Under the pieces are notes generated by a model. The model saw only the letters and a list, made by a program, of their open reading frames with translations. It made no database searches and was not told where the DNA came from. From the NCBI GenBank assembly GCA_024679065.1, contig JAGIQG010000037.1, positions 14,942,001 to 15,006,000 on the forward strand: a stretch of DNA of 64,000 bases, in the 5' to 3' direction. Of this stretch, positions 1 through 64,000 are shown piece by piece. Within the stretch, counting starts at the first letter, position 1; each line of letters starts with the position of its first letter. The stretch comes from Sphyrna mokarran (Eukaryota). The position numbers were made by a program, and so were the translations under genes.

Positions 1-2754
1 GGAAGATAGGAAGGAGAGCAAAGTGGAGAGACAGAGAGATGGGGGAGTGGAGTGAATGAGCGGGAGGGAATGATTAAAGTGGGGGGGGTGTCGGAGAGAG
101 AAAGAAAGGGGAGGAAAACTGAGAATGCACAGGTTAGGTGGATTGGCCACGTTAAATTGTCCCTCATGGGCGGTACGGTGGTTAGCACTGCTGCCTCACA
201 GCGCCGGGTTCGATTCTGGCCTCGGGTGACCTTGTGAGGTTTGCACATTTCTGGGGAGATGATGCCCTACTGGTATTCGACCATTAATCCAGAAACTCAG
301 ATAATGTTTTGGGATCTGGGTTCAAATCCTGCCGCAGTAGATGGTGGAATTAAAGTTGGCTGGCACTGCGGCCTCACGCCGCCAGGGACCCGGGTTTGAT
401 TCCCGGTTTGGGTCACTGTCTGTGTGGAGCATGCACGTTCTCCCTGTGTCTGCGTGGGTTTCCTCCTGATGCTCCGGTTTCCTCCCACAGTCCGAAAGAC
501 GTGCCAGTTAGGGTGCATTGGCCGTGCTAAATTCTCCCTCAGTGTCAGCCCAAAAGGTGCCGTAGTGGGCAGTGAGGGGGATTTTCACAGTAACTTCATT
601 GCAGTGTTAATGTAAGCCTGTTGTGACACAAATAAGTAAACTGAAATGGGAGACTTCTTATTCAGAAACTGTGCTCTCCCTCATCCCCTCGTTCGAGATT
701 CCCTCCCTAAAAGTGGTCAACATTCTCCCAGCTTCCACTCTATCGAGCCCAACTCAGAATCTTAAAGTTTTTAAAGTTAAGTTTATTTATTGGGCTTACA
801 TTAACACTGTAATGAAGTTACTGTGAAAATCTCCTAGTCGCCACACTCTGGCGCCTGTTCGAGTAACACTGAGGGAGAATTTAGCACGGGCCAGTGCACC
901 CTAACCAACACGTCTTTCAGACTGTGGGAGGAAACCGGAGCACCCGGAGAAAACCCACGCAGACACGGGGAGAACACGCAGACAGTGACCCAATCGAATC
1001 CGGGGGTCCCTGGCGCTGTAGGGAAGCAGCGAATTTTATCTGTTTCAATAGAGTCCCCCCCCCACCACCCCCTGCTCATTCTTCCGAACTCCAGTGGGAA
1101 CTGATTCAACTGCTCCAACCTTTCCTGGGAAGTCAAATCCCTTTTGTCCTGGGATTCGGGCCAGTGAACCTTCTCCGAATGGCCCCCGTTGCGACGATGT
1201 CCCTCCTTAAGTAAGGAAACCCAAATTGTACGCAGTAGCCCGGGCACTACAGACACACCTACAGCTGTGGCAAGATTGTACACACGGCTGCGATTCTATC
1301 TGTCTACAAGATGCCCCGCGGCAACTCAGCAAGGCTCCTTCAGCAGTAACTTCCAAACCCACCATCTCTACCATCTAGAAGGACAAGGGGCAGCAGATAC
1401 CTGGGGAACACCCCCACCTACAAGTTCCCCTCCGAGCCACTCACCATCCCAACTTGGAAATGTGTCGCCATTCCCGCTCACTGGGTCAAAATCCTGGAAC
1501 TCCCTCCCTAATGGCGTGGTGGGGGTCAACCCAGAGCACGCGGCCTGCAACGATTCAAGAAGGCAGCTCACCTTCACCGTCTCAAGGGGCAGCTAGAGAT
1601 GGGCAATAAATGCCGTCCTAACCAGCGACCCCCCAACCAGGTCCCACGAATGAGTGGGAAAGAACAGCCAATTGTTGTAACAACCCACCCTGGTTCACCG
1701 ATGTCTCCTTTAGGGAAGGAAATCTGCCATTCTTACCCCGATCTGGCCTACTTGTGACTCCAGAGCCCACAGCTAACGTGGTTCACCCTCAATTGCCCTC
1801 TGAAATAGCGAACTCAGTTCAAGGACAACTCGGCACGTGCAATGAATGCTTGCCCGAGCAACAATGCCCGTGAATGAATATAGAAAATAGAAGCAGGAGT
1901 AGGCCATTCGGCCCTTTGAGCCTGCTCTACTGTTTGTTACAATCCATCAAATTCAATATCCTGATCATCCCCCTCTACCCCTTTTAGCCCCAAGAGCTTA
2001 TATCTAATTTCTTCTCGAAATCGGCCAACGTTTTGGCCACAACTACTCTGTGTGGGAGTGAATTCCACACGTTCGCCACCCTCTGGATGAAGACGCGTCT
2101 CCTCACCTCTGCCCTAAATGGTCTACCTCGAATCCTCAGACTGTTTCTGGACTCTCCCCGTCATTGAGAACACCCTTCCTGCATCTGCCTGTCTGGTCCT
2201 GTTAAAATATTACAGGATTCCATAATGCGGAAAATTGGGATTAGCTCAGGGGTTTTAAAAAAAAATGGGCGGCATGGACAATTTGGGCCGAAGGGCCTGT
2301 TTCCGGGCTGTAAACCTCTATGACTGTATAACAGCCCTCCCCCCACACCCCCCCTTCTTACAAACTGCAGGGAATGTAATCCCAACTGACTTCCCTACTT
2401 CATAATCAAGGCCAACATTCCAACTTTTTAACATATTCACTCATGGGGCACGGGTGTTGCTGGCTGGTTCCAGCATTTATTGCCCATCCCTAATTGCCCT
2501 TGGAGGGTGGTTGAGAGCCAACCACATTGGCTGTGGCTCTGGAGTCACATGTAGGCCAGACCGGGGTAAGGATGGGAGATTTCCTTCCCGAAAGGGAACC
2601 AGATGGGTTTTTCCGACAATGGGTCATCAGTAGATTCTTAATCCCAGATTTTCTTTATTGAATTCTGATTCGAACCCGGGTCCCCCAGAATATTAGCTGA
2701 GTTTATGGATTAATAGCCCAGTGATAATATCACCACGCCATCTCTTCCAAAACT

Positions 2755-3560
2755 TTCCCTTAGTGTCCAAAGATGTGGAGGTTAGGTGGATTGACCATGC
2801 TAAATTGCCCCTTAGTGTCCAAAGATGTGCAAGTGAGGTAGTTTGGCCATTGTAAATTGCCCCTTAGTGTCCAAAAATATGGGTTAGGTGGGTTGACCAT
2901 GCTAAATTCCCCTTAGTGTCCAAACATGTTTTGGGTAAGTAGATTGGCCATGCTAAATTGCCCCTTAGTGTCCAAAGATGTGCAAGTGAGGTAGATTGGC
3001 CATGGTAAATTGCCACTTAGTGTCCAAAGATGTGAAGGTTAGGTGGATTGACTGTGTTAAATTTCCCCTTAGTGTGCAAAGATGTGCAGGCTAGGTGGAT
3101 TGGCCATGCTAAATTGCCACTTAGTGCCCAAAGATGTGCAGGTTAGGTGGATTGGCCATGCTGAATTCCCCTTAATGTCCAAATATGTGTAGGTTAGGTA
3201 GATTGGCCATGATAAATTGTCCCTTAGTGCCGAAAGATGTGCAGGTTAGGTGGATTGGCCATGCTGAATTCCCCTTAATGTCCAAATATGTGTAGGTTAG
3301 GTGGATTGGCCATGGTAAATTGCCCCTTAGGGTCCAAATATGTGTGGGTTAGGTGGATTGGCCATGCTAAATTGCCACTTAGTGCCGAAAGATGTGCAGG
3401 TTAGGTGGATTGGCCATGCTGAATTCTCCTTAATGTCCAAATATGTGTAGGTTAGATAGATTGGCCATGGTAAGTTGCCACTTAGTGCCCAAAGATCTGT
3501 AGGTTAGATGGATTGGCCATGCTAAATTGCCCCTCAGTGTCCAAAGATACGTGGGTTAGG
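2755..3560 (+). repeat. 52-bp V-SINE-derived minisatellite array
   Basis: Unit tagtgtccaaagatgtgcaggttaggtggattggccatgctaaattgcccct. Other + arrays at about 12855-13465, 16785-17100, 37830-38590, 49360-50285 and 54720-55520. Confidence 0.95.
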
Positions 3561-3752
3561 TAATGAACTGGTGATATTATTGCTGGACTATTTCCAATTT
3601 ACTTGCTGTAGCTCAGTGCTGGCGTGTGAGCCTCCACACCCTCAAGACATGGAGTTGAGGGAATGGTCTTCAATTGGATACATGGTAGCGTTCTGCAGTG
3701 GGAGGTTTCGCTTTCTGAGCTGGTCTCTTTCTATATTTTTTTTGGTTTTTAG

Positions 3753-3883
3753 CCAATGCCATCTTGGAAATGTCGAAGGAGAAACCAGCGGAGCGCTCCC
3801 TGGATCGCCACGCCCTGCAGTTCACCGCTTCTGTGCAACGCGTGGAAATGGAACTGTCCAGTCAAATCCGCTATCTCACCCAG
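3753..3883 (+). CDS. MED11: Mediator subunit 11, internal coding exon (exon 2)
   Basis: Polypyrimidine ttttag acceptor (AG 3751-3752) and CAG|GTACAT donor. The 131-nt exon encodes (A)[43 protein letters not shown], matching recalled vertebrate MED11 ([41 protein letters not shown]). Confidence 0.95.
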
Positions 3884-4105
3884 GTACATCCAACATTCCC
3901 TGCTCACACTCCAACCTGTCCCATCACTGCCCCTTCCCCAATCTATCTATCCTTCTTCAGCCACCCCCTCTCCCCAGTTCTCTGGGACCCCAACAGTGCA
4001 GAACGAGACCATTCAGCCCATTCAGAACTTGTATCAGCAACTATCCCATACATGTCCTATCCCTGTAACCCCACTTATTCACCCTTGAAAATCTCCTGTC
4101 ACTAA

Positions 4106-4725
4106 ACGGCAATTTAGCATGGCCAATCTATCTGACCCACACATTTCTGGACACTAAGAAGCAATTTAGCATGGCCGATCTACCTAACCTGCACATCTTT
4201 GGACACTAAAGAGCAATTTAGCATGGCCAATCCACCCTAACCTGCACATCTTTGGACAATAAAGGGCAATTTAGCATGGCCAATCCACCCTAACCTGCAC
4301 ATCTTTGGACACTAAGGGGCAATTTAGCATGGCCAATCCCCCTAACCTGCACATCTTTGGACAATAAAGGGCAATTTAGCATGGCCAATCCACCTAACCT
4401 GCACATCTTTGGACACTAAGGGGCAATTAACATGGCCAATCCACCTAACCTGCACATCTTTGGACACTAAGGGACAATTTAGCATGGCCAATCCACCTAA
4501 CTACACATCTTTGGACACTAAGGGGCAATTTAGCATGGCCAATCCACTAACCTGCACATCTTTGGACACTAAGGGGCAATTTAACATGGCCAACCACCTA
4601 ACCTGCACATCTTTGGACACTAAGGGACAATTTAGCATGGCCAATCCACCTAACCTACACATCTTTGGACACTAAGGGGCAATTTAACATGGCCAATCCA
4701 CCTAACCTGCACATCTTTGGACAAT
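4106..4725 (-). repeat. 52-bp V-SINE-derived minisatellite array, reverse orientation
   Basis: Reverse complement of the same unit. Other - arrays at about 22425-22980, 45610-46005, 47475-48545 and 62910-63740. Confidence 0.95.
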
Positions 4726-4744
4726 AAACTTGGCTTGTATTTGT

Positions 4745-5755
4745 AGAGAGTTGTTTTTCAAACTGGAGGCCTGTGACCAGTGGTGTGCCTCAGGGATCGG
4801 TGCTGGGTTCACTGTTATTTGTCATTTCTATGAATGATTTGTTTTTAATATAGGAGGCATGGTTAGTAAGTTTGCGGATGACACCAAGGAAGTTATCTCC
4901 AACTGCAACGGGATTTTGATCAATTTTGCCAGTGGGCTGACGAATGGCAGATGGAGTTTAATTTCGATATATGCAAGGTGATGCATTTTGGTAGATTGAA
5001 TCAGTGCAGGACTTACTCAGTTAGTGGTAGGGCGTTGGGGAGAGTTACAGAACAAAGAGATTGAGGGGTACATGTTCACAGCTCCCTGAAAGTGGAGTCA
5101 CGGGTGGACAGAGTGGTGAAGAAGGTGTTCGGCATGCTTGGTTTCATTGATTAGAACATTGAATCCAGGAGTTGGGACGTCTTGTTGAAGTTGTACAAGA
5201 CATTGGTAAGGCCACACTTGGAATACTGTGTGCAATTTTAGTCACCCGATTATAGAAAGGATATTATTAAACTAGAAAGAGTGCAGAAAAGATTTACTAG
5301 GATGCTACTGGGACTTTGATGGATTGAGTTATAAGGAGAGGCTATATAGACTGGGACTTTTTTCTCTGGAGCGTAGGAGGCTGAGGGGTGATCTTATAGA
5401 AGTCTATAAAATAATGAGGGGTACAGATCAGCTAGAGAGTCAATATCTTTTCCCCAAAGGTAGGGGAGTCTAAAACTAGAGAGTATAGGTTTAAGGTGAG
5501 AGGGGAGAGATATAGAAGGATCCAGGGGGGCAATTTTTTCACACAGAGGGTGGTGAGTGTCTGGAATGAGCTGCCAGAGGCAGTAGTAGGGGCGGCTACA
5601 ATTTTATCTTTTAAGAAACATTCAGATTGTTACATGGGTAAGATGGGTATAGAGAGATATGGGCCAGACACGGGCAATTAGGATTAGCTTACGGATTTTA
5701 AAAAAAAAATTGGGCCGAAGGGCCTGTTTCTATGCTGTACACCTGTATGCCTCTG
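4745..5755 (+). mobile_element. CR1-clade LINE 3' fragment (degenerate reverse transcriptase plus 3' tail)
   Basis: Encodes [32 protein letters not shown] and FFTQRVVSVWNELP with stops and frameshifts. Confidence 0.9.
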
Positions 5756-6334
5756 TTCACCCTCCTGGTTTCAGAGAGACTGTTTTGCCGTCCCAAGCTG
5801 TCTTATCCAGGGCAGTGCTGAGGGGGTGCTGCACTGCCGGGGGTGCGGTCTTTCCAATGAGTCGTTGGTGGATGTCAAAGATCCCAAACTCCCCCTGCCC
5901 CCTCTCTGCCCCACTCTCCGCCCCTTGCCCCCACCCCTCCCGTGGTCGGTCTCCTCCCCTGGTCAGTATGCACCCTGGCTCCTCTGACCGAAAGCTGATG
6001 ATCTGCTCGTTGTCACGGTGCCGCTCTGGGATCTTGCTGTGCACCATCTGGCGAACGTGCGTTAGGGCGGGTTGATGATGCCGTTGGCTGTGAAGGGGTT
6101 TGGGGTGTCTCGGGGACGCCCCAAACTCAGTACAAATGGAAGCTCATTCAGTTTCCCATCTCTGTCCCTACCCCTCCTCTGTCCCCCCACCCCCCCCACC
6201 CCCCCCTCTGCCCCCTCCTCCGCCCCCCTCCTCCTCCCCTACCCTGTTCCATCCATCCATCCCCTTCCCATTCCTCCCCCCTTCCTCCCCACCCGTTCTG
6301 CCCCTTCCCCCTCCCTCCCCTCCCCACCCCACAG

Positions 6335-6475
6335 GTGGCCACTGGTCAACCGCACGAAGGCTCCAGCTATTCCTCCAGGAAGGATGCGCAGATGGCAGTG
6401 AACCGTGTGGAGTACAGTCACATCAAGGTGCGCGATCTCGCCAAGACCTGTGACCAGATGCTGGAGCAGCCCTGA
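6335..6475 (+). CDS. MED11: Mediator subunit 11, last coding exon (exon 3)
   Basis: cccacag acceptor, phase 0. Encodes [46 protein letters not shown], and [17 protein letters not shown] is the MED11 signature. In frame with the 3753-3883 exon. This reading frame is missing from the ORF track. Confidence 0.95.
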
Positions 6476-7008
6476 TGAGAGGGTGGGGGGGGTGGGGGGG
6501 GGGGGGGGGCAATAGGAGCTCGGGGTGGGAGGGGGAGGACATTGACTATTGTGTTTGAATCCTTCCCCCCTCTCTCCCTCTAGCACGCTTCCCAAGTCTG
6601 TGGGGGAGGAGGACGCACGTATGTGTGTGTGTGTGGGGGTGACGGGAATGGTCCATCTGTCCTCCCCCCCCCCCCCAGTTGCCGTTCTGTGAGACATGCT
6701 TCTTCGTGTCCAGTGACTGTGGGTGACCCGGGTGTGAGAATCACTCCTCCCCTCCTCCTCCCAGTCGGAATGGGGAAAAGAGTTTATTCCCAACTTGTTC
6801 CTGCCTTCTGGAGCAGGGAAGGTTCCCGGGGGGGTGGGGGGGGGGTGGGGTGGGGAGGAGGTTGTCATTCATCTTTTCAACCCCCTTCGCTCCCCCTCCC
6901 CCCCCACTCCCCCCTCCCCCCCCATTTTACCTGCTGACTGACCACCGGGGTAGACTGACCACTTGCATCTGCAGAGGGAGTGACCACTGGGGCAGTTTCT
7001 TGATCCCT

Positions 7009-7058
<50 letters not shown>

Positions 7059-7111
7059 CCTCTCTCTCTGTGTCTCTCTGTGTGTGTGTTATGTGTGTGT
7101 CTTGTGTGTGT

Positions 7112-7635
7112 NNNNNNNNNNNNNNNNNNNNNNNNNNNNNNNNNNNNNNNNNNNNNNNNNNNNNNNNNNNNNNNNNNNNNNNNNNNNNNNNNNNNNNNNN
7201 NNNNNNNNNNNNNNNNNNNNNNNNNNNNNNNNNNNNNNNNNNNNNNNNNNNNNNNNNNNNNNNNNNNNNNNNNNNNNNNNNNNNNNNNNNNNNNNNNNNN
7301 NNNNNNNNNNNNNNNNNNNNNNNNNNNNNNNNNNNNNNNNNNNNNNNNNNNNNNNNNNNNNNNNNNNNNNNNNNNNNNNNNNNNNNNNNNNNNNNNNNNN
7401 NNNNNNNNNNNNNNNNNNNNNNNNNNNNNNNNNNNNNNNNNNNNNNNNNNNNNNNNNNNNNNNNNNNNNNNNNNNNNNNNNNNNNNNNNNNNNNNNNNNN
7501 NNNNNNNNNNNNNNNNNNNNNNNNNNNNNNNNNNNNNNNNNNNNNNNNNNNNNNNNNNNNNNNNNNNNNNNNNNNNNNNNNNNNNNNNNNNNNNNNNNNN
7601 NNNNNNNNNNNNNNNNNNNNNNNNNNNNNNNNNNN
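7112..7635. other. Assembly gap (others: 11843-12003, 21186-21639, 53028-53416, 59561-59700, 60411-60562)
   Basis: Runs of N, all bordered by microsatellites. Confidence 1.
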
Positions 7636-7694
7636 CTCTCTTTTGCTCTTGATGAGGTGTTCTGGTGGGGATTGAAATGGAATTCCAAGATATA

Positions 7695-7700
7695 AATAAA
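7695..7700 (+). terminator. Candidate MED11 polyadenylation signal AATAAA
   Basis: First AATAAA seen after the MED11 stop (an N gap intervenes), followed by a GT-rich tract (gtgatgttgt). Confidence 0.45.
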
Positions 7701-8129
7701 ACCTGGGAATGTGATGTTGTTAAGTGAGGGATGTGACGTTGTGTGGGATGTTAAATTTTCTCTGTAGCTGTCTGCAATCTGGTGGTTTGTTGGCAGTTCT
7801 TTCCGGATATCGGAGCTGCCTTTTTTTCTGGTGTTTTGCGATTGTCCTGTATTTGGTTTCTGTACCTGAAGGAGGGAAGGGGGGATTTCAAATCTCCCCC
7901 TCTTCCCTCCTGAATTAAACAGGACTCAAGCATGTCTCTCGATTTCTGTGCCTTTGTATCAACCTCCAATTCCTGCCACTGCAAGAGGCTCTGTGGGAAA
8001 GACGGCGCTGAACCGATGGGCTGAATGGCCTCCCTCTGCCTTGTAGGGATTCTTCTACGATGGACGGGGACACCTTCGAGCTTCCCGGGATCCCAAGCTG
8101 TGGAATTCCCTCTCTGGGGTAGTAAGAAG

Positions 8130-8940
8130 CCTAGTCAGAAGTCTCACAACACCAGATTAAAGTCCAACCGGTTTATTTGATAGTAAATCCCACAAGCTTT
8201 TGGAAACGGTGTTCCTTCGTCAGGTACGTGGAAGGTTCTGGTCGGAGAAAGGACGTATAAAGATGCACACAGTTTACAGGATACTGATTCGAATGCGGGT
8301 CTTCGCGGCTAATCCACTGTACTTAAAGATGCCGATAACGTGAGTGGAGATAGCAAGAAGTCTCGCAATAAAGCCCAACAGGTTTTATCTGATAGTAAAC
8401 CCACAAGCTTTCGGAAACGCTGTTCCTTTTCCAGGTGTGGAAGGTTCTTTTACGCGCTTGACGGAGGAACACCGTTTCTGAAAGCTTGTGGGTTTACTGT
8501 CAAATAAAACCCATTGGGGCTTTAACCTGGTGTTGTGAGACTTCTTGCTGTGTGTTTACTTCAGTCCAACGCCACATTGTAACTAGGATGGAGATAGCAT
8601 CAGGCACGGGTTAAAGGGATGTCTCCAGACAGGACAGTTAGTGAGATGTTGCAAGTCCAGGCAAGTCATGAGGGTTACAGATAGTGTGACACGAACCCAA
8701 CTTCCCACTGATACTGTCCTTGTGTGTGCGGAACTTGGCTATCGGTCTCTGCTCAGCGACTCTGCGCCATCGTGAAGGCCCCCCCTTGGAGAACGTTTAC
8801 CCAAAGTTCAGTGACCGATTGCCCACGACCGCTGCAATGTTCCCCCACAAGAAGGGAACACTGGTGAGTGCCGAGCGCTGTTCATTCATCTGTTGGGGAG
8901 ACCATGCAGATTGCACCACAATGTACCATGCATTGCACAC
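8130..8940 (-). mobile_element. Penelope-like remnant: GIY-YIG C-terminus plus three pLTR-like copies, one inverted
   Basis: 8710-8900 (-) resembles the RVAEQR.IAKFRTH.D end of the 41 kb element. 8135-8225 and 8458-8548 are inverted copies. A second partial copy lies at 9345-9600. Confidence 0.7.
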
Positions 8941-9817
8941 ACGCGATGGGTCGTGAGAGGGCTGCTCTTGGATTTTTTTCGAGAGTATCCTAGTGCTTCA
9001 TGTCGTAAATGTACGCTTGACCTGGACCGTTTGACGGGCAACACGACAGCTCAGTGACTATCACTGTGCTGTGCAGATTTGGGCCTGTGTCTGTGGGAGT
9101 TTGCACATTCTCCCCGTGCTTGCGTGGGTTTTCTCCGGGCGCTCCGGTTTCCTCCCACATCCCAAAGATGTGCTCTTAGGCTGATTGGCAAAACAAATTC
9201 TCCCTAAATTGTCTCAAATTTGATTTTTAATCCACGGATCTATAAACATGGACAGGGATCGCGGGTAGAGGTGGGAACATCGGGGTGGCGGTGCGGGCTC
9301 GTCGGGCCTGTTTCCCGTGCTGTTAGTCTTTAGATGTGTATTGTCTTCAGACAGGACAGTTAGTGAGGTTTTGCAAGTCCAGGCAAGTCGTCGGGGGGTT
9401 ACAGATAGTGTGACATGAACCCAAGATCCTGGTTGAGTCTGTCCTCATTGTGTTCAGAACTTGACTATCAGTTTCTGCTCAGTGACTCGAGTGTTTGTGT
9501 GTATGAAAGCTGCCTCGGAGAAAAGTCAGAGACCGATTGCCGGTGACCACGGAAGTCTTTGCCAATAGGAAGGACACATTCCCTGTCCTGTGACGGTGGA
9601 GTGACCACAACTGACCAGTGCGTCTTTCAGATTCTTCGAGGTGCTCAGGGTCAAGATTCAGTTTCGAGTCCTTGGGTCTCACGGTGGGGTGGAGCAAAAG
9701 TGGGGGGGATGTAATTTGCAGTGTCTGGCCGGGTTGGAGGTGCCCCCCCCGCCCCGGGTCTGAACGTTCAGATTGGGGTCGGTGATGCAATTGGGTTCGT
9801 GGTTAAATCTGCAGCTG

Positions 9818-10420
9818 TCCGTCCGCTCCGCACGTCGACCCCATTATCCGTCCACTCCGCACGTCGACCCCATTATCCGTCCACTCCGCACGTCGACCCC
9901 ATTATCCGTCCACTCCGCACGTCGACCCCATTATCCGTCCACTCCGCACGTCGACCCCATTATCCATCCACTCCGCACATCGACCCCATTACCCGTCCAC
10001 ACATCGACCCCATTATCCGTCCACACATCGACCCCGTTATCCGTCCACACATCGACCCCATTACCCGTCCACACATCGACCCCATTATCCTCCACTCCGC
10101 ACATCGACCCCATTATCCGTCCGCACATCGACCCCGTTATCCGTCCGCACATCGACCCCATTACCCGTCCGCACATCGACCCCATTACCCGTCCGCACAT
10201 CGACCCCATTACCCGTCCACACATCGACCCCGTTATCCGTCCACACACCGACCCCGTTATCCGTCCACACACCGACCCCATTATCCGTCCACACACCGAC
10301 CCCATTATCCGTCCACTGCGCACATCAACCCCATTATCCGTCCACACACCGACCCCATTATCCGTCCACTCACCGATCCCATTTTCCGTCCACACATCGA
10401 CCCCATTATCCGTCCACTCC
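9818..10420. repeat. CpG-rich 29/24-bp minisatellite
   Basis: Unit ccgtccactccgcacgtcgaccccattat (29 bp) decaying to ccgtccacacatcgaccccattat (24 bp). Explains ORFs 9721-10755 and 9773-10474. Confidence 0.92.
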
Positions 10421-10725
10421 TCTTATCGGCCTCCAGCCGCGGCTCTCGTCCGCCATCTGGCGCCCACCGGCTGAATGGCGGCTCTGGTGTTGAAGCGGCT
10501 GCGGGTTCCGCGCTTCCCCCCAGATTGGGGTCGGTGAGGGGTGTTTGGGGTGAGATTTGCAGCCGGTGGCCGGGTTGGAGGTGCCTTTCCCCCGGGGTGG
10601 GGGTTCAGATTGGTCTCGGTGAGGTCGCGAGTCCCGGGCGGAGCTTCCATTCACCGCCGTACGGCCGGTGGGCGCTAGATGGCGGACGAGAGCCGCGGCT
10701 GGAGGCCAATACACGGAGTGGACGG
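10410..10725. repeat. Inverted repeat: 44-bp core arms 10428-10471 and 10664-10707, one mismatch
   Basis: ggcctccagccgcggctctcgtccgccatctggcgcccaccggc versus its reverse complement; arms extend imperfectly on both sides. Confidence 0.9.
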
Positions 10726-10734
10726 GTCGAGCGG

Positions 10735-11600
10735 CCAACACCAATGCAGCAGTAGCCCCGTGCCAGTCAATGTTAGCAACGCCAATGCAGCGTGGGGAAC
10801 GCGACAGCAATGCAGCAACAGTGCATTGCAGCCTGTAGGTGTGTGTATCTGCGGCCCGGTGCAGCATTGCAGCAGACTTTTGCAACAGCAGTGCAGCGGG
10901 GCGGGGGGTGGAATGCAGCAACACCAATGACAATGTGCATCTGCCCCAGTGCAGCAAGCGTGTGCAGCAGCACCACTGCAGTAACCCTGTGCCGGTCGCG
11001 GGTAGAAGCGCAAAGGCAAATGCACCATTGCAGTAGCTATTTACAACACGGCAGCTTTTGGCGGCACCAGTGCGGCACAATGAATGCAGGAGCGATGCAG
11101 CAATCCTACGTCAGACACTGGCTGCAGCAGCACCAATGGAGCACCCCCTTTGTGTTCCAACAGCATCAATGCAGCACCAATGCATTTGCAGCATAGCGTC
11201 ACCAATGCACAAAGCCTTGCAATGCAGTTGAAACAATGCAGCAGGGAAAATAGCAGCACCAATGAATGCTATTTGTGATCCAGCATCATGCAGCAGCAGG
11301 AATGCAGCAGCACTAATGCCACAAACGCAGCTGCAGCACAATAGCATCTATGCACCCAAACTCTGTCAATGCAGCAGGGAAAAGCAGCAGCACCAATGCA
11401 GCAGCTCTGTGTCAGCCACTGGGAACACTACCACCGATGCAGTTGCAATGTTGCAGAACCAATGCAGCGTCAAATAGCGACAGCAGTGTAGCACCAATGC
11501 AACTGTAGTGCCACAGCACCATTGCAGCTAAGCTCTGAAAATGCAGTGCAGCAGCCTGTGCTGGTCCCTGGGAGTACCATCACCAATGCAGCGAAACCTA
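10735..11600. repeat. Degenerate GCAGCACCAATGCA-type low-complexity repeat
   Basis: Recurrent caccaatgcagcag motifs, which produce the Cys/Gln/Ala-rich ORFs on both strands. Confidence 0.7.
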
Positions 11601-14600
11601 ATTGCCAGTCATTGGGAGCCGCATTTGGAACACAGCAGCACAGGGGACTCACCTAATTGATAGGAGGCAGAGAGAGAGAGACAGCGAGAGAGAAACAGAG
11701 AGGGAGAGACAGCGAGAGAGAGACAGAGAGGGAGAGACAGCGAGAGAGAGAGAGACAGAGAGGGAGAGACAGCGAGGGAGAGGGAGACAGAGAGCGAGAG
11801 AGACAGCGAGAGGGAGAGACAGCGAGAGAGGGAGAGACAGCGNNNNNNNNNNNNNNNNNNNNNNNNNNNNNNNNNNNNNNNNNNNNNNNNNNNNNNNNNN
11901 NNNNNNNNNNNNNNNNNNNNNNNNNNNNNNNNNNNNNNNNNNNNNNNNNNNNNNNNNNNNNNNNNNNNNNNNNNNNNNNNNNNNNNNNNNNNNNNNNNNN
12001 NNNTGAGGGGATGGGGGGGAGAGACGCAGGGAGAGAGGGATAGAGTGGGGGCGGGGAGAGAGGCAGGGAGTGTGAGAGGGAGAGACAGTGAGAGAAAAAA
12101 GGTGAGGGGATGGGGGGGCGTGGGGAAAGGCAGAGAAAGGGAGAGAGAGAGATAGAGAGGGGGGAGAGGCTGAGAGAGAGAGAGATTGGGGGGGGAGAGG
12201 CAGGGAGTGAGTGAGAGGGAGAGAGAGTATTTAAAGTTTTAAACTTCATTTATTGGTCTAACAAGTAAGGCCTACATTAACAACTGAATGAAGTTACTGA
12301 GACAGATACAGAGAAAGAAATAGAGGGAGAGTTTAAAGATTATTTCTTACTGTTACATTAACACACAGAGAGAGGGAGTATCCAGAGTGGGTTCAGTAAC
12401 ACATTTACTCCTCAGCTCTCTCTCTCTGACTCTTTCAGAATGAGATATTTAGCCAGAATGGTTTCACTGACGTTGTTCCGCAGACAATCCAGCCTGGCTC
12501 TCAGACACACACACATTCCCTCTGCTCTGTCCAAGGCAATGTTTTAAACTCAGGAATTCAAGTTTAAGAGCAATCACAAACCCCCCGCTGCCTTTGAACC
12601 AACGGAATCAGCCCTTTTCCTTTACCATATGGGTTTAATCCAGACCTACAGACACAAATCTGTCTGTCAGCCTGCCTGGGAGAGTTGGGAGGGTGAATAT
12701 CAGATACAGAGGATGTAAGGACAGAGTGTGGGATGGAGATTTACAGCCTCTGGGGGCGACGAGAGGGCAAAGAATGTCCCAAAGAAACTCAAGGAATTTC
12801 TTCTGAATTTCTCCCCTGTAACTGACAGTGATGTCTGTTGTAAATTCCTGTTGTAAATTGGCTGTGCTAAATTGCCCCCTTGGAGTCCAAAGATGTGCAT
12901 GTTACGGGGATTGGCCCTGCTAAATTGTCCGTTAGTGTCCAAAGATGTGCAGGTTAGGTAGATTGGCCATGCTAAATTGCTCCTTAGTGTCCAAAGATGT
13001 GCAGGTTAGGGGGGATTGGCCATGCTAAATTGCTCCTTAGTGTCCAAAGATGTGCAGGTTAGGGTGGATTGGCCATGCTAAATTGTCCCTTAGTGTCCAA
13101 AGATGTGCAGGTTAGGGTGGATTGGCCATGCTAAATTGTCCTTAGTGTCCAAAGATGTGCAGGTTAGGGTGGATTGCCATGCTAAATTGTCCTTAGTGTC
13201 CAAAGATGTGCAGGTAGGTGGATTGGTTTCCATGCTAAATTGCCTCCTTAGTGTCCAAAGATGTGTAGGTTAGGTGGATTGGCCATGCTAAATTGCCCCT
13301 TAGTGTCCAAAGATAAGCAGGTTAGGTGGATTGGCCATGCTAAATTGCCCCTTAGTGTCCAAAGATGTGCATGTTACGGGGATTGGCCCTGCTAAATTGC
13401 CCCTTAGTGTCCAAAGATATGCAGGTTAGGTGGATTGGCCATGATAAATTGTCCGTTAGTGTCAGAGGGTTAGTAGGTTAAATAAGTGGTGCTATGAGTG
13501 TAGGACCTGGGTATAGTCAGAGTGGATTCGATGGGTCGAATGTCCTTATTCAACACTGTATGGATTGTATGACTGGGTGCAGGAAGAGGGTTTGGAAAGA
13601 GCACCTTGGGTCAGCATTGGCGGGATGGGCTAAATGGCCTCTTTCTATGCTGTATCATGGTTCGAAGTCTGGGTGAACATCTTTTGCTGATTTAGTAAAG
13701 ATTGGTAACTTCTTTGCAATCTGCCATGATTTTGACCTGTTTGACTGTTAGATAGAAACGTAACCTCCTGCCCTAGAGAGGGCATGAGCAATTACACTGC
13801 TCAATCCCTTTGATATCCCACCCGATCCAGTTCTCTATCTCTCAGGTTCCTTGCCTTTTGAAGTTATCCTTTTGTATAACTTTGGGGTCACCAAAAACTC
13901 AAATGGACTCGCTCCAAGAGCAGGTCAGAGGCTAGGAATATTGCGGCGAATAACTCATCCCCTGAGTCCCCCCCAAAGCCCGTCCATCACCTACAAGGAC
14001 ACAAGTTCAGGAGTGTGATGGAATACTCCCCGCTTGCCTGGATGGGTGCGTCTCCAACAACACTCGAGAAGCTCGACACGATCCCATTAGCACCCCATTC
14101 ACAAATGCTCACTCCCCGTCCTGAGGGAGGACCAGGACAGGTTGTTGGTGATCTGGACACCTAAAAAACTTGAAGCTCTTGACCCTTTCTACTTTGCTGA
14201 CGCAGACTTTGTAGATGTTCTGCTCTACGCTTGCTGAAGTTGATGAGAATCTCCTTCATTTTGTTGACATAGAGGGAGAGATTATTGTCACCGCACCAGT
14301 CCACCAGATTCTCTACCTCATTCCTGTAGATTGCGGGCACGTTACTTGTGACTAAAACTGAGGTCTTAACACTTTCTGAACACGTAAATGATGAATTAAC
14401 TTTCGCTACACACCAGGTGGGATAATTCATGGTGTTTCTACGAAGCTTGCGTGACCCATAATATTCTATGATTGAATTTGGTTAGGATGGGGAAGAGAGG
14501 TTTCACTCCAAGTCTGATCCGTTTTATCAACAACAAAGTTTAATTAAGCATATTGTTGATATGTACAGTAAGACACTTAGCAAGAACTTTTAACAGTTAG

Positions 14601-15029
14601 AAAAAAATAGACACAACAACCACAATAACTCTGAAGGAAACATACTGCATAAGTCAACATCCAAAAAAAAAACCCTCCAAATAAGCACAATATAACATCG
14701 GTTCCTGCCCACTTGTTACAGGAATCCAGCCTCCTGGGTTGAACGCTGGAAAAACCCCTTGTTTCCAAGGGTTGAACACTGGAAACCCCTTCTTTCTCCT
14801 TCTGTGAAGAAACTCATTGAACAGGTTGTAGTCAAATCTGTTTCCCAAAGCACAGCTTCTTTAAGGCAAGACATCAACAAGCCTCTTCTTCTTAGTTTCA
14901 GAACCAAAGGAAAGAGAAGGGCAGGGAGAGGGACTGCCTCTGAGCTTTGTTGCTTCAAAAAAAAATGAAATCCCTAGAGGAAAAAAAAACTATCACTCGA
15001 TGTGACCAAACAAAACAGAAAGCCCTTTA

Positions 15030-15310
15030 ACCTAAGAGAGGCGTGGACAAAGTGGATAGTCAGAAGCTTTTTCCCCCCAGAGTGGAAGGTGCGAGGGGCA
15101 AAGTTTAAAGGAGAAGTACAGAGGGTGGTGGGTGCCTGGTGGGGGAAGTAGTGAAAGCAGATACGGTAGTGACTTTTAAGGGGAGTTTGGACAAACATAT
15201 GAATAGGATGGGAATAGAGGGTCGCCGGAAGGGTAGAGGGTTTTAGTTCAGTGGGTCGGTGCGTGCTTGGAGGGGGCCGGAGGGCCTGTTCTTGTGCTGT
15301 AATTTCCTTT
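15030..15310 (+). mobile_element. CR1 3' end fragment
   Basis: Degenerate CR1 ORF2 end (cttttccccagagtgg..tttaagg..ttggacaaacatatgaat) and the agggcctgttcttgtgctgt tail. Confidence 0.65.
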
Positions 15311-15856
15311 ATTGTTTGAAAGCGTGATTTTTTTTAAATAAAAAAGAGCTTAAAGGTACACATACATCATGCCAACAATGGAAATTTAAAATACTCAAAA
15401 ACTATCTCTATTCCGTTGAAAAAAATGGGATACTCCCCCCTCCCCTGTGGAGCTTACTCTGGTAGTGGAGAGGCTAGTGGGATCCCACCAAAGCCGATGT
15501 TTCTTTTCGACATCTCGTCCGCCGGAAGAAACAGAAACTCCCGCCTCGGTGTCTAAGCACCTGCTGCGCATGAATTAAACAAAAACAGAGTGCAGGGGTA
15601 ACGTGTCACTAGCGACTAACATTCACGATTTAGTCAAAGTTGGGTTGCGATTGGTGTCTACCAAGCGAGATTTAACATAAGGTAACTTCTAAGCAATTTG
15701 CCGCGAGTGTACAACGTGGAAGAAAAGCGGGAGTGTGATCCAGAGAGGTGGAATTAGTTGTTCCGAGCTCGGAGCCTCCAGCGTTCACGGAGATCTTTCG
15801 ATGTGCTTTCCTCTGGGCGGGACCCGGAGTTGCTGGTCTTGGAATTAGAACATCGA

Positions 15857-15930
15857 TCATGTAGGAACCTTGGTCAGTAACAGGAACAGGATCACGGTGC
15901 AGAGCTTTCCTCCACAGAGTTGAGATGGCC
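15857..15930 (-). CDS. Gene A terminal coding exon, GPI-signal-like hydrophobic tail
   Basis: Long polypyrimidine acceptor (ctctcttcttccgcacccttag). The phase-1 frame gives GPSQLCGGKLCTVILFLLLTKVPT* with TGA at 15859-15857. Confidence 0.75.
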
Positions 15931-15989
15931 CTAAGGGTGCGGAAGAAGAGAGGGAGGGGCGTAAGAACACTGGGTCGCATTTTGATCAT

Positions 15990-16480
15990 CAGATGCAATA
16001 TCCTGATCCCCCTTCGCCCCCCCCAAATCCTTCGATCCCTTATCCCCAAGAGCGATATCCAATTCCTTTTTTAAAATCACACAACGGTTTGGACTCAACT
16101 ATCTTCGGTGGGAGTGAAGTCCACCGCCCTCTGAGTGAAGAAATTTCTCTCCTCTATCCTTTATCCTCAAACTATGATCCCCTCCCCGGAGTTCTGGACT
16201 CCCTCCCCCCACCCCCCACCATCAGGGAACATTCTTTCTGAATCTACCCTGTCTAACCCTGTTAGAATTTTATAAGTTTCTATGCGATCCCCTCACTTGT
16301 CTAAACTCCAGTGAATATAATCCTAACCGACTTAATGTCTCCTCGAACGACAGACCCAAGATTCAGCCCGGTAGACCTTTGCTGTACTTCCTCTATACCC
16401 TTCCTCAGACACGGAGACCAAAACTGCACACAATACTCCAGGTGTGGCCTCACCGACACCCTGTATAATTGCAGTAAAAT
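15990..16480 (-). mobile_element. CR1 LINE fragment
   Basis: The - strand encodes LYRVSVRPHLEYCVQFWSP. Related fragments lie at about 1885-2225 and 36555-36880. Confidence 0.8.
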
Positions 16481-16634
16481 ATTAGTGGGCCTCTTCCCAT
16501 TCTGTGTACTCTCTGGTGGGAATGGGGATGGGCCAAAGGGCCTGTTTTCTGCGTTGTACATCTCCAAGACTGGATGGTGGGAATGGGGGATCCTCCAGAA
16601 CTGTAAGAGTGTCGAGGTCTTGGTGAGTTGTGGA

Positions 16635-17200
16635 GCAACGTGGTGGCACAGTGGGTTAGCACTGCTGCCTCACAGGGTCAGGGACGCGGGTTCGATTCCC
16701 GGCTCGGGTCACCATCTGTGTGGAGTCTGCACATTCTCCTCGTGTTTGCGTGGGTTTCCTCCGGGTGCTCCGGTTTCCTCCCACAGTCCAAAGATGTGCA
16801 GGTTAGGTGGATTGGCCATGCTAAATTGTCCCTTAGTATCCAAAGATGTGCAGATTAGGTGGATTGGCCATGCTAAATTGTCCCTTAGTATCCAAAGATG
16901 TGCAGATTAGGTGGATTGGCCATGCTAAATTGTCCCTTAGTATCCAAAGATGTGCAGATTAGGTGGATTGGCCATGCTAAATTGTCCCTTAGTGTCCAAA
17001 GATGTGCAGGTTAGGTGGATTGGCCGTGCTAAATTGCCCCTCAGTGTCCAAAGATTTGCAGGTTAGGGGGATTGGCCATGCTAAATTGCCCCTTAGTGTC
17101 AGGGGAACAGCTAGGACAGATACATGGGGTTATGGGGATAGGGCGTGGGTGGGATTGTGATCGGTGCAGGCTCAATGGGCCGAATGGCCTCCTGTAGGGA
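16635..17200 (+). mobile_element. HE1/V-SINE with internal 52-bp tandem expansion (representative copy)
   Basis: tRNA-like head (tggcacagtgg..gggttcgattcc), V-domain (tgtggagtctgcacattctcc..gggtgctccggtttcctcccacag) and CR1-like tail (gggccgaatggcctcc). Other copies at about 360-640, 780-1030, 18092-18265, 22985-23135, 35670-35920, 37030-37340, 43850-44035, 49255-50400, 51830-52060, 52540-52900, 54590-55640, 57890-58150 and 62780-63900. Confidence 0.88.
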
Positions 17201-17627
17201 TTCTGTGTGGCAATACTAAATCAAATCTAACAATGCAATCAAATCGAAGGTAAGTGCCACAGTGGCCGCAGGGAACGTCCTGAGCTTATGGAAGGAGCTA
17301 TATAAATGAAAGTCTGGGCTGCAACTTATCACGGTGTCGCCTTAAGAGACAATGAGTAAGCGGCCAAGGTGTATACCGTGTGACCAGCAGCCTTCGTTGA
17401 GGGAGGGCGGAGGGGGGGGTCTCCCAGTTTTGGAAGTGTGGAGGAATTCCCACCTTCCTGTTGTTAACAATAGCTGTCAAATCTTTGTAGTCAAACCTGC
17501 CCGCTGGGACGTCCTGCGACCAATCATCGCATGACCCCTCCCCCCCCCACAAATCCGGGCCCCGTGCATGCATAGGGAGTGTTGGGAGGAGGGGAATGAG
17601 TCCAGAGAGAAAAAAATGTTTTCCTAC

Positions 17628-17987
17628 CCGAATTCACCAACAGTTCCACGTGCGCACATTTTGTAGCGCGGCCTCCATCTCTCAGGAAGCAGGTGTAGTT
17701 TCCGGAATCTTGCGTCTGCAGCTGGGTGATCTTCAGGGTGGCATTCCTGCTTTGAGTCCAGGAGGGAGGGAGAGACGTGCGCTTTGTAAATCTCTGATCC
17801 TGGGATTCCGACCGCGTCCCATTCTGATATTCTCCCAGTACAACTACAGTCTTGCTTCCAAGATCCAGTTGCCAGGAGACTAACAGATCCTTTGACGAAT
17901 TCACTTCCCGAAAGTAACAGGGCAGTAACGCTATACCCTTCTTTGACACATTCATCACTCGGTTCTCTGCCTGACACTTGATAGCGT
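17628..17987 (-). CDS. Gene A IgV-set exon, B7-family-like (CD86/ICOSL/B7-H3 type)
   Basis: 360-nt phase 1-1 exon (tcttacag acceptor, G|GTAGGA donor). Contains LLPCYF, LLVSWQ, QDQRFTKRTSL, NATLKITQLQTQDSGNYTC, i.e. canonical B-strand Cys, C-strand Trp and DxGxYxC. Five N-glycosylation sequons. Confidence 0.9.
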
Positions 17988-18264
17988 CTGTAAGAAAGAC
18001 GACAAAGTTACAACACGTTCTGAAAAAACTCAGCCACACCCTGTACCTATCTAGCTCAACACCTCCATCTGTCATTCCCTGAACTTTACTAGCATGGTGG
18101 CACAGTGGGTTAGCACTGCTGCCTCACGGCGCCAGGGTCCTGGGTTCGATTCCCGGATTGGGACACTGTCTGTGTGGAATCTGCATGTTCTCCCCGTGTC
18201 TGCGTGGGTTTCCTCCAGTTGCTCCGGTTTCCTCCCACAGTCCGAAAGACACGCTGGTTGGGTG

Positions 18265-20170
18265 TTCCCTTTACACTGTCCCCCCCATCAAACACTCCCA
18301 GGACAGGTACAGCATGGGGTTAGATACAGAGTAAAGCTCCCTTTACACTGTCCCTCCATCAAACACTCCCAGGACAGGTACAGCATGGGGTGAGATACAG
18401 AGTAAAGCTCCCTCTACACTGTCCCCCCATCAAACACTCCCAGGACAGGTACAGCACGGGGTTAGATACAGAGTAAAGCTCCCTCTACACTGTCCCCCCA
18501 TCAAACACTCCCAGGACAGGTACAGCACGGGGTTAGATACAGAGTAAAGCTCCCTCTACACTGTCCCCCCATCAAACACTCCCAGGACAGGTACAGCACG
18601 GGGTTAGATACAGAGTAAAGCTCCCTCTACACTGTCCCCATCAAACACTCCCAGGACAGGTACAGCACGGGGTTAGATACAGAGTAAAGCTCCCTCTACA
18701 CTGTTCCCCCATCAAACACTCCCAGGACAGGTACAGCACGGGGTTAGATACAGAGTAAAGCTCCCTCTACACTGTCCCCATCAAACACTCCCAGGACAGG
18801 TACAGCACGGGGTTAGATACAGAGTAAAGCTCCCTCTACACTGTCCCCCCATCAAACACTCCCAGGACAGGTACAGCACGGGGTTAGATACAGAGTAAAG
18901 CTCCCTCTACACTGTCCCCCATCAAACACTCCCAGGACAGGTACAGCACGGGGTTAGATACAGAGTAAAGCTCCCTCTACACTGTCCCCCATCAAACACT
19001 CCCAGGACAGATACAGCACGGAGTTAGATACAGAGTAAAGCTCCCTCTACACTGTCCCCCATCAAACACTCCCAGGACAGGTACAGCACGGGGTTAGATA
19101 CAGAGTAAAGCTCCCTCTACACTGTTCCCCCATCAAACACTCCCAGGACAGGTACAGCACGGGGTTAGATACAGAGTAAAGCTCCCTCTACACTGTCCAT
19201 CAAACACTCCCAGGACAGGTACAGCATGGGGTTAGATACAGAGTAAAGCTCCCTCTACACTGTCCCCCCATCAAACACTCCCAGGACAGGTACAGCACGG
19301 GGTTAGATACAGAGTAAAGCTCCCTCTACGCTGTCCCCGTCAAAACTTGGAGGACAGATACAGCACGAGTTAGATACAGAGTAAAGCTCCCTCTACACTG
19401 TCCCCCAATCAAACACTCCCAGGACAGGTACAGCACGGGGTTAGATACAGAGTAAAGCTCCATCTACACTGTTCCCCCATCAAACACTCACAGGACAGGT
19501 ACAGCACGGGGTTAGATACAGAGTAAAGCTCCCTCTACACTGTCCCCCCATCAAACACTCACAGGACAGCGACTGCACGGGGTTAGATACAGAGTAAAGT
19601 TCCCTCTACACTGTTCCCCCATCAAACACTCCCAGGACAGGTACAGCACGGGGTTAGATACAGAGTAAAGCTCCATCTACACTGTTCCCCCATCAAACAC
19701 TCACAGGACAGCGACTGCACGGGGTTAGATACAGAGTAAAGCTCCCTCTACGCTGTCCCCCCATCAAACACTCCCAGGACAGGTACAGCACGGGGTTAGA
19801 TACAGAGTAAAGCTCCATCTACACTGTTCCCCCATCAAACACTCCCAGGACAGCGACTGCACGGGGTTAGATACAGAGTAAAGCTCCCTCTACGCTGTCC
19901 CCCCATCAAACACTCCCAGGACAGGTACAGCACGGGGTTAGATACAGAGTAAAGCTCCCTCTACACTGTCCCCCCATCAAACACTCCCAGGACAGGTACA
20001 GCACGGGGTTAGATACAGAGTAAAGCCCCCTCTACACTGTCCCCATCAAACACTCCCAGGACAGGTACAGCACGGGGTTAGATACAGAGTAAAGCTCCCT
20101 CTACGCTGTCCCCCCATCAAACACTCCCAGGACAGCGACTGCACGGGGTTAGATACAGAGTAAAGCTCTC
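18265..20170. repeat. About 70-bp minisatellite in the gene A leader-V intron
   Basis: Unit ctccctctacactgtcccccatcaaacactcccaggacaggtacagcacggggttagatacagagtaaag. Confidence 0.95.
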
Positions 20171-20294
20171 TCTATAGTTTAATGGTGAACGAGCGAGGGA
20201 GACGCTTGCTCTGAGTCCAGGGCGATATTTGGGGGGGGGGGGGAGGTGCGGGTGTGCAGTGGGTTGGAGGAGGGGGAGAGATATGTCTTCTTAC

Positions 20295-20358
20295 CTGTCT
20301 GTGAGATTCCAGTGAGTAGGAGCAGAGAGAGGATCAGCCCGGGATCTGTGACCACCAT
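20295..20358 (-). CDS. Gene A leader (signal peptide) exon
   Basis: ATG at 20358. Encodes MVVTDPGLILSLLLLTGISQT plus 1 nt, with an ACAG|GTAAGA phase-1 donor. An upstream acceptor (ttttgtctccag, exon start about 20381) implies a 5' UTR exon further upstream. Confidence 0.85.
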
Positions 20359-20844
20359 CTCTGTAATCAGTGCAAACCTGCCTGGAGACAAAAAATGAAA
20401 TCTTTGGTCATCAGCGTCCTGTTTTAATCCCCGAGTCCCATTGCAAACAACAAACCCCACCACACCCCGTGTCTCAGGAAGCTATGGCACTTTTGTCCAG
20501 TGGCTCTGAAGGATGGGGAGGGGGAGGAGGGTGGGGTGACTGGATGATTGAAAAGTAAATATTTAGCCTGCCTCTCTGGGCTGTGGTGAATGGGTAGTGC
20601 CCGGGGGGGGGGGGGGGGGTGTGGTGCTGGGTGAGAGGGCTAGGTATGTGTTCCCACACACATCCTGTAAACTGGGCCAACAGTCTGCTGCTAAGCTGTG
20701 TGAGTTCTAGGCAGAGTTGTGAGGGAGCTCGTGTGTAAAGCTCTCTCAGCACTGTGGGTTACTCAGTTTCCTACTTTGTAGAGATTACTGGCTGTAACTT
20801 CAACTGACTGCGACCCCAGTCTCTGCAATTCTCTCCTCAAACTT

Positions 20845-21950
20845 CTCTATCTCTCCATCTCTCTCTCTCTCCCTCTCTCTGTCTCTTTCTTTCCCTCTGT
20901 CCCCTCCCCCCCCCCCCCCCCCCCCCCCAATTTCTCCTTCCCCAAACCAACCCCCCCCATCAAACTATCCCTTCTCTCTGTCTCTCTCGTCTCTGTCAAT
21001 CTGTCTCTTTTTCTTTCTCAGTCTCTTTCTTTCTGTCTCTCTCGATCTCTCACCCCCTGTTTTTCTCTCTCTCTCTCCCCATCTCTCCTCTCTCTCTCTC
21101 TCCGTCTCTCTCTCTCTCCCCCTCCGTCTCTCTCTCTCCGTCTCTCTCTCTCATTCTTCCGTCTCTCTCTCTCTCCCCCAATCTGNNNNNNNNNNNNNNN
21201 NNNNNNNNNNNNNNNNNNNNNNNNNNNNNNNNNNNNNNNNNNNNNNNNNNNNNNNNNNNNNNNNNNNNNNNNNNNNNNNNNNNNNNNNNNNNNNNNNNNN
21301 NNNNNNNNNNNNNNNNNNNNNNNNNNNNNNNNNNNNNNNNNNNNNNNNNNNNNNNNNNNNNNNNNNNNNNNNNNNNNNNNNNNNNNNNNNNNNNNNNNNN
21401 NNNNNNNNNNNNNNNNNNNNNNNNNNNNNNNNNNNNNNNNNNNNNNNNNNNNNNNNNNNNNNNNNNNNNNNNNNNNNNNNNNNNNNNNNNNNNNNNNNNN
21501 NNNNNNNNNNNNNNNNNNNNNNNNNNNNNNNNNNNNNNNNNNNNNNNNNNNNNNNNNNNNNNNNNNNNNNNNNNNNNNNNNNNNNNNNNNNNNNNNNNNN
21601 NNNNNNNNNNNNNNNNNNNNNNNNNNNNNNNNNNNNNNNTTCTTTCCCCCCGTCTCTCTCTCTCCTCCCGTCTCTCTCTCTCTTTCCCGTCTCTTCTCTC
21701 CCCGTCTCTCTCTCTCTCTCTCTCCCCGTCTCTCCCTCCCCATCTCTCTCGCTTTCTCTCTCTGTCTCTCTCACTCTCTGTCTGTCTTTCTCTCTCTCTC
21801 TGTCTCTCTCTCTCTCTTTGTCTCTCTTCACTCTGTTTCTATCTGTCTGTCCCCCTCTTTTTGTCTCTGTCTCTCTGTTTTTCTCTCTCTCTCTCCACCC
21901 CGTTTTTCTCTCTCTCTGTCTGTCTATCTGTCTCTCTCTCTCTCCCTAAA
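20845..21950. repeat. (CT)n-rich microsatellite around an N gap
   Basis: Read directly. Similar tracts at 7010-7111 (CT/GT), 11668-12230 (GA) and 52915-53460 (GATA/GATG). Confidence 0.9.
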
Positions 21951-23302
21951 TCCAAACTCCACAATCAGGGACCCTGTGCCACCATCTGTGTTACTTTCAC
22001 ATTCTCAGCACTGCTGGAACATTTCATCAGTTAAAAGGTGCTACACAAATGCAAGTTCTTGTTGTTGATATCCCAGAAGGATTTTGGATGCAGAACAGGT
22101 CAAAGGGAGAGTGGGAAAGTGAACATGACAGAAGCTTGTAGATGGAGTGACCACTTCCACACAGGCACTGTGACAGAGTGAGACATTGAAATTCCCCTCA
22201 GCAGACAGAATATTAAATGGAAATTAAATGGGGGCTGGGGGCGGGGAAGAGGATGCAGCGGTGGTTATGAAATGAGGCCACAGATTAGACACAATCTCAC
22301 CGAACGGCCTAACCCTGTCCCGACAGCCCCACGTTATTCCAATGGAGGCGGGAAAAGGGGCGCTATATAAATGCAAGTTCTTCCCACTCTGGTCAAATTG
22401 GCTCCTATCCACAACCTACATATGAAGGGGCAATTTAGCATGGTCAATCCACCTAACCTGCATATCTTTAGACACTAAGGGACAATTTAGCATGGCCAAT
22501 CCACCCTAACCTGCACATCTTTGGACACTAAGGGGCAATTTAGCATGGCCAATCCACCTAACCTGCACATCTTTGGACACTAAGGGATAATTTAGCATGG
22601 CCAATCCACTAACCTGCACATCTTGGACACTAAGGGACAATTTAGCATGGCCAATCCACCTAACCTGCACATCTTTGGACACTAAGGGACAATTTAGCAT
22701 GGCCAATCCACCCTAACCTGCACATCTTTGGATACTAACGGACAATTTAGACTGGTCAATCCACCTAACCTGCACATCTTTAGACACTAACGGACAATTT
22801 AGCATGGTCAATCCACCCTAACTTGCACATCTTTAGACACTAACAGACAATTTAGCATGGCCAATCCACCTAACCTACACGTCTTTGGACACTATGGGGC
22901 AATTTAGCATGGCCAATTTAGCATGGCCAATCCATCCTAACCTGCACATCTTTGGACACTAAGAAGCAATTTAGCACAGCCCCCCACCTCACCTTTCGCA
23001 CTGTGGGAGGAAACCAGAGCACCCGGAGAAAAACCCACGCAGACACAGGAGAGAATGTGCAGACTCTGCATAAACAGTGACCCAAATCGAACCCAGGGTC
23101 CCTGGGCACTGTGAGGCAGCCGCGCTAACCGCCCTTCCATGTGTAGGTTGGGGCGGGGGGGGGGGGGGGGGGGGGGGGGAGTGGAATTAGAAGGGCGAAC
23201 AAGTGAGATTGCAGGGAATAGGGGAGACGCTCCATCTGAGATTCGATGGGCTGAATGGCCCCCTTCTTGTAGGGGAGGGGATCTAAGAGAAAAGAGACCC
23301 AC

Positions 23303-23440
23303 CTGTCAAGGGATACGTGCTTGCTCCAAAGTGCCAACGAGGCGAGATCCAAACTCTGGTTACGAGATTGCAAGGCACACAGCTCTGAAAAGGAAATGTA
23401 CTCCACAGAGAGAGGCACAGAGTCCAGTGTCAGCTCATTC
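23303..23440 (-). other. Candidate non-coding first exon of gene A
   Basis: CAG|GTGGGT donor at 23302. Unique sequence starting about 30 nt downstream of a TATAAA. The 5' end is approximate. Confidence 0.45.
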
Positions 23441-23459
23441 TCAGCAACAGTAACCACTG

Positions 23460-23540
23460 CTGACTGTTTATAATGGGAGACGTGGTTACGTCAGAGTGGT
23501 CATGCTCACATGACTGTGTAAATAGAAGAGGAAATCTTGC
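23460..23540 (-). promoter_or_regulatory. Candidate gene A promoter: TATAAA (23472-23467), CRE/ATF-like TGACGTAA (23493-23486), E-box GTCATGTGA (23514-23506)
   Basis: Motifs read directly on the - strand and clustered in a unique island between repeat arrays. Confidence 0.5.
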
Positions 23541-23649
23541 TGTCAAACAAGGCTGGTGCAAACTAGGATAAAACAGCAGCGTCATCATCACCTCATCAAA
23601 GATTTCCGATTGAATTTCCCAGTCAGACATCCGGCACAAAAACACAGGG

Positions 23650-26600
23650 AAATTAGTTTGGGGACTGATACAGGGCTATGGGGAGAGAGTGGGGCAGTGG
23701 GATTAGTTTGGGGACTGATACAGGGCTGTGGGGAGAGAGCGGGGCAGTGGGATTAGTTTGGGGACTGATACAGGGCTGTGGGGAGAGAGCGGGGCAGTGG
23801 GATTAGTTTGAGGACTGATACAGGGCTGTGGGGAGAGAGTGGGGCAGTGGGATTAGTTTGGGGACTGATACAGGGCTATGGGGAGAGAGTGGGGCAGTGG
23901 GATTAGTTTGGGGACTGATACAGGGCTGTGGGGAGAGAGCGGGACAGTGGGATTAGTTTGGGGACTGATACAGGGCTATGGGGAGAGAGTGGGGCAGTGT
24001 GATTAGTTTGGGGATTGATACAGGGCTATGGGGAGAGAGCGGGGCAGTGGGATTAGTTTGGGGATTGATACAGGGCTATGGGGAGAGAGTGGGGCACTGG
24101 GATTAGTTTGGGGATTGATAGAGGGCTATGGGGAGAGAGCAGGGCAGTGGGATTAGTTTGGGGATTGATAGAGGGCTATGGGGAGAGAGCGGGGCAGGTG
24201 ATTAGTTTGGGGATTGATACAGGGCTATGGGGAGAGAGCGGGGCAGTGAGATTAGTTTGGGGATTGATACAGGGCTATGGGGAGAGAGCGGGGCAGTGGG
24301 ATTAGTTTGGGGATTGATACAGGGATATGGGGAGAGAGTTTGGATTTGCGAACTATTTTGCCACAGTTCTGTCCCTATGTGACAAACGGGAATGGTTTCA
24401 CTTTATGAGAAACCTTACTCACCAGGTCAGTAAGTACTCAGCAGCAGCGAGGGAAGTTACAATGACAGAATGTTGTTGTGCAAGTGTTAGCCGACAAAAA
24501 CGTAATCTTTTCCTACCAGGCTTGATGCTTAGTTTCACTGTTGTTCAGGGTGATATTTGCATCTTGGATCCAGTGACTGATCCGAGATTTGAACAGGTTC
24601 CGTCGGGGTGATTCCTTTGACTGCTCTTCCCTGGGGCACATCCTCTTTTCCCAACGAGAAGGACAAGGGCACCAGGCATGTGGGAACGCCACCACTCCTG
24701 GCACCTCCCCACCCCCCCTACATTTGTCCCCACGGTGCGTGGAATCCTGTACCCCTTCCCGTTTTAAAGAATTCCGATAGATTTGTCAAGCCTGATTTCC
24801 CCCGGCAAATGGTGGCACAGTGGGTTGGCACTGCTGCCCCACATCACCAGAGACCCGGGTTCGATTCCCAGCTGGAATCACTGTCTGTGTGGAGCTTCCC
24901 GTCCTCTCCCACCCCACCACCAACCCCCACCACCCACCTCCCCCACCCCCCCACCCCACCCCCCACACCCCCCATCCACCCCCACCCACACACCCCACAC
25001 CCCCCATCCACCCCAACCCACACCCCCACACACACCCCCCTCCCCACCCCCCCCATATCCCCCATTCCCCACCCCCATCTTCACCCCCCCCCATCCTCCA
25101 ATCTTCTTCTGCAAGGTTTTCCTCTGGGTAGTGTGGTCCCCATCACCCCCCCCCAACAACTCCCCCCCACCCCCCCTCACACCCCCCACAAACAACCCCC
25201 CCCCCCCACCACCTCCTATCAAACTCCCCACCCCGGCCACACTACACCAGAATACCTCCCCACCTCCTGCTGTGGGGTTGATTCTTTTAAACAGCGGAGA
25301 GTGAAGGTGCTGGTGGGGGGGTGGGGGGGGGATTATGGAATTAATCAATGACTCACCAGTAATGCTAATATCGCGGGACAGACATTAAGCAGCAGCAAAC
25401 AGCTTGTTCAGTGAGATCTCATCAAAGTGTTCTTATCAGATCAAGACTGAGTGAACTCAGACCCAATCTCGAAAACATTAGTGCCTTATTTCAAATTCCA
25501 GATATCTCAGTGTAATGTGGAGAGAGAGAGAGAGAGAGAGCTTAGTTTGGGGATTGATACAGGGCTATGGGTAGAGAGCGGGGCAGTGGGATTAGTTTGG
25601 GGATTGATACAGGGCTGTGGGGAGATATTGGGGCAGTGGGATTAGTTTGGGGATTGATACAGGGCTATGGGAAGAGAGTGGGTCAGTGGGATTAGTTTGG
25701 GGATTGATACAGGGCTATGGGTAGAGAGCGGGGCAGAGGGATTAGTTTGGGGATTGATGCAGGGCTATGGGTAGAGAGCGGGGCAGAGGGATTAGTTTGG
25801 GGATTGATACAGGGCTGTGGGGAGAGAGCGGGGCAGTGGGATTAGTTTGGGGATTGATACAGGGCTATGGGGAGAGATTGGGGCAGCGGGATTAGTTTGG
25901 GGATTGATACAGGGTTATGGGTAGAGAGCGGGGCAGTGGGATTAGTTTGGGGATTGATACAGGGCTGTGGGGAGAGAGTGGGCAGTGGGATTAGTTTGGG
26001 GATTGATACAGGGCTATGGGGAGAGAGCGGGGCAGTGGGATTAGTTTGGGGATTGATACAGGGCTATGGGAGAGAGCGGGGCAGTGGGATTAGTTTGGGG
26101 ATTGATACAGGGCTATGGGGAGAGAGTTGGATTTGCGAACTATTTGCCACAGTTCTGTCCCTATGTGACAAACGGGAATGGTTCACTTTATGAGAAACCT
26201 TACTCACCAGGTCAGTAAGTACTCAGCAGCAGCGAGGGAAGTTACAATGACAGAATGTTGTTGTGCAAGTGTTAGCCGACAAAAACGTAATCTTTTCCTA
26301 CCAGGCTTGATGCTTAGTTTCACTGTTGTTCAGGGTGATATTTGCATCTTGGATCCAGTGACTGATCCGAGATTTGAACAGGTTCCGTCGGGGTGATTCC
26401 TTTGACTGCTCTTCCCTGGGGCACATCCTCTTTTCCCAACGAGAAGGACAAGGGCACCAGGCATGTGGGAACGCCACCACTCCTGGCACCTCCCCACCCC
26501 CCCTACATTTGTCCCCACGGTGCGTGGAATCCTGTACCCTTCCCGTTTTAAAGAATTCGATAGATTTGTCAAGCCTGATTTCCCCCGGCAAATGGTGCAC

Positions 26601-29600
26601 AGTGGGTTGGCACTGCTGCCCCACATCACCAGAGACCCGGGTTCGATTCCCAGCTGGAATCACTGTCTGTGTGGAGCTTCCCGTCCTTCCCACCCCACCA
26701 ACCCCCACCCACCTCCCCCCCCACCCCCCACCCCACCCCCCATCCACCCCACCCACACACCCACACCCCCCATCCCCCACCCACACACCCACACACACCC
26801 CCTCCCACCCCCCCCATATCCCCCATTCCCACCCCATCTTCACCCCCCCCCATCCTCATCTTCTTCTGCAAGGTTTTCCTCTGGGTAGTGTGGTTCCCCA
26901 TCACCCCCCCCAACAACTCCCCCACCCCCCCCTCACACCCCCACAACCCCCCCCCCCCACACCCTCCTATCAAACTCCCCACCCCGGCCACACTACACCA
27001 GAATACCTCCCCACCTCCTGCTGTGGGGTTGATTCTTTTAAACAGCGGAGAGTGAAGGTGCTGGTGGGGGGGTGGGGGGGGATTATGGAATTAATCAATG
27101 ACTCACCAGTAATGCTAATATCGCGGGACAGACATTAAGCAGCAGCAAACAGCTTGTTCAGTGAGATCTCATCAAAGTGTTCTTATCAGATCAAGACTGA
27201 GTGAACTCAGACCCAATCTCGAAAACATTAGTGCCTTATTTCAAATTCCAGATATCTCAGTGTAATGTGGAGAGAGAGAGAGAGAGAGAGCTTTAGTGTG
27301 GGGATTGATACAGGGCTATGGGGAGAGATCAGGACAGTGGGATTAGTTTGGGGATTGATACAGGGCTGTGGGGAGAGAGTGGGGCAGTGGGATTAGTTTG
27401 GGGATTGATACAGGGCTGTGGGGAGAGAGTGGGGCAGTGGGGTTAGTTTGGGGATTGATACAGGGCTATGGGGAGAGAGTGGGGCAGTGGGATTAGTTTG
27501 GGGATTGATACAGGGCTATGGGAAGATAGCAGGGCAGTGGGATTAGTTTGGGGATTGATACAGGGCTATGGGAAGAGAGCAGGGCAGTGGGATTAGTTTG
27601 GGGATTGATACAGGGCTGTGGGGAGAGATTGGGGCAGTGGGATTAGTTTTGGGATTGGTACAAGGCTATGGGGAGAGAGCAGGGCAGTGGGACTAGTTTG
27701 CGGATTGGTACAAGGCTATGGGGAGATATCGGGGCAGTGGGATTAGTTTGCAGATTGATATAGGGCTATGGGAAGAGAGTGGGTCAGTGGGATTAGTTTG
27801 GGGATTGATACAGGGCTGTGGGGAGAGAGTGGGGCAGTGGGGTTAGTTTGGGGATTGATACAGGGCTATGGGGAGAGAGTGGGGCAGTGGGATTAGTTTG
27901 GGGATTGATACAGGGCTGTGGGGAGAGAGCGGGGCAGTGGGATTAGTTTGGGGATTGATACAGGGCTATGGGGAGAGAGAGGGGCAGTGGGATTAGTTTG
28001 GGGATTGATACAGGGCTATGGGAGAGAGCGGGGCAGTGGGAATAGTTTGGGGATTGATACAGGGCTAGGGAGAGAGCGGGGCAGTGGATTAGTTTGGGGA
28101 TTGATACAGGGCTGGGGAGAGATTGGGGCAGTGGGATTAGTTTTGGGATTGGTACAGGGCTATGGGGAGAGAGCGGGACAGTGGGATTAGTTTGGGGATT
28201 GATACAGGGCTATGGGGAGAGATTGGGGCAGTGGGATTAGTTTGGGGATTGATACAGGGCTATGGGGAGAGAGTGGGGCAGTGGGATTAGTTTGGGGATT
28301 GATACAGGGCTATGGGGAGAGAGCGGGGCAGTGGGATTAGTTTGGGGATTGATACAGGGCTATGGGGAGAGAGCGGGGCAGTGGGATTAGTTTGGGGATT
28401 GATACAGGGCTATGGGGAGAGAGCGGGGCAGTGGGATTAGTTTGGGGATTGATACAGGGCTATGGGGAGAGAGCGGGGCAGTGGGATTAGTTTGGGGATT
28501 GATACAGGGCTATGGGGAGAGAGCGGGGCAGTGGGATTAGTTTGGGGATTGATACAGGGATATGGGGAGAGAGTGGGGCAGTGGGATTAGTTTGGGGATT
28601 GATACAGGGCTATGGGGAGAGAGCGGGGCAGTGGGATTAGTTTGGGGATTGATACAGGGCTATGGGGAGAGAGTGGGGCAGTGGGATTAGTTTGGGGATT
28701 GATACAGGGCTATGGGGAGAGAGGGGGCAGTGGGATTAGTTGGGATGATACAGGGTATGGGGAGAGAGTGGGGCAGTGGGATTAGTTTGGGGATTGATAC
28801 AGGGCTATGGGGAGAGAGCGGGGACAGTGGGATTAGTTTGGGGATTGATACAGGGCTATGGGGAGAGAGTGGGGCAGTGGGATTAGTTTGGGGATTGATA
28901 CAGGGCTATGGGGAGAGAGTGGGGCAGTGGGATTAGTTTGGGGATTGATACAGGGCTGTGGGGAAAAATCAGGGCAGTGGGATTAATTTGCGGCTTTATA
29001 CAGGGCTGTGGGGTAAGATTGGGGCAGTGGGATTAGTTTGGGGATTGATACAGGGCTATGGGGAGAGAGCGGGGCAGTGGGATTAGTTTGGGGATTGATA
29101 CAGGGCTATGGGGAGAGAGCGGGGCAGTGGGATTAGTTTGGGGATTGATACAGGGCTATGGGGAGAGAGTGGGTCAGTGGGATTAGTTTGGGGATTGATA
29201 CAGGGCTGTGGGGAGAGAGTGGGGCAGTGGGATTAGTTTGGGATTGATACAGGGCTTGGGGAGAGAGTGGGGCAGGGGATTAGTTTGGGATTGAACAGGG
29301 CTATGGGGAGAGAGCGGGGCAGTGGGATTAGTTTGGGGATTGATACAGGGCTATGGGAAGAGAGCGGGCAGTGGGATTAGTTTGGGATTGATACAGGGCT
29401 ATGGGGAGAGATTGGGGCAGTGGGATTAGTTTGGGGATTGATACAGGGCTATGGGGAGAGAGCGGGGCAGTGGGATTAGTTTGGGGATTGATACAGGGCT
29501 ATGGGGAGAGAGCGGGGCAGTGGGATTAGTTTGGGGATTGATACAGGGCTATGGGGAGAGAGTGGGGCAGTGGGATTAGTTTGGGGATTGATACAGGGCT

Positions 29601-31245
29601 ATGGGGAGAGAGTGGGGCAGTGGGATTAGTTTGGGGATTGATACAGGGCTATGGGGAGAGAGCGGGGCAGAGGGATTAGTTTGGGGATTGATACAGGGCT
29701 ATGGGTAGAGAGCAGGGCAGTGGGATTAGTTTGGGGATTGATACAGGGCTGTGGGGAGAGAGCGGGGCAGTGGGATTAGTTTGGGGTTGATACAGGGCTA
29801 TGGGGAGAGAGTGGGGCAGTGGGATTAGTTTGGGGTTGATACAGGGCTATGGGGAGAGAGTGGGGCAGTGGATTAGTTTGGGGATTGATACGGGCTATGG
29901 GGAGAGAGCGGGGACAGTGGGATTAGTTTGGGGATTGATACAGGGCTATGGGGAGAGAGTGGGGCAGTGGGATTAGTTTGGGGATTGATACAGGGCTATG
30001 GGAGAGAGTGGGACATTGGGATTAGTTTGGGGATTGATACAGGGCTATGGGGAGAGAGTGGGGCAGTGGGATTAGTTTGGGGATTGATACAGGGCTATGG
30101 GGAGAGAGCAGGGCAGTGGGATTAGTTTGGGGATTGATACAGGGCTATGGGGAGAGAGTGGGGCAGTGGGATTAGTTTGGGGATTGATACAGGGCTATGG
30201 GGAGAGAGTGGGGCAGTGGGATTAGTTTGGGGATTGATACAGGGCTATGGGGAGAGAGCGGGGCAGTGGGATTAGTTTGGGGATTGATACAGGGCTATGG
30301 GGAGAGAGCGGGGCAGTGGGATTAGTTTGGGGATTGATACAGGGCTATGGGGAGAGAGCGGGCAGTGGGATTAGTTTGGGGATTGATACAGGGCTATGGG
30401 GAGAGAGTGGGCAGTGGGATAGTTTGGGGATTGATACAGGGCTATGGGGAGAGAGGGCAGTGGGATTAGTTTGGGGATTGTACAGGGTATGGGGAGAGAG
30501 TGGGCAGTGGGATTAGTTTGGGGATTGATACAGGGCTATGGGAGAGAGAGCAGGGCAGTGGGATTAGTTTGGGGATTGATACAGGGCTATGGGAGAGAGT
30601 GGGGCAGTGGGATTAGTTTGGGGATTGATACAGGCTATGGGGAGAGACGGGGCAGTGGGATTAGTTTGGGGATTGATACAGGGCTATGGGGAGAGAGCGG
30701 GACAGTGGGGTTAGTTTGGGGATTGTCACTGGGATGTGGGGAGAGAGTGGGGCAGTGGGATTAGTTTGGGGATTGATACAGGGCTGTGGGAAAAGGGTGG
30801 GTCAGTGGGATTAGTTTGGGGATTTATACAGGGCTGTGGGGCGAGAATGGGGCAGTGGGATTAGTTTGGGGATTGATACAGGGCTATGGGAAGAGAGCAG
30901 GGCAGTGGAATAGTGTTGGGGATTGATAATAAGGACTCTTATGGGGAGAGGAGTGGCTGGCAGCTTAGTGGGATTAGTTTGCGGGATGCTCCACGGGCTA
31001 TGGAAGAAATGTGGGGTCAGAGGTCGGGATTAGCTTTGGGGTATTGATACAGGGTATGGGATTATTGAGCAGGCGGCCTGGGGTGGATTTAGTTTGGTTT
31101 GGAATTGATCACAGAGAGCATATTGGGCGAAGAGAGTGGGGCTAGAGGTGATGTAGTTATTGTTGGATGACACAGAGCTTATGGGAAGAGAGCAGTTGGC
31201 TAGTGGGGATTAGTTTGGGGATTGATACAGGGCTATGGGAAGAGA
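23650..31245. repeat. 50-bp G-rich minisatellite, interrupted by two copies of a 1.2-kb unique block
   Basis: Unit gggattagtttggggattgatacagggctatggggagagagcggggcagt; degenerate or noisy after about 30900. Confidence 0.95.
24339..27290. repeat. Near-identical tandem duplication (24339-25540 and about 26128-27290)
   Basis: Both copies start ttggatttgcgaactat and end gtaatgtggagagagag; differences are mostly single-base indels. Confidence 0.9.
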
Positions 31246-31319
31246 GGGTTCTTGGTACAAGTGTGAGTTAGTGTGGGCGGACTGATACAAGGGCCTATGG
31301 GGAGAGAGCGGACCAGTCT

Positions 31320-33053
31320 TGTGGGACCTGTACCCCAGTGGGAGTCAGTGTGTGTGGGACCCGTACCCCAGTGAGAGTCAGTGTGTGTGGGACCCATACC
31401 CCAGTGAGAGTCAGTGTGTGTGGGACCCGTACCCCAGTGAGAGTCAGTGTGTGTGGGAGCCGTACCCCAGTGAGAGTCAGTGTGTGTGGGACCCGTACCC
31501 CAGTGAGAGTCAGTGTGTGTGGGATCCGTACCCCAGTGAGAGTCAGTGTGTGTGGGACCCGTACCCCAGTGAGAGTCAGTGTGTGTGGGATCCGTACCCC
31601 AGTGAGAGTCAGTGTGTGTGGGACCCGTACCCAATGAGAGTCAGTGTGTGTGGGACCCGTACCCCAGTGAGAGTCAGTGTGTGGGGACCCGTACCCCAGT
31701 GAGAGTCAGTGTGTGTGTGTGGGACCGTACCCCAGTGAGAGTCAGTGTGTGTGTGGGACCCGTACCCCAAGAGAGTCAGTGTGTGTGGACCCGTACCCCA
31801 ATGAGAGTCAGGTGTGTGTGTGGGACCCGTACCCCAGTGAGAGTCAGTGTGTGTGGGACCCGTACCCCAGTGAGAGTCAGTGTGTGTGGGACCCGTACCC
31901 CAGTGAGAGTCAGTGTGTGTGGGACCCGTACCCCAGTGAGAGTCAGTGTGTGTGGGACCTGTACCCCAGTGAGAGTCAGTGTGTGTGGGACCCGTACCCC
32001 AGTGAGAGTCAGTGTGTGTGGGACCCGTACCCCAGTGAGAGTCAGTGTGTGTGGGACCCGTACCCCAGTGAGAGTCAGTGTGTGTGGGACCCGTACCCCA
32101 GTGAGAGTCAGTGTGTGTGGGACCGTACCCCAGTGAGAGTCAGTGTGTGTGGGACCCGTACCCCAGTGAGAGTCAGTGTGTGTGGGACCCGTACCCCAGT
32201 GAGAGTCAGTGTGTGTGGGACCCGTATCCCAGTGAGAGTCAGTGTGTGTGGGACCCGTACCCCAGTGAGAGTCAGTGTGTGTGGGACCCGTACCCCAGTG
32301 AGAGTCAGTGTGTGTGGGACCTGTACCCCAGTGAGAGTCAGTGTGTGTGGGAGCCGTACCCCAGTGAGAGTCAGTGTGTGTGGGACCCGTACCCCAGTGA
32401 GAGTCAGTGTGTGTGGGACCCGTACCCCAGTGAGAGTCAGTGTGTGTGTGTGTGGGACCCGACCCCAGTGAGAGTCAGTGTGTGTGGGACCCGTACCCCA
32501 GTGAGAGTCAGTGTGTGTGTGGGACCCGACCCCAGTGAGAGTCAGTGTGTGTGTCTGACCTGTACCCCAGTAAGAGTCAGTTGTGTGTGTGTGGGACCCG
32601 TACCCCAATGAGAGTCAGTGTGTGTGGGACCCGTACCCCAGTGAGAGTCAGTGTGTGTGGGACCCGTACCCCAGTGAGAGTCAGTGTGTGTGGGACCCGT
32701 ACCCCAGTGAGAGTCAGTGTGTGTGGGACCCGTACCCCAGTGAGAGTCAGTGTGTGTGGGACCCGTACCCCAGTGAGAGTCAGTGTGTGTGGGACCCGTA
32801 CCCCAGTGAGAGTCAGTGTGTGTGGGACCCGTACCCCAGTGAGAGTCAGTGTGTGTGGGACCCGTACCCCAGTGAGAGTCAGTGTGTGTGGGACCCGTAC
32901 CCCAGTGAGAGTCAGTGTGTGTGGGACCCGTACCCCAGTGAGAGTCAGTGTGTGTGTCGGACCCATACCCCAGTGAGAGTCAGGTGTGTGTGGGACCCGT
33001 ACCCCAGTGAGAGTCAGTGTGAGTGTATGTGGGACCCGTACCCCAGTGAGAGT

Positions 33054-33087
<34 letters not shown>

Positions 33088-33285
33088 CAAGTGAGAGTCA
33101 GTGTGTGTGTGGGACCCGTACCCCAGTGAGAGTCAGTGTGTGTGTGTGTATGTGTGGGACCCGTACCCCAATGAGAGTCAGTGTGTGTGGGACCCGTACC
33201 CCGGTGAGAGTCAGTGTGTGTGTGTGGGACCCGTACCCCAGTGAGAGTCAGTGTGTGTGTGTGGGACCCGTACCCCAGTGAGAGT

Positions 33286-33315
<30 letters not shown>
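31320..33315. repeat. 33-bp minisatellite ending in (TG)n
   Basis: Unit tgtgtgtgggacccgtaccccagtgagagtcag, giving the CVWDPYPSESQ repeat ORFs. Confidence 0.95.
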
Positions 33316-33316
<1 letters not shown>

Positions 33317-33486
33317 GAGAAAGATAGTGTAAAGGAGAGAGAAGGAGGGGAGAAGTACAGAGTAAGGAGAGGTGTCTTTGGGGAGTTAGCGGACTGCCTC
33401 GCTGTCCTTCCTTCATCCCCACATTCTCCCTCCCTCCCTCGGGGCTGCCACCCTGAGTGTGGACCCTGGTTTACTACTGAAGAAAC

Positions 33487-33698
33487 TTAAGGTGTCTTCT
33501 CGCTGGGCGTGGCTGTCTCCTTCAGAGAGGGAGAGTTGAACGATTTTCTCCTGGACCTCCCCCAGCATCTTTCCAAATATCGGCTCCTTCCGAAGGAGTA
33601 AAGCAGACCCACGATGAGAGCCAGGCCCACAATGCAGAGGAGCGAGACTAGACATCGGAGTTCCATCGATTGTCTCTCCCTCAGGGGATCACTGTTCA
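33487..33698 (-). CDS. Gene B transmembrane and cytoplasmic terminal exon
   Basis: (ct)n-cccctacag acceptor, phase 1. Encodes VNSDPLRERQSMELR-CLVSLLCIVGLALIVGLLYSFG-RSRYLERCWGRSRRKSFNSPSLKETATPSEKTP*: a 22-residue hydrophobic helix followed by basic stop-transfer residues. Confidence 0.8.
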
Positions 33699-34049
33699 CT
33701 GTAGGGGGGAGAGAGAGAGAGAGAAAACAGAACCCGTCACTGCGACATCATATCTCCCATCCACCCTGTACACCAAACCCTCCCTCACATGGACCCCCAA
33801 CTCTGTCTGTACATCCCCCTCCCACCATGTACATAATTCCCCCTCCCGTGTACCCGATCCCCACCCCCATGTACACAATCCCCTCCCCGCACTGTATACG
33901 AAATTGCCTCCCCTACTGTGTATCGAATCCTTCCTCCCCCTACTGTATACCAAATCCCCTCCCCCCCACTGTGTACCCAATCCCCTCCCTCCCCTGTGTA
34001 GCCAATCCCTCCCCCAACTGTGTACACAATCCCCTCACCCCCACTGACC

Positions 34050-35130
34050 CACCGCAGAGATTGTCATCAACTTCAGGAAGAGTAAAGGAGAACTTGCCCC
34101 TGTCCACATCAAGTAGAAATTTGATTGTGATTTGATTAGAATTATTATTGTCCCGTGTATTGGGATACAGTGAAAAGTATTGTTCCTTGCACACTGTACA
34201 GACAACGTATACCATTCATAGAGTACGTAGGGGAGAAGTGAGGAAGGGTGCAGAACGTTATATTACAGTCACAGCTTGTGCGTAGAAAAAGATCAACTTA
34301 ATGCGAGGTGGGTCCATTCAAAAGTCTGACGGCAGCAGGGAAGAAGCTGTTCTTGAGTCGGTTGGTACGTGACCTCAGATTTTTGTACCTCTTTTCCCAA
34401 CGGAAGAAGGTGGGAGAGAGAATGTTCGTATTGCGTGGGGGGTCCTTGATTATGCCGGCTGCTTTTCCCGAGGCAGCGGGAAGTGTGGACAGAGTCAATG
34501 GATGGGAGGCTGGTTTGTGTGATGGATTGGGCTACATTCATGACCTTTTGTAGTTCCTTGTGGTCTTGGTCAGAGCAGGAGCCCCACACCAAGCTGTGAT
34601 ACAACCAGAAAGAATGCTTTCTATGATGCATCTGTAAAAAGTTAGTGAGAGTCGTAGATGACATGCCAAATTTCGTTAGTCTTCTGAGAAAGTAGAGGTG
34701 TTTGTGGGGCTTTTTTAATTATAGTGTCGTCATGGGGTTGGGGAGAGGGGTTGTGGGGACCAGGACAGGTTGTTGGTGATCTGGACACCTAAAAACTTGA
34801 AGCTGTCAACACTTTCTACTTTGTTGATGTAGAGAGGGGCACGTTCTCTTTTGTACTTCTTAAAGTCGATGACAATCTCCTTTGACAATGATAAATCAAA
34901 TCAAGTATTTACTTCATGTAGACAGGGGGCATATTCTCCTTTACGCTTCCTGAAGCTGGTGACAATCATTTTGTTGACATTGAGGGAGAGGTTTTTGTCA
35001 CTGCATCAGTTCACCAGCTTCTCTATCTCCTTCCTGTAAGCTGTCTTATTATCATTGTTTGAGGTCTGACCCGCTATCGTGCTGTCATCAGCAAACTCAG
35101 AAATAGAATTGGACAAGAATTTGGCTGCGC
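34050..35130 (-). mobile_element. Rex1/Babar-like non-LTR fragment
   Basis: The - strand encodes RSRTNRLKNSFFPAAVRLLN. Same family as 40970-43680; further pieces at about 14120-14330, 35925-36550 and 44890-45120. Confidence 0.8.
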
Positions 35131-35437
35131 AGAAACGAACCCAGGTCCCTGGCGCTGTGAGGCAGCGGTGCTAACCACTGCCCCACCCCGTCCCGCCATG
35201 ATTGTGCTAAACGGCGGGGCAGGTTTGTAAGGCAGAATGGCCTACTCCCGCTTTTGGGCCTTGTCTAAACGTAAACTCTATAACTATCGTTACTACGAGG
35301 CTAAGGATGAGCAGAAACAAAGGGGCAGTTGCTTGGATTGAGAGTGGGGCAGTGCGATTCCTTTAGAATCCCCTTGTGTTCCTCCCCGCACTCCACTCCC
35401 CCCTCATCTATCGCAGGCCAAACGCTGAAAGCCTTAC

Positions 35438-35491
35438 CGTGTAGAACCGTGATCACTTTTGATTCATTGGTTCCAGGATCTGTCTCGTTAC
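35438..35491 (-). CDS. Gene B stalk mini-exon
   Basis: 54-nt phase 1-1 exon with a strong acceptor (ctctcttctcatttccccag) and donor (ACG|GTAAGG). Encodes GNETDPGTNESKVITVLH with two N-glycan sequons. Confidence 0.7.
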
Positions 35492-38400
35492 CTGGGGAAA
35501 TGAGAAGAGAGAGCTTTGTCTTTACATAATGTCCTTCCCCACGCCCCACCCAGGAACACTGAAACAGAAAAACTCGGAGCAGGAGAAGGCCCTTCAGCCC
35601 TTCGAATCCGTTCCGTCAATCACAGCTGATCACCAAATTCAATATCCTGCCTCGGCAAAGCTAGGATCATTTTTATTTATTTGTCCCAAGTTGGTTTACA
35701 TTAACACTGCAATGAAGTTGCTGTGAAAATCGGGTAACACTGAGGGAGAACTTAGCGCGGCCAACGCACCCTAACCAGCGCGTGGGAGGGAACCAGAGCA
35801 GCCGGAGGAAACCCATGCAGGCACGGGGAGAATGTGCAGACTCCACACAGACCCAAGCCAGGTATCGAACCCGGGTCCCTGGCGCTGCGAGGCAGCAGTG
35901 CTAACCACTGTGCCATCCTGCCCACTCTATAATCCAGGATCCCTCGCACCCCGGACATTCTCTCTTCCACCTTCCTCCATCAGGAAATAGATATAAAAGT
36001 TTGAGGTCACGCACCGACCGACTCAAGAACAGCTTCTTCCCTGCTGCTGTCAGACTTTTGAACGGACATACCTCGCATTAAGTTGATCTTTCTCTCCACC
36101 CTAGCTGTGACCGTAACACTACATTCTGCACTCTCTCCTTTCCTTCTCTATGTACGGTATGCTTTGAATGTATAGCACACAAGAAACAATACTTTTCACT
36201 ATATCCCAATACATGTGACAATAATAAATCAAATCCTCCTCCCCAAAGATTCTATGAACAGTATGCTTTGTCTGTATAGCGCTCAAGGAACAATACTTTA
36301 CATCGTATCCCAATACATCTGACAATAATAAATCAAATCCTTCTCCTTGTATACTCTATGAACAGTATACTTTGTCTGTATAGCTCACAAGAAACAATAC
36401 TTTTCACTGACTCCCAATATATGTGACAATAATAAATCAAATCCTTCTCCCCATATACCCTATAAACAGTATGCTTTGTGTGTATAGCGCGGAAGAAACA
36501 ATACTTTTTACTCTATCCCAACACACGTGACAATAATAAATCAAATCAAAACATTGAGAACATTCTTTCTGAATCTACCCTGTCTAACTCTGTTAGAATT
36601 TTATAAGTTTCTATCAGATCCCCTCTCACTCTTCCAAACTCCAGCGAATATAATCCTCACCGATTTAGTCTATCCTCATATGACAGAGCTGCCATCCAGG
36701 AATCTGCCTGGTAAATCTTCGCTGTGCTCCCTCTGTAGCGAGAACACCCCCTTCCTTCGATACGGAGACCAAAACTTCACACAATACTCCAGGTGTTGTA
36801 CAATCGCAGCAAAACATCCCTATTCCTGTACTCAAATCTTCTCGCTGTCAACATACCATTTGCCTTCTCTACTTCCAAGGAATCCACTGTGAGACGTTGT
36901 AGGGTGGCAGTAACACAAAAGGGGTGGAATCCCGGAATGTGAGCACTCACCGGATAGATCCGGAATGACATTGTCCTCAGTTCTCTCGCGACGTGTCTTG
37001 TCACCTAAGGGAAAGAGGTGGAAGAGTGATTACAACTGCTGCCTCACCTCGCCAGTGACCCGGGTTCGAATCCCTGGTTTGGGTCACTCTCTGTGTGGAG
37101 TCTGCACATTCTCCCCGTGTCTGCGTGGGTTTCCTCTGGCTGCTGCGGTTTCCTCCCACATGCCAAAGACGTGCGGGTTTGGTTGACTGGCTAAATTGCC
37201 CCTCAGGGTCAGGAGGACTAGGAGGGTAAATACATTGTAAGGATGGGGGGGAGGGGGGGGAGGGGGAGGGCACAAGGATGGGCTAATGGACGGGACAGGT
37301 GCGATGGGCCGAATGGCCTCCTTCTGCACTGTAGGGAGTCTACCATTCAAATAATTGGCTTTTGCATCGAGCTCCTCCAGAACTTCGCAACGGGATTGAT
37401 TCCCCAAAGCTTCGCAACAGAAGCACAGCAAGATCCCAGACTGGGAGTGATGATGAAGCAGAGTGCTTACTTTGGGGCTTGAGCGAGGAATGTTGACCAG
37501 GGAACTGTCCCGGGGTTGCGTCATGGGACATTTGACTCGGGACCTAAATGGTGGGACACAGAATTCCGCGAAGGTCATATCTTGGAGGGCCACGACAGTG
37601 ACAGTGAGCGTTCCTTCAGCGCAGGAGCGTCAGCCGGGGAATTCCTCCCAATTCCTGGAGTGGGGATTAAACCCACAACTCTCCAACTCAGATGACACAT
37701 GAGTAACATGGAGACACACCTTTACCACTGCACTGTTTCACAGCTACTTTCGTATATATTGTTTAAATCTATCAATCTCAGAGCTCAAATTAACAATGAA
37801 TCCAGCATCGGTTCCCCTGAAGACCAAAGTCTAAAGATGTTCAGGTTAGGGTGGATTGGCCATGCTAAATTGCCCCTTAGCGTCCAAAGATATGCAGGAT
37901 AGCTGGATTGGCCATGCTAAATTGCCCCTTCGTGTCCAAAGATGCACAGTTTAGGTGGATGGCTATGCTAAATTGTTCCTTAATGTCCTTAGATGTGCAG
38001 GTTACATGGATTGGCCATGCTAAATTGCCCCTTAGTGTCCAAAGATTAGGCTAGGTGGATTGGCCATGCTAAATTGTTCCTTAATGTCCCTAGATGTGCA
38101 GGTTACATGGATTGGCCATGCTAAATTGCCCCTTAGTGTCCAAAGATGTGCAGGTTAGGTGGTTTGGCCATGCTAAATAGACCCTAATGTCCAAAGCTGT
38201 GTAGGTTAGGTGGATTGGCCATACTAAATTGCCCCTTAGCGTCCAAAGATATGCAGGTTAGCTGGGTTGGCCATGTTAAATTGCCCCTTAGTGTCCAAAG
38301 ATATGCAGGTTAGGTGGATTGGCCATGCTAAATTGCCCCTTAGTGTCCAAATATGTACAGGTTAGGTGGATTGGCCATGCTAAATAGACCCTTAGCATCC

Positions 38401-39189
38401 AAAGATGTGTAGTTTAGATGAATTGGCAGTGTTAAATTGCCTCTTAATGTCTAAAGATGTGCAGGTTAGCTGGATTGACCATGTTAAATTGCTCCTTATT
38501 GTCCAAAGATATGCGGTTTAGGTGGATAGGCTATGCTGAATTGTCCCTTAGTGTCCAAAGATAGGTTTAGGTCGATTGGCCATGCTAAATAGTCTTTTAA
38601 GGGAACAATTTTGGGGACTGCCATGTCAAGGGAACTAGCTTGGGGAAACATGTGGGGTTAGGGGGATAGAGCCTGATTGAGATTGTGGTCAGTGCAGACT
38701 CGATGGGCCAAATGGCCTCCTTCTGCAGTGTAGGGGATTCGATGAGCCTAGAACAAGGGAAGAAGGGACGTGAAGAAAATGATTCCTATTCTCACCGTAC
38801 ACAATTCAAAATTAGCTCTTGACACCTCAGTAATTTGAACTCTGCAACCAAGATGACAGAGGAATTGAAGTTACCATGGAAACCCTTCAATGAAGGCAAT
38901 CTTTGACGCCATTGGCTATTGCAGTAGAGAGGACTGAATCATCCGATCATCAAGTTTGTGTGCTTTTTTTTCCTTAAATTGCTGCTTCGATCTTTTATTC
39001 GAGTCTTCGTTCATTTGTTGACTTGCCTTGTTGAAGTTTTACAAGACATTGGCACGGCAACTCTTGTGTGCATTTGTGGTAACTCTATTTTAAAAAAGAT
39101 ATTCGTAGAAACTGGAAAGAGAGCGGAAAAGATGTACTGGGGGGATGTTACCAGGACCTGATAGTTTGAGTTGTGAGGATACACTGAGT

Positions 39190-39612
39190 TATAAGGCCGG
39201 AGTGGAGGCCCTGGAGACAGCGCAGAGGAGATTTACCAGGATGCTGCCTGGTATGGAAAGGCTGTCTTACGAGGAAAGATTGTACGCACTGGGGTTGTTT
39301 TCCCTTGAAAGACATCGGCTGAGAGGGGATCTATTAGAGGTATATAAGATTATGAGGGGTATAGATAGAGTAAATGGTGGTAAGCTTTTTCCACCATTAG
39401 AATCAAATAGAATGAGGGGTCACGGCCTTAGGGTGAGGGGGGCTATGTATAAGACGAATATTAGAGGGCATTTTTTCACACAAAGGGTAGTGGGGGTGTG
39501 GAATGCACTACCGAGTAAGGTGGTGGGAGCAGGCACGCTAGGGTTGTTTAAGGGTCTCTTGGACAGCCACATGAGCGGTCTGCAGATAGAGGGATATAGG
39601 AGGACTGTTTAA
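39190..39612 (+). mobile_element. CR1 LINE ORF2 C-terminal fragment
   Basis: QRRFTRMLPGM..SYEERL..LGLFSLE..RLRGDL..FFTQRVVGVWNALP. Confidence 0.88.
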
Positions 39613-39624
39613 ATACTTTATTTG

Positions 39625-40050
39625 TTTCCACAGGCTATTCGGTCCACCTTGTTGACCAACAAGGCGCATGCATTCGGCAGGTCGTGCGAGGGCTGCTCTT
39701 GGATGTTACTTCAGGAGTGGCCTAGTGCTTCATGTCGTTAGTGTATGCTTAAACTGGACCATCAGATGGGCAACGTGACAGCTCAGAGACTATCGCTGTT
39801 GCTGTGCAGACACATGGATTTGGGCCTGTGTCTGCGGGAGTTTGCGCGTTCTCCCCGTGGTTGCGTGGGTTTTCTCTGGGTGCTCCGGTTTCCTCCCACA
39901 TCCCAAAAATGTGCTCTTAGGCTGATTGGGTAACAAATTGTCCCTATATTGGTCTTTATATGTCATTAAGACGTTAGGACGGCGGCGCGGGCTCGTTGGG
40001 CCGAAGGGCCTGTTTCCCGTGCTGTGTTGTTCTTTGTTCTTTGTTCTTGG
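39625..40050 (+). mobile_element. Composite V-domain SINE-like repeat with a non-tRNA 5' part (3 copies)
   Basis: A shared segment (gtcgtgcgagggctgctcttggat..cctagt.cttca..gggcaac..acagctcag.gactatc) is fused to the V-domain and CR1 tail. Copies at about 8940-9330 (+) and 42365-42830 (-). Confidence 0.65.
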
Positions 40051-40860
40051 ATAGACAGGGACTTTTTGCTCTGTAGCATAGAAGGCTTACGGTAAACTTA
40101 TAAAAGTCTACAAAATAAGAAGGGGCATCGATAAGATAATCAACATCTCTTTCCAAAGGTCGGTTGGTCTAAAACTCAATGGCGTAGGTTTACTACGAGA
40201 GGCGAAAGATAGAAAAGGGACAATTTTTTTTATACAGAGGGTAGTGAGTGTCTGGAACAAGTTGCTGGAGGCAGTAGGAAAGGCGGGTACAATTTGGTCT
40301 TTTAAAAAGGGTTTAGAAAGTTACATGGGGAGTATGGGCAAAATGCGGGCAACTGGGACCAGCTAATCTTCATTGCCTTATGAAGATAGGTTGAGGGAGC
40401 TGGGTCTCTTCTCCCCAGAGAGACGGAGGTTGAGAGGTGACCTGATAGAGGTTTATAAGGTGTTGAGAGGAATAGATAGAGTGGATTCTCAGAGGCTATT
40501 TCCCAGGATTGAAATGGTCGCTACGAGAGGACACAGGTTTAAGGTGCTGGGGAGCAAGTACAGAGGAGATGTTAGAGGTAAGTTTTTCACTCGGAGGGCG
40601 GTGAGTGAATGGAATCGGTTGCTGTCAGTGGTGGTAGAGGCGAACTCGCTGGGGTCTTTTAAAAGATTTCTGGATGAGTACATGGGATTGGGAGTTACAG
40701 ATAGGTCTATGGCCTGGTAAGTATAGATATGATCGGCACAACTTGTGGGCCGAAGGGCCTGTTTGTGCTGTAGTGTTCTATGTTCTAAGTGGTTCAAAAA
40801 CAAAGGACAGCATGGACAAGTTGAGCTGAAGGGCCTGTTTCCACGCTGTAAACATTTATC
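40050..40860 (+). mobile_element. Two CR1 LINE 3' fragments
   Basis: YEDRLRELGLFSPERRRLRGDLIEVYK..FFTRRAVSEWNRL and the CR1-type 3' tail gggccgaagggcctgt. Confidence 0.85.
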
Positions 40861-41099
40861 ACTTGTCACCTTTTGTGTTAATTATTTAATCAGAGCAGGC
40901 GAAAGGTGGACCATGGAAATTAATCTCAGTTGGAGTTTTGTGATTCTGGATAAAGCAAGGCTGTAAAACCACGTCCAGAGAATCTGGAGAACTGGTACAA
41001 TAACAATGAGCTCTCTTGTTCAAGGTCAGTAAAATGGAAGAGATTGTTATCAACCTCAGGAAACGCAGAGGAGAACCTGCCCCTGTTTATGTCAAAGGG

Positions 41100-42205
41100 C
41101 TCAGATGAGGAGGATCGTGACAGACACCTCCAGACGCTGAAGGATGCCCTCGTGAGAACAGGATATGGCGCTCGACTCATCGATCCACAGTTCCGACGTG
41201 CCACAACGATGAACCGCACTGACCTCCTCAGAAGACGAACACGGGACACGGTGGACAGAGTACCCTTTGTTGTCCAGTACTTCCCCGGAGCGGAGAAGCT
41301 ACGACATCTTCTCTGGAGTCTTCAACATATCATTGATGACGATGAACATCTCGCTAGGGCCATCCCCACCCCCCCACTTCTTGCTTTCAGACAACCGCAC
41401 AACCTCAAACAGATCATTGTTCGCAGCAAACTACCCAACCTTCAGGAGAACAGTGACCACAATACCACACAACCCTGCCACAGCAACCTCTGCAAGACAT
41501 GCCGGATCATAGACATAGACGACATCATCAAACGTGAGGATACCATTCACCAGGTACACGGTACATACACTTGCAACTCGGCCAACGTTGTCTACCTAAT
41601 ACGTTGCAAGAAGGGATGTCCCGAAGCATGGTATATTGGGGAGACCATGCAGACACTACGACAGCAGATGAATGAGCATCGCTCAGCAATCACCAGGCAA
41701 AACAGTTCCCTTCCTGTGGGCGAACACTTCAGCAGTCATGGGCATTCGGCCTCCGACCTGCGGGTAAATGTTCTTCAAGGGGGCTTTCGTGATACACGAC
41801 AGCGCAGAGTCGCTGAACAGAGACTGATAGCCAAGCTCCGCACACATGAGGACAGTCTTAACAGGGATCTTGGCTTCATGACACACTATCTGTAACCCCC
41901 GTAACTTGCCTGGGTTAGCAAAAAAACCTCACTTACTGTGCTGTCTGGAGAAAATACACAATTCTCCAACAATGCTCAGGATTCCCTTCACACACATTGT
42001 TCGCCACTTTAACACTTGAATAGCAGGTTAGATGTAAGGATTCGCATTCTAATCAGCAATCCCTGACTGTCTGTGCTGATGTGTGCTATTGCAGACCAGA
42101 ACACTGAATTTGCCTGAGGAAGACACAGAGTCGAAAGCTCGCTTTTTTACTATCAAATAAATCGGTTGGATTATAAATTGGTGTTGCTAAATTCTTACTG
42201 AGTTC
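41100..42205 (+). mobile_element. 5'-truncated Penelope-like retroelement with GIY-YIG endonuclease and 3' pLTR
   Basis: ORF 41044-41895 contains TCNSANVVYLIRC..AWYIGETMQTLRQQMNEHRS..VGEHFS..RRVAEQRLIAKL..LNRD. Flanked by the 12-bp direct repeat TATGTCAAAGGG (41088-41099 and 42206-42217). Confidence 0.92.
42114..42140 (+). ncRNA. Minimal hammerhead ribozyme core in the Penelope pLTR
   Basis: CTGAGGA-A-GAC(acaga)GTC-GAAA-GCTC: conserved CUGANGA and GAAA boxes with a 3-bp stem II, at the position where Penelope-like elements are known to carry minimal hammerheads. Confidence 0.6.
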
Positions 42206-44129
42206 TATGTCAAAGGGGACAAAGGAGAAAGGATCAAGAGCTTTAACTTTCTAGGTGTCTAGATCACTAACAAACTGTCCTGGTCTCTCCATGCTGACGC
42301 TATAGTTAAGAAAGCCCACCAACGCCTCTACTTTCTCAGAAGACTAAGGAAATTTGGCATGTCAAAGAACACAGCACGGGAAACAGGCCCTTCAGCCCAA
42401 CAAGCCCGTGCCGCCATTTTAACAGTGTGAGTTCCCTCTTCCACCCTGGTCTGAGGCTTATGGAAATCCACATTGGAAACCAGATGGAGGGGAGACAATT
42501 TAGGGACAATTTGTTACACCAATCAGCCTAAGAGCACATCTTTGGGGTGTGGGAGGAAACTGGAGCAGTGGGAGAAAACCCACGCAATCACAGGGAGAAT
42601 GCGCAAACCCCCACAGACACCGGCCCAAATCCATGTATCTGCACAGCACAGCGATAGTCACTGAGCTGTTGTGTTGCCCATCAAATGGATAAGTTTGAGC
42701 GTACACTAACGATGTGAAGTACTAGGATACTCTCGAAACATCCAAGAGCAGCCCTCGCACGACCCACTGCGTGTACGTCCCTGTTGGACAACAAGGCGGA
42801 TCGAATCCCCTGTGGATTAGAAGAGAAAAACAGGTCAGCTATGACTCTCGCCAAGTTTTACAGATGCACCACAGAAAGTATTCTTTCTGGTTGCATCACA
42901 ACTTGGCATAGCTCCTGGCCTGCCCAAGACCGCACAAAACTACAGATGGTTATGAACGTAGCCCAGTCCATCAGGCAAACCAGCCTCCCATCCATTGACT
43001 CTGTCTACACTTCCCACTACCTCGGCAAAGCAGCCAATATAATCAAGGACCCCATACACCCCGAACATTCTCTCTTCCACCTTCTTCTGTTGGGAAAAAG
43101 ATACAAAAATCTGAAATCACGCACCAACTGACTCAAAAAACAGCTTCTTCCCTGCTGCTGTCAAACGTTTGAATGACCTATCATATATTAAGTTGATCTT
43201 TCTCTGCACCCGAGCTGTAACACTACATTCTGCACCATCTCCTTTCTTGCTCCCCTATATACTCTATGAATGGTATGTTTTGTTGCTTTGTCTTTATAGT
43301 GTGCAAGAAACAATACTTTTCACCGTATCCCAATACTTGTGGCAATAATAAATCAATTCTTCTCTCCTAGGAACTCTATGAATGGTATGCTTTGTCTTTA
43401 TCATGTGCAAGAAACAATACTTTTCACTGTATCCCAATACTTGTGGCAATAATAAATCAATTCTTCTCTCCTAGGAACTCTATGAATGGTATGCTTTGTC
43501 TTTATCATGTGCAAGAAACAATACTTTTCACCGTATCCCAATACTTGTGGCAATAATAAATCAATTCTTCTCTCCTAGGAACTCTATGAATGGTATGCTT
43601 TGTCTTTATCATGTGCAAGAAACAATACTTTTCACCGTATCCCAATACTTGTGACAATAATAAATCAAATCAAATCAAAACCTGCTATCCTTACCCAGTC
43701 TGGTCTACATGTGTCTCCAGAGCCACAACAATGTGGTTAAATCTCAACTGCCCCTCCAAGGGCAACTAGGGATGGGCAATAAATTCTGGCCCAGCCAGTG
43801 ACACCCATGTCCCACAAATGAATAAAATAACCCTATGTATTTACCCTAGTTAATCCCCCTGACACTTGGGGGCAATTTAGCACAACCAATCTCACCTAAC
43901 CCATGTGTCTTTCAGACTGTGGGAGGAAACCCATGCAGATACAGGAAGAACATGCAGACTCCGCACAGACAGTGATCCCAAGCTGGGAATTGAACCCGGG
44001 CCCCCAGCGCTGTGAGGCAGCAATGCTAACCCCTTATTGTCCAATAACGGATTTGAACCTGGACTAATGCTGGAGTTTGATGGTCCTTTGGGGATTGATG
44101 AGTCGAGATTAATATAGGGATGGTAGACA

Positions 44130-44870
44130 GGTCAGGTGATGGATGCTTGGGACAATTTTCCAGAAGAAGTGTTTCGATCTGTACGCAGTCAGGACCCTGG
44201 CCTTCCGATTGTTTGCCATTTTAACACACGGTCCTGTTCTCACACGTTATCCTTGGCCTGCATCGATGTTCCAATGAAGTTCGATGCAAACTGGAGTGAC
44301 AGCGTCTCACCTTCCAGCTACGCACTTCCGATCTCAACATCAAATTCAACAGCTTCAGATGGTTTGCTCCACCCCACTTCGCCGCCTTGGTTTTCATTCT
44401 ATTTTCTTTAATTTCTTTTTACTGTTCACTATCCTTTAATCCTTTATTGTTTTTCTCCAATTTTCTTCCCAATTTTTCCCCCTTCTTTATCCCTCTTCCC
44501 TCCCCTTTTCTCTCCACTGCTTCCCCTTTTCTACATTCTTCCTCTCCCCCACCAATTCCGACCCCCCCCAACATCTTCATCTATCACAGCTTCTCTGCCG
44601 TTTGACAAATCACACCCTTTATTCTCTCTATGAGCTGCCATTAGCAGCATTTCCCCTGGTTTCTGTGGCTATGACTCATCTTTCATTCCCTCCCCCTGCA
44701 ATATAAATATCTCCCACTTTCTCTGCCTTTTAGCTTTGACAGAGGGTCATCTAGCCTTGAAACGTCAGCTCTTTTCTCTCCTCACAGATGCTGCCGGACC
44801 TGCTGGGATTTTCCAGCATTCTCCCTTCTGGTTTCAGGTTCCAGCATCCGCAGTCATTTGCTTTTATCAG
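44130..44870 (+). mobile_element. Degenerate Penelope-like remnant, second family
   Basis: Encodes RSVRSQDPGLPIVCHFN..SH, followed by a pyrimidine-rich 3' region and a ttgacag..gaaacgtc..gatgctgcc.gacctgctg tail. Confidence 0.55.
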
Positions 44871-46084
44871 CAAATAATGAAAGACTAATTTAATTTGATT
44901 TATCACATGCACTGGGATACAGTGAAAAGTATTGTTTCTTGTGCGCTATACAGACAAAGCATACTGTTCATAGAGTACATAGGGAAGAAGGATTTGATTT
45001 GATTTATTATTGTCACATGTATTGGGATACAGTGAAAGTATTGTTTCTTGTGCTGTGTACAGACAAAGCATACCATTCATAGAGTACATTGGGGAGAAGG
45101 ATTTAATCTGATTTATGTACTGGGAGGAGAATGTCTCTTGTTTCCCTCCCCTCCCCCGTTTATGTTAGTTATGATGTGGAGATGCCGGCGTTGGACTGGG
45201 GTAAACACAGTAAGAGGTCTCACCACACCGGGTTAAAGTCCAACAAGTTGGATTTTTTAAAAAGTCCAACTTGTTGGACTTTAACCTGTTGTTAAATATT
45301 TCTTACTGAATTTTTGTTAGCACAAGTCTCATAATACCAGGTTAAAGTCACAGATTTATTTGAAGTCATGAGATTTGGGAGCACTGTCCTTTTATTCGAT
45401 GAGTGGGAGTTGTGTTCACAAACAGGAGATAAGCTCAATTTGCAAGATAATTGTTGGAATGTGAGTGAAAACAGGTAATCAAGTCTTAAAGGTCCAGACA
45501 GTGTAATGGAGAGAGAGCATTAAGTATTAAAGATGTGTACGTTAGGGTGGATTGCCCATTGCTGAATTTCCCCTTAGTGTCCAAAGATGTGTAGGTTAGG
45601 TTAAGGGGCCAATCCACCTAACCTGCACATCTTCGGACACTAAGGGACAATTTAGCATGGCCAATCCACCTAACCTGCATATCTTTGGACATTAAGGGGC
45701 AATTTAGCATGGCCAATCCACCTAACCTGCATATCTTTGGACACTAAGGGGCAATTTAGCATGGCCAATCCACCTAACCTGCATATCTTTGGACACTAAG
45801 GGGCAATTTAGCATGGCCAATCCACCTAACCTGCATATCTTTGGACACTAAGGGGCAATTTAGCATGGCCATCCACCTAACCTGCATATCTTTGGACACT
45901 AAGGGACAATTTAGCATGGCCAATCCACCTAACCTGCATATCTTTGGACACTAAGGGGCAATTTAGCATGGCCAATCCACCTAACGTGTACATGTTTGGA
46001 CTGTGGGAGGAAACGCACACAATCACAATACGGGAGGAGAATTTTTAAAAATTCCAGTTCAATCCAATTAAGTCCAATTCAGAG

Positions 46085-46225
46085 TCCATTCCCAGTCGAA
46101 GCTGACAAGACAGAGCTCTCACCTCCTATGAGTTGGGTTGATCTACATGATCCAAGCTGATTGGAGTAAGAATAGCTCCTTCTCCAAGGCTTGGTTTCAT
46201 TTGCAACTTAGCCAAAAGGCCAAGG
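46085..46225 (-). pseudogene. Possible U2 snRNA-headed repeat fragment
   Basis: GGCCTTTTGGCTAAG (46221-46207) equals U2 snRNA nt 11-25; the downstream sequence diverges from U2. Confidence 0.4.
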
Positions 46226-46377
46226 TGCCCCTTTTAAAGATGACTTCAAATGAAGCTAAATGCAACCTAAAGGCTTCAACCGAGCACAGCCAGTCCATAT
46301 CACACTTGGCCGAAAAGTCGACAGAGAACGCACAAACTCCACACGGTCACCAATGTGTGAATTTATCTCAAACCTAC

Positions 46378-46737
46378 CTCGTACCTGGAGAACAGATCCA
46401 TTCCCATTGAATGTCTGGACTGGGAGGGGTTTGATAATCGTGACCCGACACCTGTAGGTGCCGGTGTGGTTTGCCGTTGCCTGGGAGATGGTTAGAGTTG
46501 AGGATGTGTTCTGTAGATGGGCTGAGATAGAGAGTGTGGGCTCAGAGTGATGACACTGGAATGATTCACTCTTGTACAAAGCGCAGTTGATCTCGGTCTT
46601 CCCGAAGATCCAGCTGAAGGTGATCTCTCTCAGCTTAGCGTCCGTTGACCACAAAGTGCACGTCAGGCCGACTGCCTCTCCTTCCGTCACGCTGAGAGAG
46701 CCGGGGAGCTGGGACACATTCCCCAGCCGGCTGTGTG
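46378..46737 (-). CDS. Gene B IgV (VJ-type) domain 2, CTLA4/CD28-like
   Basis: 360-nt phase 1-1 exon (ttgtgtccag acceptor, G|GTAGGT donor). Contains VSQLPGSL, GLTC, FSW, TEINCALY..FQC (an extra Cys pair) and TGTYRCRVTIIKPLPVQTFNGNGSVLQV. Confidence 0.9.
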
Positions 46738-46844
46738 CTGGACACAAGAAAACAACATTCATTCCAGTCTCCGCTGGAGAGTACGGGATGGAGATCTCTC
46801 CAAATTCTCTTCATTACGTCTTAACCATCAGCGTGAAGAGAGAA

Positions 46845-47160
46845 GCGATGGCCTAGTGGGATTATCGCTGGACTATGAATCCAGAAACTCGGCGAATGTT
46901 CTGGGGGACCCAGGTTCGAATCCCGCAGATGGTGGAATTTGGATTCAATCAACAAAACAAAATCTGGATTTAAGAATGATCCGTTGTCGGAAAAACCCAT
47001 CCGGTTTCCTTTAGGGAAGGAAATCTGCCGTCCTCACCCCGGTCTAGCCTACATGTGACTCCAGGGCCACAGCCAATGGGGTTGACTTTCAACTGCCCTC
47101 CAAGGGCAGCTAGGGATGGGCAATAAATGCTGGAACCAGCCAGCGACACCCGTGAGTGAG
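46845..47160 (+). mobile_element. Deu-domain tRNA-derived SINE (SacSINE1-like; representative copy)
   Basis: A/B-box head (tggcctagtgg..ggttcgaatccc), body ttagggaaggaaatctgcc..catgtgactccag and tail gatgggcaataaatgc. Other copies at about 2430-2745 (-), 1680-1880, 43680-43830, 54300-54570 (-) and 62445-62762. Confidence 0.75.
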
Positions 47161-48652
47161 TGTAAAGAAGGATAACAGAACAGAGTGTAGCTCACAGACG
47201 GCAATAATATCATAAGCTGACATTTGGGAGAGAGAGGAAAAGGGAAATGAAAGCAGTTGAGAAATGAAGAACCAAAATAAAAAAGATTTAAAAACTTCTC
47301 CCCATCGGAAAGAGATCATAAGAACATCTACAACAATTGTAGAGCAGATTTGGAGCCAAAGAACGCTACGTAGAATTCTTACAGGACAGAAGGAGGCCAT
47401 TCGGCCCATCGAATCTACAACAACTCTCTGAAAGAGCGTCCCACCCGTACCCAATCCATAACCCCGTACATTTATCCCCCTAATCCACCTAACCTGCACA
47501 TCTTTGGACATTAAGGGACCATTTAGCACGGCCAATCCACCTAACCTGCACATCTTTGGACATTAAAGGGCAATTTAGCATGGCCAATCCACCTAACCTG
47601 CACATCTTTGGACATTAAGGGACAATTTAGCATGGGCAACCCACCTAACCTGCACATCTTTGGACATTAAAGGGCAATTTAGCATGGCCAATCCACCTAA
47701 CCTGCACATCTTTGGACACTAAGGGACAATTTAGCATGGCCAATCCACCTAACCTGCACATCTTTGGACATAAGGGACAATTTAGCATGGCCAATCCACC
47801 TAACCTGCACATCTTTGGACACTAAGGGACAATTTAGCATGGCCAATCCACCTAACCTGCACATCTTTGGACACTAAAGGGCAATTAAGCATGGTCAATC
47901 CTTCTAACCTGCACATCTTTGGATACTAAGGGGCAATTTAGCATGGCCAATTCACCTAACCTGCACATCTTTGTACACTAAGGGGCAATTTAGCATGGCC
48001 AATTCACCTAACCTGTACATCTTTGTACGCTAAGGGGCAATTTAGCATGGCCAATTCACCTAACCTGCACATCTTTGGACACTGATTGGCAATTTAGCAT
48101 GGCCAATCCACCTAACCCGCATATCTTTAGACAATAAAGTGCAAGTTAGCATGGCAAATCCACCTAACCTACATATCTTTGGACACTAAGGGGCAATTTA
48201 GCATGGCCAATCCACTAACCTGCACATCTTTGGACACTAAGGGACAATTTAGCATGGCCAATCCACTAACCTGCACATCTTGGACACTAAGGGGCAATTT
48301 AGCATGGCCAATCCACTAACCTGCACATCTTTGGACACTAAGGGGCAATTTAGCATGGCCAAACCACCTAACCTACACATCTTTGGACACTAAAGGGCAA
48401 TTTAGCATGGCCAATCCACCTAACCTGCACATCTTTGGACACTAAAGGGCAATTTAGCATGGCCAATCCACCTAACCTACACATCTTTGGACACTAAGGG
48501 GCAATTTAGCATGGCCAATGCCCTTAATATGTACATTTGGACTGTGGGAGGAAACTGGAGCTCTGGGGGAAACTCATGTAGACATGAAAGGTTGGGGTGA
48601 GAACATGCAAACTCCTCACAATCACCAATGTGTAAACGTATCTCAAACTTAC

Positions 48653-58159: not shown

Positions 58160-61100
58160 TGACGGAGAGAGAGAGAGAGATGGAGATGGAGAGGGAGAGA
58201 AAGAGGGACATGGAGGGAAAGAGAGATGGAGAGAGAGAGAGATGGAGAGAGGGAGAGACAGAGGGACAGACGGAGAGAGAGAGAGAGAGAGACAGATGGA
58301 AGAGAGAGGAAGATAAAGAGGGAGTGCGATGGTTAGAGAGGGAGCTGGAGAGAGAAGGAGATGAAGAGAGAGAAGGAGATGGAAAGAGGGGGATGGAGAG
58401 AGAGAGAGATAGAGAGAGAGGAGGATGGAGAGAGAGGGGGATGGAGAAATACGAACATGGAAAGAGAGGGAGATAGTTAGAGAGGGAGATGGAGAAAGAG
58501 GGGGATGGAGAGAGCGGAGGATGGAGAGAGAGGGAGATGGAGAGAGAGGGAGATGGAGAGAGAGGGAGATGGAGAGAGAGGGAGATGGAGAGAGAGGGAG
58601 ATGGAAGAGAGGGAGATGGAGAGGAGGGAGGATGGAGAGAGGGAGATGGAGAGAGAGGGAGATGGAGAGAGAGGAGGATGGAGAGAGAGGGGGATGGAGA
58701 GGGAAGAGAGGGAGATAGAGAGAGGGAGATGGAGAGAGAGGGAGATGGAGAGAGCGGAGGATGGAGAGAGAGGGAGATGGAGAGAGAGGGAGATGGAGAG
58801 AGAGGGAGATGGAGAGAGAGGGAGATGGAGAGAGAGGGAGATGGAGAGAGAGGAGGATGGAGAGAGAGGGAGATGGAGAGAGAGGGAGATGGAGAGAGGG
58901 AGGATGGAGAGAGAGGGAGATGGAGAGAGAGGGAGATGGAGAGAGAGGGGGATGGAGAGAGAGGGAGATGGAGAGAGAGGGAGATGGAGAGAGAGGGAGA
59001 TGGAGAGAGAGGGAGAGGGAGAGAGAGATGGGAGAGAGGGAGGATGGAGAGGAGAGGGAGATGGAGAGAGAGGGAGATGGAGAGACAGGAGATGGAGAGA
59101 GAGGGAGATGAGAGAGAGAGGATGGAGATGAGAGGGAGATGGAGAGAGGGAGATGGAGAGGAGATGGAGGATGGAGAAGAGAGGGAGATGGAGAGAGAGG
59201 AGGATTGGAGAAAGAGGGGGATGGAGAGAGAGGAGGATGGAGAGAGAGGGAGATGGAGAGAGAGGGAGATGGAGAGAGAGGGAGATGGAGAGAGAGGGAG
59301 ATGGAGAGAGAGGGAGATGGAGAGAGAGGGAGATGGAGAGAGAGGGATATGGAGAGAGAGGGGGATGGAGAGAGAGGAGGATAGAGAGAGAGGGAGATGG
59401 AGAGAGAGAGATGGAGAGAGAGAGGGAGATGGAGAGAGAGAGATGGGAAGAGAGAGGATGGAGAGAGAGGGAGATGGAGGAGAGGGAGATGGAGAGAGAG
59501 AGATGGAGAAGAAGGGATGGAGAGAGAGGGAGATGGAGAGAAGGGAGATGGAGAGAGAGGNNNNNNNNNNNNNNNNNNNNNNNNNNNNNNNNNNNNNNNN
59601 NNNNNNNNNNNNNNNNNNNNNNNNNNNNNNNNNNNNNNNNNNNNNNNNNNNNNNNNNNNNNNNNNNNNNNNNNNNNNNNNNNNNNNNNNNNNNNNNNNNN
59701 GAGGGAGATGGAGAGAGAGGGAGATGGAGAGAGAGGGAGATGGAGAGAGAGGGAGATGGAGAGAGAGAGAGATGGAGAGAAAGAGAGATGGAGAGAGAGG
59801 GAGATGGGAGAGAGGGGAATGGGAGAGGAGAGAGGATGGAAGAGAGGGAGATGAAGAGAGAGGGAGATGGAGAGAGAGGGAGATGGAGAGAGAGGGAGAT
59901 GGAGAGAGAGGGAGATGGAGAGAGAGGGAGATGGAGAGAGAGGGAGATGGAGAGAGAGAGAGATGGAGAGAAAGAGAGATGGAGAGAGAGGGAGATGGAG
60001 ACAGAGAGAGATGGAGAGGAGGGAGGTGGAGAGAGAGAGAGATGGAAAGAGAGGAGATGGAGGAAGGGGAGATGAGAGAGGGGAGATGAAGGAGAGGGAT
60101 AGGAGAGGAGAGGAGTGGAGAGAGGGGGATGGAGAGAGAGGGAGTGAAGATAGAGAGAGAGGAGGGAGATGGAGAGAGAGGGAGATGGAGAGAGAGAGAG
60201 ATGGAGAGAGAGGGAGATGGAGAGAGAGGGAGATGGAGAGAGAGAGATGGAGAGAGAGGGAGATGGAGAGAGAGGGAGATGGAGAGAGAGAGATGGAGAG
60301 AGAGAGAGATGGAGAGAGAGGGAGATGGAGAGAGAGAGATGGAGAGAGAGAGGTAGGAGAGAGAGGGAAGATGGAGAGGAGAGAGATGGAGAGAGAGGGA
60401 GGAATGAGAGNNNNNNNNNNNNNNNNNNNNNNNNNNNNNNNNNNNNNNNNNNNNNNNNNNNNNNNNNNNNNNNNNNNNNNNNNNNNNNNNNNNNNNNNNN
60501 NNNNNNNNNNNNNNNNNNNNNNNNNNNNNNNNNNNNNNNNNNNNNNNNNNNNNNNNNNNNNNGAGATGGAGAGAAGAGAGATGAGAGAGAGGAGATGGAG
60601 AGAGAGGAGAATGGAGAGAGAGAGATGGAGAGAGAGAGGAGATGGAGAGAGGGAGATGGAGAGACAGAGAGGATGGAGAGAGAGGGAATGGAGATACAGG
60701 GGAGATGGAAGAGAGAGGGAGATGGAGAGAAGGAGATGGAGAGAGAGAGATGGAGAGAGAGAGGGAGATGGAGAGAGGGGATGGAGACAGAGGGAGATGG
60801 AAAGAGAGAGAGAGAGAGGAGGTGGAGAGAGGAGGAGGAGAGAGAGGGAGAGAGGGGATGAGAGACAGGGAAGTGGAAGAGAGAGGAGGGAGATGGAGAG
60901 AGAGGGAGATGGAGAGAGAGAGAGATGGAGAGAGAGGGAGATGGAGAGAAAGAGAGATGGAGAGAAAGAGAGACGGAGAGAGAGGGAGATGAAGAGAGAG
61001 GGAGATGGAGAGAGAGGGAGATGGAGAGAGAGGGAGATGGAGAGAGAGGGAGATGGAGAGAGAGGGAGATGGAGAGAGAGGGAGATGGAGAGAGCGGAGG

Positions 61101-62102
61101 ATGGAGAGAGAGGGAGATGGAGAGAGAGGGAGATGGAGAGAGCGGAGGATGGAGAGAGAGGGAGATGGAGAGAGAGGGAGATGGGGAGGAGGGATGGAGA
61201 GAGGGGAGATGGAGGGAGAGGGATGATGGGAGGGGAGAGAGGAGAGGAGATGGGGAAGAGAGGGAAATGGAGAGAGGGAGATGGAGAGAGATGGAGATGG
61301 GAGACAGGGAGAGGGAGAGAAGGGAGATGGAGAGAGAGAGATGGGAGAGAGGGAGTGGAGAGAGAGGGAGAGATGGAGAGAGAGGAGATTGAGAGACAGG
61401 TAGAGATAGAGAGGAGGGAGAGAGGGGGAATGGAGAGAGAGAGATGGAGAGAGAAGAGGGATGGGAGAGGAGGGAGATGGAGAGAGAGAGAGAGGGAGAG
61501 AGAGGGAGATGAGAGAGAGGGAGGATGGAGGAGAGAGAGGAGAGAGATGAGATGGAGAGAGAGGGAGATGGAGGAGAGGGAGATGGAGAGAGAGGGAGAT
61601 GGAGAGAGAGGGAGAGAGAGAGAGAGGAGGATGGAGAGAGAGGGAGATGGAGAGAGAGAGAGATGGAGAGAGTAGAGGATGGAGAGAGAGGGAGATGGAG
61701 AGAGAGAGAGAGGGAGAGAGCGGAGGATGGAGAGTAGAGGGATGGAGAGAGAGGGAGATGGAGATAGAGGGAGATGGAGAGAGAGGGAGATGAAGCGAGG
61801 GAGATGGAGAAGAGGGATATGGACGAGATTGGGGGATGGGAGAGAGAGGAGGCTAGAGAGAGCAGGAAATGGAGAGAGAGAGATGGAGAGAGATGGAGAG
61901 ACAGGGAGATGGAGAGAGAGAGAGAGAGAGATGGAGAGAGAGGGAGATGGAGAGAGAGGGAGATGGAGAGAGAGGGAAATGGAGAGAGAGGAGGATGGAG
62001 AGAGAGGAGGATGGAGAGAGAGAGAGATGGAGAGAGAGGGAGATGGAGAGAGAGGGAGATGGAGAGAGAGGAGGATGGAGAGAGAGGAGGATGGAGAGAG
62101 AG
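58160..62102. repeat. About 4-kb polypurine tract with a 16-bp GGAGAGAGAGGGAGAT core
   Basis: Almost pure A/G strand; source of the E/R/G-rich ORFs. Contains two N gaps. Confidence 0.95.
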
Positions 62103-64000
62103 GGGGCGTCTCTCTCTCTCTCTCTCTCTCTTTCTATTTCCCTCTCTCTTCAGCTCCTTGGGAGGACAATGTCTTGCAGTAATTGTCTGATGAATGATAA
62201 CTGCAATTCCATAATTCCTTCAACTTCTTGGTATCGGTTCAAAATTTGTCAGAACCAGCGATACATTGTTTTTCAGAAGGGACATTTGTTTGTGAGTGTG
62301 ATGTGGCAGGCGGACGGGAGAGAGGGGAACTAGGCCACGCTTGGGCCTATTTTTATATTAGCTCACAAGTTCCTGATTTAGTTTCTGATGTCTCTGACCC
62401 CCTTGCCGTCTAGGTCACTCCTGTGAGCACATCCAACTGGAGCTGATGGCCCACTTGTATAATCACTAGACTATTAATCCAGAAACTCAGCTAACGTTCT
62501 GGGGGACCCGGGTTCAAATCCGGGTGAAATTTGGATTCAATGAAAAAAATCTGGAATTAAGAATCTACTGATGACCCATTCTCGGAATCTGGTTCCCTTT
62601 AGGGAAGGAAATCTGCCGTCCTTACCCCAGTCTGGCCTACGTGTGACTCCAGAGCCACAGCCAATGTGGTTGACTCTCAACTGCCCTCCAAGGGGCAACT
62701 AGAGATGGGCAATAAATACTGAAACCAGCCAGCGACACCCGTGTCCCAGGAATGAATAAAAAATCACAAGTCAACAGTGTGTGGAAGGGCCGTACATCAC
62801 AATATTCAGCACTTTGAATCTGCATTGACAACAAACCCATCCACGCCCTTTCCCCATAACCCCTCGTATTTACCCTGCTAGTCCCCCTCACACCAAGGAT
62901 CAATTTTTAGTATGGCCAATCCACCTAACCCACACATCTTTGGACACCAAGGGGCAATTTAGCATCGCCAATCCACCTAACCTGCACATCTTTGGACACT
63001 AAGGGGCAATTTAGCATGGCCAATCCATCTAACCTGCACATCTTTGGACACTAGGGGCAATTTAGCATGGCCAATCCATCTAACCTGCACATCTTTTACA
63101 CTAAGGGGCAATTTAGCATGGCCATCCTCTAACTGCACATCTTTGGACACTAGGGGCAATTTAGCATGGCCAATCCATCTAACCTGCACATCTTTGACAC
63201 TAGGGACAATTTAGCATGGCCATCCACCTAACCTGCCTCTTTGGCACTAAGGGGCAATTTGCATGGCCAATCCACTAACCTCACATCTTTGGATACTAAG
63301 GGGCAATTTAGCATGGCCAATCCATCTAACCGGCACATCTTTGGACCTAAGGACAATTTAGCATGGCCATCCTCTACCTGCACATCTTTGGACACTAAGG
63401 GACAATTTAGCATGGCCAATCCACCTACCTGCACATCTTGGACACTAAGGACTTTGCTGGCATCCACTAACCTACACATCTTTGGACACTAAGGGACAAT
63501 TTAGCATGGCCAATCCACCTAACCTGCACATCTTTGGACACTAAGGGACAATTTAGCATGGCCAATCCACCTAACCTACACATCTTTGGACACTAAGGGA
63601 CAATTTAGCATGGCCAATCCACCTAACCTGCACATCTTTGGACACTAAGGGACAATTTAGCAAGGCCAATCCACCTAACCTGTCCATTTTTGGACACTAA
63701 GGGGCAATTTAGCGTGGCCAATCCACCTAATCCACACATGATTTGGACCGTGGGAAGAGAGGGGTGCACTGGGAGGAAACCCACGGAGACACAAGGGGAG
63801 AACATGCAGATTCTGCGGAATGACCCAAGCTGGAAATGGAACCCGGATCTGTGATGCTGCAGTGCTGTGAGACAGCAGTGCTAACCACTGTGCCACCGTG
63901 ATGTTTATGACTATCTTAACCATATTCTGGCTGGTAAAGATTTGCCTCGCTTCATGTTCACTTCTTTGCCAAATCACTTGGTGTCTACACCCTGGAGTTG

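Follow-up and report, generated by a model that had tools for sequence, protein, structure and literature searches.

The Sphyrna mokarran window analysed here, 64,000 nt of contig JAGIQG010000037.1, carries a short gene with a B7-like V domain (gene A) and a CTLA4-like neighbour (gene B). Diversification of the CD28 and B7 families is generally placed in early jawed vertebrates. A typical B7 ligand is a V+C membrane protein whose gene is on a different chromosome from that of its receptor. The locus raises the question of what kind of protein gene A encodes and whether the two neighbours could belong together.

Gene A structure and conservation

Gene A reads on the minus strand (Table 1): its three coding exons, split by two phase 1 introns, join into a 498-nt open frame for a 165-AA product. 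Of the four candidates listed for the 17.6 kb downstream, the phase-1 reading with the highest hydrophobicity starts from the acceptor at 15931 (3.23 vs. 2.34 for the runner-up). The Mustelus asterias RefSeq model is also 165 AA long and is identical to the products of exons 1, 2 and 3 at 17/21, 75/120 and 17/24 residues, respectively. Equal length and exon-wise identities place this structure beyond chance, and the three-exon model, read from the sequence, is almost certainly correct. An AG acceptor lies 23 nt before the ATG; it would put the exon start at about 20381 and hints at an additional 5′ untranslated exon upstream. An open read-through frame runs from exon 2 into intron 2.

Table 1. 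Features of gene A and gene B in the window.
Feature	Position	Strand	Remarks
Gene A coding exon 1	20358-20295	-	signal peptide; 64 nt (21 codons + 1 nt), GT donor
Gene A intron 1	17988..20294	-	mostly ~70-bp tandem repeat and a SINE-like piece
Gene A exon 2	17987-17628	-	IgV domain, 360 nt, AG/GT; Pfam V-set E 6e-10
Gene A intron 2	15931..17627	-	1697 nt, without N; SINE/LINE-like pieces
Gene A terminal coding exon 3	15930-15857	-	74 nt, TGA end; spacer, 11-residue apolar run, 4 last residues; predicted GPI signal
First AATAAA 3′ of gene A stop	15308..15313	-	candidate polyadenylation signal; 3′ UTR would be ~545 nt
Gene B V exon 1	48719..49075	-	VJ-type V, YxC-x6-PLP-x5-GxG, CTLA4/CD28-like; candidate receptor
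Second VJ-type V exon (V2)	46378..46737	-	intact frame, PLP and GxG motif as in gene B V exon 1
Gene B stalk-repeat exons	near 36970 and 35490
Gene B transmembrane and short cytoplasmic exon	33487..33698	-

The typical layout of the B7 family is a V followed by an IgC domain (PMC11599192). We found no such V+C layout for gene A: no Ig pattern was detected in intron 1, neither an Ig pattern nor an IgC exon was detected in the gap-free intron 2, and all orthologue models are single-V. For the wider scan, stop-to-stop frames of at least 70 AA with at least two Cys were taken and low-complexity frames left out. From intron 2 to 50 kb past the window start (about 67 kb downstream), 0/92 frames matched a Pfam Ig family, the N stretches 7112-7635 and 11843-12003 being unreadable. 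The initial annotation had proposed a 165-AA product and an intron at 15931-17627 devoid of an IgC exon, and both are upheld by the open model, the frame scan and the Mustelus protein.

Full-length models were found in nine other species (Mustelus, Scyliorhinus, Carcharodon, Heterodontus, Hemiscyllium, Stegostoma, Heptranchias, Mobula and Callorhinchus), and all nine encode 162-181 AA with a single V domain, a hydrophobic end and no cytoplasmic tail. The layout is common to sharks, a ray and a chimaera. In public annotation these orthologues carry four conflicting automatic names, all of which we consider wrong; gene A appears to be a real, apparently unnamed B7-like lineage.

The V domain of gene A

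The product has Cys residues at 26, 45, 121 and 132 within the V domain and at 147 and 152 in the tail, and exon 2 encodes five N-glycosylation sequons (34, 51, 77, 103 and 118). Cys45 and Cys121 are the canonical pair. The extra residues lie in the A strand (Cys26, 19 residues N-terminal to the B-strand Cys) and the G strand (Cys132, 11 residues C-terminal to the F-strand Cys). All four were invariant in 10/10 aligned rows. In an AlphaFold model with a V fold (mean pLDDT 91.7), Cys26 falls in the first strand and Cys132 in the last. Both results confirm the additional A-G strand Cys pair noted earlier, and Cys26 and Cys132 very probably form a second disulfide. The pair is not a unique mark of the gene A family: among the search matches, 13 of 387 non-family V domains have Cys in both windows, so A-G pairs recur outside the family, and the exact -19/+11 spacing occurs in none of them.

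A family profile of the V domain gave CD276, BTN3A, VTCN1, MOG and PD-L1 as top matches by small margins, with CAR within 5 bits of BTN3A1. In the single-sequence search B7/BTN-type V domains likewise came first, CAR following closely. The atlas features search returned VTCN1-, BTN- and HHLA2-like clusters at the top (0.94-0.95) and the Thy-1 cluster below them at rank 9 (0.92). Foldseek placed CAR D1 first and PD-L1 seventh, sodium-channel beta-4 also being among the top folds. The B7-like character proposed in the initial annotation thus stands as the nearest likeness by profile and atlas, but not as a clean B7 assignment, because CAR comes near in sequence and leads the fold ranking. A tree was built from 38 rows, leaving out own_C816, a single gene B orthologue and eight of 24 outgroup rows, and holds no human B7, Thy-1 or MPZ sequences. 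In it the gene A family and two paralogues from the same contig formed one branch (97/95), to which neither the remaining matches nor the other shark V exons of B7-like type belong.

Gene A resembles the V domains of B7 and butyrophilin/MOG proteins (CD276, VTCN1, PD-L1, BTN3A and MOG) as its best sequence and feature matches and in its V-set fold, but differs from them in lacking an IgC domain, membrane helix and tail and in its extra A-G Cys pair. MOG is single-V but transmembrane, and GPI-linked B7 forms have been proposed in teleosts.

Gene B and the surrounding contig

Gene B combines a single V domain, a CDR3 proline motif and a membrane helix, as in the CD28 family. PLP and GxG were invariant in 7/7 rows, the membrane segment is present in four orthologues, and the top atlas cluster of a gene B orthologue was CTLA4-like (0.97). 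Chondrichthyan CD28/CTLA4-related genes have a single V with a CDR3 P-L-P followed by GxG (Quiniou et al. 2024, PMC11599192), and the CD28X consensus is YxCx6PPPx4/5GxG (PMC11599192). Gene B shares the single V, P-L-P and GxG, with a spacing that fits the CD28X consensus. It departs from that family in its repeat stalk and in the lack of a conserved tyrosine motif, none being found in the cytoplasmic tails of P0156, P0159, P0160 and P0161 or in the window exon. Gene B was absent from the nine supplements of PMC11599192 when searched by locus id, accession and two CDR3 motifs. In the tree, the neighbour V exons and the NCR3-like gene of the MHC contig fall on different branches, and an NCR3/B7-H6 pair was rejected.

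Beyond what had been noted initially, we found a conserved gene A family, two paralogues and adjoining CTLA4-like receptor genes. Both paralogues share the 19-Mb contig (C960) with gene A, and all three family genes there are downstream of CTLA4-like VJ-type V exons in the same orientation. In Heterodontus the gene A and gene B orthologues have consecutive RefSeq accessions, and in four species they are on contigs identical in length. A membrane exon at C960:14,139,814 was rejected as part of the 14.10-Mb paralogue, since an amine-oxidase exon lies between.

B7 family genes are located in an MHC paralogon (PMC11599192). The gene A contig carries TP53 and showed no MHC class I match, 53/53 such matches being on C1548. 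On this class I marker and an NCR3-like V, also on C1548, MHC linkage of gene A was rejected. The CBL-family marker (Cbl_N) of the Thy-1 region gave 6/6 matches on C335, C871 and C668 and none on C960; Thy-1 orthology was set aside on this single marker, a weak test. An equally weak test, the location on other contigs of a FASN-like gene, a marker of the CD7-SECTM1 region, led us to set aside CD7-SECTM1 orthology. TFR2, a second 7q22/17p13 marker, matched on C2 only and was uninformative.

Thy-1 (CD90) has about 160 AA, a signal peptide, a single V, a GPI signal right after strand G and a second disulfide. Gene A shares this layout, with its GPI signal and second disulfide as predictions, but the likeness is one of layout only; its sequence is B7/BTN-like and, as noted, the CBL-family marker lies elsewhere. 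Of the Thy-1 layout proposed in the initial annotation, the single V and GPI-type tail hold, but the extra Cys are presumably not at the positions of the extra Thy-1 pair. Gene A could nevertheless be a GPI-anchored adhesion or raft-organising molecule of the Thy-1 or CAR/MOG type with no co-stimulatory receptor, its adjacency to gene B reflecting shared history in an IgSF-rich cluster. The position of CAR, first by fold and close by profile, makes an adhesion role possible, and sodium-channel beta-4 beside PD-L1 and the rank of the Thy-1 cluster point the same way. PILR/Siglec-like V exons also occur in the region, so a neighbour from the IgSF is nothing unusual there. Yet B7/BTN domains lead the profile ranking and all three family genes share their position and orientation relative to VJ-type exons, and we regard an adhesion molecule as improbable; an immune ligand role is somewhat favoured.

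The C-terminal tail

A GPI signal combines a signal peptide, small residues at omega, omega+1 and omega+2, a spacer of about 10 residues and a hydrophobic end without a cytoplasmic tail. Read by hand against this rule, the 26-AA tail of gene A has the small residues N140-S141-G142 and an apolar run starting at omega+11, and it stops 4 residues past this run with no cytoplasmic part. N140, coded at the end of exon 2, remains the best omega site by this rule because Pro143 makes S141 and G142 poor ones. Small residues follow strand G in every aligned row of the family. A type I membrane helix with a cytoplasmic tail was sought in the product and is not present. The best 19-residue hydropathy of the family tails is 1.08-1.78, vs. 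2.06-2.72 for the membrane segments of four gene B orthologues, and their unbroken apolar runs span 11-15 residues. A predicted GPI signal suits this tail better than a membrane helix does, and the gene A product is most likely GPI-anchored. The run of S. mokarran itself, at 11 residues, is short and counts against this reading. The hydrophobic end had been described as too short for a transmembrane helix, and the run length and hydropathy agree. The single V with a GPI-type tail, also proposed initially, is a layout kept in 9/9 other species; GPI attachment itself stays predicted.

Alternatively, most of the product could be secreted as a single-V protein or serve as a soluble decoy, through a weak GPI signal or dominant tail-less isoforms. 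RefSeq lists tail-less isoforms in two of the nine species, Hemiscyllium (141 and 142 AA) and Callorhinchus (155 AA), so some family product may be secreted; the short run with Pro143 and the read-through frame also favour this. Retention of the hydrophobic terminal exon in all nine other species, from sharks to chimaera, opposes it, and we think it quite unlikely. Least probable is a minimal type I or tail-anchored protein whose hydrophobic end stays in the bilayer. It has a precedent in B7-H4, earlier called GPI-anchored and later reported as transmembrane (PMC2760136), and most orthologues have a basic or polar residue four positions before the C-terminus, but the short apolar runs and low hydropathy speak against it.

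Proposed function of gene A

Taken together, the results favour gene A as a probable GPI-anchored single-IgV glycoprotein that, more likely than not, serves a receptor of the CD28/CTLA4 type as a B7-like surface ligand and does not signal itself. Sequence and orthologues give a signal peptide, one V domain, a short tail and a stop, with no C domain or cytoplasmic part. Cleavage of the tail is predicted at or close to N140-S141-G142, with GPI taking its place, which would set the V domain directly on the anchor without a stalk. A Cys26-Cys132 disulfide would tie strand A to strand G and stiffen the anchor-proximal sheet. Having no tail of its own, the protein would act through contact with a receptor on a second cell, and GPI-cleaving enzymes could shed it. 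Most speculatively, this receptor would be the product of the adjoining gene B, with a glycosylated repeat stalk to offset the missing C domain of gene A across the cell-cell gap.

The human CD7 and SECTM1 genes adjoin, CD7 being a V plus a repeat stalk. The ligand SECTM1 has a single V and exists in both a membrane and a secreted form; it binds CD7 and co-stimulates T cells (PMC11814170). Gene A and gene B resemble this pair as a single-V ligand gene adjoining a gene with a V and repeat stalk; the likeness is one of layout, and SECTM1 is transmembrane whereas gene A is predicted to be GPI-linked. Linkage of gene A and gene B does not by itself show binding, and the lack of a conserved tyrosine motif in the gene B tails counts against the ligand reading. 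A linked ligand-receptor pair is possible, and gene B as the actual partner of gene A is a tentative proposal that we hold to be rather unlikely. Similarly doubtful is the broader idea that cartilaginous fish keep an ancient unnamed co-signalling system on a TP53-bearing small chromosome, in which cassettes were co-duplicated three times, each with a gene for a stalked CTLA4-like receptor and, behind it, the gene for that receptor's own GPI-anchored single-V B7-like ligand, and in bony vertebrates have either disappeared or changed beyond recognition.

A conserved GPI-type single-V B7-like lineage of sharks, rays and chimaeras would add a layout to those of B7-like proteins. If gene B is truly the gene A receptor, the locus would offer a directly testable linked receptor-ligand pair for the origin of second-signal pairs; if it is not, gene A would still be a well-conserved shark leukocyte or adhesion marker.

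Domain structure of gene A

Contig C960 (JAGIQG010000037.1) spans 19.1 Mb of the 2.77-Gb genome, and the window corresponds to C960:14,942,001–15,006,000. The three exons of gene A, joined by splicing predicted from the sequence, give an open frame of 165 aa. The initial annotation of a single V domain without IgC was borne out: there is one V-set exon, no Ig pattern was seen in the gap-free intron 2, and Pfam returned zero Ig families for 92 sense-strand frames (at least 70 aa, filtered for low complexity) taken from intron 2 and on to 50 kb beyond the start of the window, two short N stretches apart. The 23 nt from an upstream acceptor to the ATG (window 20381–20359, minus strand) are open in frame and the Stegostoma and Callorhinchus orthologue models have longer N-termini, so gene A may start further upstream.

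The extra A–G strand cysteine pair also stood. Cys26 lies 19 residues before B-strand Cys45 and Cys132 lies 11 after F-strand Cys121; in the AlphaFold model of the V domain (pLDDT 91.7) they fall in the first and last strands, respectively. Co-conservation and the usual V-domain geometry lead us to infer a Cys26–Cys132 disulfide. As 13 of the 387 non-family domains among the search matches also have similar A/G pairs, at other spacings, the pair is a mark of the family rather than a unique invention.

Features of gene A, its paralogues and the VJ/B7-like cassettes on C960
Feature	Position	Strand	Remarks
Gene A exon 1	window 20358–20295	minus	canonical splice site, in-frame join
Gene A exon 2 (V-set domain)	window 17987–17628	minus	canonical splice sites, Pfam match
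Gene A exon 3 (terminal)	window 15930–15857	minus	canonical splice site, in-frame join
Paralogue V exon	C960:15,148,231		extra Cys pair (-19/+13)
Candidate hydrophobic stop exon downstream of it	C960:15,149,438		good acceptor
Paralogue V exon	C960:14,100,251		extra Cys pair (-19/+13)
Candidate hydrophobic stop exon downstream of it	C960:14,102,695		weak acceptor
Cassette 1	C960, 14.079 Mb to 14.100 Mb		VJ exon, then B7-like gene
Cassette 2	C960, 14.991 Mb to 14.960 Mb		VJ exon, then gene A
Cassette 3	C960, 15.009/15.015 Mb to 15.148 Mb		frameshifted V exons, then B7-like gene; 135 kb apart, weaker

C-terminal tail

The last G-strand valine is followed by N140-S141-G142, a spacer of 10 residues, an apolar run of 11 and four final residues. 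Under the usual omega rule, N140 is the best site, Pro143 spoiling S141 and G142. The best 19-residue hydropathy of family tails was 1.08–1.78, below the 2.06–2.72 of the true membrane segments of four orthologues of the neighbouring CTLA4-like gene B; a GPI signal, as predicted from sequence, therefore fits better than a membrane helix. The anchor itself stays a prediction: for B7-H4 a GPI anchor was first suggested and a transmembrane form later reported (PMC2760136).

Fold and family placement

Foldseek ranked CAR D1 first, then PD-L1, CRIg and sodium-channel beta-4. The family's sequence profile ranked CD276 (as the sum of two domains), BTN3A (61 bits), CAR (56), VTCN1, MOG and PD-L1, and the atlas search placed VTCN1-, BTN- and HHLA2-like clusters on top, with the Thy-1 cluster ninth. 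The annotated B7 likeness holds for the V domain, which looks like the B7/BTN type and matches it best by profile and atlas. Gene A is nevertheless not assigned to the B7 family, since it has neither the V+C arrangement nor the membrane tail; PMC11599192 gives B7 proteins as typically V+C and placed in MHC paralogons.

CBL and FASN-like genes are on contigs other than C960. For CBL this differs from the linkage expected of Thy-1 and, as a single marker, speaks weakly against Thy-1 orthology; the FASN-like genes argue, again weakly, against CD7–SECTM1 orthology. Other B7-like V exons, at C335:19,135,529 and C668:3,291,104 on two further contigs, have CBL-family genes at distances of 0.6 Mb and 2.5 Mb and could be this genome's conventional B7 genes. 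All MHC class I matches (53/53) are on contig C1548, with an NCR3/NKp30-like VJ exon about 1 Mb away (C1548:96,873,251). C960 carries a p53-family gene, whose exon matches p53 itself best. Four PILR/Siglec-like V exons form a near-identical 20-kb tandem duplication (C960:15,158,976–15,192,200) with an inverted fragment at C960:15,187,610; this could be a recent duplication or an assembly artefact.

Conservation and paralogues

Every close protein relative is from a cartilaginous fish. The nearest protein is a Mustelus asterias RefSeq model, "CD276 antigen-like" (165 aa; V domain 63% identical, tail 17/24). Wider searches added Heterodontus, Scyliorhinus, Hemiscyllium, Heptranchias, Carcharodon, Stegostoma, Mobula and Callorhinchus, under the conflicting names CD276-like, nectin-2-like, MOG-like and PD-L1-like. 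Predicted models of the full-length form (162–181 aa, one V and a hydrophobic end) occur in 9/9 other species, and the four V-domain cysteines are invariant across all aligned family rows; tail-less isoforms are also modelled in Hemiscyllium and Callorhinchus. Five of the 11 family-profile matches were members (200–232 bits), the other six scoring <=57 bits. No bony-vertebrate orthologue was found by this profile among 7,992 candidates scored, which does not prove absence.

Two paralogues on C960 join the family as a single branch in a 38-row tree (support 97/95), the 14.10-Mb row having a long branch and a less sure placement. No IgC match occurred in 106 frames scanned near both. What looks like part of the last exon of a flavin amine oxidase gene (C960:14,129,716–14,129,949, plus strand) neighbours the 14.10-Mb paralogue.

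The family is real and conserved in cartilaginous fish. No account of it appeared among the titles and abstract openings listed from mostly open-access full-text literature, which does not establish absence from print. PMC12227049 and PMC10751288 treat MHC- and antigen-receptor-linked genes, and a supplement of PMC3964593 contained no B7 terms.

Linkage to gene B

Some 13 kb separate gene A from the end of gene B, which lies upstream and comprises a V of VJ type carrying YxC-x6-PLP-x5-GxG, together with stalk-repeat exons and a membrane exon. The top atlas cluster of its Heterodontus orthologue is CTLA4-like (0.97), and the solved-structure sequence matches are TCR alpha chains. For CD28/CTLA4-related genes of sharks, Quiniou et al. 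(PMC11599192) report a P-[P/L]-P motif together with GxG; a search of their supplements by locus id, accession and motifs did not turn up gene B.

The order of VJ exon then B7-like gene on the same strand is found three times on C960. The gene A and B orthologues have consecutive accessions in Heterodontus and lie on equally long contigs in Heterodontus, Carcharodon, Heptranchias and Scyliorhinus, suggesting adjacency in these four species. A second intact VJ-type V exon, V2 (window 46378–46737, minus), lies within the gene B span; no leader was found between it and the first, V1. In the tree V2 groups with the 14.079-Mb receptor, apart from V1. An inverted, frameshifted copy of the V2 region (1.24 kb, 97% identical) lies 20 kb away at C960:15,008,232–15,009,463 (plus). 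A 313-aa open frame at window 40954–41892 (plus), without a Pfam match, resembles the C-terminal portion of a retroelement of the Penelope type.

Possible function

Gene A most likely encodes a surface ligand, a stalkless, glycosylated V domain that would be held by a GPI anchor, braced by the second disulfide and possibly shed. Adhesive and secreted roles are less likely possibilities. For the surface ligand, a linked pair has a model in CD7 and SECTM1, whose human genes adjoin each other; CD7 binds SECTM1 (PMC11814170). By this likeness gene B could be the partner, in a putative receptor–ligand pairing that we regard as rather unlikely, and its stalk would supply the height that gene A lacks.
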